Positions 1-62,278 of a DNA stretch of 62,278 bases are shown here, piece by piece; position 1 is the first letter of the stretch; the number at the start of each line of letters is the position of its first letter. Origin of the DNA: an uncultured Nitrososphaerota archaeon (GTDB taxonomy: Archaea > Asgardarchaeota > Njordarchaeia > Njordarchaeales > Njordarchaeaceae). Both the position numbers and the translations under genes were made by a program. The stretch is taken from NCBI GenBank assembly GCA_964518475.1, contig CAZFGR010000010.1, forward strand, positions 1-62,278. Reading direction: 5' to 3'. The notes under the pieces are model-generated. The model was not told where the DNA came from, ran no database searches, and worked only from the letters and a program-made list of their open reading frames with translations.

Positions 1-172
1 GTTCTCCTCCCTAAAGACCGTGGTCGGGGACGTTATCCATAGTAAGTCTTGGGAAACAAGAATTTGTGACGCCTTCATCGCGGTCCTAGCCTACAATGTG
101 GCTAGGATCACCGCACTAAGCCCTAATTAAACGGCTGAGAGAGGCTTAGAAGGCTAGACGGGACAAGGGGCA
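1..172 (+). mobile_element. 3' end of an IS5-like insertion sequence: transposase C-terminus (2..130) and probable right end
   Basis: Frame 2 reads FSSLKTVVGDVIHSKSWETRICDAFIAVLAYNVARITALSPN*, matching the (E)xxFSxLK...LAYN C-terminus of DDE transposases. The segment is more GC-rich than its flank and ends at GGGACAAGGGGC (~160-171). Confidence 0.65.
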
Positions 173-562
173 AAAAGATAAATTTGAAACAAAGCCTATT
201 CAGACTGTTTATCAAAATCTAAATAATAAGGAGCAACAATTTAAAGTTTACTAACTAGAAACGGCCTAGAGCTTTGGCGATGGTTATTATTGTTCATTTC
301 TCCGGCTATGCTTGCTGTATTTCGGGCATAACTGACTATACATGGTGTGAAGCTTGAGAAACAAGAGTTTAAGATTTTCTATTCTACATATTTTTCCATG
401 GGGCATGCTCTTCGTGCTCAGTTTGATCCATAATACCTAGTACCACCTATCTCACCGTAAAATGATGTCTAGACGTTAAGTTAGAAGTGTTTAAATAGCT
501 ATTATCTACGCTCTTTTTATGAAAAGATTATCTTAGATATAGGGGAGAACTTATAATTCTCC

Positions 563-1165
563 TCATGCTTTCTTTTTCTTCTTAGCTCTTCTTTTTATCG
601 CCGCTCTTCTACTAGGCCTTACTTTCTCTGCTCCCCTTCCCTTATTTCTTAGTCCTCTAGCTTTCTTTCCGGCACTAGTTAAGCCCCTGAATACTCGCCC
701 TCTGTGCTGTTTTTCTGTTATCCATGAAATTACTTTATCTTTCTTTATTACTGGATTATCTCTTTCTACTAATATAACTTCATAGTAAACGTATTGACCA
801 TCTTCTCCAACCCAGTAAGAGTTTAACACTTCACAATTTCTATATTTTCTAGCGGCTCTTTCCTCCGCGATCCAGTGTAAAGATTTACGAACAGTATGTC
901 CAATAACTCCCAAGGATTTCGTTTTCCTTCCACTTCGTGGCCTAGGCTTTCTCTGTCCACCTTTCCGCACCCTAACTCTCACGAGTATAAAACCTGGTTT
1001 TGGTCTCCATCCCAAAACGCGTGCACGCCATAGATTAGTTGGCCTCTCGATTCTTACTACTGCAGGCTGCTTACGCCATTCCATAACTCTTTGTTTCATT
1101 AGTGCTTGGAACGCTTCTGATTTTTTATCCGCCCAGAAATCTCTGATATACTTATATGCCCCCAT
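563..1165 (-). CDS. rpl15e: 50S ribosomal protein L15e
   Basis: MGAYKY start; [37 protein letters not shown] motifs. Confidence 0.98.
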
Positions 1166-1243
1166 TTGTCTCCTCCTCTATACTGATAACTCATTATTCG
1201 TGTGAATCAAAAAGTATAAAAATGATGTGGATTGCGCACGCAT

Positions 1244-1447
1244 TTATTCTTCCTCAAATACTATCCTATTCTCAACTAACTGATCTAGTTCTCCTTTTCG
1301 GATATATTTCTCAAATCTTTGAAGATGAAGACGGATAGCATCACGGAAGAATTCGCTTCTACTCGAATAAATACCTAGCCTTACGAGTTGATCCACTCTT
1401 TCCAAAATTTGCTTGGGAATTTTAAAACTAACTGGAATCATACTCAA
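1244..1447 (-). CDS. Ribbon-helix-helix (CopG/Arc/MetJ) transcription regulator
   Basis: VSFKIPKQILERVDQLVRLGIYSSRSEFFRDAIR RHH signature. Confidence 0.85.
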   Translation of the reverse strand: MSMIPVSFKIPKQILERVDQLVRLGIYSSRSEFFRDAIRLHLQRFEKYIRKGELDQLVENRIVFEEE

Positions 1448-1599
1448 TTAGAAACCCCCCAAAGTAATGAAAAGACTCTCCCTAGAGATTATGGCAACAT
1501 ACGCTCGGAATACCTACATATTCCCACCTTTATCTTTATAAAAGCCTTTCTTTTCAAAGATTTTTTAAGAATAGAGGAACTCTCCTTGGGGTTTTTAAA

Positions 1600-2649
1600 T
1601 TGATTATAAAAAATAATTATGACTTGTTGATAATTCCCATTAACGATTATTTTTCTCTAGCATTAGAGGAAACAAAGGCAATTTTAGAAAGTATTAACAA
1701 AACTTCACTCATCTCCCGTATAAAATTTGATTTCGATTCCGGTATAATAATAGTTCCAACTATAGATCTTAAAAGCGCACTAACATTGTCTGAACGCGTT
1801 ACATTAGTAAAGTATGTAGGCCTCATATTAGGTTATGATTCCAAGACTTCTATGGAAACTCTTAAGGAACTCCTAGAAAAAAACTTCGGAAAAGATATTC
1901 TTCTTTCGATCTCAATTGACTATCATCATAGTCATTCCTCGACCCTTGTAGAGCAATTGCTTTCCTTTGCCACGCAATATTTCCCAATTTCTTATGTCTC
2001 CTTGACTCATCCAATAATTCAAATTAAAGTACATAAAATAGGTGGCAAGAGCATATTTACCGCTCCCTTACGAACATCTCGATCTGATATTATTAGACAT
2101 GAACCAGAATTTCGACCTTATGCTCCATCAGCTACTATGGATGCTGTGACTTCGCGGCTTATTGTAAATCTTTCTCGATGCAGAAAAAACTCGCTTTTCC
2201 TAGATCCATTCTCTGGTTCTGGCTCGATATTACTAGAAGCTGCTAGGTTAGGTTGTAAAGTTATAGGACTAGATGTAAGTCCCCGGCTTGTATATGGGGC
2301 ACGTTTCAATTTTGAATTCTTTTCTTGCAAGTATCTAGATATTTTTCTTGGAGACGCCACTAAATTGCCTTTAAGAGATGAGACGGTAGACTCTATAGGT
2401 ACGGATCCTCCATATGGTCGCTCCGCGATTGTTTATGGGCACTCTCTTTTAGAGCTTTATGAAAAGTTTCTAGAAGAGAGTTATCGAGTCCTTCGCAAGC
2501 ATGGTTATTTGTGTTTCTGCGCACCTTTAGGTATGAAAGAAACTTTATCACCAATAATTAGGCGTATAGGTTTTGAAATTAAGTCTCAGCACTCAATGCG
2601 AGTACATAAAAGTTTAACGCGTTTAATCACCGTACTTTTTGTTCCTTAA
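1600..2649 (+). CDS. tRNA (guanine(10)-N2)-methyltransferase, Trm11/TrmG10 family
   Basis: LDPFSGSGS SAM motif, TDPPYGRS, C-terminal RVHKSLTR; N-terminal THUMP-like region. Confidence 0.85.
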   Translation: MIIKNNYDLLIIPINDYFSLALEETKAILESINKTSLISRIKFDFDSGIIIVPTIDLKSALTLSERVTLVKYVGLILGYDSKTSMETLKELLEKNFGKDILLSISIDYHHSHSSTLVEQLLSFATQYFPISYVSLTHPIIQIKVHKIGGKSIFTAPLRTSRSDIIRHEPEFRPYAPSATMDAVTSRLIVNLSRCRKNSLFLDPFSGSGSILLEAARLGCKVIGLDVSPRLVYGARFNFEFFSCKYLDIFLGDATKLPLRDETVDSIGTDPPYGRSAIVYGHSLLELYEKFLEESYRVLRKHGYLCFCAPLGMKETLSPIIRRIGFEIKSQHSMRVHKSLTRLITVLFVP

Positions 2650-3363
2650 ACACTGAACTTTCGCAAGCACTCTTCTGAAAAAACCAATCAGAGAATGAAC
2701 CTCTCGACCACTTAAGAAAGCTCGTCCTACTAAATTTCTTACAATATCTCTGTAAATAGCGATTTTCCCTTCCGGTGCATCGCTCATTATTATTCTCACT
2801 AGCTTATCTAAATACTGCACTAAAATAGCTCTCTCTTGCGGAGTTGATGGTCTATAAGGCGTTTCTCTCACTTTATTTAAAGCAATTCCTAGCTCATAAG
2901 CTATAACAGCAACGGCGTGAGATAAGTTCATTACTGGATATTCCAGTGATGTAGGGATAGTAACAACTGCATCACACTTATCTAACTCCTCATTAGTTAA
3001 TCCGGTATCTTCACTACCGAATAATAATGCTATTCGACCGCTCTTGGGCCATTCATAATCTCTAAGCATCGGCAACAAAATAGCTACTCGTCTAGGATTT
3101 TGATCACCACCAATCTTAGCTGTTGTACCTATGAGGAAGTTAATTTCCTCCTCTTTTACAAATTTCTCAATTGAGTTATATGATTTGGCATTACTTAGAA
3201 CATCCTGAGCATGACTAGCAAATCTTCTAGCAACATCATCTATTTCACATCTTGGAGATATTAGAACAAGCCTTTTGAACCCAAAATTTTTGATAACTCT
3301 CGCGGTTAGGCCTACATTTATTGGATATTTTGGTCTAACTAAGACAAAAAATACTTCAATCAA
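2623..3363 (-). CDS. trmJ: TrmJ/YjtD family SPOUT RNA methyltransferase
   Basis: VLVRPKYPINVG..AR, LFGSEDTGLTNEEL, YPVMNLSHAVAV. Confidence 0.9.
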   Translation of the reverse strand: MIEVFFVLVRPKYPINVGLTARVIKNFGFKRLVLISPRCEIDDVARRFASHAQDVLSNAKSYNSIEKFVKEEEINFLIGTTAKIGGDQNPRRVAILLPMLRDYEWPKSGRIALLFGSEDTGLTNEELDKCDAVVTIPTSLEYPVMNLSHAVAVIAYELGIALNKVRETPYRPSTPQERAILVQYLDKLVRIIMSDAPEGKIAIYRDIVRNLVGRAFLSGREVHSLIGFFRRVLAKVQCLRNKKYGD

Positions 3364-3440
3364 GTTTAATCACCAATTCAATCAAGGATCACAAATTATT
3401 GTCATTAATGATATAAACTACTCTCTTAGAGGAAAAAATA

Positions 3441-4511
3441 ATGCTTGTTAAATACCATTTCCCACAGCTTAAGGTGTTTTTTGAGATTCCAGATTTATAC
3501 TGTATTGTGTATAAAGCTCTTTTACGGATTCCAAGCGGTAAAATTACTACCTACGGAGAAATAGCGCGAGCTCTCGGAGATATCAGGGCTAGTAGAGGAA
3601 TTGGTCAGATTCTTGCTCTCAATCCTTGGCCAGATAAATACCCATGCTATAAAGTGGTTAGAAGCGATGGGACTTTAGGCAATTATTCTTATGGAGGATT
3701 GCCAGAAAAGATTAAAAGATTAGCAGCTGAAGGTATAGATATGTCGAGAGGTAAGATATTAAACTTTCAAGACGTCTTAGTTGATCATAGAAGTCTTGGA
3801 TTATTACCATACTTAGCATCTCTTAGAAGGATTCAGGAAACTCTTAAACAACATATCACATTATTACCTGTTGACTCTGAAAGTATAAGATACATCCTTA
3901 CTCTAGATACTGCCTATCTCAGCGAAAGTTTTCCAGAAAAAAGCATATCCGTCGGCGTTCTTTACGATCTAGAAAAAGAGAAGATTCTCAGAATTTCCCT
4001 TAGCCTAATGCCAATATTTTTTCCATACATCCCTGGTTATCTCTTTTTCCGCGAAGGTCCTCCATTATTATCAACAATCGAGAATGTATTATCTACCTTT
4101 TCAAAAATTGATGTAGCGATTCTCGATGGTCATGGTTTATTGCATCCTAGAAAAGCGGGTATAGCTACCCATATGGGCATTCTCCTCTCGATGCCTACAA
4201 TCGGCGTAGCTAAGAAACTTTTGTATGGTAAAGTTATTGAAGCTAGTGAGAAAAGAGTAAGCCCTACGATAACTGTAACGCCAATTAAGATTAATGATAA
4301 TATTGCTGGTTACAGGTTAAGGAAAGGAAAATCGTCTATATATGTATCTCCTGGGAATTTGATTGATCCCGAATCCGCACTGAAGATCATTTTACGCCTA
4401 AAATGGACTCGTTATAAAGTTCCCGATTTATTATATTTACCGCATTTCATTGCTAGTAGGTTGAGAAAACGCCTCACAGATCTCTTTCGCTCTCAGAATA
4501 AGCAAGTTTAA
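3441..4511 (+). CDS. Fused O6-alkylguanine-DNA alkyltransferase / endonuclease V (AGT-EndoV)
   Basis: N-terminal IPSGKITTYGEIA...NP...PCYKVV (MGMT); C-terminal PYIPGYLFFREGP, LDGHGLLHPRKAGIATH, TIGVAKK, IYVSPG (EndoV). Confidence 0.92.
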   Translation: MLVKYHFPQLKVFFEIPDLYCIVYKALLRIPSGKITTYGEIARALGDIRASRGIGQILALNPWPDKYPCYKVVRSDGTLGNYSYGGLPEKIKRLAAEGIDMSRGKILNFQDVLVDHRSLGLLPYLASLRRIQETLKQHITLLPVDSESIRYILTLDTAYLSESFPEKSISVGVLYDLEKEKILRISLSLMPIFFPYIPGYLFFREGPPLLSTIENVLSTFSKIDVAILDGHGLLHPRKAGIATHMGILLSMPTIGVAKKLLYGKVIEASEKRVSPTITVTPIKINDNIAGYRLRKGKSSIYVSPGNLIDPESALKIILRLKWTRYKVPDLLYLPHFIASRLRKRLTDLFRSQNKQV

Positions 4512-5081
4512 GACGCTCCTAGCTAATAATTTAGCAACCCTTATGGGTTCAGGATAGCGGCCATGTATAATAAAACGATTCAACGCATATAATGCGTCAT
4601 CAATAGAAATACCAACTGGTCTAATAAAAATCTTAAAGGAATTTTTCAAGACAACAGGTATACGCGGTCCATTACTTAGAAGAACCCTTAACCTTTCAGC
4701 ACCATTTGGTAATGCGCTCAAATATTTCTCCACCCCTTCACTTTCCTCATAGCTTACTGCAATAATTGGCTTCCCTATACTATGATAAATTTTGTTTAGA
4801 TCTATCACATTGTATAAGGAAATGATTGTTCCATTAATCATTATCAAGGTTATATCGGGCCTATTCATAGATGTTATTAATTCTAATATTTTTTCAGTAG
4901 CATCCAACCCTCCAACTGTTACAAAATTAAAAGCGAATCCATCTATCTGAAAGTCCCCTCGCATAATAATGGCCGCTAAAACAGATTTTTTAATAACGGG
5001 AAAGAGGTCCTTTCTGAAAGACTCTGCAATAGCTAATACTCGAAAACCTTTCTTGTAAATACTGATATGACCCTTACTCAT
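4437..5081 (-). CDS. DUF99 family protein (EndoV-like, endonuclease dU)
   Basis: LAIAESF, VTVGGLDAT, SLYNVIDL, GRYPEPIRVA; start set at MSKGH behind a GGGGA SD. Confidence 0.88.
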   Translation of the reverse strand: MSKGHISIYKKGFRVLAIAESFRKDLFPVIKKSVLAAIIMRGDFQIDGFAFNFVTVGGLDATEKILELITSMNRPDITLIMINGTIISLYNVIDLNKIYHSIGKPIIAVSYEESEGVEKYLSALPNGAERLRVLLSNGPRIPVVLKNSFKIFIRPVGISIDDALYALNRFIIHGRYPEPIRVAKLLARSVLNLLILRAKEICEAFSQPTSNEMR

Positions 5082-5174
5082 ATTAGTCCCCCGAACAATC
5101 ATATATTGAACAAAAACTTCCAAAAATGCATTATTAAGCTGGATCAACAAGTTAAAGAACTCGTAGAATAACTG

Positions 5175-6257
5175 GTGTCTTTAATGAAAAAAATGATTAA
5201 GATGAATATACGGGATTTATTACAGGTTATCATTATCTTTCTCATAATTTTGATAATTCTGAATCTTAATTCTATTTCTCGAGAAATATTAAACACCGAT
5301 ATTCCATATGCTCATATAATCTCTGGTTCTATGAGACCGACTTATTATGAAGGAGACTTAGTGATAATTAAAGGAGTTGACCCCTCAAAGATATCTGTGG
5401 GCGATGTAATTGTTTTTAAAAATCCTAAAAATCCATCAGAGCTCATTTTACATCGAGTGTTCGCTATTCGGATAGTAAATGATACGCACTTTTTCTTAAC
5501 TAAAGGCGATAATCCTCGTACGAATCCTTATCCCGATTATTGGGGATGGGTTCCAGAATACTATGTAGTGGGGAAAGTCATTTTTAGAATACCTATTCTA
5601 GGTCTCATATTTGAAGTATTATCAACTATTGTGGTTCGAGTTTTATTAATTGTTTTGCTAGGCATAATGCTCATTCTTGATATAATTTATGGAGAGAAAA
5701 AAATTATACAAACTCCTAAGTGCATGAAAATTTTGCACAGAAATTCTCTCCTCGCAATAATTTTGATTTTATCTCTAATATTTGGACAACTATATGCTGT
5801 TTCACAACCAGCTTCATCTAGCTTTTATGTTGAGCTAGAAACAAAACCTTACCTATACAAGTACACTCCGGGTCTTGTTCTTGTAATACCACTGCATATA
5901 GTGTCTAAAGGGTATGGAGTAGTTAGTATTAGGGAGGTGATAATATCTTTAAGGAACTCATTCTTAAATATAACTTTAGCAAGTACTCGATGGACAATTC
6001 CATATAATTTCCACGGGGAGAAAACAGTTTCAATAGCTCTTTACCTGGGAAATAACACTCCGATCAATGAAACTTTAATAGCTACTAAGCTGGAACTCGT
6101 TTTTCGGGTTATTCTATATGATTTTCTTGGCAACCTATATTCTATAATTGAAGTTCATCATTCCTTAACGGCTACCATGCATTTCAGAACTCTCAGATTC
6201 CTTAATAATAGACTCCCTTATCTTTTTCTTAATCATTCTAGGCATAAATACTCCTAG
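5175..6257 (+). CDS. Signal peptidase I (Sec11 type) with long C-terminal extension
   Basis: TM anchor, SGSMRP (catalytic Ser), GDVIVF, ILHRV, TKGDN; then two more TM segments and a soluble domain. Confidence 0.9.
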   Translation: MSLMKKMIKMNIRDLLQVIIIFLIILIILNLNSISREILNTDIPYAHIISGSMRPTYYEGDLVIIKGVDPSKISVGDVIVFKNPKNPSELILHRVFAIRIVNDTHFFLTKGDNPRTNPYPDYWGWVPEYYVVGKVIFRIPILGLIFEVLSTIVVRVLLIVLLGIMLILDIIYGEKKIIQTPKCMKILHRNSLLAIILILSLIFGQLYAVSQPASSSFYVELETKPYLYKYTPGLVLVIPLHIVSKGYGVVSIREVIISLRNSFLNITLASTRWTIPYNFHGEKTVSIALYLGNNTPINETLIATKLELVFRVILYDFLGNLYSIIEVHHSLTATMHFRTLRFLNNRLPYLFLNHSRHKYS

Positions 6258-6989
6258 ATACGCTTGAGGGATGTATGGGCCTATTTCGGGTATTAATCCC
6301 TTAGCGGAAGTGCCCCATTTGCACACTATTACATGTTCTAGAAAACCTAATCGTTCTATATTTACAACATCTATGCTATGTTTACTTTCTCTTATGGCCT
6401 TTTCTACCTGTGATCTTGTAGCTCCATAAACGATTATTCGATCGAATCTCTTCGAGATCCAAGCTCTAAGCATTCGTGCTATAGTATTACCGAGATATCC
6501 CCTTACAATTCTTTTTTCATTATCTAGTGGTGATTCAAAATCTATCATAACAGTTACTGGAAAGTATTTTTTAATTCCAAAGAGTTCAAATATTTCACGA
6601 GAAACCTTTGCTTGCACTCTAAAAATTTTTCTTAAAAAGATCCCAAAGGATATCTTCACTTTGTAATAGTCATCCCCTACTAGCCCAATATCTACATACA
6701 CCGCCTCATCATTTACCTCAATAACACGCCCTTTATATTCTTTTTTCTCCTCAAGTTCCCTCCAAGTAAGTGGTTTTCCCAACTCTCGTTCAAGAAACTT
6801 CGCTATTGTAACTGCATTGGATCCTTCAATTAACAACTTTGTAAAACGTCTGGAGATGTTTATTATCTCTATCTTATCTATAGAAGAGTCCAAGATTAGA
6901 GATCTAATATAAGCCTTTAAGGATTGCTCAAGACTTTTTGACCACTCAATATAGATTGGCAATAACACAGTTACTTCCTTTCTAGGCAT
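6165..6989 (-). CDS. DUF2110 family protein
   Basis: OB-like VYVDIG; ATRSQVEKAIRESKHSIDVVNIERLGFLEH..CKWGTSAKGLIPEIGPY. Confidence 0.8.
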   Translation of the reverse strand: MPRKEVTVLLPIYIEWSKSLEQSLKAYIRSLILDSSIDKIEIINISRRFTKLLIEGSNAVTIAKFLERELGKPLTWRELEEKKEYKGRVIEVNDEAVYVDIGLVGDDYYKVKISFGIFLRKIFRVQAKVSREIFELFGIKKYFPVTVMIDFESPLDNEKRIVRGYLGNTIARMLRAWISKRFDRIIVYGATRSQVEKAIRESKHSIDVVNIERLGFLEHVIVCKWGTSAKGLIPEIGPYIPQAYLGVFMPRMIKKKIRESIIKESESSEMHGSR

Positions 6990-7070
6990 TCCATAACCCC
7001 TAAGTTAGGAAAAAGAATCCTTTGGAAACAATATAAGTTCGTATTTACTAACTTCATATAACCTAATAAC

Positions 7071-7418
7071 CTAAAATTCGTTCTTCAACGCGTTTTCTTT
7101 CAATTCTTGTAGTTTTTTCAAAATTCTCTTAATTTTTTCATATTGAAGCCCAACTATTAACGCTGATAGTAAAGTTCCGAGATTTAATGAGTAACTACCT
7201 TTCTCTTTTCTTATCAAAAAACCTGCTTTATGTAATCTCTCTATCTTTTTCCTAGCTAGATCAGGAGAAAGTTTGAGATTATAAGTTAATTCGCTCGGAG
7301 AAATCTCGGCAGTTAAGCCTTTTTGTAAGATATATAGGAGAATCTGTATGGATGTGGGACCAAATCGCTGTAATTTTTCAAATGCTTCAACTCCTCTTAA
7401 AATATGCTCATAAATCAT
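7071..7418 (-). CDS. Winged-helix DNA-binding protein
   Basis: ISPSELTYNLKLSPDLARKKIERLHKAGFLIRKEKGSYSL; start set at MIYEH. Confidence 0.7.
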   Translation of the reverse strand: MIYEHILRGVEAFEKLQRFGPTSIQILLYILQKGLTAEISPSELTYNLKLSPDLARKKIERLHKAGFLIRKEKGSYSLNLGTLLSALIVGLQYEKIKRILKKLQELKENALKNEF

Positions 7419-7662
7419 GTTGACGCCCCAGCATAGTATTAGTAGGAATGAAATTTTCTTGAAAAGTTGCAGTAGGTTTCTAAGGTTACATCTTATCTTC
7501 CAAAATATCCTATGATACGATGTCTTCCTTAAAGTTTTAGTCATTTTAGTATGAAATTAAAAATAAGAACCACGTACGATACTTCTCATTCTATGCTCTA
7601 AGCTCCAAGCTCCAAGTTAAGAATTTTTTCTACTCTAGAAGATGAGAGATATTGCTATTTGG

Positions 7663-9006
7663 TCAGTAATCTAATATTCCGTAACCTACTAGTCGATACT
7701 CTCTTTCAACTAGTCTACTTATTGCAGCTATCTCGTTTTTCGGCATTGCAAGTGGCCGTAATAAGGTTATTTCAGCTTCTTCTCCGTCACTACTTTCGAT
7801 TATCCCCAGATTCTTGTTCGTACCTATGTTTAATAGTACTTGTTCACCTTTTTTCAGAGGTGGATTCCGCATATCTACTTTTGCTCCAACGATTTTTGGG
7901 AACATCTTGATTTTCTTAATAGTGACCTTTTTTACAATAGGTGGTAGTCTGTCGGGTTTTCCAGCAATGTTTCCGGCTAGTCCGTCAGCTTTTGTAATTC
8001 CCGGATCCAACTTTGTCGCTATTCCTATTAGGGCATGTGGTATCGCCCTATCTAGTTTGTGTCCACCGTCCGTCTGAATACTTGTTATCTCCGATATAAG
8101 GGGGATGCTTTCATTCTTCTCTGTAATATATCCTGGTCTTATCTCTATTTCGTCTCCTACTCTGAGCTCCCCTCTTTTCAAAGCCCCTCCGAGAGCTCCT
8201 CCAATCATCTTTTCTGGTGGTGTTCCAGGAAGATTAGGATCAAAAGATCTCGCCACATAGAAGAGGGGATCGCCACTTAGCTCTGGTTGCTTAGGTTTAA
8301 AGTATTCAAGAATAGCTGCAAGCAAAACATCTATATTGATTCTCAAAGCCGCACTTACCGGAATTATCGGGGGAATACCATATGAGGTCTCGTTCTCAAA
8401 GAAGTTAATTATTTGTTTATAGTTTTCGAATAATTGTTCCTTAGATACCAGCTCTATCTTATTTTGTGCAACAATTATGTCTTTTATACCCATAACTTCC
8501 AAAGCAGTAACATGTTCTCGTGTCTGAGGCATTGGACATGGTTCATTAGCCGCTATTACTACTAAACCATAATCAATGATTGATGCACCAGCCAACATTG
8601 TTGATATCAGGATTTCGTGCCCTGGATGATCCAAAATTGAGTAACATCTCAAATGTTTTGGCTTACTAGATTTTTTACACTTAAGATTAGCATTCGAAAC
8701 GAGAGCTTGCGGAAGTGGATCATCCGGACACAAATATACATCTAAATGGGAATACCCTAACTTTATTGTAATGCCTTGGAGTAATTCTTTACTGTGCGTG
8801 GCTGGAAACTTTCCTGTAAGGGCCTCTGTTAGTGTTGATTTTCCATGATCTACGTGACCAGCTGTTCCTATTATTCCCACTGATCGATGTTCTTCCGGAT
8901 TTTCTGGTAGATTTTCTAGTGAATCAAGCTCCAACCCCAGAAGCTCTAGGAGCCTCTCTTTATTAAGCAATTCTTTTTCATTCCTAGCAACATCCGGCTC
9001 TGTCAA
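7663..9006 (-). CDS. eif2g: Translation initiation factor 2 subunit gamma (aIF2-gamma)
   Basis: GHVDHGKST, GITIKLGY, DHPGHE, PQTREH, NKIE, RSFDPNLPG. Confidence 0.95.
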   Translation of the reverse strand: MTEPDVARNEKELLNKERLLELLGLELDSLENLPENPEEHRSVGIIGTAGHVDHGKSTLTEALTGKFPATHSKELLQGITIKLGYSHLDVYLCPDDPLPQALVSNANLKCKKSSKPKHLRCYSILDHPGHEILISTMLAGASIIDYGLVVIAANEPCPMPQTREHVTALEVMGIKDIIVAQNKIELVSKEQLFENYKQIINFFENETSYGIPPIIPVSAALRINIDVLLAAILEYFKPKQPELSGDPLFYVARSFDPNLPGTPPEKMIGGALGGALKRGELRVGDEIEIRPGYITEKNESIPLISEITSIQTDGGHKLDRAIPHALIGIATKLDPGITKADGLAGNIAGKPDRLPPIVKKVTIKKIKMFPKIVGAKVDMRNPPLKKGEQVLLNIGTNKNLGIIESSDGEEAEITLLRPLAMPKNEIAAISRLVEREYRLVGYGILDY

Positions 9007-9206
9007 GAATAATCACCAATGCTCATCCCTTTTAAGTAAGCTTTTCATAATTAAAATTGCAATAAAAGGGTTTTTCATAACTCTAGGGTTGCAAAGACAA
9101 TTCAATAAGCAGATACACACCTTATTTGTTTTTTATCCAGCGGGTTTATGCGCTAGTTTGTTCGATAAACTATCTTCTTTTATACTAAGAACTTCCTAAA
9201 AAGTAG

Positions 9207-9878
9207 TCACTTTGGGATATAACGGCTGATAACCTTTACGAAACTTGTTACTGCTTCAATATCCGTTTTTGGCAAAAATTCCAGTTTTCTTGGCAATCTC
9301 CCCTCTCTACAAAGTTGGTAAAGTATCCTGGCTACACCAGCTCTCTTTATTAAAACGATTTTGAAATTGTTTTGTGCAAGAAGGCTGAGAAGAAACTTGA
9401 GTAACTCCTCGCATTTCTCAAATTCAAGTATTACTTTCAGATAAAAGGCGTGTGACGTGCTTATTATGTAAATTTGCATCGACTTACTACTATCACTTCT
9501 TTTTAAAGAATTAACCAATTTTAAAAAAAGATCTAATTCTTCAATCTTTTGATTTACATCCCGAAGTTTATCGGATCCTACTATAAAGAAAACTACAGAA
9601 TAAGATACTGTTGCGTTACCCCTAGCTTCAAGAACATAATCGCGCATGAACTTACTAATAAAGCTATTTCCAGCCTCTTTACAATCAACTTGCTTATCAA
9701 CCGAAAACGTATCATATTTTTTTAAAAAATGCAGTATAATTTTGCAAAAATCTTGCCATGATAACAAGCGGTAATTCACAAAATGTAATGAATTACCAGA
9801 TGCTACTTTTGAAAATGTAAAAATTAAAACTCTTCGACCCCCTAACAGTTTCAATAAAATTATTTTTTTATTTTCCAC
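9207..9878 (-). CDS. Hypothetical protein
   Basis: 223-aa ORF, GTG start behind GGGGT SD; no motif recognised. Confidence 0.55.
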   Translation of the reverse strand: MENKKIILLKLLGGRRVLIFTFSKVASGNSLHFVNYRLLSWQDFCKIILHFLKKYDTFSVDKQVDCKEAGNSFISKFMRDYVLEARGNATVSYSVVFFIVGSDKLRDVNQKIEELDLFLKLVNSLKRSDSSKSMQIYIISTSHAFYLKVILEFEKCEELLKFLLSLLAQNNFKIVLIKRAGVARILYQLCREGRLPRKLEFLPKTDIEAVTSFVKVISRYIPK

Positions 9879-9951
9879 TTTAAGTACCCCGCGAAAATGC
9901 GTGATACTCTAGTAATCCCAATGATTATAAGGGAACAAATCCTTCGATTTT

Positions 9952-10242
9952 TTGCAAACAGTCTTCATCGAAAATAAAAATAGGGGGATTGTTTTGCCGA
10001 TACAAATATCTACATCCAATAGTAAAACTCGCTTACTGCCATCTAAGATTATTCTATGCAGGTGCAAGAGAAAGGGGGGTCGTGAAAGTAGACTTATTTT
10101 TGATTCCCAATTAGGTGAGTATCAATATTACGGTAATTGCTACAGCTTTTATCTATGCAGTATGATTATTAGATCAAAATTTGAAGCATGGTTGAGAGAA
10201 AATGATAAATTACTAAAGAAAAACGGATCTAAGCTCGAATAA
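9952..10242 (+). CDS. Hypothetical protein (Cys-containing)
   Basis: 96-aa ORF filling the gap between genes; CRC...C....C. Confidence 0.4.
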   Translation: MQTVFIENKNRGIVLPIQISTSNSKTRLLPSKIILCRCKRKGGRESRLIFDSQLGEYQYYGNCYSFYLCSMIIRSKFEAWLRENDKLLKKNGSKLE

Positions 10243-10630
10243 AAGTATCTCCATTAATCCTACCCTTCACAATACCCTTTTTGATCAAATACTCTACTGC
10301 CATACGTATAGTTTCAGGACTCGTTCTAAACTCCTTTGCTAATTCTTTCAGATTCGTTGTCTCTTTTTCTAGTAGTCGCTCTATCAGTTTTTTAGTACGA
10401 TTTTCTCCCTTGAATTTTTCATCCCCCACTTTGGTCTTACCAAATACCCCTCGGACTTTATTACCACAATTAGGACATTCCCAAACCGCCATGACAGTTA
10501 TAGTAATCCGTCCCTGCTTATCAGGTAAGGGAGAGACTAAATGCCAAGTTTTTATAGGTTCTACCTCATTAGGGAACCACTTATGTCCACACATACTACA
10601 CTTGATAACTTTTTGACGTTTTCTACCCAT
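10229..10630 (-). CDS. Zn-ribbon Cren7-like protein fused to a C-terminal winged-helix domain
   Basis: CSMC...EPIKTWHLVSPLPDKQGRITITVMAVWECPNCG then NLKELAKEFRTSPETIRMAVEYLIKKGIVKGRING. Confidence 0.7.
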   Translation of the reverse strand: MGRKRQKVIKCSMCGHKWFPNEVEPIKTWHLVSPLPDKQGRITITVMAVWECPNCGNKVRGVFGKTKVGDEKFKGENRTKKLIERLLEKETTNLKELAKEFRTSPETIRMAVEYLIKKGIVKGRINGDTFIRA

Positions 10631-10643
10631 CCGAAATCGCCCC

Positions 10644-11597
10644 TTAATAATTTTTCAGTCTCCTAAGCCGAGAAGACTCTTTTATAGCCATTATTAGTCT
10701 TAGCATAAGAGGCAGACTTGTTAACGTTATATTCCTTACCTTAGTTTTTTCCTGAACCAAGTGATAAAGAAATTCTACCTCCTCAAGGATCCTTGTTTTC
10801 TCATACTCTAGCGATCTCTCGTCTATAGATTTTATTTTGGGAATAAACCTAAAGCTAAATGTGCGTAGTTCAGGTAAACGAATTCCCTCCAATCTTAAAA
10901 GTCTTTCCCAGTCCGCAAGCAACTCAACGTAGATTTCTCTTGCAGATTTTGACTCTACTGCTATTTTAGGACTTATTCCAAGAGTAAAAAGCATTCCCAG
11001 AACCGCATGATTTATAGTTAATAGCCAGTAAACACTTCTGAAGTTAGATGGAACTTTAAGTTGTATTCTGGTTTTTTGTAATGCTTCATCTAATGCTTTA
11101 TAAAAAGTCGTCTCTTGAAGTTCCTTCTGAATATATATTGTTTCGCCAGAAAACACTCTAATAGCAGAGTCTGTCCAGCATAAAAAGCCATCAAAGACTA
11201 GGTAATACGGCACTATTTTCTTTAGAAGCGATTTGTTAATTGCTAGGATAGGATAAAGAACTTTCGAGGCTATGATAATATGCTTAGCTTTTATTTCTAA
11301 CTCAGAAACCCTTGATAATCTCTCAATAACTCTTTTTGAAAAATCTGTAACCAATAGCGTATCAAATTCCTCTCCGGCTATTTCAAAAATCGATGAAATA
11401 GAGCCGTCAAATTCTGTATCATATTTTTTGCTATTGATAATGACCGCATAACCTTGCTGGTACAGTTTTTTTGTAAGTGCAGTATCAGTAATTATCCACG
11501 CCTCTACTTCGACGCTTTCAGTAAAATTCTTTAACATTGCAACTAAGAAATAGCCTAAAGGATCATTGCCCATTACTAACAAATTCACACTTTTCAC
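10644..11597 (-). CDS. Degenerate ketopantoate reductase (PanE/ApbA)-like protein
   Basis: Rossmann-like LLVMGNDPLGYFL start, EFDTLLVT, helical C-terminal domain, PanE-like length. Confidence 0.5.
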   Translation of the reverse strand: MKSVNLLVMGNDPLGYFLVAMLKNFTESVEVEAWIITDTALTKKLYQQGYAVIINSKKYDTEFDGSISSIFEIAGEEFDTLLVTDFSKRVIERLSRVSELEIKAKHIIIASKVLYPILAINKSLLKKIVPYYLVFDGFLCWTDSAIRVFSGETIYIQKELQETTFYKALDEALQKTRIQLKVPSNFRSVYWLLTINHAVLGMLFTLGISPKIAVESKSAREIYVELLADWERLLRLEGIRLPELRTFSFRFIPKIKSIDERSLEYEKTRILEEVEFLYHLVQEKTKVRNITLTSLPLMLRLIMAIKESSRLRRLKNY

Positions 11598-11724
11598 CCA
11601 GAGAAAAAAGGTACTTTTAATAATTATGTAGAAAAATGTGTAACTCTCGCTTATGCTTTCCTAAAGCTATAAGGATATTCTATTTTTGGAGATAGAGTTC
11701 ATATTAATCACAACTATATTACAT

Positions 11725-12000
11725 CTATAGGTGGCGACTACTCCGGAGGCGGCGAATTAGCAACAGCATTTTTCTGCCAGTATCCGAAATTGGATCCCAG
11801 GCTCCTCCAGCAAGCTGGATACCGCATGATTTGCATTCCCAGATTCCTACTGCTGTCCACTTTAAGGCTTTCTTATTGCAATTAGGACAGATATATTTTT
11901 TCTTTTTTCGAAGCTCGACAGCTAATACTCTTTTCCTAACTCCAGCACCGTATCTTGCACCGAATCGTCCAGTAGATTTTACTTTCTTTGTCCTACCCAT
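11725..12000 (-). CDS. rpl37ae: 50S ribosomal protein L37ae
   Basis: GRFGARYG, CPNC, VGIWECKSC, AGGAW. Confidence 0.97.
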   Translation of the reverse strand: MGRTKKVKSTGRFGARYGAGVRKRVLAVELRKKKKYICPNCNKKALKWTAVGIWECKSCGIQLAGGAWDPISDTGRKMLLLIRRLRSSRHL

Positions 12001-12002
12001 TT

Positions 12003-12884
12003 TTATTCACCTTTTATTTCTTCCCAAGCTTTATCTCCTCTGGGCTTTTTAGCTAGTTGATCAAGAATTATGCTTCTCATCTCATCGGCTTTTCTGATCA
12101 CAACATCTTTTGCTAATAGTATGTCTTCTAATTTAAATCCACCCCCTTCTCCTTTTTGTACAGCACAGATCTGATTTCTTTGATTCACAGCTATTGTAAG
12201 CCTACTATCCATGATATTCTCTTCAATGTATGATGGATCCAGTACAATGTAATTTCCAATTTTAGCAAATGTGAATGATACGGGAATATCCTGAATAGGT
12301 ATAGGCTGGGTTTCTTCCTTTATAATCCGAATTTCCTCCTTCTCTTCATCTACTATCTCTACTTTCGGAATAGAGCCCGTAAGAAGAGCAGATACCGCTC
12401 CAATCATGGAAGCATCAATAAGGTTTCCATCATCATCAAGAGTATATATGTCGATATTGATCATCCAAACAAGTTTTCCTGGTATAATCACCAATTCATC
12501 TAATTTTATCATTTCGGCGCTCCTTATGGCTCTATCAACAACTCTAGCTACCTCAATAGCGTATTCTGGCGGAGGACCCGGTTCAAATATGGGTGAAGCC
12601 ACTGGTGCAAATTCCGTGTTAACAACAAAAATTCCCTTGTTAGGCTCGTCTGGGAAAGGTCGAGCCGGACTAACTTTTACCCCCGCAAGTATTTTTGTAT
12701 TTCCTAACTCTACTAATGCGGATCCTTCTGCCTTCTTTATGAGCGATGGAATGATGTTAATTTGTCTAAAGTCATATAGTCCTCTTTCATCAATTCTCTT
12801 TCCTTCTGATAGAAGAGAAAAAATAGTCTCTTTTTCCAGTTTTGTAATTATTTCTCTTTTAAGCTCGCTTATCATTTTCAACAC
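12003..12884 (-). CDS. rrp42: Exosome complex component Rrp42
   Basis: RNase PH fold; AEGSALVELGNT, FEPGPP, ARVVDRAIR, DDDGNLIDA. Confidence 0.96.
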   Translation of the reverse strand: MLKMISELKREIITKLEKETIFSLLSEGKRIDERGLYDFRQINIIPSLIKKAEGSALVELGNTKILAGVKVSPARPFPDEPNKGIFVVNTEFAPVASPIFEPGPPPEYAIEVARVVDRAIRSAEMIKLDELVIIPGKLVWMINIDIYTLDDDGNLIDASMIGAVSALLTGSIPKVEIVDEEKEEIRIIKEETQPIPIQDIPVSFTFAKIGNYIVLDPSYIEENIMDSRLTIAVNQRNQICAVQKGEGGGFKLEDILLAKDVVIRKADEMRSIILDQLAKKPRGDKAWEEIKGE

Positions 12885-13620
12885 CTAATACTTCGTTTTT
12901 TATTCTTATATACCTCTCTCGCAAAGCCCTCCTCTGTTCCTCGTGAATAATGCGAATAGCTTTTTCGGCCAATTTTAAAGCTTCCTCAAATAAATCTGGA
13001 GGCATCGTTCCATCCATTTGTAATAGCGTAATCTCCCCAGTAGCTGGAATCATCGCAATCGGCATATCAGCATCACCATATTTGTCTTCAAGGTCATTTA
13101 AATCAATAATTACTTGGTTACCTATTCTACCCACAGCGACAGCGGTCACTAGACCTTTCATTGGAATTCCTGCATCAGCTAATGCTAAAGACGCTGCATT
13201 GATAGATGCTGTTCGTGTTCCTCCATCTGCTTGTAGAACTAGAGTGTATACATCTATTGCTGTCCTAGGAAATTCCTCTAAGTAAAGTGCTGGTTCTAAA
13301 GCTTCTCGAATTACTTTAGATAATTCAATTTCTCTCCTTGATGGTTGAGGTTTCTTTCGTTCCTCAACAGAGAATGTGGCCATTCTATAAGCTACTCTTA
13401 GAATAGCTCTATCAGGGGGCAGTAGATGCCTTGGATGACTCTCCCTAGGACCATATACGGCGGCAAGAACTTTAGTGCCCCCCATCTCTACTAAAGCAGA
13501 TCCGTCTGCTCTCTTTAAAACCCTCACTTGCATTCGCAGGGGTCTTAATTCATCCCATCGTCTTCCATCAGATCTGCGTCCATCCTCCGTAATGAGAATT
13601 ACCTCGTCCTTTAGGCTCAT
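12859..13620 (-). CDS. rrp41: Exosome complex exonuclease Rrp41
   Basis: RSDGRRWDELRP, VYGPRE, SRREIELS, QADGGTRTA. Confidence 0.97.
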   Translation of the reverse strand: MSLKDEVILITEDGRRSDGRRWDELRPLRMQVRVLKRADGSALVEMGGTKVLAAVYGPRESHPRHLLPPDRAILRVAYRMATFSVEERKKPQPSRREIELSKVIREALEPALYLEEFPRTAIDVYTLVLQADGGTRTASINAASLALADAGIPMKGLVTAVAVGRIGNQVIIDLNDLEDKYGDADMPIAMIPATGEITLLQMDGTMPPDLFEEALKLAEKAIRIIHEEQRRALRERYIRIKNEVLGVENDKRA

Positions 13621-14336
13621 TTTTCTTCACCTTCTATCTTCTTTAACTCTTCTGTTATGAAGTCTCGTATTCTATCAGTAAGTTTTGGCACGTGCGATTC
13701 TCTTTCTATTTTCTTTATAGCCCTTACAACAATATTTTCAACTTGTTTGTTTTTCGCTCTTATCCATATCAATCCATTATCCCCCACTCTAATAGTAGCC
13801 TTAGTGAGTTCCTGCAATAGTTTAATCATTGATTGATTTCTTCCCACAACCCTCGGCACTTTCTGAGGAGAAATTGCTATGATTTTTCCTCCCGTTATTT
13901 TTCCTAGGTTACTTCCCTTGGCAATTAAAGTCGGTATCGACGCTCTATCGGCTGACGCAACTTTTGCAAAAATCAGGTCACCTACATTCAGAAATCTTGT
14001 AATATCTTCCTTTGCCGGATCTAGTGGTCGTCCAAGAAAATCACTAGCATCTAATTTCGCTAAATAGGGAGCTCTAATATCAACCTGCCACGATACTGGA
14101 TTATAATCAACAATTTTTCCTATAACATGGTCTCCTACCTTCGGGATGTAATAGTTACCCTCTAATGGAACAATTTTTATGGACTTTTCTCTTACGTAGA
14201 TAACACCAACAACTCGAGAAAAGATCTTTTGTCCAACTCTATAAGCTCCCTCAATAATTCTGTAATTTCCTTCCGCGACTAAATCGCCAGGTACTACAAT
14301 GTCCATATTCTTAAAAAAAACTGGCATAATCTTCAC
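13617..14336 (-). CDS. rrp4: Exosome RNA-binding protein Rrp4
   Basis: IVVPGD, YIPKVGDHVIG (S1), KVPRVVG (KH), GDNGLIWI. Confidence 0.96.
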   Translation of the reverse strand: MKIMPVFFKNMDIVVPGDLVAEGNYRIIEGAYRVGQKIFSRVVGVIYVREKSIKIVPLEGNYYIPKVGDHVIGKIVDYNPVSWQVDIRAPYLAKLDASDFLGRPLDPAKEDITRFLNVGDLIFAKVASADRASIPTLIAKGSNLGKITGGKIIAISPQKVPRVVGRNQSMIKLLQELTKATIRVGDNGLIWIRAKNKQVENIVVRAIKKIERESHVPKLTDRIRDFITEELKKIEGEEK

Positions 14337-15205
14337 CCGATGCTCTTACGTTCTATAACGTCAAGTTTCAAATTTCCTTTAGTCATATCAGTTAACATTT
14401 TGTGAAATTGCATAAACTGTCCTCCTGGAACTTCAACAATGGCTTCCCAGCTTCCATCATCTAGCCACTTACTCTCACGAATAGTACCAAATTTCTCGAC
14501 TCGCGGGTATAGAGGACCAACATATTGAGGCGGCACTAGAATTTTTACCGTTATTATTTCAAGTTTGATGGGAAGGATTAGTTTGAGAGCATTTACAATT
14601 GCTGGCAATTCCTCATCTACTTCTTTTAATGGATCTAATAAAACCCTAATTTTTTGTTCACCAACTTTTTCTCCCGCGAATATCTGGTTTAAAGCCTCTG
14701 TAATCTTTTGAGGTGGATATGGAGCATTCGTAGCTGGATTTATAGCGTATTTCTGGATATAGCTAATTATTCTTCTCTTTTTCTTTTCCAATAATTCGTC
14801 ACGGAGCTCTTTCGGAAGTTTAAGAATCCCCTTCTTAAGGATATACTTAGAGGCTAATTCTTTAATTTTTTCTTCATCCAAATCTTCTATCTCGCTACGA
14901 ATCCTCTCTATTTCATCTTTACTGACTGCTCCCTTTTTCTCCTTTAATTGTTCTATAGCACCCTTAAGTACAAGTTTTCTCAAATCCTCAATAGCTGCTC
15001 GCACACCTTTTTGTGCATCTGAGTAAACTTCATAGATCACTATTGCTTCATCTGGAGAAGCCTCCCCCTTATAATATTTCAGCGCGATTCTCGGATCAAC
15101 AATTATCTCAAATTTTTTACCTCCACTTTCTAAAACCACTAATGAATATTTGCCTAAATCTAATTTCTTTCGTTCTCCTCTAAATGATGACATTAAGAAC
15201 ACCAA
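14333..15205 (-). CDS. Ribosome maturation factor SBDS/Sdo1 with helical insertion
   Basis: GGKKFEIIVDP, VYSDAQKG, INPATNAPYPP, WLDDGSW; position directly upstream of rrp4. Confidence 0.93.
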   Translation of the reverse strand: MVFLMSSFRGERKKLDLGKYSLVVLESGGKKFEIIVDPRIALKYYKGEASPDEAIVIYEVYSDAQKGVRAAIEDLRKLVLKGAIEQLKEKKGAVSKDEIERIRSEIEDLDEEKIKELASKYILKKGILKLPKELRDELLEKKKRRIISYIQKYAINPATNAPYPPQKITEALNQIFAGEKVGEQKIRVLLDPLKEVDEELPAIVNALKLILPIKLEIITVKILVPPQYVGPLYPRVEKFGTIRESKWLDDGSWEAIVEVPGGQFMQFHKMLTDMTKGNLKLDVIERKSIG

Positions 15206-15274
15206 GAAAAGTTCAATCGCTAAAGAATTTATTTAATATGCTGTTTGGAAATTTAAAGAAGGATTGTGATGTGC

Positions 15275-15646
15275 TTACTCCGTTGATGAGGCAAAGAGAA
15301 CATAGAGAGTTACGAGAAGGATCCCTAGTAAAATTCCCGCTATTTGCCTTGGCGTTGATAAGAAATCAAGAATATATGCTATCACTACTGGGATAAGAAT
15401 GGATATCCCAATGGCAATAATGTTTGGTTCATATCCAAAGATCTCTGTAACGGTTCCAATAAGAATTAAGGAGAACAAGTAAATGAGAGATAAGATTACT
15501 ATTAAAGATAGATCATATGCCCAACTGGGTTTTGTAAGACCAATAGAGGAACCCCATAGAGCTATAGAAACCGCTATTAAAATGCATGATGCAAGGAAGG
15601 TAGCTGAAAGCACCATGTTTCTATAAAGTACGTGTTTGGGAGGCAT
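15275..15646 (-). CDS. Small 4-TM membrane protein
   Basis: Four hydrophobic segments. Confidence 0.7.
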   Translation of the reverse strand: MPPKHVLYRNMVLSATFLASCILIAVSIALWGSSIGLTKPSWAYDLSLIVILSLIYLFSLILIGTVTEIFGYEPNIIAIGISILIPVVIAYILDFLSTPRQIAGILLGILLVTLYVLFASSTE

Positions 15647-15653
15647 TCACTTT

Positions 15654-15836
15654 TCACCTATATCTCCTATGATATGGTCTATACCATCTGTACTCTCGCC
15701 ACCTTTTTGACCTTCCATAACCACAAGCTGCACAATACTTCTTAGTCACATTGTAAGAGTTTCTTCCACATCTCCTGCACCTAATATGTGTTTTCTTTTT
15801 GTTTCGTTTTCCAAACGAGGGAGTCCCTTTAGTCAT
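15654..15836 (-). CDS. rpl37e: 50S ribosomal protein L37e
   Basis: [26 protein letters not shown]. Confidence 0.98.
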
Positions 15837-15838
15837 TT

Positions 15839-16087
15839 TTACTCACCCTCTTCCTTAGGGAAGATCAGTAATACCACATTATCTCCCCTAATAACAACAT
15901 TTCCTAAACTTAAAGTACTGTCTTCCCTAAGTTCCTCTGCAGATACTAAGAATAGATTAAGGTGCTGATCGAAAGAAGCTAAGGTGCCCCTTACAATTCT
16001 TTGACTCTTGAGTTTTACGATAATACTTTTCTGCAAAGAAGCTGTTATAATATCTTTCGGTCTTAGCATAGGCTGTTGTGTACTCAT
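15839..16087 (-). CDS. Sm-like (LSm) protein
   Basis: [12 protein letters not shown] and IRGDNV Sm motifs; conserved linkage to rpl37e. Confidence 0.95.
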
Positions 16088-16185
16088 TACATTTCCCTCT
16101 GGATCATTTTTCCTACCAGCTTGTCTTCTTGAGCATAACTCTCATATCTATCTTTTGCTTTAAATTTTTCAGTTTATTTTTTGTT

Positions 16186-17403
16186 TCAGAACAACAGCCC
16201 TCCACTTAAGATAGTGAGTAAGAGAATAATAACGGAAAATAAATTTATCGCCTGGTAAGCGAGTTTTTTAACCGTATTTTCCTGATTCCTTGTTATTATG
16301 AGCCATAGATATCTCGCTCCATCATTTACATAGAGAGGAATCGCATTCAATATAATGATTGAAAATTGAATAATATAGTTAAGGTATACAAGACTCAGAA
16401 CGTCATAGTATGCTCTATCTGGAATTAAAGACAACTTTGATTTGTACCATGGAATATAATATATACCTAAAAACACTTTACCATCTCTCTTAGATAGTCT
16501 TACCGAAAAAACACCCTTGTCCGTTTGAATAATAATTGTCTGATTCGGTTTACAGGAGCCTAGAAATGTCCTTAAATCATCAGCAGTTTTTATTGGTGTA
16601 TCATTAATAGCTACGATTACTAATCCAGCAGTTATATTTGCTTCATGTGCAGGGCTACCAGGAACAGTATCTACCACTAACACACCAGTTGGTTCAAAAA
16701 AGAGGCTCATCAAAAGGCCATAGTTGCTATAAATACCCATAAATATTAAGAACAAGATTATATTAGCTAGTATACCAGCTGCTAACACTTTCTTTACTTT
16801 TGTTCTTAATATTTCTACAGTTTTTTTATCATTCCATTTTTCTGCATCATTGTTACTCATTAAAATACTCTCAACAATTTCTTCTGGAATTTCTATAAAA
16901 CCTCCCGAAATAGCTCCTGCGAAAATAAAGAAGCCAGCAGACTTTAACTTAATATCGTTTTTTACAGCTATTGCTCCGTGCGCTATTTCATGCGGAAGAA
17001 TCGCTACGAAGCTACTTATGAGGATTAATAACATGAGCCTCCAGTCTATTGTAATAAATGGAATGATCGGCGTGAATGATGTACCTACTGGAATACCCGC
17101 GTGAGTTATTACTAAGCGATTCTTTATTAGAAAGAACATATTTACTACCAAATATATAAGGGAAAGAAGCATTGTAGTGGGGAATACTGCAAGAGCCAAC
17201 TTTTCATAGAAAATCCAGAATCGTTCATATCTCTTAGCTAATCTTTCAACAACGTTTCGCAATTTTTCACTCCTAGCCATTAAGAAGAGAGGATATATAG
17301 TGACTCCGTATCTTTCAAGCTTAAATAACCAAGCTATAATAGCGAGAACGCTCCAAGCAAGAACGAGAAGAACAAATAAAGATATTCCTTCAATACTTAT
17401 CAT
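16186..17403 (-). CDS. Site-2 protease (M50) with PDZ domain
   Basis: HEIAH, AAGILAN, PDZ (PGSPAHEA..GLVIVAIND), NAIPLYVNDG. Confidence 0.92.
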   Translation of the reverse strand: MISIEGISLFVLLVLAWSVLAIIAWLFKLERYGVTIYPLFLMARSEKLRNVVERLAKRYERFWIFYEKLALAVFPTTMLLSLIYLVVNMFFLIKNRLVITHAGIPVGTSFTPIIPFITIDWRLMLLILISSFVAILPHEIAHGAIAVKNDIKLKSAGFFIFAGAISGGFIEIPEEIVESILMSNNDAEKWNDKKTVEILRTKVKKVLAAGILANIILFLIFMGIYSNYGLLMSLFFEPTGVLVVDTVPGSPAHEANITAGLVIVAINDTPIKTADDLRTFLGSCKPNQTIIIQTDKGVFSVRLSKRDGKVFLGIYYIPWYKSKLSLIPDRAYYDVLSLVYLNYIIQFSIIILNAIPLYVNDGARYLWLIITRNQENTVKKLAYQAINLFSVIILLLTILSGGLLF

Positions 17404-17433
17404 AGTACCGTCTCCATACTAATGCTGATGTAC

Positions 17434-18525
17434 TTATCTCCTGAGCGCACTTCTAGTAGCTATTAATAAGCTACTCCCCACTATTGTCTTGAAAATATCG
17501 AGAAAGTTATTTTCGTCTCTAGCTATCCATCCAGTGTCTCCGATAAGCAGAGACATAACAACACTCGCAAAAGTTTTGTCATTAAACCATTGTAGAATAT
17601 TGTATATCGACTCAGCGGGGCTACTAAAATACACAATTCCCCCAATCCCATATCTAACCTTAAATATTGTACTAAAGTAATCGGGGAGAAGTCTTATAAC
17701 TTTGTTTAAGCCGTCTGCTGGCGGATCTATTTTTAGTAATGCTAGATACTCCAGCCCTTTAAGCAATTTTCGAAAAACATTAGAGTTTAAATCGCTAATA
17801 AGCACAGCCTTATCTTGATTTGAAATTCTATTTCTCTCAAATGTTGTCTTTATGAGAAAATATATGTCCTGAGAGTAAATATCTTCTAAATTGGGATCAT
17901 CAACCAAAACATGCTTAAGAATGCTATCCATGAGAAGGCGCCGAACCTTCGTCTTAGCTTCATCATTGTCCAAAACATTATACGCTTTTATAAGTGCTTG
18001 TACAATTGGAACAAATTTCTGCGAAGAGTTAAGACTCTCACTGTTTTTAACTAAGTTCATAAGCACCCCAACATTTTCTTTTACTTTTTCTTTACAACTA
18101 AATTGACTAATGCTCAGAGCTTCAAGCCCACGTGCTAGTGGATAGATCACGTTATAGTAATAGGGTTCGTCAGAGACAACAACGCTCAGTGATGCACTTA
18201 TAGGTACGTTCATGGAAGGATACGGATTGTTTTTAATACCACCGTCGAGTTCTGGCGTTATGTCTTCCTCCATAGATATTTTATAGTCAGCTATTCTCTT
18301 TACAAAGTATGTTTGCTCTTTCTCTAGACGCCTTGTAATCTCCTCCAAAATATTATTTATCTTAGAAATACCTCTCAGAAATTTTAAGCAAAAGGCATAG
18401 AATGTAATATTCGACGCTTCATTTCTATAAGGTTGAAGATCTATAATTGATCCTCGCAACATTTTTCTAAGCATTCTTTGTAATTTATGTAAAGCAATCT
18501 TAACTACTATTCTCTCCCGTGCCAT
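17434..18525 (-). CDS. Hypothetical helical protein
   Basis: 363-aa ORF, ATG start, co-oriented with the M50 protease. Confidence 0.65.
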   Translation of the reverse strand: MARERIVVKIALHKLQRMLRKMLRGSIIDLQPYRNEASNITFYAFCLKFLRGISKINNILEEITRRLEKEQTYFVKRIADYKISMEEDITPELDGGIKNNPYPSMNVPISASLSVVVSDEPYYYNVIYPLARGLEALSISQFSCKEKVKENVGVLMNLVKNSESLNSSQKFVPIVQALIKAYNVLDNDEAKTKVRRLLMDSILKHVLVDDPNLEDIYSQDIYFLIKTTFERNRISNQDKAVLISDLNSNVFRKLLKGLEYLALLKIDPPADGLNKVIRLLPDYFSTIFKVRYGIGGIVYFSSPAESIYNILQWFNDKTFASVVMSLLIGDTGWIARDENNFLDIFKTIVGSSLLIATRSALRR

Positions 18526-19088
18526 CTAGAAACCCCAATCATTCCCTAGTTCTATAGGTCATTATTCCATCTATAACCCGCATCATACTAACGTTGAGCA
18601 ATAGGTTGATAACCCCTTAAGGACTTCCAAAGTCGTTCTGAGAAATATTATTTACTACTTCGTTCCGTATTTTAATATTGCATTGCGAAAATAAAGTAAT
18701 AAGAAACAGCCAAAGAAACAATTATCTCCTTAAAGGGTATTAAACTAAGAAATCTTGGCTACACGGTATGCTAGTAGAAATAACTTTCTCGATGAGAAAG
18801 TATATAGTGCCCCAGATCTTTAAGCTATGAAATCATTAGATTCTTTGCTTGAATCTAACTTACAACGCTTTATTTTTATTTACATATAGCAATATACTAT
18901 AGGAGAACTCCAATAACTTTTTTATCCTCTCATTTCACACAACAATAAGTTAACAGAGTCTTGTATCCTAAAAAATTTCTAGGATGTAACCTTTTAAGAA
19001 ATAAGATGTAGGTATTAACTACACTATCTTAAAAGGGTGATTAGAAGAATTATAGTTGTACTTAAACATGTTAATGTGGGGGGATGCA

Positions 19089-19337
19089 ATGTCAGAGGAT
19101 GATTTCCCTTTTGAGACAGAACTTGTTTCCGATGTACTCTCAAAAGTTCTTAACGAGATTATTGAGGATGCTGAAAAAAGTTTCGCAAACGGTTCTCCAT
19201 ATTATATCCTACCTAAGAGATGGCTTCAAAAGAAGTTACGAGGAGCGAGAGGCTTGCAATACATAATTAAGCAATTAAAGAGAAGATACAAAGTTGTAGA
19301 AGATGGTAGTTGGTACATTCTAACAAGCAATAAGTAA
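19089..19337 (+). CDS. Small hypothetical protein (possible winged helix)
   Basis: ATG behind GGGGGA SD; helix-helix-beta hairpin pattern. Confidence 0.55.
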   Translation: MSEDDFPFETELVSDVLSKVLNEIIEDAEKSFANGSPYYILPKRWLQKKLRGARGLQYIIKQLKRRYKVVEDGSWYILTSNK

Positions 19338-19398
19338 ATAGCATCAAACTTTTCTCGCTAAAAAACTAATTACTCTACAAATTTTCTTTTTGAAGACG

Positions 19399-20025
19399 CT
19401 ATTGTATCTTTTTCTCTATACGCACAAGAATCTCTTCGGAGCTTACAAGTATGTTCCTAATATAATCTATCTTAGCCTTAAGATTTGGTATTATCGAAGA
19501 TGGTAGAGCTATCTTGGATACTTCATCGTAGATTTTCCTAATCCAATCTAAATAGCACCATGCAATATTATACTCATTATTATGAATTGTTAGGAGAATC
19601 TGTCTTTTTAGTTCTCCTACAACCTCACATAAGCCTAAAATCCAGGACACAGTTTCGACTCCTAACTGCTGGGGTGTTGGAAGTTTATCATCCTTTGAGT
19701 TAGTAAGGCATTTATTAATAATTTGGAGAAATAGTATCGCCTCAACATACTCTCTTGCTAAATCATGCCAAATTCCAGTGCTGATTAACCTATAATCACC
19801 CTCTATTAGTTTCTGAATCGCCCTTATACGCTCATTGACCTCTTCCATAACTTTTTGTGCTTTTTCCAATTCTCGCTTATGCGCATATTTAAAGACATCT
19901 CTTATAAGGGGAAAAATATCCCTACTTTTTTTGATCAATTGTTCTCGTGCTTGAAAGAATTTCTCCAGATCTTCAAGTATTTTGGCAATGATGGTTGATA
20001 GATTCTCGTTTCCTAAGCTTCCCAT
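19399..20025 (-). CDS. Translin/Trax family protein
   Basis: REQLIKKSRDI, EYVEA, WILGLCEVVGELKR. Confidence 0.88.
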   Translation of the reverse strand: MGSLGNENLSTIIAKILEDLEKFFQAREQLIKKSRDIFPLIRDVFKYAHKRELEKAQKVMEEVNERIRAIQKLIEGDYRLISTGIWHDLAREYVEAILFLQIINKCLTNSKDDKLPTPQQLGVETVSWILGLCEVVGELKRQILLTIHNNEYNIAWCYLDWIRKIYDEVSKIALPSSIIPNLKAKIDYIRNILVSSEEILVRIEKKIQ

Positions 20026-21086
20026 AAGAAATCCTCCAAATTTATTTTTTCTGCCTTAGTGGTGATTTCCTTCGCCATTTTAATAAATGCTCTAGCCAAC
20101 ATTGGTTTACAATCGAAACCACAAAGAAGATCACCATTTTTGCATAATTGTGCATATTCTTCTGCTTCTTTCTCTGAATTAAATACAAATACTTTCAACC
20201 ATTCAAAAACCATACATCCGCTGGGATTCCCTCCTTTAAGTCTTTGTTCTTCTATAGTTGGTTGCCCCCCTGTTACCGCTTTCATGATTTTTCTCCATAT
20301 TTCCTCCTCGCTATCATTGACAAAAATTGCTGTATCGGGTACGCTACTACTCATAGGTTGTCCATTTAACCCTAAAAGAAATCGAATATATAGGGAAGCG
20401 GGTTTCTTTATCTTCATTCTTTCCGCAACATCCCGTGCTAATCGCATATAGACATCTTGATCTAATCCTATGGGCACTATTACGCGTTCTCCCGTATCCA
20501 GTGTTGGTTGTAGAATATGGGCTATCTGCACCGCTGCATAGAAGGGTATTCCAGGATTACTGCTATCATCTACCCCGAGCGCATTTTTTACTGTGCTTAA
20601 TGTTAATTTTCGCGCAATTTCTAACGCATATTTATATACCCATCTTTGTTTTGAGGAAATATATACCTTCGTCCTATTTTTATCAAATCCTAATGCTAGG
20701 ATTACCCTCGCATTATCTAAAGCCCAAAATTCTGCATCTTTTAAAGACTTTATTTTGCCAAAAACTAGTTTCTCATCATCGGATAAAGGAATATAAACGT
20801 TTGCACCAAATGCGTCCTGCAGGAACTTTACCACTCTAAAAACCAGTAAATGCCCAAAATGAATAGGTCCTGACGGCCCTCGTCCACTCACTATTGAGAA
20901 CTTGTTACCTTCTAAATATTCATTGAGTAACAGGTCAAAATCTCTGTGCGCGATTATTATCTTAAAGTCTATTAGTTTACTCTTTGGCAATCTATTTACT
21001 AGCTCTTCTATAGGTCTTATATGAAATTCCTCGAACATTCGTTTTAGATCAGCTGTCGATTTCTGTAAAGTTTCATGCTTTTTCAC
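20013..21086 (-). CDS. trpS: Tryptophan--tRNA ligase
   Basis: SGRGPSGPIHFGH, SDDEK, VPIGLDQD, MSSS, AVTGGQ...QRLKGGNP. Confidence 0.93.
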   Translation of the reverse strand: MKKHETLQKSTADLKRMFEEFHIRPIEELVNRLPKSKLIDFKIIIAHRDFDLLLNEYLEGNKFSIVSGRGPSGPIHFGHLLVFRVVKFLQDAFGANVYIPLSDDEKLVFGKIKSLKDAEFWALDNARVILALGFDKNRTKVYISSKQRWVYKYALEIARKLTLSTVKNALGVDDSSNPGIPFYAAVQIAHILQPTLDTGERVIVPIGLDQDVYMRLARDVAERMKIKKPASLYIRFLLGLNGQPMSSSVPDTAIFVNDSEEEIWRKIMKAVTGGQPTIEEQRLKGGNPSGCMVFEWLKVFVFNSEKEAEEYAQLCKNGDLLCGFDCKPMLARAFIKMAKEITTKAEKINLEDFLWEA

Positions 21087-21092
21087 TATTTA

Positions 21093-21860
21093 TCACCGTC
21101 CGAATCTTCTCTCTCTTTGCTGAAAATCGCGAATTGCTTTGAGGAGATCTTCCATTGTAATCTCGGGCCAAAACTTGTTGATAAAATATAGCTCTGAATA
21201 TGCTAGGTACCATAGCAGAAAGTTACTTATTCTTTGTTCCCCAGAAGTCCTAATAACTAAGTCGGGGTCTGGAACATCGGGGAGGTACAGAAATTGTCTA
21301 AAAAACTTCTCATCGACTCTCAGAGACTCGGAAACATTTATTGTTAATAATTTATTTACAGCGTCTAATATCTCAGCTCTACCCGAGTATGCCATCAGAA
21401 ATATTAAGTGATAGTTCTCATATTCTCGAGTCACTCTCTCTAAATCTTCTAGAATTTCTAGTAGATCCTTAGGAAGTAGATTTAAACGCCCTACAATTCT
21501 TACTCTAACTTGATCTGTGTGTATTTCCTTGTTATTAATGAGCTCTTTAGCATATTTTTTCATCAGAGTAAATAAGATGTTAAGTTCGTCTGGTGATCTA
21601 TTTTGTAAATTCTCCAACGAAAGAGAATAAAAGGTGAGATACCTTATTCCTAACTCTCTGCACCATCTAGCGAATTCTTTTGCCTTTTGCAGCCCTTCCT
21701 CATAAGCATTTGCTAAGGAAATTCCTTTTTTTCTCGCATATCTTCTATTCCCGTCAGGAATCACCGCTAGATGTTTGGGAATTCTGCCTTTCAACACAAT
21801 ATCTTTAAGCAAAGTAAGCTGAGAAGTAACCCCATCATTAGCCACACTTTGAGCCTCCAA
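21093..21860 (-). CDS. uppS: cis-prenyltransferase (polyprenyl diphosphate synthase)
   Basis: PKHLAVIPDGNRRYA, SLENLQNR, PDLVIRTSGEQRISNFLLW, RRFG. Confidence 0.96.
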   Translation of the reverse strand: MEAQSVANDGVTSQLTLLKDIVLKGRIPKHLAVIPDGNRRYARKKGISLANAYEEGLQKAKEFARWCRELGIRYLTFYSLSLENLQNRSPDELNILFTLMKKYAKELINNKEIHTDQVRVRIVGRLNLLPKDLLEILEDLERVTREYENYHLIFLMAYSGRAEILDAVNKLLTINVSESLRVDEKFFRQFLYLPDVPDPDLVIRTSGEQRISNFLLWYLAYSELYFINKFWPEITMEDLLKAIRDFQQRERRFGR

Positions 21861-22153
21861 TCAAATTGTTCATTCAGTAATACTTTATTAATTACTGTAT
21901 ATTACTTCCTCCGGTGTTATCATAGTAGCTTATATTCATGGTACTCCAAAAATCATTACTATAGTGTCCGAATATTTCTCATTGACGCATTTATTAATAC
22001 ACGATCTCATTAATAACGCTTACTATAAAGCAAAATTGTTACGCATTAACTTATGTCGATTAGAACGTTTATCCCTCTAATCTATGATATAACGGATCCG
22101 AACTTCTTTCAAGAGAGTTAGGAACTCATAGGAGAAGCAGTTAGAAAGAAGAC

Positions 22154-22228
22154 TGGTGCGCCGGGCGGGATTCGAACCCGCGCCACCGGCTTGGAAGGCC
22201 GGCATCCTTCCAACTAGACTACCGGCGC
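22154..22228 (-). tRNA. tRNA-Gly(TCC), CCA encoded
   Basis: Cloverleaf GCGCCGG...CCGGC CTTCCAA GCCGG...TTCGAATCCCGC CCGGCGC A CCA. Confidence 0.97.
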
Positions 22229-22369
22229 ATGAATTCTCAGCAATACTCTATAATGCTATACCCTTCACTATATGTAAATTTTTAAGATTTTCCCAAGGCA
22301 CCATCTAGAAACCTCTAAGCTGGGCGTCATTTCTTGAAACTAGATACTATCGGAAAAGAAACAGAAGAT

Positions 22370-22478
22370 TGGTGGGCCCGGGCGGATTCGAACCGCCGAC
22401 CTCCCGGTCTTCAGCTTCGCCGGAACCGCTCCAGACATGGTTCCTCGGGCGCGCTCCCAGAGACTGCGCTACGGGCCC
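22370..22478 (-). tRNA. tRNA-Phe(GAA) with 30-nt intron (22416-22445) at non-canonical position 30/31
   Basis: Removing AGGAACC...GGCGAA restores the anticodon arm CCCGG CTGAAGA CCGGG; BHB-like junction; CCA encoded. Confidence 0.93.
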
Positions 22479-22569
22479 AGTTCCAATCTATCTTTTTACT
22501 ACACTGTTTAATTTTTAAGTATTTCTCGTCTGGTTTATGTGATATCATTAGGAATAACTCTTTCCTTAA

Positions 22570-23040
22570 ATGGTGAGTAGTGTGGAGGAGAGATCAAGAC
22601 CTTCCATATATTGGGAGCGTATAGTGTTCCGCTTTAAAAACTTCGGAGATCTTAGAGGAAGCATTAGAATTACGCAGACCTCTCCTAGTAGTAAATTTCT
22701 TCATGCTGTACTTCCTTATAGCTCTGAAGCAATAGTATTGGATGGCAAAGAAATATTAATCAAGCTTGATCCCACGTTAAAGACACGAATCGGACGACGC
22801 GACCATCAAGCTGAAATTGGAGACATTATTTATCGCCCCCAGATACCAGCTGTTAGTATCTTCGCTGATTCTGCTGAGATATATGAACCAGTAGAGCGTA
22901 TAGGAATTATTGAACGCTACGACTTTCCATTGCTGAAAGAAATCGTTTCAAAGGCAAACTCTGTATTGTTTGTTGTAATAGATAAAGCTAAAGGTCCCGG
23001 AGAGGAGAAACGTGCGGAAAAGACTAAAGAGAGTAGGTGA
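22570..23040 (+). CDS. Cyclophilin-like fold protein (DUF369-like)
   Basis: AEIGDIIYRPQIPAVSIF and PVERIGII resemble the GDIAYWPP motif region. Confidence 0.55.
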   Translation: MVSSVEERSRPSIYWERIVFRFKNFGDLRGSIRITQTSPSSKFLHAVLPYSSEAIVLDGKEILIKLDPTLKTRIGRRDHQAEIGDIIYRPQIPAVSIFADSAEIYEPVERIGIIERYDFPLLKEIVSKANSVLFVVIDKAKGPGEEKRAEKTKESR

Positions 23041-23374
23041 AATACTCCACCCATCTCCTATAGCACCAAACATAATTATAGCTAAAGTAACAGAGTATTT
23101 AGAGCCTGGAACAATTGTTTATGATGAAAATCTCGAAAAAATCGGTGTGATTATAGAAATATTTGGTTCTGTAAACGCCCCATATGCGAGAATAAAGGTA
23201 GAGGATGGAAAGAATGATAGGAAGAAGTTCATGAATAAGCAATTATTTATTATTACTGGAGAAAAAGCAAGAGTGTCTTGGAGGAAAATGCCTGGTTATC
23301 GCTCATCTAAAAAGAAACGCCCAAAAAAACCACGAGGAGAGGCTAATGTGCAAGAGTCTGGAAGAAATAAATAA
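23012..23374 (+). CDS. gar1: H/ACA RNP component Gar1/Naf1
   Basis: LKRVGEILH, VYDENLEKIGVIIEIFGSVNAPYARIK. Confidence 0.9.
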   Translation: MRKRLKRVGEILHPSPIAPNIIIAKVTEYLEPGTIVYDENLEKIGVIIEIFGSVNAPYARIKVEDGKNDRKKFMNKQLFIITGEKARVSWRKMPGYRSSKKKRPKKPRGEANVQESGRNK

Positions 23375-23963
23375 TATTTTCGCACCAAAGGTTGTTGTAA
23401 CGACTTCTAGGAGAAAAAGTCCCCTTACCAACACGTTTATAAAAGCATTATCAACTGTTCTTGGATCTCCGATTATTCGCAGAGGAGCTAGTAACTTAGA
23501 CGAAATTGCATATATCGTTAAATCTGAAGGATATGAAGGATTCCTAGTAGTTTATACGCGGCTAGGAAACCCCTCTGTCATAACTCTCTACAAACTTACG
23601 GAAGAAGGTTACTTTTCGTTGTTTGGCCGAATTTTTCTATTGGGAGTGCATATAAATAGAAGATTTACTGGATTCTTTAATGGAGTAAAAATAGAAATGG
23701 ATTGCGAAAGTGCTGGATGCGAAAACGTTTATGATTTCCTTATTGAGTATTTTCGAGACTGGCAAATTAATCCCCTTAAATCCCCAGAAATTGTTCCCAG
23801 TATCTGGATCGTGAAAGACCTTCACGTTTACCGTCAGAAATGGTTAAAAGAACTGAGAAAAGACGAAAAATTCAAACCAGCAGAAATAGAAGTATGGGAC
23901 AGAAAGAGGAGAACCTTATGCCTGAAAATGAGAATACATCACGTATGGAGGCACGAGCAGTAA
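23346..23963 (+). CDS. Brix-domain ribosome biogenesis protein
   Basis: VTTSRRKSPLTNTF, IRRGASNL, GNPSVI. Confidence 0.88.
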   Translation: MCKSLEEINNIFAPKVVVTTSRRKSPLTNTFIKALSTVLGSPIIRRGASNLDEIAYIVKSEGYEGFLVVYTRLGNPSVITLYKLTEEGYFSLFGRIFLLGVHINRRFTGFFNGVKIEMDCESAGCENVYDFLIEYFRDWQINPLKSPEIVPSIWIVKDLHVYRQKWLKELRKDEKFKPAEIEVWDRKRRTLCLKMRIHHVWRHEQ

Positions 23964-24217
23964 TAGAGATCTCCACGAATTATCACTTCTTAAAAGCTAT
24001 TTTTACAGCTTTAAAACCAGAAACTAAATCCCTACCTACGGAAAGATCCAAAAGTACTATAAGCTTTAATGAGACGGAAAGATTAATAAGAATTGAAATA
24101 ATTACTAGAGACTTAACCTCGTTAAGAGCATCTATCAACTCCTATTTTAGATGGCTTTCCGCCGTTATTAATAGCTTAAAGGTGATAAAAGATGTCCAGC
24201 CAGGAAGAAAAAGTTAA
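23945..24217 (+). CDS. pcc1: KEOPS complex subunit Pcc1
   Basis: ALKPE..SLPTERS, TRDLTSLRASINSYFRW; located between Brix and prefoldin beta. Confidence 0.9.
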   Translation: MEARAVIEISTNYHFLKAIFTALKPETKSLPTERSKSTISFNETERLIRIEIITRDLTSLRASINSYFRWLSAVINSLKVIKDVQPGRKS

Positions 24218-24560
24218 AACACTACAACGTGCTCAGCTTCTTTCGCAACAATTAAGAGTTCTAGAAGATAGATTTCAGCTACTCCAGAGAAGAAAAGATG
24301 AGTTAAGCCACGCGCTTGAGGAATTAAAAAAAGCTGAGGAAAAAGGCGAAAAAGAGGTTTATCAATTTTTAGGAGCGAACATTCTGATAAAAAAAGAATT
24401 AGAGACCGTTAAGAGCGAGATCGAAGAGGAATTATCCACAATTGATAGCCAATTAAATCTCATAAAAAGACAAATAGATGTAGGTAGAAAAGAACTTGAG
24501 AAACTATTAAAACAACTTGGCTATACACAAACAAGTGGAGAAGCCACTGGAGGATACTAG
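24192..24560 (+). CDS. pfdB: Prefoldin beta subunit
   Basis: Coiled coils flanking EVYQFLGANILIK hairpin; superoperon context. Confidence 0.88.
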   Translation: MSSQEEKVKTLQRAQLLSQQLRVLEDRFQLLQRRKDELSHALEELKKAEEKGEKEVYQFLGANILIKKELETVKSEIEEELSTIDSQLNLIKRQIDVGRKELEKLLKQLGYTQTSGEATGGY

Positions 24561-24570
24561 GGTTCCTACT

Positions 24571-24894
24571 ATGGCTACTTATTCCTATAAAAAAGTATTC
24601 GCATTTTATCCAAATTTTAATACTAAAGAGGAAGCTATTTCCGAGATTTTAGAGAACTGTGAAGAAGAAACTAGAAACTATGTTTTGGAGTTATGCTCTG
24701 ATAAACTTCTGCTCTTTAACATAGAGAGCGAAGTCCTCTTACAACAACAAGTAATAGAAGTCATCTTAGAGCTACACGTAATAGTTAGTCCATTAACTCC
24801 TCTAGTAACGCAGGAGAAAAACATCGCCGACGTCGCAGCCGAAAGGTTTTTTGGATGTTTCGAAAAGAGGTTAAGAGCTCATGGTAAACGATAA
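24571..24894 (+). CDS. DUF3194-like protein
   Basis: C-terminal VSPL...IADVAAERFF..FEKRLR; follows pfdB. Confidence 0.55.
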   Translation: MATYSYKKVFAFYPNFNTKEEAISEILENCEEETRNYVLELCSDKLLLFNIESEVLLQQQVIEVILELHVIVSPLTPLVTQEKNIADVAAERFFGCFEKRLRAHGKR

Positions 24895-25915
24895 AACTTC
24901 CGCTGAAGTAGAGGACCCTCAACAGTTTTTAGACTTATTATTGAAATCTAAGAAAATTCTCATTTTACCTCATGAACAAACAGATATAGATGCTTACGCT
25001 GCGGCTTGGTTATTACGGGATTTTCTTAGGAAAAAAGGAATAGAGGCTTATCTCTTTCTTGAAAGACCTTCTTTAGAATTAAGATATTTTGTAGAAAGCC
25101 TTAATTTAGAGGAACCTAAAAGCGATGTAGTTGGAACGATCAATGTCGGTAAAAATCATGACTACGACGTGCTTTTAGTTGATATATTTGATCCCAATCG
25201 TTTCATTTCCAATAATGCGAGAGATGTAATAAAGAGAGCCCAGAGAATTTTCGCGATAGACCATCATCAGGGACTCCTTCCAACAGATCTAGATATTATC
25301 GTTTACCGAAAACAATACCCATCCACTTGCGAAGTCGTATTAGAACTTTTGAACACGGATCCTACTCTTGATGAAATATTGGCTAATAGCGAAAAACTAG
25401 CTAATGCGCTCATAGGGGGTATACTATCCGATAGTAGGTTTCTTTACAATGCTATACCGCTGACATTTAGTATTTTATCAAAACTAGCCGAGAGGGGAAA
25501 TTTTAAGCTCGTATATGCTGTTTTAAGAGGAAGACCCCAAGACTATCCAGAAAGAATAGCAAGACTGAAGGCTGCACAACGTATGCAAATTATGAGATTA
25601 GGAGACTTGCTAATTGCAATAAGTAAAGTTGGCTCTTACGAATCTTCGGCTGCTAATGCATTAATATCCCTAGGTGCTGACATAGCTCTCGTAATTTCAA
25701 AGAAGAAAGATAACGAAATAACTCGCATAGTTGGTCGGGGGAGGAAAAAGATTGATTTAGCCATGATTTTTTCCAAAATAGCTAAGGAACTTGGAGCAAT
25801 GGGTGGCGGTCACCAGAACGCAGCTACTCTTCAATTCCCAACATCAAAAATAGAGGAAGAAAAAGTACTAAAGCGAATCATTACAGAGCTTATTAAAAGC
25901 TATTTGCGCGATTGA
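24881..25915 (+). CDS. DHH family phosphoesterase (DHH + DHHA1)
   Basis: HEQTDIDA, IDHH, GILSDS, GGGHQNAA. Confidence 0.92.
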   Translation: MVNDKTSAEVEDPQQFLDLLLKSKKILILPHEQTDIDAYAAAWLLRDFLRKKGIEAYLFLERPSLELRYFVESLNLEEPKSDVVGTINVGKNHDYDVLLVDIFDPNRFISNNARDVIKRAQRIFAIDHHQGLLPTDLDIIVYRKQYPSTCEVVLELLNTDPTLDEILANSEKLANALIGGILSDSRFLYNAIPLTFSILSKLAERGNFKLVYAVLRGRPQDYPERIARLKAAQRMQIMRLGDLLIAISKVGSYESSAANALISLGADIALVISKKKDNEITRIVGRGRKKIDLAMIFSKIAKELGAMGGGHQNAATLQFPTSKIEEEKVLKRIITELIKSYLRD

Positions 25916-27132
25916 CTCTTCTCAAAGAATTCTCGTATCCTAGCTATGCCCTCGTATAACTTATCGGTTGATTCAACAACTGGTGCAAAAGATAATCTTA
26001 GCCAGCCATCGAATCCGTTAAAATCTACACCGGGAGCTAGAGCTACCTGATATTCTTTTATTAAGTCCATCCACACCTTTTTAGAATCTGGATTGTACTT
26101 GGATACATCAAAGAAGACGTAAAATCCGCCCTCTGGATCTAGCACATAGATATTCTCAATTTCTTTTAGAAGACTAACTGTTTTCTCTGCAACATTCCTA
26201 TATTTAACTCTTCCAGCCTCATAGAAATCAGCTAATCTTCTAAGCGCTTCATTATCGTTGAAAAGACTTGTCAAAATTACTTGAATTGGACTGCTGGGAG
26301 CTAATGTTCTCGCTTGTTCAATAGTCTCGATAGCCCTTACTAAATCTGGTGGAACAATTAAATATGAGGCCCTCCATCCAGGAGTTCTTAACTCTTTACT
26401 GAGAGAGCATATGAATATCTCGTATTCTCCCAGCGTTTTCGATAAATATCGTGGTTTTTCTTTAAAAATGAAAGCCCTATAAGCTAAGTCAATCGCTACA
26501 TACACCTTTTTATCCTCAGCAATATCGTATAACGCAGATATCATCTCATCACTCCATACTTGACCATCAGGGTTTCCAGGGGATGTGAGCAAAATTAGTT
26601 TCGTACGACTCGTTATCATGTTTTGTAGTTCATCTAAGTCTGGTTCAAAACGCCCATTTCTTATAATTTTCCAGAATTTTGGTCTCGCCGTTTTACCTAG
26701 CTCTAATTCAAGTTGCCTTATATAGTTTAGATATCCTGGAGAGGTAAAGATAACCTCATCTCCTGGATTTAAAAGTGATAAGAAAATTGCTCCCGTCTGT
26801 TCAGTACTTCCTAATCCGAAAACTACGTTTTCAGCATTAATTTTTCGTCCCCAGATCCTTTCTTCGTAATTAACTACAGCCTCACGAATGTCTGGATAAC
26901 CTAGTGTCGGCGAATATTGGGCTGCTCGGATCCATGAATCTTTTTCAGCTAATACTTCTAGAGCCTTCTCTTTGAGAACTTCTGGTGGTGGATCTTGCGG
27001 CCATCCTCCCGCTAGGTATATCAGAGGTCGAAGAAATTTCTCTGGATGCTTCCTAAATTCAGCAACAAGATTCATAATCTCCCTTATAGAAGAAGGATGG
27101 TCAATCATCCATTTTGCTAGGTCACTAATCAT
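25900..27132 (-). CDS. PLP-dependent aminotransferase class I/II
   Basis: SPGNPDG, DLAY, SLSKELRTPGWR, PEGGFYVF, LRLSF. Confidence 0.93.
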   Translation of the reverse strand: MISDLAKWMIDHPSSIREIMNLVAEFRKHPEKFLRPLIYLAGGWPQDPPPEVLKEKALEVLAEKDSWIRAAQYSPTLGYPDIREAVVNYEERIWGRKINAENVVFGLGSTEQTGAIFLSLLNPGDEVIFTSPGYLNYIRQLELELGKTARPKFWKIIRNGRFEPDLDELQNMITSRTKLILLTSPGNPDGQVWSDEMISALYDIAEDKKVYVAIDLAYRAFIFKEKPRYLSKTLGEYEIFICSLSKELRTPGWRASYLIVPPDLVRAIETIEQARTLAPSSPIQVILTSLFNDNEALRRLADFYEAGRVKYRNVAEKTVSLLKEIENIYVLDPEGGFYVFFDVSKYNPDSKKVWMDLIKEYQVALAPGVDFNGFDGWLRLSFAPVVESTDKLYEGIARIREFFEKSQSRK

Positions 27133-27144
27133 TTAATACCCTCC

Positions 27145-28080
27145 CTATGGCAAAATCTGATTCACAAACCATTCAGGATTAAAAGGTAATAAATCTTCAT
27201 ACTTTTGTCCCACCCCTATATACAGAACTGGTGCTCGTGTAATGTAAGCAACTGTGATAGCTGCTCCCCCCTTTACATCCGCATCTACTTTCGTCAAAAT
27301 GTTTCCATCAATTCCTACATATTCGTGGAACTCCTTTGCTTGTATAGCGAGATCATTACCAGCTAAGGCATCAGCTATGAAAATCTTGATATCAGGTTTA
27401 GATACTCTAGCTATCTTCCGCATTTCCTCCATTAGATTTAGATCTGTACCTAACCGTCCAGCAGTATCTATAAGCACAGCGTCCTTCCTCTTTGCTTTTG
27501 CATGAGAAATGGCGTCAAACGCAACTGATGCAGGATCCGCCCCATAGGTTCTTTTAATCATAGTTACTCCTAACTTTGTGGCATGTTCTTCAAGTTGCTC
27601 AATAGCCCCTGCCCTGAAAGTATCTGCGGCTACAAGTACTGGAGAGAAATTATTTTTCTTAAATAAGTATGCTAGCTTAGCTATTGTAAGTGTTTTTCCC
27701 GATCCGTTGGGTCCTAAGAAGAGAATTACAAACGGTTGCCAATTACCCCCTTCTCGTATTCTTTTTAGATTCTCTTCTCGCCTCTTTTTTATTGCAAAAA
27801 CTAGGTCGATTCGTTCTTGGGGAGACAGGATCTGCAAAATTTTTTCCCTTAATATACTCTTTACAAATGCTCTGATATCTGAGAATCTCCGAATTTTCTT
27901 CCCAACGATCTCTTTTTTAAGATTTGATACAATATCTCTAGCAACGCTTGCTGCTACATCATTTGCGATTAATGCGAGTTCCAATTCTCTTAGTATTTTT
28001 CTTAGCTTTTCTTCAGAAATTTCTTGCTGTGAAAGCTTTTCTACAACGTTATCCAATGCCATTTTTAATCTTTCGAACAT
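27145..28080 (-). CDS. ftsY: SRP receptor FtsY
   Basis: GPNGSGKT, DTFRAGAIEQL, DTAGR, TKVDADVKGG. Confidence 0.97.
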   Translation of the reverse strand: MFERLKMALDNVVEKLSQQEISEEKLRKILRELELALIANDVAASVARDIVSNLKKEIVGKKIRRFSDIRAFVKSILREKILQILSPQERIDLVFAIKKRREENLKRIREGGNWQPFVILFLGPNGSGKTLTIAKLAYLFKKNNFSPVLVAADTFRAGAIEQLEEHATKLGVTMIKRTYGADPASVAFDAISHAKAKRKDAVLIDTAGRLGTDLNLMEEMRKIARVSKPDIKIFIADALAGNDLAIQAKEFHEYVGIDGNILTKVDADVKGGAAITVAYITRAPVLYIGVGQKYEDLLPFNPEWFVNQILP

Positions 28081-28276
28081 ATCGACCCACTCGCACTTAA
28101 AATTTTAATTTTTATACCTCATAGCTTTACTCATTATTAGTAATTATAGCTGTAGGATGAGCTTACTCTGATATATTACACGCTAAAACGTAAGACCATA
28201 AGTTATTTTAAAATGGGAGCATTTCGTATTGCTTATGAAAGAAAGAAAAAATACCTGAAAAAACCGGTGCTAACTC

Positions 28277-30325
28277 TTGAAAAATGCCGCAACCCCGTAC
28301 ATACTGGGCTTGGATATTCTTCCTGGGGACAGAAGAGATCCTGTCTTCGCTGCTGTAATATTGAATGAAAATGGTGAAAAACTTTTTTCGGGTGAAATAA
28401 GTAGAAATCGCTTGCTGAGCTTTATACATGAGAAAAAAATTCGCATCATAGCTATTGATAATATATTCGAGCTTTATCCCTCAACTGACGAAATAATCCA
28501 CTTCCTTAAGATATCCAAAGTGAGACTTATTCAAGTCACGGGTGCTCCAGGGAAAATGCAGAAACTTTCTCATCTAAGTAAATTGTATAAATTACATTCA
28601 GGCACAAAATTATCACCCCATGAGGCAGCTGAAGTAGCGGCAAAGCTTGCTTGGTTAGGCGTAGGATCTGAAGTTAAAGTTTTTGAAGATATAACAGAAA
28701 TAACGGTATCCCGTACCAGATCATTAGGGGAAGGTGGTCAACACCAAGCGAAGTATGCTAGAATTATTGCTTCAACGATTCAAAGTGTAGTACGGGAAAT
28801 AGAAGATACCCTAAGAAAGCACAATTTACCGTACGATATATCAATCAGAGAAGGAGACTATGGCATTAAAAGTGCTAAAATATATGTGTACGAACCCTAT
28901 GAAAAAGTCAAGGGCCTAATAAATGATTATCATGGAAGCTTATTCAGGATAGAAATTAGACCCTTAGAAAAAGAACGCTTAATATTCACTGGACGAGAGC
29001 CTCTTTCCGAAAAGAAATATTTTCTCATATGCGGTATAGATCCAGGAGAAACGACAGGCATAGCCCTTCTGGATCTTTCGGGGAACATACTATACATAGG
29101 TAGCAGGAGAGAGTTTGGATTTTCAAATATTCTTGAAACGATCTATGAGTATGGAAAGCCGGTCCTAATAGCTACCGATGTTCCTCGATTACCGCAATTC
29201 ATTGAAAAACTCTGTAAAAAAACGGGCGCGTCTCTATACATCCCAAAGCAACCAATCAGTATAAGTGAGAAAAATGAAATTGTAAGAGAACTAGGTCTTA
29301 AAGTTGCTAATACGCATGAGAGAGACGCATTAGTAGCCGCTATTATGGCTTATAAAAAGTATCAGAAAGTATTTCAACGAATTGATAAGATATTGTCCTA
29401 TATTCCTCTAGACTTGGATCCTAACGAGATAAAAAAGGACATAATTCTCGGATTATCCGTCAAGGAAGCCATATATAAAGCTTTTGAAAAAAGTATATCT
29501 TCGCTGGTAACATTGAGTGAAAAAGAAAAGAAGGTAGTGGTAACTGTTAGTGATGAAAAACTAAGAATCGAAAACGAAAAGTTAAGCAAAAAAATAGCAG
29601 AATTAGAAAAAAGAATTCACTTTCTAGAAGAAGAAATTGATTTGCTACAAAAAAGTATCAAAGAAAAGGATGCCGAAATATCATATCTTAAAGATAAGAT
29701 CTTACTAGAAAGAAGAAGATACAGACAAAAAATGATGAAAGAATTAGAAAAAGTGAAAGATCAGTACATCAGAGATTTAGAAGAAGAAATCACGCACCTT
29801 CGACTAAAGTTAGAGAGCTATCGAAAAAAGATAGAAAAACTAAACGATTTGATCCGTGAGCTACAATTAATAGTTAAAAAGAAGCCTAATGAAGTTGTTA
29901 TTAAGCGTCTTAAAACACTTAAGAAGGAGGAAATAGCTAGAATAGAGGAGATCTATGGAATAGTTCCTGGGGATGTCCTCTACGTTCAAGATCCTAGCGG
30001 TATTGGAGAAAATACTGCAAAGGATTTGGTAAGAAAGGGCGTTAAAGCAATCATTGTAGAGAGTGACTCAATTCCAGAGCAAGCTCACAGGGTGTTCGAA
30101 GACTCTAGCATTCCCATTCTATATCCTGAAGATTTTCAGCAATCCCTTAGTATGAAAGAATTTAAGGGAAATGTAATCCTAATAGATAGAGGGATCCTAG
30201 AAAAGGCTATAAAGAATTCTCGATTGAGAAGTTTACCGGAGGAGGAAAGAGAGTATTACACAGTCTTAGACATTATAAATGAATATCAAAGAAGACGCAA
30301 GAAGGAATTGCAGAATGTTGATTGA
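28277..30325 (+). CDS. DUF460 domain protein (RNase H-like domain plus long coiled coil)
   Basis: ILGLDI, IAIDNIFEL, GIDPGETTGIA, HERDALVAA, central coiled coil. Confidence 0.88.
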   Translation: MKNAATPYILGLDILPGDRRDPVFAAVILNENGEKLFSGEISRNRLLSFIHEKKIRIIAIDNIFELYPSTDEIIHFLKISKVRLIQVTGAPGKMQKLSHLSKLYKLHSGTKLSPHEAAEVAAKLAWLGVGSEVKVFEDITEITVSRTRSLGEGGQHQAKYARIIASTIQSVVREIEDTLRKHNLPYDISIREGDYGIKSAKIYVYEPYEKVKGLINDYHGSLFRIEIRPLEKERLIFTGREPLSEKKYFLICGIDPGETTGIALLDLSGNILYIGSRREFGFSNILETIYEYGKPVLIATDVPRLPQFIEKLCKKTGASLYIPKQPISISEKNEIVRELGLKVANTHERDALVAAIMAYKKYQKVFQRIDKILSYIPLDLDPNEIKKDIILGLSVKEAIYKAFEKSISSLVTLSEKEKKVVVTVSDEKLRIENEKLSKKIAELEKRIHFLEEEIDLLQKSIKEKDAEISYLKDKILLERRRYRQKMMKELEKVKDQYIRDLEEEITHLRLKLESYRKKIEKLNDLIRELQLIVKKKPNEVVIKRLKTLKKEEIARIEEIYGIVPGDVLYVQDPSGIGENTAKDLVRKGVKAIIVESDSIPEQAHRVFEDSSIPILYPEDFQQSLSMKEFKGNVILIDRGILEKAIKNSRLRSLPEEEREYYTVLDIINEYQRRRKKELQNVD

Positions 30326-30347
30326 TTCGAAAGATGGCTGGTAGTAT

Positions 30348-31637
30348 ATGGTGAAAAAACCTATAGAGATCCTTGTTGCAGAATATTTAACTGATTTTTT
30401 ATTGCGTATGAGAAAAACTAGTTTGAGAAGATTTGTATATAGAGTTCGAGAGAGAGGAAGACGAAGAAAGAAGATCCAGAATTTATTATACAATGTTATT
30501 AGTTATCTGAGATCCTTAGATAGGATAATTAGCCCATTGCTCGCAAAAGAAGATGAAAATAGTGATGAGTTCTTTATTAATCTGTTAAGAGTGCTAGCTT
30601 ATCGAATAATCTTTCAGAGAATCCCTGGAAGCACGATCTTTGAAAAGATCAAGGATTATTTTCATTCTGAAAAACGAGAAAAACTTAAGCGGTTTATCAC
30701 TGAGATTAAAGAACCTAGGCTAAGTAATGAAGTTGATAAGTTATCCTTCATATATGGATTTCCTCAATGGATGATAGAGAGAATAAAACCGTTTTTCTCT
30801 CCAGATGAGTTGCGCAGATTTCTCTCTGCTTGTAATAAACGTGGACGTTTATGGATTATAATTAATGCACTCAAGGCTTCTGAAGAAAAAGTTATTCAAC
30901 TTCTAGAAAACGAAAGATTCGAATTAGAAAAAGATTCTGAAATTCCTTACCTCTATTCGGTGGTAAAGATTCCTAAAAGAATAGATAAAACGAAAGCTTA
31001 CTGTGAAAATCTAATACTACCTATGAATAAAGCTAGTGCTGCTGTGGTTTTTGCACTTAACCCCCGTCCAGGCGAAGTGATTTTTGATATGTGTGCGGCC
31101 CCAGGAATAAAAACAGTCTATACCTCTATTCTCACTGAGAATCAGGGTAGTATTATTGCTGTAGACATTTCTAAACCTAGAATAAGAAGAATGCAACATT
31201 TGATTAAATCTTATGGAGTAACAAACGTAAGGATTATGCATGCTGATGCTCGAGAAATTTTTCCACGAAACGTACCCGACAAGATTCTGATAGACGCGCC
31301 TTGCTCATCAACTGGTATGATAAGGGAAAGTCCAGATATAAAATGGCGTGCGAAATATAATGATGTTGTAAAATTCGCCACTCTTCAGGAAGGTCTTATT
31401 GAACACGCTCTAAAAATCGCGGATTCTACTACCCAAATTATTTTCTCTACATGTTCAATATTTCCAGAAGAGGGCGAAGAAATCATAGAGAGGCTCTTAA
31501 TAAAAGGAAAGATAAAATTGATTACTGATGCTTTACCTGGGGGCTCTCCATATTATAATGAGCTAGGAAAACGCTTCTATCCTCATATCCATGATACAAT
31601 TGGGTTATATTATGCCAAATTTGCCATTAAAATGTAG
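30348..31637 (+). CDS. RsmB/NOP2 family RNA (cytosine-C5) methyltransferase
   Basis: DMCAAPGIKT, DAPCSSTG, STCS; NusB-like N-terminal region. Confidence 0.92.
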   Translation: MVKKPIEILVAEYLTDFLLRMRKTSLRRFVYRVRERGRRRKKIQNLLYNVISYLRSLDRIISPLLAKEDENSDEFFINLLRVLAYRIIFQRIPGSTIFEKIKDYFHSEKREKLKRFITEIKEPRLSNEVDKLSFIYGFPQWMIERIKPFFSPDELRRFLSACNKRGRLWIIINALKASEEKVIQLLENERFELEKDSEIPYLYSVVKIPKRIDKTKAYCENLILPMNKASAAVVFALNPRPGEVIFDMCAAPGIKTVYTSILTENQGSIIAVDISKPRIRRMQHLIKSYGVTNVRIMHADAREIFPRNVPDKILIDAPCSSTGMIRESPDIKWRAKYNDVVKFATLQEGLIEHALKIADSTTQIIFSTCSIFPEEGEEIIERLLIKGKIKLITDALPGGSPYYNELGKRFYPHIHDTIGLYYAKFAIKM

Positions 31638-31725
31638 AATCGCGTCTATCCTACTATTACAACTCTAAAAAGCATTTTTATATGAGAAGGAATTTGAAGA
31701 AAATGCAATTTCTATATCTTCACTC

Positions 31726-33105
31726 TTACCTTCTCTTTTTTCTTCTTTTATGCTCTTTTTCACTCATATATCTCGCCGCAGTTACGCCTAGAACTAGTAT
31801 GATCATGGTAACTAATAAAATACCAATCCATAATCTCCAGGGTTTCTCCTTTGTCTCCTCTTCTTTGACTTCGTATTTAACTTTTAAGGAAACCTCCTTT
31901 AATGAAAACTTACCGAATTTGGAATCTATGTGGGCTTGGATAATGATGATTCGCGAGTTATTGGGTATTAGGTCGATTCTGAATCTATAGATTCCCGGAT
32001 ATGAGATATTTTCCTCAAAATCACCTAATTTTAATGTATTATTCTCCTGATCTAGAATTTTGTAACTAAGAAAAACCGTTGCTGTACCAAATCCCTCTCC
32101 TACGTACACCCCTAGGTATCCTGGACTTAATTCAATCAAGTCCCATCCAGTAATATTAAGAATCGGGTAAATACCGAGACCTAAGAGACCCTTCTCGAGA
32201 ACTTGACTTATATAGATAAATGACGCATGAGAACTCTCTATTCCAATGCTTTTTCTCCAAATATAATTATCTAGTAGATATATCATAGTTGGGTACACAT
32301 TTTCAAAGCCAAAGATTTTGTAAGATCCTTTAATATTAGGAATCAATGAAGTATTATCATCATTAGTAAGCAAGACCCCTAAGCCCTTGAATTGCTCTAA
32401 CATTTTCTCATCTGAAGTATTTGTGATATCAATAACAACTACGTTTAAACGCGTCTCGCTACTCAGTTCTTTTTTTATGCCTTGCAACCAAGTAATGACT
32501 TCATTTATGCTTAACTCATCACTTCCATTAAGATACACTAGAATAGTGATGCCATGTAATTCGGTTATTTTTATTGTGCTCCCATTTAGTAATGTTATGT
32601 TCATGTTATTCAAAGGCCCGAAGAGAGGCGAAATAGTATATGGGAAACCATATCGATTGTAATAATATGAATACATTTTAGATAGAATGATTACACTTTC
32701 GTTCAACGGACAATCCTTGGAAACGTTTCTCGCAAAAAATGCTTCATAACCTCGAATATATGTCAGGTTTCCATTCTCCTCACTATCTATCGGCATCACA
32801 TCAATTTCTTTGATTATCTCCTTATCTATTCTCCCTTCGAACAATGAATCAAGAATCCATTCTATGGCTTCATAAGCTGTTGTAAAATTCATCCAACTTC
32901 CATTACTCAATTTTATCTTAACTGCGGGTATTGTGGCATTATACTGTGTAGTTATAGTATCTCCATAAGTATTATGGCTTATCATAATGCCTCTATTAAT
33001 AGTTGGGATAGTCATCAACGGGCCTTCCGAAACTATGGAGCCGTTAGTTATCAAAAAAGAGACTAAAAAAAGTAAAAGGAACTGTCGAATTTTCACATAA
33101 ATCAC
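31726..33105 (-). CDS. Surface-anchored type I membrane protein with Cys-less thioredoxin-like domain
   Basis: Signal peptide, many NxS/T sequons, redoxin-like segment, C-terminal TM and basic tail HKRRKKRR. Confidence 0.65.
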   Translation of the reverse strand: MIYVKIRQFLLLFLVSFLITNGSIVSEGPLMTIPTINRGIMISHNTYGDTITTQYNATIPAVKIKLSNGSWMNFTTAYEAIEWILDSLFEGRIDKEIIKEIDVMPIDSEENGNLTYIRGYEAFFARNVSKDCPLNESVIILSKMYSYYYNRYGFPYTISPLFGPLNNMNITLLNGSTIKITELHGITILVYLNGSDELSINEVITWLQGIKKELSSETRLNVVVIDITNTSDEKMLEQFKGLGVLLTNDDNTSLIPNIKGSYKIFGFENVYPTMIYLLDNYIWRKSIGIESSHASFIYISQVLEKGLLGLGIYPILNITGWDLIELSPGYLGVYVGEGFGTATVFLSYKILDQENNTLKLGDFEENISYPGIYRFRIDLIPNNSRIIIIQAHIDSKFGKFSLKEVSLKVKYEVKEEETKEKPWRLWIGILLVTMIILVLGVTAARYMSEKEHKRRKKRR

Positions 33106-33119
33106 CCATTAGTCTTCCG

Positions 33120-34196
33120 TTAACCCAGATTGGAGGGTTCTTTCTTCTTCTTATTATTCAGACCTTCTCCCATTATTACTCTCAAAAGCTTAAGTATTTC
33201 CTCTTGGCGTTCCTTACTCTCTCTTATAAACTCTAGAACTGCTGATTCTAAATCTTTAAGTGCATTAAAAATTTTCTCTAAGCTTAACTCGATGCTCTCT
33301 ATTCCCTTAGCTTGACGCTGCTCCTCTGTGGGTTTATGTATTTCTAAAGGCTGTTTTTCTATAACTTCCTCTTTAAGTGAAATAGAGGGCTTCTCTGCTT
33401 TTTCATATTCTATAGGTACTTCTCCTATAACTTCTTTTTCAATCGTAATTGTTTCCTCTGCTACAACGCTTGCGAGTTCTTCTTCTCTTTTCATGATTTC
33501 TTTAATGAGATCCTTAATAATGGGAGGCTCTTTTCTTTCTTCGAGAAACCAATACAGTATGTTAATGAATAGTTGAGCATTATCGTACTTGGTGATCCAA
33601 GAATTATCGAATATCTTGTAAGAACCCACTACTACTAATTTACCGATTCCGTAACGAGCCGAAGCAATAACAGGCATATTGGGAGGAGAATCCTCATTGC
33701 TGGTTAAAGCTATAGGTCTCGTATGCGTCTTTTGTTTAAGTATTAGAGAACAACCTTCTGGATATACTATTTCTTTCACATTAAATGTGAGATTATCGAG
33801 TTGCTTAAAGTTAACAAGTTTTATTACATTTCCTTCTTTGCCTCTAACAATATCGCATCTTGGATAGATACCACATAGTGCTGTGAGCTCAAAGAGATTA
33901 TTGGCTAGGTTGAGATCTCCAAATTTATCAAAAAGAACTAAGATATTACCGCCCCGCAGAAGAAAATCCTGCAGAATAGCCAGCTCTGTTTGATCATATT
34001 TATAAAGCTTCTTCGCTGGGAAGATAACTACTTGTGCCTGACTTATTTTGTTTTCATCGAATGTCTCCATAGTATCAGTTTTAAAACCAAGTTCTTTCAG
34101 AATCCTCGATAAAATACTATAATTTTCTTCTATATCGCCTTGAGCAGATTCTTGATCAAACAGTATTTGATACTTACCAGTCGCCAATGTATTCAC
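33120..34196 (-). CDS. GIFT-domain (IFT52/GldG/DUF4350-like) protein with C-terminal coiled coil
   Basis: ILFD, ELAILQDFLLRGGNILV, IVYPEGCSL, PPNMPVIA, GKLVVVGSYKIFDN..I.KYDNAQLFINILYW. Confidence 0.78.
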   Translation of the reverse strand: MNTLATGKYQILFDQESAQGDIEENYSILSRILKELGFKTDTMETFDENKISQAQVVIFPAKKLYKYDQTELAILQDFLLRGGNILVLFDKFGDLNLANNLFELTALCGIYPRCDIVRGKEGNVIKLVNFKQLDNLTFNVKEIVYPEGCSLILKQKTHTRPIALTSNEDSPPNMPVIASARYGIGKLVVVGSYKIFDNSWITKYDNAQLFINILYWFLEERKEPPIIKDLIKEIMKREEELASVVAEETITIEKEVIGEVPIEYEKAEKPSISLKEEVIEKQPLEIHKPTEEQRQAKGIESIELSLEKIFNALKDLESAVLEFIRESKERQEEILKLLRVIMGEGLNNKKKKEPSNLG

Positions 34197-34343
34197 ACCT
34201 ACTAGTCTTTCCAGACTAATTATGTAGGAATATTGATGTCTCTGAGAATTATTAAAACATAAATGCTATGAAAAGATTATCCCTTGTTAGCTTGACTAGT
34301 TTGCTCTTAGCAAATCTACTCATTGCACAATAAAAAGAGAATG

Positions 34344-34421
34344 TGGTGCCCCGGGCGGGATTTGAACCCGCGTCGCGGGATTGAGAGTCCCGCATGCTTG
34401 ACCGGGCTACACCACCGGGGC
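34344..34421 (-). tRNA. tRNA-Glu(CTC), CCA encoded
   Basis: GCCCCGG...CGGGA CTCTCAA TCCCG...TTCAAATCCCGC CCGGGGC A CCA. Confidence 0.97.
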
Positions 34422-34521
34422 TTACTGGAATAAGTAGTAGTCAGGCTTACATTATTCAATTCTTCATTTTAGGATATTTGCTATGATTTTTAAAATTTCT
34501 CGTTGAGAGATTTAGCCTCTC

Positions 34522-35070
34522 TTATTCTCCATAGAAGAGAATTTCATTTAGTTTCATGGTAGCGATTATTATATTCTTCTTATTCTTCTCAATATCAGAC
34601 TTATATTTTGAGAGCTCCGACAAGATCTTTCTTATTTCTTTCTGTCTATCCGCATTTGAGAAAGCTTCCATTGCACGCTTTATTTTTAGTAGGACTCGTT
34701 TTAATTCTAGCCCAATTATCTTTTTATTTAAGATTTGAGAAATATGTATAACATCACTGCTTATCATTTTTTGTGCGTGATTTTCGCGTATAGCATTTAT
34801 TATTGCGTCCTCTGTTTGTACAAAAAGTTCTGAGTAATATATAGAACCTAAGACTTCTCGGGGTATTACGATTTTAGGTTTTACTCTAATTATCGCTTTT
34901 ACGTATTCCTTTTCTATCGGTAATAACCTTACTTCGGCTTCAAAAAGCTCTGTATCAAATCTTTTTAATGCTATATCTTCCTCAGATAATAGGAGAAGAG
35001 ATCTGAGATAGTTCAATGAATGATCCACACGTTTCATCTTTTGTTCAATAGTAGCTAAGAAATCGGACAA
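34522..35070 (-). CDS. Hypothetical protein
   Basis: 182-aa ORF just downstream of rpl21e with AGGTGG SD. Confidence 0.65.
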   Translation of the reverse strand: MSDFLATIEQKMKRVDHSLNYLRSLLLLSEEDIALKRFDTELFEAEVRLLPIEKEYVKAIIRVKPKIVIPREVLGSIYYSELFVQTEDAIINAIRENHAQKMISSDVIHISQILNKKIIGLELKRVLLKIKRAMEAFSNADRQKEIRKILSELSKYKSDIEKNKKNIIIATMKLNEILFYGE

Positions 35071-35081
35071 TTTGAACCACC

Positions 35082-35375
35082 TTAACTCTGGAACGGCATT
35101 ATGTGTTCTGGCCTTGCTATAACTTTTTTCAGCTTATTACCATCTCTAACTTCTATCACATAAGCACGTCCACGCTTCTCAATTATCGTTCCTACTTTTC
35201 CATGAAATCTCGGATGAGGCATACCTTTATGTATACTTGGATCTATTTTGATGACTACTTTTTCGCCTATCTTGTAAGGGTATATTATACGACTAAGTGA
35301 CGGTAATCCTCTTTCCCTAGGTGATTTTCTCAATATTTGTCTGGTGCCAGATCGGAATCCCTTAGAATGTTTCAA
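35082..35375 (-). CDS. rpl21e: 50S ribosomal protein L21e
   Basis: HSKGFRSGTR, IDPSIHKGMPHPRFHGKVG, RPEH. Confidence 0.98.
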   Translation of the reverse strand: MKHSKGFRSGTRQILRKSPRERGLPSLSRIIYPYKIGEKVVIKIDPSIHKGMPHPRFHGKVGTIIEKRGRAYVIEVRDGNKLKKVIARPEHIMPFQS

Positions 35376-36001
35376 GGAAATCCCTCCCGAAATTTCATGA
35401 CATAATATTTTAACCCTTTCTCAAACGTATTTATAACTATCCTTCTTAACTCACTATCTCTTAAAAATGTTCTGAAATTTTCTATTATTTTCTCTCTTTT
35501 GCCAGAGATAAGTCCTAATTCGTGCATTATACGGATGATAACTGTTACGATAGCATGAGTCGCCCAATAGCTGTTATCGTCTACGATTTTAGAGTACTTA
35601 ATTATAAAAATTTCGTCTACGCGTTTTGCTATGTTTTTTAATATTCCTATAATCTCTTTTGTCTTGTTTTTATCTGGAAGTCCCAGATCGCCTAAATTAT
35701 CTATTACTATAAGGTAGTCGACTCTGTCTTTTAAAAAATCTTTTAGTGAAAGTAGAACTTGGTATGTACTTACTATCATGATATCCACACTATCCATTAT
35801 GAAAGGTAATTCGTTTTCGGATTCTCTAATACTTATCATGCCAAATCCGTAATCGTTTTTACCAAAGTATGGGGGATGATAACTACTCCAGAAACCCCAC
35901 AGAGAACTTTTTGCTCCTCTAGGAACGCCCCATATGTAGGATATTAACTCAATTAAAGACTTAAAGAATTCCTGCGTAATTCCCACTAGTAGTATTCTCA
36001 T
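35372..36001 (-). CDS. Degenerate IorB-like (2-oxoacid:ferredoxin oxidoreductase gamma-fold) protein
   Basis: MRILLVGITQ start, ISIR, VDIMIV, N..TFEKG ending; follows the IorA-like gene. Confidence 0.55.
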   Translation of the reverse strand: MRILLVGITQEFFKSLIELISYIWGVPRGAKSSLWGFWSSYHPPYFGKNDYGFGMISIRESENELPFIMDSVDIMIVSTYQVLLSLKDFLKDRVDYLIVIDNLGDLGLPDKNKTKEIIGILKNIAKRVDEIFIIKYSKIVDDNSYWATHAIVTVIIRIMHELGLISGKREKIIENFRTFLRDSELRRIVINTFEKGLKYYVMKFREGFP

Positions 36002-36011
36002 GTCTTACACC

Positions 36012-37682
36012 TTATTCTTCGAAATCCGATCTTATTTTTCCCCGAATTATAGCCTTTTTTTCACAATATAGCTCACAAAGTCCGCAACCATAACATTCAG
36101 TAGGGTCTATGAAGAATCTTCCATTTAAGTCCACCTTTATGGCACTGCAATTAGTCTCCGACAAACAAAGACCACAACCAGAGCACATTTTAGGGTCTAT
36201 AATCGCTATTTTGTCACTTTTCAGGAATTGTGTAGGTACAATGAAAATTTGTAAGCCTTTTGCATCAGTTTTTGTGAGAGCTGATAACTGGCTTACTTCT
36301 TTTAAAATGCTTACATCAAAACCTTCGTTTTCTAATAGTCTTGCATAGAAATCTACTTTGTCAGAATTTTCATTAACGTCGTATATAAAAAGACAGAAAC
36401 CTCTGCATCTTTTTTTATCTTTCAAAAACTCGCATAAAAAATTAGCACTTTCGAATAGTTCTATATCCCCTATTAGTAGCTCTTTTTCTCCTGGCAGTTT
36501 TATTAGGGGTGATCCCTGTACTTGTACACCAAGTTTCTCTCCAAGTAACGATTCGATATTAGCCACCGAACGGCCGCTATTTATACCCGAGTAAACATAT
36601 ATCTTCTCAATACCGCTTCTCCTTAACAGATTAACGACCGCGGGTATTGGAGAAGCTATATGTCTTTTAAAGACTTGTTCAAGATTATATACAAAGTTTT
36701 CCAGCTCATTCCTTTTTTTCAAAACTTTTTTTAGAATATGCCGCACTTCTTTATCAAAGATCTTTCCTAACACGTTTTCGTTTAGATAAAAAATTTGTGG
36801 AATATAATCTATATCTCCCTCAAGATACAACTTGTTAAGTTCATCCTTTAATTTGCTGGTAAGAAAATTTCCCTTAAAATCTACGAGGATAATTTCTATA
36901 GGTTCATTTCTAATTATCGTTTTAAGAAGGTCCTGAGGTAAAGGATAGGATATTCCGATTTCTACTAGTATCGGTTCTGAATGAATTTTTTCTCTCCTAA
37001 TGGTCTCTCTTACGACCATTGAAGCGTATCCTAGGGACAAGACAATAACTCTTTTCTCTCCAGGTTCCATCCTGAAAAAAGTTTCAACTCGAGATAGAGC
37101 TTTAACAATATTTTGTGTGTCTATCTTTTTAATAAACCCTTTTGGCCATGGAATATTTTTCAAAAAAGTCTCTGTACGCGAGAGAACCTCTTTTAGATCC
37201 GTTGGAAGATAATACGATAACATCTCAGTTGAAACATACATAGTAACGGGTATTTTGTATCTTCGAATAATTTCGAGCCCCACAGCCGTAGTTTCTACAA
37301 GTGTTGAAACGTCTCTCGGCTCTAGAATTATTATTCGCTGAATAGTGCTTGAAAGAACGTTCCTAAAATCAATATCTTTCTCTAATATGCAACTGGATAA
37401 TACTATAGTAAAGCTCCTTGTAAAAACTTTCATTAAACTACTCAGCGAATTTGATAATAGTTTTTCTTCATCTATTAGTACTACATTATGCTCAGCATCA
37501 TCTTTTAGCAAACCATACTCTAATAAGTCACTGAATTTCTTGTAAAGAATCATCTTGTCATATTCCTTGTTTTTATTTCTTCCTAACAATTTGATGAGAG
37601 ACGAGGGAACTATTATATTATCAACATTCATGTTTTCTAGACTCTCTATGAGATATTGCAATCCACTAAGAAATTCGACCAC
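36012..37682 (-). CDS. Degenerate IorA-like protein with C-terminal 2x[4Fe-4S] ferredoxin domain
   Basis: LEPRD...IPV, SLGYAS, GISYPLP IorA-like blocks; CSGCGLC....C and CYGCGLC...C. Confidence 0.7.
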   Translation of the reverse strand: MVEFLSGLQYLIESLENMNVDNIIVPSSLIKLLGRNKNKEYDKMILYKKFSDLLEYGLLKDDAEHNVVLIDEEKLLSNSLSSLMKVFTRSFTIVLSSCILEKDIDFRNVLSSTIQRIIILEPRDVSTLVETTAVGLEIIRRYKIPVTMYVSTEMLSYYLPTDLKEVLSRTETFLKNIPWPKGFIKKIDTQNIVKALSRVETFFRMEPGEKRVIVLSLGYASMVVRETIRREKIHSEPILVEIGISYPLPQDLLKTIIRNEPIEIILVDFKGNFLTSKLKDELNKLYLEGDIDYIPQIFYLNENVLGKIFDKEVRHILKKVLKKRNELENFVYNLEQVFKRHIASPIPAVVNLLRRSGIEKIYVYSGINSGRSVANIESLLGEKLGVQVQGSPLIKLPGEKELLIGDIELFESANFLCEFLKDKKRCRGFCLFIYDVNENSDKVDFYARLLENEGFDVSILKEVSQLSALTKTDAKGLQIFIVPTQFLKSDKIAIIDPKMCSGCGLCLSETNCSAIKVDLNGRFFIDPTECYGCGLCELYCEKKAIIRGKIRSDFEE

Positions 37683-37683
37683 T

Positions 37684-38595
37684 TTAATTCACCGTAGTGA
37701 GAATTTCAGCAGAATTCTCTTTTACCAAAACAGTATGTTCAAATTGTGCCACCCATGCCCCCCTAGCTTCAATTAGCGGTGGATAAAAATGTATTAGTCC
37801 CTGTTTACTATACATTGAAAACCTTTGAAGAAGCTTATTATACTCTTTTTGGTTCTTAACGATCCACCGTGCTGCAAATGGTAAATAATTAAACTTTCGA
37901 TAAATCACTTTAAGAAAAGTATCTCGACTTTTTTTCTTCTCATTTATTGCGAAAATATGAGTTTTTTCCCAGACAGGTATCGTAGATCCATCTCTAGATG
38001 TTGCTACTAGAAATGGTTCGATCGCTAAAATTTGTCCTTTATGCAACTTAACACCTTTCCCTTTTACAGGCTTATTTGGTATAAAAATTCCTGCATGTAG
38101 CTTCCATCGCTCAATTGAATGCCCCCCAAGATCCACAAGAACTCCAAATCCGAATTCATGCGCTTTCTTCCATACGATGTTGCTAATTTCGTTGACACGT
38201 ATACCATCTTTTATTACACTAATTGCCTCTATTAATACACTCTCTGTAGCCTTGAGTAACGATTGTATTTTAGGCGGTAGTCCCCCTACACCAATAGTGA
38301 TGGCCGCGTCCGCTATAGCACCATTAACATGCGCTCCAACATCAAGTTTAACTAATCCGATTTCTGGAATTTTCATCTTATCCCCTGGCAGACCAGCATA
38401 ATGTGCCGCAATTTCATTTATTGAAATGTTTACTGGAAATGCTGGTTTTGCTCCTTTTTTTATAATCATTTTCTCTAATTCCTCACATATTCTAAGAAGA
38501 TAGACTCCTGGTTTCAATTTTTTAGTTACTCTGAGAACTTCTGCAACGATCTGCCCAGCAGTAAACCAATCTTCAAACTTTTTGCTAATGCTCAT
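37684..38595 (-). CDS. map: Methionine aminopeptidase type II
   Basis: AFPVNISINEIAAHY, DVGAHVNGAIADAA, GHSI, AIEPF, AQFEHT. Confidence 0.97.
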   Translation of the reverse strand: MSISKKFEDWFTAGQIVAEVLRVTKKLKPGVYLLRICEELEKMIIKKGAKPAFPVNISINEIAAHYAGLPGDKMKIPEIGLVKLDVGAHVNGAIADAAITIGVGGLPPKIQSLLKATESVLIEAISVIKDGIRVNEISNIVWKKAHEFGFGVLVDLGGHSIERWKLHAGIFIPNKPVKGKGVKLHKGQILAIEPFLVATSRDGSTIPVWEKTHIFAINEKKKSRDTFLKVIYRKFNYLPFAARWIVKNQKEYNKLLQRFSMYSKQGLIHFYPPLIEARGAWVAQFEHTVLVKENSAEILTTVN

Positions 38596-39632
38596 TCGCT
38601 CACCTTTGAACTTAAGAGAGTTACTATATAATAACCTATAACAATTAATGCCGCGATTAGGTAGAGAGCTAACTGATATGAGAAATATGCTTGTTTGTTG
38701 AGTGATCGAAAGATGTATTTCATTGATTCCCCAGCGATTATAAAGCTATATAGAAGAATTGAAGGAATAGATACTTTGTCCCTCAAATGATTTTTATTTC
38801 CTACTTTTTTGACCCATCTTATCACATTTGAAACCAGTGATAATCCAATAAGAGCAATGTAAGCTACGAAGATATTTGTATTATAGACTAGTGATATGTA
38901 GATAAAAACCATGAACAGAACTACTTCTATTGCATAAATTTGTTTTCTGGGTACAATCACCGAAGGATCGTACTCCTTCGCACCCTCATATATTAGCAAT
39001 AAGAAATCACCTAAACCGCTAACAGCAGCCATCATTAATGCTAATTTATATGAAAATTCAACGGCATGTTGGAAAAATTCCCAGAAAAATGATAACATCC
39101 ATTGAGTCGCTATTATGTAAACATACAGGACCACTTTAAAAACGAGCAAAAATAGCAATACAGCCAAACCGATAAAAATAGAGGGGTTTCTTTTCAATCT
39201 CTCTGCAATCTTGTATGGTATTATAATGGAGAAAAAAATCACTGCAAACAGGGGAGTGACTAGTGGAAGTATTAGTGAGAAAAAAGTTACTATCGTTATG
39301 GTTGCAAAAAAGAAAGCTCTTGAAATAGATAGATATTCAAATTCACTTATGAGTTTACTGATCGATTTGACGTGACTGTCGTAATATAGAAGCATTAAAG
39401 CGATCCATGGAAAAATAATAACACAGATTGCTAAGAAACCGTCTATAATAGGTGAACCAACTATCTCCCAATTGCTTAATAATAATCGTGTTAACCATAT
39501 AGAATAAATTACAATAGATACAGTTATGATTGCAAAAACTATTTGTCCCAGATTCTCAAACAGCTCTTCTGCATTCTCTCCCATGGCTAACGCCAACGAT
39601 AAAAAACTTATAATGATCATTACTGGAATCAC
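38592..39632 (-). CDS. Multi-pass membrane protein
   Basis: About 10 hydrophobic segments; 4-bp overlap with map. Confidence 0.75.
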   Translation of the reverse strand: MIPVMIIISFLSLALAMGENAEELFENLGQIVFAIITVSIVIYSIWLTRLLLSNWEIVGSPIIDGFLAICVIIFPWIALMLLYYDSHVKSISKLISEFEYLSISRAFFFATITIVTFFSLILPLVTPLFAVIFFSIIIPYKIAERLKRNPSIFIGLAVLLFLLVFKVVLYVYIIATQWMLSFFWEFFQHAVEFSYKLALMMAAVSGLGDFLLLIYEGAKEYDPSVIVPRKQIYAIEVVLFMVFIYISLVYNTNIFVAYIALIGLSLVSNVIRWVKKVGNKNHLRDKVSIPSILLYSFIIAGESMKYIFRSLNKQAYFSYQLALYLIAALIVIGYYIVTLLSSKVSE

Positions 39633-39648
39633 TCATTAGTAAAGCAGT

Positions 39649-39731
39649 GCGGGGGTTCCCGAGTGGACAAAGGGGCCTGGTTCAGGCCCAGGTGGCGCAG
39701 GCCTTCGCGGGTTCGAATCCCGCCCCCCGCA
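39649..39731 (+). tRNA. tRNA-Leu(CAG), CCA not encoded
   Basis: GCGGGGG...CCTGG TTCAGGC CCAGG, long variable arm, TTCGAATCCCGC CCCCCGC A. Confidence 0.96.
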
Positions 39732-39772
39732 CTATAAGAGCAAGCTCTTTATAATACTAATGATCATCCTCT

Positions 39773-39839
39773 CACATGATGAGCGGGCTACAATTTGAGG
39801 AGTTATCTCCGATGATATATTGAGAGTAAACTGATATGT
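39773..39839 (+). ncRNA. Candidate box C/D guide sRNA
   Basis: C ATGATGA (39776-82), D' TTGA (39795-98), GGAG-ttat-CTCC hairpin, C' CGATGA (39810-15), D CTGA (39831-34); TTTATAAT box about 20-25 nt upstream. Confidence 0.75.
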
Positions 39840-40840
39840 CACATCAACGTCTTTACATACACTCCTTGATTCTGAGGTTTCACTGTTAAGCAATAGAATT
39901 TCTTTTCGATATTCCTCTTTGCTGATTCGACATCTTCCCAATTTCTGAAAAGTCCAATGACACAACCCCCGATGCCCGCACCAGTAAGTTTTGCACCGAT
40001 TGCTCCATTCTCTCTCAATAGATATATTACCTCTTCTATCACATCCGAACTTACTCCGATAGCAGATAACAATCCATGATTAATGTTCATTAGATCTCCA
40101 AGGACTCTTAAATCTATTCTATTCTCTCGGAACATTGTCCAAGCTCTTTCACTTATTTCTCCTATCATCTTGAAAATCCTATTAACTATATCTGGAGCTC
40201 TTTCTCTAAGTTTCGCAACAGCCTCTACTGCTTCTTTAGTTCGTCTCTCCACTCCAGTACAGACTAAGAGGAGGGGGAAGTTCTCACTGATATCTAAGCG
40301 TTCAAAATGTGCGCCTTGTTTTGTCCTTACAAACTTGATTATCCCGCCATACGTTGCAATAAAGTTATCGATACCACTGGGATTCCCGTGTGATACTCTT
40401 TCAGCTTCATACGCAATCTCGTTTACTAGGTTTTGTGAAAAGTCTATACCAAGGTAATTAAGCAGGACTGCAGTAAAAGCTACTGCTGTAGAAGCTGAAG
40501 TCCCTAACCCAGATGCTGGTGGAGCTTTTGTAGTTATTTTTATCTCAATACAGCTTAAAAGATGAGCCTTTTGTGGAAATTTTTCGGCAATTATTTCAAG
40601 GACCCTTTTAAATGGTTTAAAAATCAGCGGAGTTTTCTCGTACGAGTTAGGATTCCAGCTAATACCATAGTTTTCTGAAATTATATTTACGCCTTCTTTA
40701 TCGGATTCTTTCAATATAACCTCTGTTCCTAAATCTAATGCCATGGCAATAGCTGGATAACCATAAACTACAGCATGCTCCCCAAACAAAATAATCTTAC
40801 AGGGAGAAAATGCTTTAAGGATCTCTGGCATACTTATCAC
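39839..40840 (-). CDS. mvk: Mevalonate kinase
   Basis: PCKIILFGEHAVVYG, PPASGLGTSAS, HGNPSGID, KLTGAGIGG. Confidence 0.96.
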   Translation of the reverse strand: MISMPEILKAFSPCKIILFGEHAVVYGYPAIAMALDLGTEVILKESDKEGVNIISENYGISWNPNSYEKTPLIFKPFKRVLEIIAEKFPQKAHLLSCIEIKITTKAPPASGLGTSASTAVAFTAVLLNYLGIDFSQNLVNEIAYEAERVSHGNPSGIDNFIATYGGIIKFVRTKQGAHFERLDISENFPLLLVCTGVERRTKEAVEAVAKLRERAPDIVNRIFKMIGEISERAWTMFRENRIDLRVLGDLMNINHGLLSAIGVSSDVIEEVIYLLRENGAIGAKLTGAGIGGCVIGLFRNWEDVESAKRNIEKKFYCLTVKPQNQGVYVKTLM

Positions 40841-41383
40841 TCATTTCAATAAAGCCAATGCAATTTTCTCCATTATTATTTTCTTTATTGCTGTCCTTGT
40901 ATCCTCATAAGATCTTTTAACAGCATCAATTTCCCGAAATGAAATATTATGCTTACGAATTATATCATCTATATGTGGCTTACACTGGTTTTCATACTCA
41001 CTTATTTCTTCAAAAACTTTACTTTCCTTTAAAAACACCTTAATATTTTCCAAATCTACAGTTGCGTCTTTCTCCAAAAAAATGATTATTGCATATTGTT
41101 CACCTTCTCTTAACTTAAAGAAATCTAACGTTTCTCTAATCTGGTCTTTCCCCGCTAGTCTTAACAAGAGCTCTATATGTGGTTTTTTAGCTCTATTTAT
41201 TCCGCTTTCAAAATCTTTGAGAGCAATATAAATCGCATATTGCATGATCTCGTAATCGATAACTATCCAACAAGGTATTAGAGCTATATACACACGTTTC
41301 TTCTCAAAGTCACTAATAATGGTTTCCACCATAGCAACGTCCCTTAATACTCCATAAAGAATACCTCCTAAGCGATACTTCAT
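40841..41383 (-). CDS. cgi121: KEOPS complex subunit Cgi121
   Basis: NRAKKPHIELLLRLAGKDQIRE; C-terminal MEKIAL. Confidence 0.85.
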   Translation of the reverse strand: MKYRLGGILYGVLRDVAMVETIISDFEKKRVYIALIPCWIVIDYEIMQYAIYIALKDFESGINRAKKPHIELLLRLAGKDQIRETLDFFKLREGEQYAIIIFLEKDATVDLENIKVFLKESKVFEEISEYENQCKPHIDDIIRKHNISFREIDAVKRSYEDTRTAIKKIIMEKIALALLK

Positions 41384-41499
41384 TCTGATCTCCTGGTTAA
41401 TACCTCAATATTACTCTAGACATATTAGGAAGAGACATCCTCTTTTAAACATATGATGCGAAACTATAATACTGCATAATTTCCCGCAGGGAATTTGAA

Positions 41500-41682
41500 A
41501 TGCGCATGAAACTAGTTACAGTTCATCTTCCCGAAAAATTCTTGGAAGCACTTGACACTTTAGTAGCTGAGGGAAGATATCCGAATAGGAGCGAAATCAT
41601 ACGAATCGCTATAAGAGAATTCCTAAGAGAAGAATTTTGGGCTACTAAACAACTAAACAAAAAGAAGAAGGAAAATTCCTAA
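41500..41682 (+). CDS. RHH transcription factor (CdrS/aCcr1-like)
   Basis: [40 protein letters not shown]. Confidence 0.9.
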
Positions 41683-41730
41683 GAGCTAACTCCCGTTTAT
41701 ATTACTGTAAACTACTCAAACACAATGCTA

Positions 41731-43578
41731 TCATGCGGGCCTACCTAAATTCTCCCATTGAACACGTTGCAGAAAATATGCCCTCACGTATTCTTCAACA
41801 TTTTTATAAATCTTGGTAAGGAGTTGTTTCAAGTCGATAGTAACAATGCCTAGCTCATCCTCTACTTCTCTATATTTATTAAGCGATCCTATCTTACCTT
41901 GATAGAGCAATAATTTCAGAATCTTTTTCGGGTTATCTTCTAGGCGTTTTAGTATTTTTGGATTAATATTATAAGTTTCAGCAATTTTTCTAATGTGTTC
42001 TTCATCAAGTTTCTTGGCAAGATGTACTACAGTTTTTCCCTTTGCTAGAGTAACTCCTAGTACATCAATGAAATCTCTTCCTACAATTTCCAGTACTTCT
42101 TGCTTACTAATTGCTCTAGAAATGGGAATAGGCTCTATCGGAACTTTTAGTTTCAAAGAACTGTTTGAGAAATCGATGTATTCTGTAGGTATTACATGGA
42201 GGTAATTTTCTAGTATTTCTTCATACAAGATGGGGAGTTTGTACTTTAAGCAGAATGAGAAGAGATTACTAGGTCTTAAAGCAGTACGCTCGGTTATATC
42301 AAGTTCCTTAAGTCCACGCATAATTATTAGTCTTAATCCCCAGATAGGATCTGTTTTGTCTATTTTCCCTAGTTTTAAAAGCACATTTTGCCGATACTTA
42401 GATATAACATTAAGCAAATGTCTAACGAATTGAATAGAAGGTTCTGGTTCTTTATTGATGTCTCTCTTAAGGAGAACAAGACAGAAACCAATTGTAGGTA
42501 TTAATGTTTGAGCTTGAACAATATACTCATGTTCATCCAGGGTTAATTGTGCTCCTAGAATCTCTTTTTCATTAAAAATTTTCAATGCTGGTGCCTTAAA
42601 TACATTCTCATATTTTTTCAACAATTTTTCTGAAGCCGCAATAACTCTTTTTTCATGATCAATAGTAGTTTCTGTTGGCTTGTAAATCAGAAATCCTACT
42701 CTCTCATACTCCGGCTTTAAAATAGTACTAACTTTTCTTGATAGAAGATTTTTTTCCTTCAAAAAGTCCCTAAGAGTTGTTATTAATAATTTTTCTTCGT
42801 CTACATTTAATTCTTCCAGAATTTTTTGCTTTAGATCCTCCGCATTTTTTGCACTAAATTCTATACCTATTAATGGAAATAGTTTGTTAAAAATATCTGG
42901 TGTAGCTATTTTTTCACGCAAAATTTCCAACAAGATATTTTTGAGATTTTTTGTGATGTAAACTCCCGAAACGATTATTCCTTGTGCGTCTTCAGAAACT
43001 CCTATAATGGCTTTATAACCTAGTAGATTCCACGCATTCTCAATTATTTTGACAGGAGGATTAGCTAATAGGATGAAGAAAGTAATTTCGCCGAGAACAT
43101 TAACTATCGTCCTTTTTTCATCTTCTAGAATAGCTCTTTGATCTTGTGTTGCTTGTTCTAGAAGTTGGTTAAACTCTTTTAATACATTCTTAAGCTCCTT
43201 TGCCAACTTAAGAAGTTTTTCTGAAGAAACAGTAAGAACCCCTAAGACATCCTTCAATGACTTATTCTTATTGAAAAAATTAGTTAGCGATTCTTTGAGA
43301 AGGAGAAGTAATTGTTGAGCTTCTAATATTTTTTTAACGTGCTCAGGTTCAATCTTTTTGACTTCCTCTTTAAGTTTCTCGTACGTATCCTCTAAGTAAT
43401 CCAATTTTTTCCGAATTTTAGCGATAAAATCTATTAATTCGTCTAATTCCTTCAGCGAAAGAACTTTTCTTGCCTCCTTTAATAGAGTGTCTAGATATTT
43501 AAACTCCAATTCAAGCTCGCTTAGTATTCTTTTTTTCTTTTTGTATTCTATGATGTTTTGTAGTAATTGGGAATTCAT
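41731..43578 (-). CDS. Large hypothetical protein with N-terminal coiled coil
   Basis: 615-aa ORF, Glu/Lys/Leu-rich heptads in the N-terminal third. Confidence 0.75.
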   Translation of the reverse strand: MNSQLLQNIIEYKKKKRILSELELEFKYLDTLLKEARKVLSLKELDELIDFIAKIRKKLDYLEDTYEKLKEEVKKIEPEHVKKILEAQQLLLLLKESLTNFFNKNKSLKDVLGVLTVSSEKLLKLAKELKNVLKEFNQLLEQATQDQRAILEDEKRTIVNVLGEITFFILLANPPVKIIENAWNLLGYKAIIGVSEDAQGIIVSGVYITKNLKNILLEILREKIATPDIFNKLFPLIGIEFSAKNAEDLKQKILEELNVDEEKLLITTLRDFLKEKNLLSRKVSTILKPEYERVGFLIYKPTETTIDHEKRVIAASEKLLKKYENVFKAPALKIFNEKEILGAQLTLDEHEYIVQAQTLIPTIGFCLVLLKRDINKEPEPSIQFVRHLLNVISKYRQNVLLKLGKIDKTDPIWGLRLIIMRGLKELDITERTALRPSNLFSFCLKYKLPILYEEILENYLHVIPTEYIDFSNSSLKLKVPIEPIPISRAISKQEVLEIVGRDFIDVLGVTLAKGKTVVHLAKKLDEEHIRKIAETYNINPKILKRLEDNPKKILKLLLYQGKIGSLNKYREVEDELGIVTIDLKQLLTKIYKNVEEYVRAYFLQRVQWENLGRPA

Positions 43579-43599
43579 TGTTGCTCATCCTAACAGGGT

Positions 43600-44514
43600 C
43601 TATTTTAACTTGTTATGATGCATTGTCATGCTTACTTGCTTAAGTATTTTATACCTCCTTTCATTTAATAGGAATATTAACCTATAAAGATTCTTCATCA
43701 GCACTTCCTCAATATCAAGTCTTGTTCTATCGCAAAACAATGCTTCTCTGGAAATTAGTTTTCCCTCAACCAGTAGCGATGCTAGTGCATTAGCATATGA
43801 GATGCTTTCCTTTAAATCTTTAGATTCATAGAGCTTTAAAAAGAAAGCAGTAATGAACGCATCACCAGCTCCTGTTGGATCTCCAGATACTTTATAAGCT
43901 GGCGCATATACCTTTATTCTTTTCACTCGATCATATAGAATAGCTCCTTTATCACCTAATGTGATAACAAATATACGTCCCAGCATTCGCCTTATTACTC
44001 TGTATTCCTCTAATGATGCCTTCACTATCATTGCATCATTTAAAATTGCAAGAACATCATTCCCAGGAGAATTCAGGAAAATTTTTCCATCATTATCGAC
44101 CATTCTAACAAAGCCTTGAACATCGATTGCTACCCACTCATACTTGCTTACTATCTTATCTACGATATTTAACGAAAACTCATTAATAACCGGATTCAAT
44201 ATAATAGGAGCTTTAGGAGGCAAATAAGAAATTTGAGACCAAGAAACTTCTTGAATATATTGTGTATAAAGCCAGGAGACCCTCTTCTCACCCATGTAAC
44301 TATGCTTAAACCTTATCGTTTTAGGAAGAAATATTAGGTTTCCTCCAAATGGGATCTTTTGGCAAAAATCTTCTCCTATAGTTCCTATCACATACGGTTC
44401 CCAACCCATAATCTTAGCTACTATGGAACAGAAAAACGCAGGTCCTCCCACTCTAATTATGTTGTTTATCTCATCAATTGTATAGCTACCAATGACCACC
44501 ACTCTACGGCTCAT
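43600..44514 (-). CDS. PfkB family carbohydrate kinase
   Basis: GGPAFF, DVQGFVR, ITLGDKGA, DPTGAGDAF. Confidence 0.92.
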   Translation of the reverse strand: MSRRVVVIGSYTIDEINNIIRVGGPAFFCSIVAKIMGWEPYVIGTIGEDFCQKIPFGGNLIFLPKTIRFKHSYMGEKRVSWLYTQYIQEVSWSQISYLPPKAPIILNPVINEFSLNIVDKIVSKYEWVAIDVQGFVRMVDNDGKIFLNSPGNDVLAILNDAMIVKASLEEYRVIRRMLGRIFVITLGDKGAILYDRVKRIKVYAPAYKVSGDPTGAGDAFITAFFLKLYESKDLKESISYANALASLLVEGKLISREALFCDRTRLDIEEVLMKNLYRLIFLLNERRYKILKQVSMTMHHNKLK

Positions 44515-44655
44515 AAATTATCGAAACTCACTAAGTTTTATTTATAGATTTTCTTGAAAAGAAAACACCTTTAAAAACACATTACACAGATATGAATAAT
44601 CTATAAAGGATATCGTTAGGAGAGCGTCACTGCTGAAGAAATAGGTGCTAACTTA

Positions 44656-45183
44656 ATGGATGTTATAAAACATGTACATACAAACGCTAAAAAGACCCAT
44701 ACCGAGAAGCACTCCACTACAACTCTGCTCTCCTATGGTAGCTTCCTAATAGATGGAGCCTTATTCCGAGTAAAAAACCCCAAAATAAGAAGATGGTTAG
44801 AGAAATTCCTTGAAAAACACTCTGAAGAGCTAGGAATAAAAGTATTAATAAGAACTAATCCTTATAAAACTCTACAGATTCTCTGGTCTGAGTACTTGAG
44901 AATCGCTCTAAAAGGGCATAATCTAAGAACATTTCTACAGATTACTAACAAACTCGAAGAATTATCATGCACAAGTGAAGATGAACATTACATGGTAAAA
45001 GGTGTTCGCGTGATTCCACTAGCTCCAGCATGGGTTCCGGAAAACCGCGTTTTAATAGATTTAATTTTAGAGTACCTAGCTGGGAGAATAGATGAAGCTC
45101 TAGCAAAACGAGTATTTTATAGTGCTTTCTTAAAACTATTCAGACGCGAAGAATTAGTTTCTTTACCTCAATCACTATCATAA
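44656..45183 (+). CDS. Hypothetical protein
   Basis: 175-aa ORF with AGGTG SD. Confidence 0.6.
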   Translation: MDVIKHVHTNAKKTHTEKHSTTTLLSYGSFLIDGALFRVKNPKIRRWLEKFLEKHSEELGIKVLIRTNPYKTLQILWSEYLRIALKGHNLRTFLQITNKLEELSCTSEDEHYMVKGVRVIPLAPAWVPENRVLIDLILEYLAGRIDEALAKRVFYSAFLKLFRREELVSLPQSLS

Positions 45184-45224
45184 CGATTCCCTAAATACAT
45201 TTTCTTCTCAGATTTACTAGGTTT

Positions 45225-45920
45225 GTGATAATTATGAAAAAATATGATCTTTGCATTCAATTACTACTAGACAAATTGGATAATTCTAATAGCTTTTTAG
45301 TAATGGGGATTGATGAGGCGGGAAGAGGTCCCGTTATAGGCCCGTTAGTTATGTGTGGCCTTGTTACGAATGCTGATACCATTATAGACATGCTAAAAGC
45401 GGATTTAAGGGATTCTAAAGAGTTAACACCTACGAAAAGAGAAAAACTTTATATGTACATACTAAGTCTCCCTGCCTTGATTTTGATTGTAGAAGCTTGG
45501 CCTCCAGTTATTGATCAATGGATATCCTCTGGGAGAAATCTAAACGAGCTAGAAGCATTTATGGCTTCTCAAATTATAGAACACGCTCATGCTCGTTATG
45601 GCAAAATAAAATATATTTTTATAGACGCCCCATCTACTCCCAAAAGTTTTCTTAATCATCTCTCAAAATTCATAACCATTCCTAATTTACAAATCATAGC
45701 AGAAGAAAAAGCAGATAAAAATCGTCCCATTGTTTCTGCGGCATCAATAGTTGCTAAGCATATAAGGGACAAAAGAATAAAGGAGATATCCAAGATCGTA
45801 GGATACGATATTGGTAGTGGATATCCTAGTGATCCGAAGACTAGGAAGATCCTTGAAAAAATGATAGCGACTCATCCCGAATTTGTTAGAAGAAGCTGGA
45901 AGACCGTGAAAAATATTTAA
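45225..45920 (+). CDS. rnhB: Ribonuclease HII
   Basis: GIDEAGRGPVIGP, DSKEL, VSAASIVAK, GSGYPSDP. Confidence 0.97.
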   Translation: MIIMKKYDLCIQLLLDKLDNSNSFLVMGIDEAGRGPVIGPLVMCGLVTNADTIIDMLKADLRDSKELTPTKREKLYMYILSLPALILIVEAWPPVIDQWISSGRNLNELEAFMASQIIEHAHARYGKIKYIFIDAPSTPKSFLNHLSKFITIPNLQIIAEEKADKNRPIVSAASIVAKHIRDKRIKEISKIVGYDIGSGYPSDPKTRKILEKMIATHPEFVRRSWKTVKNI

Positions 45921-46376
45921 TCATGCTCGCTTCTCTAATTGCTCTAATTGTCTCCTAAGCTGTTCAATTTCATCTTGCAACTTATTTATCATTTCTTGCA
46001 CTTGTGTTAACATCTGCCTAGCATTTTCTATGGACTTGCGTACTGCTCTTTCTTTATTATTCATTTTCTCAATAGCCTCTTCTAAAGTCATGGGTAAGGC
46101 TAGTTCTGCTCCTATATCAACTAATACTTTCTCTTCAACAGTAATCTCTCCCCTAACAAAAACTCCGGCTCCCAAATTTATGAGACCAGATAATTTTTTC
46201 TCTGGATTTTTTACAAGCTCTTTTAATGCTTGTCTTGTCCTAATGATGTCGGAAAGCATTATCGTATTCGCCTCTATTAATTGCTGATAAACGCTAGCTA
46301 AGTTCTGTAATTCGAGAACTCTACTTAATCTAGTTTGCAAACTTCTTCTTAGATTGTCAATAGAGGGTTTGCTCAT
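45921..46376 (-). CDS. pfdA: Prefoldin alpha subunit
   Basis: LINLGAGVFV..KVLVDIGA hairpins between coiled coils; follows rplX. Confidence 0.93.
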   Translation of the reverse strand: MSKPSIDNLRRSLQTRLSRVLELQNLASVYQQLIEANTIMLSDIIRTRQALKELVKNPEKKLSGLINLGAGVFVRGEITVEEKVLVDIGAELALPMTLEEAIEKMNNKERAVRKSIENARQMLTQVQEMINKLQDEIEQLRRQLEQLEKRA

Positions 46377-46386
46377 AGTCTACACC

Positions 46387-46653
46387 TTAGGGCACCCATA
46401 TGGCTGGTTTATCAGCTAATGCTATTTTTCTTAATTTAAGATTCTTCATTTCTTCTGGTTGAACTTCCTTAATTTTCACTATTTCAAGTTGTAATCTTTT
46501 CAAGCCTTGCGAACCTACTTCGGAGAAGAATTTTTCTAACGCTTTCTCAAGCGATATAGCTCTAACTTCCTTTGAAACATAGAAATACCTTTTTAGTTTT
46601 CTATATCTCGCTGTTATTTTGTATGTCTTTATTTCCTGGCTCACTACAACCAC
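46387..46653 (-). CDS. rplX: 50S ribosomal protein LX (L18ae/eL20)
   Basis: KEVRAISLEKALEKFFSEVGS..LKR..LEI. Confidence 0.9.
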   Translation of the reverse strand: MVVVSQEIKTYKITARYRKLKRYFYVSKEVRAISLEKALEKFFSEVGSQGLKRLQLEIVKIKEVQPEEMKNLKLRKIALADKPAIWVP

Positions 46654-46887
46654 CCAAACTCCGTGCTTAATTAATAATTAATCAGCTTCTACGATTGAGA
46701 GGTTTTTAAATATTTTCTGCCAAAGCAGAAAACTCTAATTGCGCAATAGTGCTGGATTCGCAATTAGGAGAGGAGCTCTAATCAACGTTACTAAAACTTT
46801 ATTGGTCATTATTTAAGGATTAGGATTCCGAATCAGTATTTTGGTATAAAAAATTCGAGAACTTTTCATACTAAATTATTTGCACAA

Positions 46888-47283
46888 CTAGCTACTGCTC
46901 AAATAATAAACGGTGAGCAGTGGTATAATCACCGATAGTACTTGGGAGAAAATATAGAGTTCAACATATTTATCTATGAAAAGCACAAAATCAATTAACT
47001 CTGAGAAGATCCATATGAAGATCATATTTTGTATACTTACCACAATGAAGACACTAAGAAGCGGTATCTGGAGCCAGTGCTTAGAAATTATCTTTTCAGA
47101 TAAATAGCTTCCGACCATTAGAGCTAATAAGTATTCACCAAAAAGAACTGCTAGACCGACTGTTAATAATATGAACTCATCACCCAGTGTTGCCCCAACC
47201 TTGCAACCAAAATAGGCCTGAGGCACATATGATATTGAGAGAATGAAAAAAATTAACGCTTTTTCTTTACTACTAAGTTTCAT
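46888..47283 (-). CDS. Small membrane protein
   Basis: Four hydrophobic helices. Confidence 0.65.
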   Translation of the reverse strand: MKLSSKEKALIFFILSISYVPQAYFGCKVGATLGDEFILLTVGLAVLFGEYLLALMVGSYLSEKIISKHWLQIPLLSVFIVVSIQNMIFIWIFSELIDFVLFIDKYVELYIFSQVLSVIIPLLTVYYLSSS

Positions 47284-47298
47284 TTCTCATCCCTAAAA

Positions 47299-47865
47299 TC
47301 AATCCAAATTCTTGACTTCTTTTAACTTAAGCTCAATAATTTCATCTGCAGCATTCTTAAGGGAAACCGAAAAACCAGGTTCAAAACCCATTACTGCTGC
47401 TATAGCTCCCTCACTTTTGATTTTTTGAAGAATAGGAAGACATCGGGAGTCTCTACTTCCTATGATTATTACATCAATTGCTTCTTCTTTCAATAATCGC
47501 ATCGTCTCTACAGCCATAGCTACATGTATATCTCCAATAGGTACCACCCTCGGCTCAAATCCGCTGTTAGATAAGGCCTTTATCAAAGAAGCTGGTGCGT
47601 CGGGAGATAGAAAAGCGACCGCTACACTAATTCTTCCTAACTTCTCAGCTTGTCTCCGGATTTCTTTTAAAGATACTCTCTTTCCATTAATCTTTCTTAA
47701 TAGATTCGGACCATCAATAATAATCCCTACTTCTTTTTTGCTGTGCCTAAACAGCTTCTTCATATAACCCGATAGCCTACGTTGAATGATATCAAGAAAC
47801 GAATGGGAACTTACCTCAACTTCTTCTGTATCCCTTTCGTTTGTTTTGTCATCCATTATGACCAC
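47299..47865 (-). CDS. NYN domain protein (TIGR00288-like)
   Basis: IDGPNLLRK, GDIHVAMA, SRDSRCLP, EPGFSVSLKNAAD. Confidence 0.88.
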   Translation of the reverse strand: MVIMDDKTNERDTEEVEVSSHSFLDIIQRRLSGYMKKLFRHSKKEVGIIIDGPNLLRKINGKRVSLKEIRRQAEKLGRISVAVAFLSPDAPASLIKALSNSGFEPRVVPIGDIHVAMAVETMRLLKEEAIDVIIIGSRDSRCLPILQKIKSEGAIAAVMGFEPGFSVSLKNAADEIIELKLKEVKNLD

Positions 47866-47930
47866 ACCTCAGGAGGGAGTATAGACCTCTCCATCTAGAC
47901 TAGAATTTTTAGTAGGTAATCCTTTGAGTG

Positions 47931-49907
47931 TTAAAGAGAAAAGAAAATGTCTTTTAACTTATTAATTATTCTGAGTCTCTTTGTTTTCTCATATTTAATG
48001 TTGTTGATATACTCTGTGATCAGTGTATCATATTCATCTTTTTTCACCTCACCTCTCAAAAACGCCTCCGCTTCCTCGAGAATCATACGTCTTATAATTG
48101 TCAACCTTCCCTCGATCCTCTTTAATTCAATTGCATCACTCCTAAGTTCGGGGAATTGCACCATGACTCGTTCAAGCAAGCTAAAGATCCTCTTTCTTCT
48201 CTTATAAGTTTCTTGCAACTTACTTCGGAGATCAGCAAGTACAGCCCCAGAAGGCCTTCTTCCAAGTACTTCAGTATATATTTTCTCATCTAGTTCATTT
48301 TCTACTGCTATGTATTCTTCATAAGATTGAATCAGTTGAGATATGGTTCCGAGAATCCTTTTCGTTCGAGGGATTTCTTCTAACGTTTCCTTCTTTTTCT
48401 CGGAAAGGGTGGCTGTGATCATTAATGAGAATGATACAATAGGTATAAGCATCATCACTAGTAGTCCAATAATGTTGAGAAGAGGCATTACAGTTATCTG
48501 AATTGTTATCTCTATAACTGAGTTATCGGGTGGCAAAAGTCCAGCAAAAGCATAACTTTGCTCATTATAATTGACAAGACCCCCTCCCAAGACTCTTTGA
48601 GACTTATTAAAACTCAGATCTGTTCTAATATGTTTGAGATTTACGTTTGTCTCATAACTACTTAGTATTCTAAGGGTATAAAATCCGATCGTAGCATTTA
48701 TTACGGGTGCCAGAGGTATCTGCGATAATACTATACTATCATTCTCTATAGATGGCGAGAACGTATAAGTTATTGAGAACCTATATAATTCATTACCGAT
48801 TACCGGCGCTCTAAATTTGACCTCTATAAATGTGATGTTTTCCAGTTTGCCTTCGCCTTGTTTTTCTGTTACCTCTAGTTTTCCTAAATCATCATAAGCT
48901 TGGATATCTTTAACATTCTCTGCTAGTCCTATTTCTATTTTCCATGTGCCCCATTTAGCAGATATCGTTTCTATGTTTGTTACTGGTGCTATTGCTTCTA
49001 CGAAAAATTCGTCACGCACTCTCAATTCACTATTAAGGCTTACTCTTATCTCTCTATTAATTAACGTGAATCTCAATGGTAAGAAGACGTATCCTTCAGG
49101 AGAAATTGTTTTTAACTTATATAGATAATGGAATTTTGTTAATCTACTAGTGGGTGTAGAAATATTAAATGGCTTAATCTTATATTCTAACCAATAAACT
49201 TCTTGGCCAACCTTTGATTTTCCCTCTGTAGGTTCTATTTTATCGAATGTTGTCGCAATATCTCCGGTTTTTGGTGCGATAATAGAAATTTTTGCTTTAT
49301 CGATTTCGTAAGGAATAAGGGGCATCTTATAACTCTCTAGGTAACAGTAAATGTCTTTATTATTAGGGCTATCTAACCATGCAATATTGGGCATTTCCGC
49401 TAAGACCATAATTGTATAGTTTTCTTCCTCATAAATCGGTCTTCCAAATATTACTGCTAAACCAATATAATCTTGTGTGAATACATAGATTCTCCACTGG
49501 ATGGGTCTATAATCTTCACTCATGAATTTACCAATCACTCTGACATAATTCATTTCCTTCCAGAAGTCTCGAGGGTAATATACGAGGAAAGTATTAAACG
49601 GTTTTTTATCATGATTCGTTATAATAACGGTCTCGTTAAATGACACTAGAAGGTGATCACTTATCGAGAAAACTCTATAAACGTGAATAGTCATATTCTG
49701 ATGTTGTGATGGGAAAATGAGTTCCTGAGAAGTTGTTAACTCTGTTGTTGAGCTTTCCATTCTTACTGTATGGTTTAAATACTTATTCAAAGACTTCTCC
49801 TTATTCGCTATGGGAAGCAGAATGCTTGAGAATAATAGTTGAACGACTAGTAGAGATAACAATGCACGAGTGATTACTGATCTCCTATTTATTCTTGTCC
49901 AACGCAT
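47931..49907 (-). CDS. Ribophorin I (OST1/RPN1)-like membrane protein
   Basis: Signal/TM, two beta-rich repeats (VYRVFSI..VSFNETVII; INREIRVS..LRVRDEF), AYDDLG, EVKFRAPV.G...RFSITY, one TM, C-terminal helical domain. Confidence 0.75.
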   Translation of the reverse strand: MRWTRINRRSVITRALLSLLVVQLLFSSILLPIANKEKSLNKYLNHTVRMESSTTELTTSQELIFPSQHQNMTIHVYRVFSISDHLLVSFNETVIITNHDKKPFNTFLVYYPRDFWKEMNYVRVIGKFMSEDYRPIQWRIYVFTQDYIGLAVIFGRPIYEEENYTIMVLAEMPNIAWLDSPNNKDIYCYLESYKMPLIPYEIDKAKISIIAPKTGDIATTFDKIEPTEGKSKVGQEVYWLEYKIKPFNISTPTSRLTKFHYLYKLKTISPEGYVFLPLRFTLINREIRVSLNSELRVRDEFFVEAIAPVTNIETISAKWGTWKIEIGLAENVKDIQAYDDLGKLEVTEKQGEGKLENITFIEVKFRAPVIGNELYRFSITYTFSPSIENDSIVLSQIPLAPVINATIGFYTLRILSSYETNVNLKHIRTDLSFNKSQRVLGGGLVNYNEQSYAFAGLLPPDNSVIEITIQITVMPLLNIIGLLVMMLIPIVSFSLMITATLSEKKKETLEEIPRTKRILGTISQLIQSYEEYIAVENELDEKIYTEVLGRRPSGAVLADLRSKLQETYKRRKRIFSLLERVMVQFPELRSDAIELKRIEGRLTIIRRMILEEAEAFLRGEVKKDEYDTLITEYINNIKYEKTKRLRIINKLKDIFFSL

Positions 49908-49969
49908 TTATTCCCCGCCTCCAACTATTATCACAGTATTATCACTATTTGTTTTCTCTGATTAATCTT

Positions 49970-51124
49970 TCAATCTACATAGATGGTTATGATGTCACCA
50001 TCCTCTAATTTAAACCCTAGACCTACTCTCATTTTCCGTATTTTTGAATGTTTGCGTTCCAAAACAGCAAATTTAAACCTTCTAATAAAGTCACTATGAA
50101 TTCTCTCAGCCACATCTCTAACTGTAGCACCTTCCTTTAGAACGATAGCTCTCTCTGGAATCACACCATTTTTCCGCGTCCATACACGAATTAACCTTAG
50201 CTCTTTCATAATCGCTTTTCCTATTTCTGCGAAACCAATATTTTTTATTGCTGACGTCGGAATAACTAGGAGATTTTTGGCTAGTTCTCTTAATTTATTA
50301 TATGCTAGAAATGATCCAGGTAGATCTCCTTTAGTAGCGATAATTATGGCTTTCTTAAAGACTGTTCTTCTATCTAGCGCGTTAATTATGTCTTCCTCAT
50401 CTACTTTTCCATAGATTTCTAGTATGCAGTTATGAACTCCCATATTTTCAAGCAATTCTTTAAGTTCTTCTACCGAAAAAGACGTATATTGAGCGCCATA
50501 TATCTGGATTCCACCTTTAGGTACTTTGATGAACCTTATTGGAGGCTGAGGACGATCAATAATTATTCGCGCTTCTTTAAACACTTTAAGGAGAGTGTTC
50601 ACTTGCCATTCTATATCTTGCGATAAATCAATCACTAAACCAATTATATCGGCGTTTCTAGCTATGGATAATAACGTTCTTCCATTAGGAGTTTCATCTA
50701 TATTCTCTGAAATTATTGGGGGGAGATCAATTACTTGAATCCAAACCCCCTCAAACTTATATATTCCTACATTGGGTGATGAAGTACTTTTTCCAAGGTC
50801 TTTTTCATTCCCAGTTAATATATTGAAAAGAGAGGTTTTTCCAGCACCTGGCAATCCTACTAGTACAAACTGTACATCTCCCTCTTTGGGAATAATAAGT
50901 TGCGATCCTCCGCCTCTTCTTTTTACAAGCTCTTGCCTTTTTGCTAGTTCTAATCGTAACTTAGTTAATGTCTTTTTTGCATGCATTAGAAGCTTCTCTG
51001 TGCCCTTATGTTTAGGCGTCAAAGCAATAAATTCTTCTAGAGCCTTTATTTTTTCCTCAATTTTTTTAGCTTCTAAATAACGCTGATACGCCGCCTTTGC
51101 TTCTGCTGGAAGATTCGTTGGCAT
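49970..51124 (-). CDS. DRG/OBG family GTPase with TGS domain
   Basis: MPTNLPAEAK, PKHKGTEKL, GLPGAGKTS, TKGD, TVRDVAERIH. Confidence 0.93.
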   Translation of the reverse strand: MPTNLPAEAKAAYQRYLEAKKIEEKIKALEEFIALTPKHKGTEKLLMHAKKTLTKLRLELAKRQELVKRRGGGSQLIIPKEGDVQFVLVGLPGAGKTSLFNILTGNEKDLGKSTSSPNVGIYKFEGVWIQVIDLPPIISENIDETPNGRTLLSIARNADIIGLVIDLSQDIEWQVNTLLKVFKEARIIIDRPQPPIRFIKVPKGGIQIYGAQYTSFSVEELKELLENMGVHNCILEIYGKVDEEDIINALDRRTVFKKAIIIATKGDLPGSFLAYNKLRELAKNLLVIPTSAIKNIGFAEIGKAIMKELRLIRVWTRKNGVIPERAIVLKEGATVRDVAERIHSDFIRRFKFAVLERKHSKIRKMRVGLGFKLEDGDIITIYVD

Positions 51125-51409
51125 TTGTTTGGCACCAAAGCAACGTTTGTTTAACTCATATAACTTTATAAGAGAAACTATAATCAATATCAGAAAACTA
51201 TTTCTCGATAACATAGTAAGAATTTTTAAGATTAAAAAACAGACGTCGTCGCTTTTAAAAATTATCTAAAAATCTAAAAATAAGTATATTTAGAGAATCT
51301 AAAGAATCCTATGATACGAGTAATCCGGGAATACTAAATGATGAATCGCGTTCTTATAAATGTTGTTCAGTCAGACGCTAGATCTTTAAATTTGTGGGGC
51401 GATGGAGTT

Positions 51410-52447
51410 ATGAAGTGTGCTTTAATTTATTCTAAAGAATACGAAAGGGTAAATTATGGTCCCGATCACCCCTTTAGACCCGAAAGATTCCTCCTAACAA
51501 TAAGATTCTTTAAGAAAAAATTTCCAGAACTTCCCATCATTAAACCTAATTACATCGATTTAACATGGCTTAGAAAAGTGCACTCGGAATATTATATTGA
51601 AAAGGTAAGAAAACTAAGCGAAAAAGGCCGCGGATACTTATCAATTGATACACCTGTTTTTAAGGGAATATATGAGTGGGCACTACTTTACTGCGGAGGA
51701 AGTCTTTTAGGTGCTGAAAAAATTCTAAAAGGAGAGTACGCTGTAATATTTAATCCCTGTGGTGGCCTACATCATGCTAAGTATAATGATGATGGAGGGT
51801 TCTGTGTCTTTAATGACGTAGCCTTAGCGGCATTCTATATATTTCAGCAAAGAAGGAAGGTTGCAGTAGTTGACATAGATGCTCATGCTGGCGATGGTAC
51901 TATGCAAATTCTGTACGATAAGCCTATTCTTAAAATTAGCGTACATGAGGATCCCACTTTCTTGTATCCGGGAATAGGATTTGTGAATGAAGTGGGTGAG
52001 AAAAATGGGTATGGCTATTCACTAAATATTCCCCTTCCCCCTGGGTCTTCTGATCAAGAACTTATAGTTGTTTTTGAAGAAATAGTCATACCCGCCTTGA
52101 AACGCTATAATCCCGATTATCTAATTTTACAAAGTGGCGTTGATGGATATAGAAAAGACCCATTAACACATTTAGAATATACCGCTCATGGTTATCATGA
52201 AATAGCAACTATGTTGCGAAAACTTAACATACCAATACTAATGTTAGGCGGCGGTGGATACTATCTTCCTGCGGTTCCTATCTTGTGGGCAACTATCTTC
52301 GCTACTCTTGTAGATCTATTTGATAGAATTCAAGAAGATGCAACAAAACTTGATCCTAGCCCCTCGAAATCCAACGCAGACGTAAAAGAAATTGTTTCTC
52401 GACTCGTTGAAAATATTTTAGAGAACCACCCATTCTTTAAATCATGA
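51410..52447 (+). CDS. Histone deacetylase/AcuC family protein
   Basis: HPFRPER, GGLHHA, GFCVFND, DIDAHAGDG, GVDG..DPL, GGGGY. Confidence 0.95.
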   Translation: MKCALIYSKEYERVNYGPDHPFRPERFLLTIRFFKKKFPELPIIKPNYIDLTWLRKVHSEYYIEKVRKLSEKGRGYLSIDTPVFKGIYEWALLYCGGSLLGAEKILKGEYAVIFNPCGGLHHAKYNDDGGFCVFNDVALAAFYIFQQRRKVAVVDIDAHAGDGTMQILYDKPILKISVHEDPTFLYPGIGFVNEVGEKNGYGYSLNIPLPPGSSDQELIVVFEEIVIPALKRYNPDYLILQSGVDGYRKDPLTHLEYTAHGYHEIATMLRKLNIPILMLGGGGYYLPAVPILWATIFATLVDLFDRIQEDATKLDPSPSKSNADVKEIVSRLVENILENHPFFKS

Positions 52448-52521
52448 TTATTAAGCAGTAACAATGCTTAGTCATACCCAGATTCCAGTCCAATACAATC
52501 TAGGAACGCTTTTCCTGTTCC

Positions 52522-53235
52522 TCATTTCTCTATTTCCATAATCACGGCCTCTTCTGGACATTTTAATAAGTTATGTGGATTCTCGCTTAAACCCTTAAGG
52601 ATAGTGCTCTCCGAGACACCTAATAAAGCAAGTAAACATCTAAAACTACGTGGAGAAATCGTTTGAGCAATATCTTCAGCCCCACTAGAGAAAATGATTT
52701 TGTCGTTTATTTTCTCAAGATATTTCTTTTTCCTTCTCATCAATCCAAATATCTTAGCTCTTTCCGCTGGCTTTAGATTAAGTAATTCTTTGAATTTAAT
52801 TTCAATAAAGAGATAGCGTGCTTGCTTAAGTAGGTTAACATGTTTTTCGGAAAATACTTCAACAAAAAAGGGCAGCTCTAAAGTAATTACTGTTGGGTAT
52901 CCCTTCCTTATAGCGCTCTCTAAATCTTTTTCATTAGAAGGCGAATAGAAATATATAGCTGGGATCTCCCCGAATAGCTCGTCTATAAGCTTTTTTGTCT
53001 CTTTATGAGCTAGTTCTATTGAAATTTTTATGAAAGGTTCTGGGAACATTTTCCGAAAATATTCACTAAATAGTTTTTTAACCTTAGACTTGCTAATTTT
53101 TTCAATATCATAATACAGTTTTTGAAAAGAAATTCCTACAACTGAGAACCCTAGGTATTTTTCAAAGAGAAGCAATTCTGTTAAATTCTCGCTCGTCGGA
53201 GATGTGTGAAAATCGACAAATTTTCTCCTTGGCAA
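52522..53235 (-). CDS. rnp3: Ribonuclease P protein component 3 (Rpp30)
   Basis: FVDFH PHP-like start, IEIKFKELL, IFSSGA...SPR, LSENP; probable TTG start (ORF extends to 53325). Confidence 0.8.
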   Translation of the reverse strand: MPRRKFVDFHTSPTSENLTELLLFEKYLGFSVVGISFQKLYYDIEKISKSKVKKLFSEYFRKMFPEPFIKISIELAHKETKKLIDELFGEIPAIYFYSPSNEKDLESAIRKGYPTVITLELPFFVEVFSEKHVNLLKQARYLFIEIKFKELLNLKPAERAKIFGLMRRKKKYLEKINDKIIFSSGAEDIAQTISPRSFRCLLALLGVSESTILKGLSENPHNLLKCPEEAVIMEIEK

Positions 53236-53302
53236 TTTGCGAACCCTTTTTAGTATATTTGTGTAGATAATTCCGCTTAGTAGATTTCTTTTTTTCTTCA
53301 CT

Positions 53303-56300
53303 TTAGTGATTGAAAAAATCATCAAGATAGATAACTTTCTTTCCCTTGACTACTTCTTCATCAATTTCTGTTTTTTCGTCTTCGTATTTTTTAGCTAAGT
53401 CGCTCAACATACTTTCGATATCGCCTCCTTGCGCATTTGAAAACATTAGTAAATCAGTTTCTTTAAAAACAGTGTACCTCTGGACATTATAGGAGGTCGC
53501 CTTATATTTTTCGATAAGATCTTTCGCAAGAGGAACATATTTCAAAACGGTTTTCCGGAAAATCGTTTGTATGATTTTTCCTCCGCATTTAGTGCATTTA
53601 CCGATTAATGGCGGTCTTCTATATTTAGTGTTACAGGACGTACACCTAAATTGTTGCGTACCAAAAGCTCTTAAATTACCGAGAATATCAGGGAATAGAT
53701 GCGCTTCTAGAATCTTATCAGATACTTCAACAATATTTACGGCTGATATTTTTTCCATTAACTCGAATTGTTTCTTAATTTTATCCTTCATAGATTTTAG
53801 GGCTTTATAGGACGTAATTACCGGCCCCTCAGCAATGTTAGAAGTATTATGCGAGAAGTAGAACCCGTAATATTGCTCGGGCTTTCCTAATTTTTTCTCT
53901 ACATTCATGATTAATTTCTCGATTTCATCTGGTTTTGGAAAGTGTTGCGACATTCTATAGAACTCTAGAGGAATTCTCTGCATCGTATCCATATTATAAA
54001 CCTCACTATCCACTTCTAATGGATTAAGTATTACAGTCACTACTAATGGGGCATCCATCATTCCTCCACGCGTCTTAGGGAGATATTCACGGGAAAAATT
54101 TATTAATGCATCTAGAAGTAGGATTATCGCGTCTTCATCTCCATCGCAATTTCTTCTTTTTGCTGCATGCCAATATGGATGAGCAAATGTTCCTCGAACT
54201 CTGGTGAAACCTATTATTCTACCAATTATCCCCGCAGAAGTGTGGGGAGCTAATCCAATAACTAGGTGACCTATCAGGTCTTCCTTAGACTTCACATTAT
54301 AGAATGGTTCCAAACCATAAAACCTAACTAATAGTTCATCAACAAACTTCGCAACTCTAACCAAATATTCTGCAGCATCTTCATTTATTATAACATCTTG
54401 AACTTTCAATTCCACTATTTGATCATCATGCTCCAGAGGATCTCCATAAATATCATGCGTATAGCCTAGAGATCTCAACTTCTCAATAGATACACCTATT
54501 TCTTTCGGCTTAAAATGTGTTAGAGGAATATCAGTAGCATCAAATCTTATTGTACCATCCTTGAAAACATACAACCCATATTTACCTCTCAATACACCTT
54601 TTTCTAAGGGTTCTGGTATCTTTTTTTCTGAAGTTAAGCCTATAACTCCCTTAAGCTCCTTTGGAGTAGACACTTTTAATCTCGTTACAGCTTCCTGAAG
54701 AACTTTTGCAATATCTATAGTGTATGTCCTATACACAACCATTCTTATTCCACATGTAGGACATATTCGCGGTTCAGTAGCTTCTTTACCACATTTAGGA
54801 CAAGAATACTTAAGGATTGTTTTACCCCCACATTTCGGACAGTTATTCTTATATGTATAAATACCACATCTTTTGCAGTATCTATTAACGGCTTCAATTT
54901 TACTCTTTTGTTTATTGAGAGCTGCCCTTATTATAGATCTCGACTTAGTACCAATTTTTCCTATTGGAAATAGAACGTGTACGGGAGGCTTCATCATACG
55001 CTCTTTTGCTTTTTCAGGTCTACCCATTCTTGCGCCAATAAAGACTGGATATTTGTCTTTAATATCGATTCCCGAAAGATTTACTATTACTAATCCATCT
55101 TGTTTTGGATCAACTTCAGAGGGCACTCTTCGCATTAACTCTTTAAGCGCTATGAAATCTTCTTTCCTCAGCACTATCTTCCCATTATTTATTGTATGTT
55201 CTAGAAATAGTTTCTCGAGTATCTCCTTAAGTTGTGCATTATACTCCAAAACGTTATTGCTGGATTTTTCAATAATTTCTTTCAAAAAAACGAATTCTTC
55301 TCCTGTGATATTCCTCCAAAAGTATACCCATCTAGGGTGTAGCGGAATTTTTAACTTTTCAGAAAGAGAGAAAGCAAAGATGGGATCATTTAAAGCTTTA
55401 TTGATAAGATCATCTAAATTCATTTGATCCGTGCTCCATCCCTTATTCTTTACTGCATTCTCAAGCTCCTGAATCCACCATTCTTCTACAATAGGAGATG
55501 GAAGTATTACATGGTTATTCTCTAAAAACTCTCCAATAGCGATTAGAATGTCACCAAGAAAGAGAATCTTCTCGATATCTTTTCTAATCTCTTTAGCCTT
55601 TTTAACGCTATTAACGGATACTACAGATCCATCTTTTAGTTTAACTAGAGGTGGCAAAACAGAGTCAACCGGTAAGACAACAGCTCCTTTTCCAGGTCTT
55701 TCAGTCTTTATTTGAGTCCCTATTGCCAAGAATTCCTCTAAGATGTACATTGTTGCGGGATGTATACCTACAGCTGCCAAGCCCGTATTTCTTGATCGTC
55801 CGTATCTCAATCTAAAACCGCCAATAGCGGAGGGAGAAGCAAAAACCGGTCTTCCAGCTATAACATCACTTAAATATGTATAGTCAGGAGTTATCTTTTT
55901 TTCTTCGTCTTCTTTACTCTCTTCCACATTCTCATCGTCAGATTTAGAGACTAATTTTTCTAGCCATTCCCAACCGCTGACATTATATCTCTCAACGATC
56001 TTAAGAACTTTCTTCGCTTTCGCTATCAGACCATCATTTATTGCTAAAACAGCGCCACCCCTAACTTTGCTCGTTTCGATATCTGGTAAATTTCTATAAG
56101 GCCCCGAAACCTCCACTTCAAGAGTAGCTTCTCCGGTTACTTCAACCGGCAGATTCTTCATAACATATACTATTTTATCCCTATCCACTGGATACTGGAG
56201 GCTTGCATATCGATTATATAGTACGACTTCTTCAACAAACCTTTCGATAACTTTTTCAGGTGCCTTGTATTCTGGTAATCCTAATGTACGTCGAACGATA

Positions 56301-56797
56301 TCTGCTATAACTATTGTAAGTGCTGTTTCAGTACCTCCAGCTGATCTAATAGGACCTGCATAATATACCGCTAAATGGCCATCTTTTCTAATCTTTACGT
56401 GCGTAATACCTTCGAGGGGGGCTGCGGTTATTCCATTAACTAAAATCGCTGTAGCTGTCTTTATTGCTTGCTCGGCTCTTTTTTCTATTTCTTCAATGCC
56501 ATATTTTCCTTCGGCAATCTCTTTAGCTATTATGAATGCTATCTCTTCAGTTTCTTTACCTTCTTTTAAGAGCTCTCTTATACGCTCTGCTATTCCAGGG
56601 GGCCCCACCATGGCTTCTACTCTAGAAGCCATATCAGTAGCAATCTTTATTTCTGGAAATGGTTGTGGATCATACCCTTTCTCTCGTGCTCGTTGAGCAA
56701 CTTTATAAGCTTCTGAGACCTTTTCAAGGAGCTCGAGGAAATACCCTTCTAGTTCTTTTGGTATTTTTAGCTCTCTAAGATTCTCTAAGTTTATCAC
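53303..56797 (-). CDS. polC: DNA polymerase D large subunit DP2
   Basis: AGPIRSAGGT, GFRLRYGRSR, RMGRPEKA, KRRNCDGDED, Zn fingers, PIP-like LDDFF; no intein. Confidence 0.98.
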   Translation of the reverse strand: MINLENLRELKIPKELEGYFLELLEKVSEAYKVAQRAREKGYDPQPFPEIKIATDMASRVEAMVGPPGIAERIRELLKEGKETEEIAFIIAKEIAEGKYGIEEIEKRAEQAIKTATAILVNGITAAPLEGITHVKIRKDGHLAVYYAGPIRSAGGTETALTIVIADIVRRTLGLPEYKAPEKVIERFVEEVVLYNRYASLQYPVDRDKIVYVMKNLPVEVTGEATLEVEVSGPYRNLPDIETSKVRGGAVLAINDGLIAKAKKVLKIVERYNVSGWEWLEKLVSKSDDENVEESKEDEEKKITPDYTYLSDVIAGRPVFASPSAIGGFRLRYGRSRNTGLAAVGIHPATMYILEEFLAIGTQIKTERPGKGAVVLPVDSVLPPLVKLKDGSVVSVNSVKKAKEIRKDIEKILFLGDILIAIGEFLENNHVILPSPIVEEWWIQELENAVKNKGWSTDQMNLDDLINKALNDPIFAFSLSEKLKIPLHPRWVYFWRNITGEEFVFLKEIIEKSSNNVLEYNAQLKEILEKLFLEHTINNGKIVLRKEDFIALKELMRRVPSEVDPKQDGLVIVNLSGIDIKDKYPVFIGARMGRPEKAKERMMKPPVHVLFPIGKIGTKSRSIIRAALNKQKSKIEAVNRYCKRCGIYTYKNNCPKCGGKTILKYSCPKCGKEATEPRICPTCGIRMVVYRTYTIDIAKVLQEAVTRLKVSTPKELKGVIGLTSEKKIPEPLEKGVLRGKYGLYVFKDGTIRFDATDIPLTHFKPKEIGVSIEKLRSLGYTHDIYGDPLEHDDQIVELKVQDVIINEDAAEYLVRVAKFVDELLVRFYGLEPFYNVKSKEDLIGHLVIGLAPHTSAGIIGRIIGFTRVRGTFAHPYWHAAKRRNCDGDEDAIILLLDALINFSREYLPKTRGGMMDAPLVVTVILNPLEVDSEVYNMDTMQRIPLEFYRMSQHFPKPDEIEKLIMNVEKKLGKPEQYYGFYFSHNTSNIAEGPVITSYKALKSMKDKIKKQFELMEKISAVNIVEVSDKILEAHLFPDILGNLRAFGTQQFRCTSCNTKYRRPPLIGKCTKCGGKIIQTIFRKTVLKYVPLAKDLIEKYKATSYNVQRYTVFKETDLLMFSNAQGGDIESMLSDLAKKYEDEKTEIDEEVVKGKKVIYLDDFFNH

Positions 56798-56952
56798 TTC
56801 TAACGCCCACTTAGAATAGTTTCAAATAAAAGCTTAGGGATCAATCTTTGCACCAATAAACTTTGACGATCTACTTTCATAGTGGTGTCTTCAACTAATT
56901 GTATTTGAACTAAAGCAATATTGGAATCTTACAATTAAGCCATTATACAATG

Positions 56953-58221
56953 TTACGCTAAAGATGCTGAGATGCCTTTTAACACCTCGACAATATCTCT
57001 GATTTTAGCATCAGTTTTAATACCCCTTGGATTAAAATGTGTTCTACTAGCTTCAAATCCTCTTCTTCTAAGCTCATCTACCACCATATTAATTGAGGGA
57101 GTAGACATTCTTAATCGTCTAGCAATTTCTTGGAGATCATAAAAGAAGGGTATATGAGGAGCAGAAAGTTCCCATTCAAAAATTCTTCTAATCAGTTTTG
57201 CATTCCTTTGATTTATGTTTAGATGATCTAAGTTCTTTAGCATCATTCTAGAAAATTCCTCTTCGAAAATTTTACCAACCCATAAAGGACCAAGAATCTC
57301 CGTAACTCCATGCTCTTTGATTTCACACAATGAGGAAGGTCTATTTTGCAGCCCTTTACTAATATAATACTCTGTGCAGATATTACAGAACGCCACCCAT
57401 CCAACATTCTCCCAGAATTTATCAGCTTCCTTCCTACCACGTTTAATAAGAAATCCTAGTTTTATAAAATGGTGTGTAAAAATTCCAAAAATGGGAATAA
57501 CTCTTCTTGCCAAAATACTTGCTTCTCGACCAACGAAATAGATAAGGGCTCTTATCGCCACTTCTTTATTGAAAGGACTCTTTATTAGGTAACATCCATA
57601 CTTCCTCATTGCTGCATTGGTAAATTTGCCGACAAGTGGCGCAGTATCTGTAGCCGTTACTAGTAACATACCTCCTTTGCTTTTTAAGCATCTGATCGCG
57701 TTGTAAATGAAGCGCGCAGGAGAACCATATGGATCAATCTCGATAATATCCGGTTTTCTTCTATCATTGCATAGTTTTGCGAAGAGATAGTTAGCTTCAT
57801 AGTTAGTGATTATCAATCTGTTATCGGTTATGCTTAATTGAGCAGCGTTAAAATGCATAAGATCTTTGCTTAGGTTATCTATATCATTCATTATTACTTC
57901 AAGGCGTGGATCATTTATCTCGTTTAATAATCTAAAGCCTCTTATCCCAGTACCAGCCAGTGCTTCCACATATAATATTTTTCCATCGTTCTCGGAGATT
58001 TCTTGTGATAAATCAAGATAAGTCTTAACTGCTAATATAGTTAGATCTCTATTTATCTCCATAACGGGATTATAGAAAACTGGGAGAGCCGTTGGGATGT
58101 ACTCTGATTTATTCTTAACGTAGTACAGTGGATCTGGTACAAATACGTCTGTTGTTCCTTCTCTAACTTTTCTTAGATGAATCCCCTTAAAGACCACTGT
58201 CTCACTAAGAAATTTTACCAA
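56953..58221 (-). CDS. trm1: tRNA (guanine(26)-N2)-dimethyltransferase
   Basis: VFYNPVMEINRD, LAGTGIRG, IDPYGSP, VTATD, SRTHF. Confidence 0.96.
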   Translation of the reverse strand: MVKFLSETVVFKGIHLRKVREGTTDVFVPDPLYYVKNKSEYIPTALPVFYNPVMEINRDLTILAVKTYLDLSQEISENDGKILYVEALAGTGIRGFRLLNEINDPRLEVIMNDIDNLSKDLMHFNAAQLSITDNRLIITNYEANYLFAKLCNDRRKPDIIEIDPYGSPARFIYNAIRCLKSKGGMLLVTATDTAPLVGKFTNAAMRKYGCYLIKSPFNKEVAIRALIYFVGREASILARRVIPIFGIFTHHFIKLGFLIKRGRKEADKFWENVGWVAFCNICTEYYISKGLQNRPSSLCEIKEHGVTEILGPLWVGKIFEEEFSRMMLKNLDHLNINQRNAKLIRRIFEWELSAPHIPFFYDLQEIARRLRMSTPSINMVVDELRRRGFEASRTHFNPRGIKTDAKIRDIVEVLKGISASLA

Positions 58222-58240
58222 AAATTATCACCAAGAATGC

Positions 58241-58621
58241 CTATTCTTTCATCATTGCTAGTTTTAGCTTATGGTACCTAAACTCTCTTAGCCAATAATC
58301 CAAGTATGAACATTTCTCAGGCGCGTATAGTGCTCCTCCCACATAACATTCATAAAGATGTTCGCATGCTAAACAAGGAAATGTCTGTATTGCGTTATTG
58401 AACATATCTCTCCTCTTCACCATTACTTTTCCTTCATTATCACTATCATACTCTATGAGGTAAAATCTATGCAAAGTTTCCAGAGCTGAATCTATGTCAG
58501 ATGATTTAAACCCTCTAGCACCTACTATTTCGTATATCTTAGAAAGAGAGACTCCATTCTTTTGCTTTCTTAGAAAAGACCATATAACTGATATTAGGTC
58601 GTGCTCTTTTACTACTTTCAT
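58241..58621 (-). CDS. RPC34/TFE-beta-like protein (winged helix plus Fe-S domain)
   Basis: N-terminal wHTH; C-terminal PCLACEHLYEC...PEKCSYLDYW; upstream of trm1. Confidence 0.82.
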   Translation of the reverse strand: MKVVKEHDLISVIWSFLRKQKNGVSLSKIYEIVGARGFKSSDIDSALETLHRFYLIEYDSDNEGKVMVKRRDMFNNAIQTFPCLACEHLYECYVGGALYAPEKCSYLDYWLREFRYHKLKLAMMKE

Positions 58622-58714
58622 AGTTATACCCAGGCAAAAACATTTGCTTTAGTGCTAATTTACTCCTGATAATGATGTGCTAGAGTAGTATTAATTGTCC
58701 AAAAGGGATTAAAA

Positions 58715-59323
58715 GTGAATCGCTTTAATCCAACAAGAAATGAAACTAATTTATTGTATACTTTGAAAAATTTTTTCATAACGGGCCCCCCTAGAGCTGG
58801 AAAAACAACATTACTAAAGAGAATTATGCAAACACTTAGGGAGCATAATATCAAGTTGGCTGGGATACTATGCCCAGAAGTTAGAGTGAATAACCGACGA
58901 TGGGGCTTCAAAATTATTGATCTAAAAACGTCTCGCGAAGGAATATTGGCTAGTATAGAGATTCCGAAAGGCCCAAAAATATCTAAATATAGGGTAAATG
59001 TGGTAGATCTGGAAGAGGTAGGAGTAAAAGCTCTTCAAAACGCTTTAAGGGACGAGTCAGAAGTAGTAATTGTCGACGAGATAGGGAAAATGGAGTTAGT
59101 GTCTGAGAATTTTTCACATACAGTCAAGCAATTGCTCGATAGTGATAAAATACTTTTGGGAATTATTCCCGCTAGATATACTCATCCTCTCTTATCAGAA
59201 ATTCGGAGAAGAAGAGATACAAAGATTTATTGGATAGGACGTGAAACTCCAGCTTCTATTCGTCAAAAAATTCATGATGAAATTGTTGAGATTATTTTGA
59301 AGAGGCTAAAGAAGAATGCTTGA
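58715..59323 (+). CDS. Nucleoside triphosphatase, THEP1/NTPase_1 family
   Basis: ITGPPRAGKTT, RWGFKIIDL, VDEIGKME; true start may be TTG at 58763. Confidence 0.93.
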   Translation: MNRFNPTRNETNLLYTLKNFFITGPPRAGKTTLLKRIMQTLREHNIKLAGILCPEVRVNNRRWGFKIIDLKTSREGILASIEIPKGPKISKYRVNVVDLEEVGVKALQNALRDESEVVIVDEIGKMELVSENFSHTVKQLLDSDKILLGIIPARYTHPLLSEIRRRRDTKIYWIGRETPASIRQKIHDEIVEIILKRLKKNA

Positions 59324-59933
59324 AATCAAGTTTTTGGATATACCTATCATTGTGTGTCCTAAAACTTACCCACCTAGCGAAGATACAGAGCTTCTAGCCA
59401 GTGTTGCTCTTAAATACTTAAAACCTGGCATGCGTGTTATTGAGATCGGTGTTGGGACTGGAGCTATTATTATACTCCTAGCTAAGAGAGGAGCAGAAGC
59501 CTATGGAACAGATATTTCCGAGGAAGCTATAAAATGTACCCAAGAAAACGCTCGACGAAATAATGTAAACATAAATTTAGCTCTTGGTCATTACTTTGGC
59601 CCTTTTTCAGATGTTTTATTCGATATGATACTTTTTAATCCACCTTATTTACCCGCTGATGATTATGATTTTTTATTAGAACCCTATGAAAAACTCGCGC
59701 TCGTGGGTGGAAGAGAAGGATACGAAACTATAATAGAGTTTATTAAACAGCTTGATAATAAGTTAAAAAGTGACGGCATAGCTCTTTTCGTTTTATCAAC
59801 ACTTTCTCGACCAAGCATTGTCTTTGAAACTGCGAAAAAAAGAGGTTATCGCGTGACAGTTGAGGCTTCTAAAAAATTCTTTTTTGAAGAAATAATGGTT
59901 ATTTCTTTGAGACGAGAAAAGAGAATTATTTGA
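59316..59933 (+). CDS. HemK2/Mtq2 family methyltransferase
   Basis: YPPSEDTELL, EIGVGTG, FNPPY, GGREG, FFE. Confidence 0.92.
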   Translation: MLEIKFLDIPIIVCPKTYPPSEDTELLASVALKYLKPGMRVIEIGVGTGAIIILLAKRGAEAYGTDISEEAIKCTQENARRNNVNINLALGHYFGPFSDVLFDMILFNPPYLPADDYDFLLEPYEKLALVGGREGYETIIEFIKQLDNKLKSDGIALFVLSTLSRPSIVFETAKKRGYRVTVEASKKFFFEEIMVISLRREKRII

Positions 59934-60213
59934 CAATAACTACCTTAGCATTACCAAGTACTTGTCCAGGTAAGCCTTTTGATAATAATACTCTAACAGC
60001 CTTTCGGCCATGTTTTCTGTAAATTTTGCCTCTAAAGACCTTATTCTTCCATCGTATCTCGACGATTCTCCCTATTAAGTTATCGGGCTTTATGCTGGGG
60101 GGTAAATTATCAAAACGTACTATGATCTGTCGCCATCGGGGACTTTTATTGCCTATCCTAAAATTCACGATAGTGCCTTCTAAACCGATTATATTAGCCT
60201 CCAAACCATTCAC
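59926..60213 (-). CDS. rpl35ae: 50S ribosomal protein L35ae
   Basis: [25 protein letters not shown]. Confidence 0.93.
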
Positions 60214-60617
60214 CCAGCTTCATGTTTTTTAATTAGAATAGCGTTTATGACTCCATCTTGTCCCGGTCTACTAGTAACTCTAGCCTCTCCTATCTCTGTT
60301 ATTATTATCGCGCCTCTTGTAATTATTTGTCTCCTCTTGTATTCTCTGTTCGCCCTATTTTCCACTACCGATAGGATTCTAACTTTTTTGAATGTCTTGG
60401 TTTCAGGATCTAATACGTTTGCGTACTTAGCTCTATAAAGCCTGACTTTAGTTCCGCCTCCTTTTACTCTAATCTTTTTCCGTATTTCCTTTTCTTCTTC
60501 AGTAGCTATTCTAGTTTCGGTGGGGAATCTACCTATATGGCGTTTTTTCTTTTGAGAGAATGGTCTCTTTAAGCCACCTGAGGGCTTGCGCTTAACTGGT
60601 TTATGATATACGCCCAT
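60210..60617 (-). CDS. rps8e: 30S ribosomal protein S8e
   Basis: [24 protein letters not shown]. Confidence 0.98.
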
Positions 60618-60632
60618 AGTTCACTCACCCCT

Positions 60633-60800
60633 CTACCTCTTAGCTGTTCTCTTAGCTTTTTTCGGTCTTAATCTTTTACTACCGCATCTCCTACATCTAG
60701 TCGCTGTTGGCGCGTTTCTGGCATAGCAATTCATGCATATTTTATAGTCTAAAAGCGCTTTCTTAGCAATTTCTCGTAGTACGGGATCAGCTAGTGACAT
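60633..60800 (-). CDS. rpl40e: 50S ribosomal protein L40e (below the ORF-track cutoff)
   Basis: Hand translation MSLADPVLREIAKKALLDYKICMNCYARNAPTATRCRRCGSKRLRPKKAKRTAKR*; GGTGA SD. Confidence 0.95.
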   Translation of the reverse strand: MSLADPVLREIAKKALLDYKICMNCYARNAPTATRCRRCGSKRLRPKKAKRTAKR

Positions 60801-60957
60801 TGAAGTCACCAATTAAAACGTTCGCTACAAGATTTTTTGATAAATTATCACCGTCTATATAAGGAAAGTGTTATGTGACTTCAAATGTATAAAAAGATCG
60901 CGGTTTGAGAAATTAGTCGGAAGTCGAAGTCAATAGAAGAATATGATGTTAATGTTT

Positions 60958-61059
60958 TGGCGGGCCGGGCGGGATTTGAACCCGCGACCTTCGGGTTTCT
61001 TCCCTTCTAAGCCTCGAAGGTTAAAAGCCCGACGCTCTTCCTGGCTGAGCTACCGGCCC
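60958..61059 (-). tRNA. tRNA-Lys(TTT) with 25-nt canonical 37/38 intron (60997-61021)
   Basis: TCGGG CTTTTA[ACCTTC..GAAGGGAAGAA]A CCCGA; strict BHB; CCA encoded. Confidence 0.95.
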
Positions 61060-61209
61060 AGTTTTTCAGATCTGAGTTTTACCATTGTTTTGTTCGGACA
61101 TCTTTAACTCATAGTAAGTACGTATATTACTAGGATGAATCTCTATCTAATGAAGGCTTAATAAATTTTTCCCTAGAGTAAATCATGTAGAAGAGAGTTG
61201 AGAAAAATG

Positions 61210-62112
61210 TCATAGTATTTTTCTAATTTCTTCCACAATTATACTCGCTACAGATACTTTTGCAAAAGAGTTCCTAACAGTATTTGTGGAAACTATCTCA
61301 TCAGCGCCAGCTTTTAGAAGCTTCTCAATAGATCCAGGAAGGAACAATCCATGGGTGAATCCCGCTACAATTTTCCCGTCAAATATTTTTCTTAATTCCT
61401 TGATAACCCCCGCCGCTGTTCCACCCGTACTGATTATATCATCTAGTAATATTGCAACTTTTCTACTCTTTACCAAAGTACCAAACTTTTCGGGGTTTAT
61501 AGGTTGATGCTTCTTAATCTCCCCCGAAACCAGATCTCTCCTCTTTTCAAAACCTGTAAAAGGTACATCAAGAAGCGAAGCTACTGCCTCAACATAATCT
61601 ATCCGGCCTTTATCAGGTGCGATAATGAATACATCATCAGTCCTATAATTCGCCTTAATATAGTTAGCCCACGCCTTAACAGCTTTAATATTAAGAAAAC
61701 GTTTACCAAAATTCTCGAAAACTTTCTCTGAATGAACATCCACCGTAATTATATAATCAGCTCCAGCAGAAAAAATAGTCTCAGCGACTACTCGTGCTGA
61801 TACGCATTCTCCTGGTAAAAATCTCTTATCCTGCCTAGCATATGGGAAATAAGGTATAACAGCGATTATTTTCTTAGCCCCTAGATCCCTAAGAGTTCTC
61901 AGGAAAAAAATTGCCCGTAGAATCGCCTTATCCTGATTAGGATAGCTAGAAAGTACACAAAGAACATCTTCTCCAGCCACATCACGGAGAAAACGAAAAT
62001 ACGATTCCCCATCAGGAAAAACCTTATGCTCAAGAGGCACTAACTCCACACGCAAATCCCTAGAGATCTCGAAACCAAGAGCGTCATAATAAGGATCAAC
62101 AAGGATCAACAT
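61210..62112 (-). CDS. prs: Ribose-phosphate pyrophosphokinase
   Basis: FPDGESY, PYFPYARQD, VDVH, APDKG, LDDIISTGGT. Confidence 0.96.
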   Translation of the reverse strand: MLILVDPYYDALGFEISRDLRVELVPLEHKVFPDGESYFRFLRDVAGEDVLCVLSSYPNQDKAILRAIFFLRTLRDLGAKKIIAVIPYFPYARQDKRFLPGECVSARVVAETIFSAGADYIITVDVHSEKVFENFGKRFLNIKAVKAWANYIKANYRTDDVFIIAPDKGRIDYVEAVASLLDVPFTGFEKRRDLVSGEIKKHQPINPEKFGTLVKSRKVAILLDDIISTGGTAAGVIKELRKIFDGKIVAGFTHGLFLPGSIEKLLKAGADEIVSTNTVRNSFAKVSVASIIVEEIRKIL

Positions 62113-62174
62113 ACAAAGCACCCATAGAAAGGACAGAAATAGAAGGGGCAACCCCGGAGTAGGCGGCTGCCGGG

Positions 62175-62278
62175 CTCGGGCTTTTAGTGGCGGCAGGCTA
62201 AGGCCCTCAGCCTTAACGGCCTTGGGCCTTACACCCCCGCCCTATCAAGCCCCTCTTTTAGGGGGGCCCTAAGCGGCC
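62175..62278 (-). rRNA. rrl: 23S rRNA, 3' terminal fragment (end approximate)
   Basis: Reverse complement contains AGGGCCCCCCTAAAAGAGGGGCTTGATAGGGCGGGGGTGTAAG...GCCGCCACTAAAAGCCCGAG, matching archaeal 23S domain VI. Confidence 0.85.

Follow-up and report, generated by a model that had tools for sequence, protein, structure and literature searches.

The window analysed here, a stretch of 62,278 nucleotides from a 91% complete genome of the Njordarchaeales (Asgard), contains two neighbouring genes, A and B, of which the first encodes a soluble GIFT protein that, to judge from its sequence, is truly homologous to the head of IFT52, the backbone of the IFT-B complex. The second encodes a single-pass surface protein with a predicted thioredoxin fold that is devoid of the CxxC motif, and the pairing of a Njordarchaeales GIFT protein with this gene is new here. 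We consider it probable that gene A is a docking-type cytosolic GIFT protein and gene B an envelope glycoprotein, and that their pairing is better read as lineage-specific co-expression than as a membrane-spanning complex. The features of the locus are collected in Table 1.

Table 1. Position of genes, domains and candidate signals in the window
Feature	Coordinates	Strand	Remarks
tRNA-Glu(CTC)	34344..34421	minus	immediately upstream of gene A; ARAGORN
Candidate archaeal TATA box, TTTTAATAA	34249..34257	minus	ca. 55 nt upstream of gene A start; putative, from sequence
Gene A	33120..34196	minus	358 aa, stop codon counted in; soluble GIFT-head protein
Start of gene A	34196		GTG; TTG 34187 a possible alternative
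GIFT domain of gene A, residues 1-225	33522..34196	minus	Pfam PF23355, phmmer vs PDB IFT52, BLASTP, alignment A3
Linker of gene A, residues 226-295	33312..33521	minus	acidic, weakly conserved, net charge -8
C-terminal amphipathic helix region of gene A, residues 296-358	33123..33311	minus
Shine-Dalgarno-like GGGTGAT	33101..33107	minus	ahead of the probable GTG start of gene B, 33096
Gene B	31726..33096	minus	456-aa type I membrane glycoprotein, stop codon counted in
Start of the longest ORF of gene B	33105
Signal-peptide-like N-terminus of gene B	33031..33096	minus	MKIRQ, then hydrophobic core
Thioredoxin-like domain of gene B, residues ~157-303	32188..32628	minus	TlpA/ResA/Sco1-type, without CxxC
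Sequon N190-G-S192 of gene B	32521..32529	minus	strand-helix loop where redoxins carry CxxC
Beta-sandwich of gene B, residues ~310-405	31882..32169	minus	seven-stranded, Ig/macroglobulin-like
C-terminal transmembrane helix of gene B, residues 420-441	31774..31839	minus
Basic cytoplasmic tail of gene B	31729..31773	minus	15 residues, RYMSEKEHKRRKKRR
T-rich tracts, candidate archaeal terminator	31666..31704	minus	beyond gene B stop; putative

The locus and its soluble GIFT protein

The arrangement of tRNA-Glu(CTC) upstream of the GIFT gene is also found in the relative L001. For gene B, GTG 33096 appears a more likely start than GTG 33105, because it sits 4-5 nt past the Shine-Dalgarno-like GGGTGAT and the relative L001 shows GGTGAT and a GTG in a matching layout. 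A first-pass annotation of this DNA had described gene B as co-oriented with gene A and 14 bp downstream of it; the orientation holds, and the gap is 14 bp with the GTG 33105 start and up to 23 bp otherwise, so that the shorter figure depends on the less likely of the two starts. The ATG chosen by the gene caller corresponds to residue 31 of the 33105 ORF, and with it the signal peptide would be lost. The sequencing runs listed are DNA metagenomes from sediment and hydrothermal vents.

Gene A matched the Pfam model IFT52_GIFT (PF23355) with an E-value of 5.7e-15 and 55.5 bits (cut-off 27.2), a higher score than the 30.7 bits obtained with DUF4350 (PF14258), which barely exceed the cut-off of 30.4, while ABC_transp_aux and OST48_N (20.9 bits, cut-off 36) both stayed under their Pfam cut-offs. 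The similarity to IFT52 is also directly pairwise, as phmmer recovered solved IFT52 chains (5fmr_A with E 8.7e-8; also 8bd7_B and 5fms_A) and BLASTP against mammalian IFT52 (P0200) gave E 6e-7 with 23% identity along 183 columns. This agrees with the first-pass annotation, which had aligned the protein by eye with the IFT52 head: BLASTP pairs exactly the blocks quoted there (IVYPEGCSL/FVYPFGATL, PPNMPVIA/PLNRPILA, GKLVVVGSYKIFDNSWITKYDN/GKLAVLGSCHMFSDQYLDKEEN and ILYW/VFQW). The protein had also been taken as soluble, and indeed a 19-residue hydropathy scan detected no hydrophobic segment in it, i.e., neither a signal peptide nor a membrane segment; moreover, the conserved GIFT domain begins at about residue 10, too early for a signal peptide to precede it. 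The AF2 model of gene A, built on a two-sequence alignment only, had a pLDDT of 51.7, too poor for a fold search. The ESM Atlas model of the protein can be aligned to clusters of IFT52, GldG and DUF4350 with TM 0.54-0.64 (query-normalised), and its neighbours in that atlas are from Promethearchaeota and Thorarchaeota.

Behind the head, the acidic linker and the C-terminal amphipathic helix that had been described earlier were both recovered, the helix being predicted at about residues 291-351 with low to moderate confidence only. This helix is present in family f1, to which the window belongs, and absent from the f2 forms seen, which are GIFT proteins of 230-238 aa (L023, L030; representatives P0016, P0038, P0108) with no linker and no helix. 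Between the tail of the Njordarchaeales GIFT proteins and those found elsewhere in Asgard there is no detectable homology (hhalign probability 25%), and we rejected such a relationship.

The GIFT head is widespread in Asgard archaea. Our profile A3 had matches at E <= 1e-10 in 284 out of 301 Asgard genomes, and in 89 of the 90 high-quality ones. The Asgard profile scored Njordarchaeales genomes outside the genus at E 1e-23 to 1e-30, most other families reaching ca. 1e-80 or better, and these weaker scores fit a divergent orthologue. No second copy of the typical Asgard type appeared among the source genome's own GIFT matches; the Njordarchaeales seem to carry just the gene A form, which suggests orthology with the soluble Asgard GIFT family. 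In the trees the Njordarchaeales GIFT proteins make up a separate, long-branched clade (support 100/98). Its union with the main Asgard GIFT clade is absent from the free tree, where the backbone is a polytomy, and had a p-AU of 0.41, so it is not rejected. The phylogeny also places gene A outside the secreted DUF4350/GldG-type clades. The premise that prokaryotic GIFT domains are mostly extracytoplasmic did not survive, as soluble forms are common, including fusions with TIR, HNH and Mrr. For gene A the word-index searches retrieved a single close relative, and for gene B they retrieved none; exhaustive and genome searches found more.

The surface protein encoded by gene B

The product of gene B had been described as a sequon-rich type I membrane protein with a basic tail, and this is what we find: a signal segment, a C-terminal anchor, 16 N-glycosylation sequons and the tail RYMSEKEHKRRKKRR. 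The number of sequons is far above that in shuffled sequences (4.0 +/- 1.8; 0 of 2000 shuffles reach 16), so that the protein looks like a substrate of glycosylation and not like a subunit of the oligosaccharyltransferase (OST). The signal-type N-terminus is kept in 8/8 orthologues as a feature, not as a sequence. Their tails are not conserved and vary from 5 to 16 residues (RYMSEKEHKRRKKRR, YRYTE or YRKYFA); such short and variable tails look like positive-inside stop-transfer signals.

The AF2 model of gene B had a pLDDT of 76.5, and its residues 157-303 aligned by VIA-align with thioredoxin folds (Z 13-15, rmsd 2.5-3 Å, 132-147 residues). Foldseek gave E-values of 2e-5 to 1e-4 against thioredoxin-fold structures, and the ESM Atlas agrees with this fold. 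The domain is followed by a beta-sandwich whose match in the Foldseek search of the AF2 model was the MG4 domain of C5 (6rpt, TM 0.59 by target). The protein has a single cysteine in 456 residues and none in the loop of the CxxC active site, which reads YLNGSDE, and without CxxC it would therefore be incapable of thiol-disulfide chemistry. This bears out the earlier description of a surface-anchored redoxin lacking cysteines, the fold being that of the predicted structure. At the sequence level gene B matched no Pfam family at E <= 0.1, Redoxin, AhpC-TSA and Thioredoxin included. The loop equivalent to the CxxC site carries a sequon in 8/8 orthologues, with a two-residue shift in one of them, a correspondence read from aligned ranges and predicted secondary structure rather than from a residue-level superposition.

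Gene B shares its predicted fold with proteins of the TlpA/ResA/DsbF/Sco1 type, which are likewise extracytoplasmic and membrane-anchored, and differs from them in having no CxxC and no Pfam redoxin match, a conserved sequon near the position of the active site, and an anchor helix that is C-terminal instead of N-terminal, as well as in its added N-terminal region, the Ig-like sandwich and the heavy glycosylation. The top Foldseek match (E 2.4e-5) was the C-terminal region of DipZ of M. tuberculosis (2HYX, 5CYY), where a thioredoxin fold is also followed by a beta-sandwich. However, the overall superposition is poor (rmsd ca. 17 Å) and DipZ, unlike gene B, is a reductase with an active CxxC site and with a multi-pass membrane domain fused to it. 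If the models are right, gene B is a curiosity, a thioredoxin fold remodelled as a glycosylated module of the cell surface, in which a sequon occupies about the position of the redox cysteines.

The gene pair and the origin of IFT52

Gene B was found in 12 of 151 Asgard genomes, every one of them Njordarchaeales, and not in the 137 other Asgard genomes outside the order. In all scorable f1 and f2 genomes of Njordarchaeales it is next to the GIFT gene and co-oriented with it, with gaps of 9-107 bp, an adjacency that persists at just 26-47% protein identity. In family f3, by contrast, the two are separated by 18.5 kb and gene B follows a PGM/PMM gene. The linkage proposed by the first-pass annotation thus applies in two families and breaks down in the third, and has no counterpart in the 137 genomes outside the order, where gene B was not found. 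The gene rpl21e is near the GIFT gene in the f1 loci and in f3, and gene B and DUF460 converge on each other in the window (f1) as well as in f2 and f3. In other Asgard genomes the neighbours of the GIFT gene are DNA ligase, PolB or multi-pass membrane proteins. That these neighbours differ from one Asgard order to another (DNA ligase, PolB, surface glycoprotein) favours a general docking scaffold over any one fixed pathway.

In the reading that we favour, gene A would be the Njordarchaeales branch of a near-universal Asgard cytosolic family with a non-enzymatic N-terminal GIFT head, behind which the proteins of the source genus have an acidic linker and a helical tail. The IFT52 head, whose GIFT domain touches the TPRs of IFT88 and the coiled coil of IFT57/38 (PMC9753473), provides an analogy: the head of gene A would most likely be a cytoplasmic platform for protein docking and probably no enzyme, and the tail would most likely serve for self-association or tethering. 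Gene B would be a type I surface protein, peculiar to the order and heavily N-glycosylated, in which a thioredoxin fold minus CxxC precedes an Ig-like sandwich; its role in the cell envelope would most likely be a structural or a binding one. In f1 and f2 the pair is probably co-transcribed, from a putative promoter between tRNA-Glu and gene A to the T-tracts past gene B, and the pairing would represent lineage-specific co-expression within a housekeeping neighbourhood whose conserved members are rpl21e, GIFT, gene B and DUF460.

A more intimate relationship had been proposed at first, i.e., a two-gene transmembrane module in which the C-terminal helix of the GIFT protein binds the tail of gene B and couples the surface to a cytosolic scaffold. 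The co-oriented genes with their narrow gap in the window, the adjacency held in f1 and f2 despite the low identity, and, both in the window and in the relative closest to it, an acidic linker or helix of gene A opposite a basic tail of gene B are all in its favour. However, the f2 pair remains adjacent with GIFT proteins that have neither linker nor helix, and the tails of gene B are short, variable and stop-transfer-like, and for these reasons the contact between helix and tail is unlikely. The distance between the genes in f3 and the different neighbours of other Asgard GIFT genes also speak against the module as a whole, which we regard as unlikely. Prediction of a complex between gene A (13-row alignment) and residues 400-456 of gene B gave a score of 0.00, which weighs neither way. 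The tight spacing of 14-23 bp and the conservation in two families could still reflect a real functional coupling that is beyond the reach of sequence analysis. The pair might alternatively be an N-glycosylation accessory, with gene A and gene B as OST48-like and OST3/6-like subunits of an Asgard oligosaccharyltransferase. In eukaryotes a GIFT-type domain occurs in OST48, and OST3/6 combines a CxxC-bearing thioredoxin domain with four membrane helices. The weak OST48_N match and the PGM/PMM gene that precedes gene B in f3 fit this idea, but that match is far under its cut-off, gene B has one membrane helix, no CxxC and no Pfam match, and its sequons are those of a substrate. Gene A, having neither signal peptide nor anchor, would be on the wrong side of the membrane for an OST subunit. 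We have rejected this identity of the pair on topology and scores, and hold the reading to be hardly credible.

The possibility that the IFT52 head derives directly from the soluble Asgard GIFT family, Njordarchaeales branch included, with gene A as a pre-ciliary relative of IFT-B, concerns ancestry and is better placed, if still doubtful. IFT52 (OSM-6/BLD1; PF23355; PDB 5FMR, 5FMS, 8BD7 chain B) and gene A have homologous heads, with the pairwise similarity described above (E 9e-8 and 6e-7), and both are soluble, cytosolic proteins in which a non-globular stretch links an N-terminal GIFT head to a helical C-terminus. Being near-universal in Asgard archaea, the soluble GIFT-head protein is a plausible and testable source for IFT52, and our literature search found no paper tying IFT52 to Asgard archaea or to archaea generally. 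AU tests on the GIFT-domain set (94 rows, 226 columns) did not reject the grouping of Njordarchaeales, Asgard and IFT52 (p-AU 0.45) or that of Njordarchaeales and IFT52 (p-AU 0.29). However, an implausible control that joins IFT52 with secreted GIFT domains was not rejected either (p-AU 0.18), and therefore these 226 columns are without power to place IFT52. The free trees fail to join IFT52 with the Njordarchaeales or Asgard proteins: with LG+F+G4 it groups with a short own-genome paralogue and the TIR, HNH and Mrr fusion proteins (support 73-86), and with LG+C20 the backbone is a polytomy. Nor is the Pfam label specific, since prokaryotic GIFT domains that are secreted or fused also have IFT52_GIFT as their best model. 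At ca. 23% identity, gene A moreover differs from IFT52 in what follows the head. The central domain of IFT52 threads through IFT88 and IFT70; the corresponding model (PF23352), matched by true IFT52 proteins at E 1e-33, had no match in gene A or anywhere in the 91% complete genome, and the same is true of the IFT46-binding domain (PF21178) and of IFT46 itself (PF12317), in an organism that has no cilium. In a combination of both ideas, the Asgard soluble GIFT proteins would be the stock of the IFT52 head, and in Njordarchaeales they would already serve a single-pass surface glycoprotein as its cytosolic adaptor. The coupling of a GIFT scaffold to membrane cargo would then have a precedent in archaea; we find this combination very improbable.

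Among known systems, GldG/ABC_transp_aux (PF09822) and DUF4350 (PF14258) belong to the same domain superfamily as gene A, but the typical proteins, either secreted or anchored in the membrane, have a link to ABC transporters, whereas gene A is soluble and has no ABC transporter beside it. The soluble Asgard GIFT-head proteins, automatically named DUF4350 or IFT52 GIFT domain-containing, share with gene A the signal-less N-terminal head and, behind it, a linker that varies and a helical tail. Gene A represents the most divergent branch of this family. It adds a lineage-specific partner gene where other members have DNA ligase, PolB or multi-pass membrane proteins beside them, and the N-terminal motif of the Njordarchaeales clade is a degenerate ILFDQESAQGDI, the consensus of the Asgard family starting with ILFDETQKERGRI.

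The soluble GIFT protein and its relatives

Gene A, which encodes a soluble GIFT-head protein, is a divergent variant of a known Asgard GIFT family, with a new lineage-specific neighbour, gene B, a surface glycoprotein gene. Residues 1-225 of the gene A product (358 aa) matched Pfam IFT52_GIFT with 55.5 bits (cut-off 27.2) and DUF4350 with 30.7 bits, barely above its cut-off; OST48_N and ABC_transp_aux scored below their cut-offs, and a hydropathy scan found no hydrophobic segment. Solved IFT52 GIFT domains were retrieved by phmmer (5fmr_A, E 8.7e-8, plus 8bd7_B and 5fms_A), and BLASTP against mammalian IFT52 (E 6e-7) aligned the very blocks that the first-pass annotation had pointed out. Behind the head come a poorly conserved stretch with a net charge of -8 (226-295) and a helix predicted with modest confidence (296-351). 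The head is shared with IFT52, but the central and C-terminal domains of IFT52 are lacking; neither these two domains nor IFT46 were found in gene A or in the 91%-complete genome. The Pfam label itself does not single out IFT52, since IFT52_GIFT also ranks first among Pfam models for GIFT fusions with TIR, HNH or Mrr nuclease domains and for a secreted GIFT protein of archaea that carries DUF2341. An exhaustive profile search gave 411 proteins at E <= 1e-3, in which the best matches were mostly of 330-570 aa, with an N-terminal GIFT head and no signal peptide, and genuine IFT52 scored ca. 48-50 bits.

The organism is an Asgard archaeon and falls in the order Njordarchaeales; the ESM Atlas neighbours of gene A were from Promethearchaeota and Thorarchaeota. 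A profile of 49 such signal-less heads matched 284 of the phylum's 301 genomes at E <= 1e-10 (89 of the 90 high-quality ones), with E values of ca. 1e-80 or better in most other Asgard families and best values of 1e-23 to 1e-30 in Njordarchaeales outside the genus. This weak match within the order, together with the lack of a second copy of the typical Asgard type among the GIFT matches of the genome itself, fits a rapidly evolving orthologue of the pan-Asgard protein, as judged from sequence.

The further GIFT matches in the genome were a 238-aa paralogue and large multi-domain proteins. The paralogue is soluble and has DUF4350 as its best Pfam model; most Njordarchaeales genomes have a counterpart of 216-234 aa. 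Three neighbouring frames of 944-965 aa also match GIFT profiles. Two of them could be resolved and show two matching stretches apiece, which would fit a pair of GIFT domains; all three probably encode ordinary extracytoplasmic GIFT proteins of the cell surface.

Coordinates of the features of the locus and of related genes elsewhere
Feature	Sequence	Position	Strand	Remark
182-aa ORF	window	34522..35070	-	between rpl21e and tRNA-Glu
tRNA-Glu(CTC)	window	34344..34421	-	first of four minus-strand features, 31.7-34.4 kb
TATA-like element	window	34249..34257	-	proposed start of gene A-gene B transcription
Gene A	window	33120..34196	-	second, after tRNA-Glu
Gene B, longest frame	window	31726..33105	-	third, 14 bp past gene A
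T-rich tracts	window	31666..31704	-	fourth, after gene B
DUF460 protein gene	window	28277..30325	+	long coiled coil
238-aa GIFT paralogue	own genome, G000:C12	17353-17928		locus L007:1363-2079
Three 944-965 aa frames	own genome, G000:C5	57263-64824		loci L002, L004, L005
Locus of the gene B orthologue, family f3	G008, L043	3952-6765		downstream of PGM/PMM gene

A probable glycoprotein on a predicted redoxin fold

Gene B probably starts at GTG 33096, judging by the preceding Shine-Dalgarno-like GGGTGAT; the same GGTGAT and GTG arrangement is kept in the orthologue of the relative L001. This start lies 27-30 codons upstream of the internal ATG of the database gene call (429 aa), in which the signal peptide is lost (window 32980-33105, minus strand). 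All eight orthologues begin with a basic and then hydrophobic N-terminus, and the complete ones carry a C-terminal membrane helix. The protein has 16 sequons (4.0 +/- 1.8 in shuffles), and at eight columns of the family alignment six or more sequences have one.

A Pfam sequence search with gene B gave no family. An AlphaFold2 model (eight-row alignment, pLDDT 76.5, pTM 0.71) places residues 157-303 on thioredoxin folds of the TlpA, ResA, DsbF and Sco1 type (Z 13-15, rmsd 2.5-3 A over 132-147 residues), and predicts for residues 310-405 a sandwich of seven strands, similar to complement MG domains; the ESM Atlas independently pointed to redoxins. By the aligned ranges, the ResA CxxC maps to ca. 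194-197, the start of helix 194-210 of the model, where gene B reads YLNGSDELS, and in 8/8 orthologues the loop at this position holds an N-x-S/T sequon. With such a predicted fold, a sequon in the CxxC loop and one cysteine in the whole protein, the earlier description as a Cys-less redoxin is fair at the level of predicted fold, exact residue equivalence being inferred. Gene B is probably a glycoprotein of the envelope with a disabled redoxin as its core.

Gene order, the proposed contact and the relation to IFT52

The window averages ca. 36% G+C and its content is archaeal. In this genus genes A and B are probably co-transcribed, from the TATA-like element to the T-rich tracts, beyond which a NOL1/NOP2/Sun methyltransferase gene lies convergent with gene B and separates it from the DUF460 gene. 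In families f2 and f3 of the order (L023, L030, L043) the DUF460 gene is itself convergent with gene B. The 182-aa ORF has no Pfam family; its counterparts of 181-192 aa, in f1 loci and f3, likewise neighbour rpl21e, at a spot where archaea often have rpoF.

Of 151 Asgard genomes, 12 contained a member of the gene B family, each of them Njordarchaeales: 5/6 in f1 (the sixth contig stops at the GIFT gene), 5/5 in f2, 1/1 in f3 and 0/1 in f4, a 77% complete genome; none was found in 137 genomes of other Asgard families, where the GIFT gene adjoins ATP-dependent DNA ligase, PolB or unannotated multi-pass membrane proteins. The linkage proposed at first is constant in f1 and f2, with gene B directly downstream and co-oriented wherever both genes could be scored (gaps of 9-107 bp), but not order-wide, as in f3 the GIFT gene is still beside rpl21e and gene B lies 18.5 kb off. 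There it stands 33 bp downstream of a co-oriented phosphoglucomutase/phosphomannomutase gene, possibly a link to sugar-nucleotide supply for its glycans.

The first-pass annotation saw in the pair a candidate transmembrane module, which would be held together by the C-terminal helix of gene A and the cytoplasmic tail of gene B. Comparative anatomy argues against this contact, because the observed f2 GIFT proteins (227-238 aa) have neither linker nor helix and the gene B tail is short (5-16 residues) and variable, with an aromatic-basic start and otherwise no conserved motif; only gene B of the window and that of its nearest relative have a long basic one. In spite of the adjacency in f1 and f2, a physical module seems to us improbable. 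An OST-accessory role for the pair is more improbable by far. We lean instead, by analogy, towards a docking GIFT head with a lineage-specific tail, co-transcribed with an envelope glycoprotein. The head of IFT52 binds the TPRs of IFT88 as well as the coiled coil of IFT57/38 (PMC9753473), and that of gene A is probably likewise a cytoplasmic platform for docking, without catalytic function, its tail serving as an association element specific to the lineage.

Compatible with this docking reading, though rather unlikely, is an origin of the IFT52 head in the Asgard family. We built trees of 94 GIFT domains (226 columns; 15 Njord-type, 28 main Asgard, 15 IFT52 from euglenids to vertebrates, 3 fusions, 19 other soluble and 14 secreted). 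With LG+F+G4 the domains fell apart into the Njord clade, the main Asgard clade (support 91) and all others, and IFT52 adjoined the 238-aa paralogue (86) and the fusion proteins (73). Under LG+C20+F+G4 (PMSF) the Njord (100/98), IFT52 (100/99) and main Asgard (91/91) clades were recovered on a polytomous backbone, and the grouping of IFT52 with the paralogue (branch length 1.9) was lost. AU tests rejected neither Njord + IFT52 (p-AU 0.29), Njord + Asgard + IFT52 (0.45) and Njord + Asgard (0.41) nor an implausible control of IFT52 with six secreted GIFT domains (0.18), and therefore these data cannot place IFT52. Nesting within ordinary DUF4350/GldG clades was not seen in these trees, but neither was sisterhood with IFT52 recovered. 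The initial observation is borne out, and its interpretation in part.

The Njord gene A tails have no detectable relation to other Asgard GIFT tails. Many main Asgard tails (alignment A8, e.g., P0013, P0015, P0027, P0033) end in L-x-Y-I-x-x-R-x-x-x-G-x-[IL]-x-x-x-E-Y-x-x-Q, which we take to resemble SHOCT-type short C-terminal helices, and the Njord proteins are without this motif. In three soluble proteins from the exhaustive search (P0116, P0072, P0096) the GIFT domain is C-terminal and fused to a TIR, HNH or Mrr-type nuclease domain, a layout like that of defence proteins.
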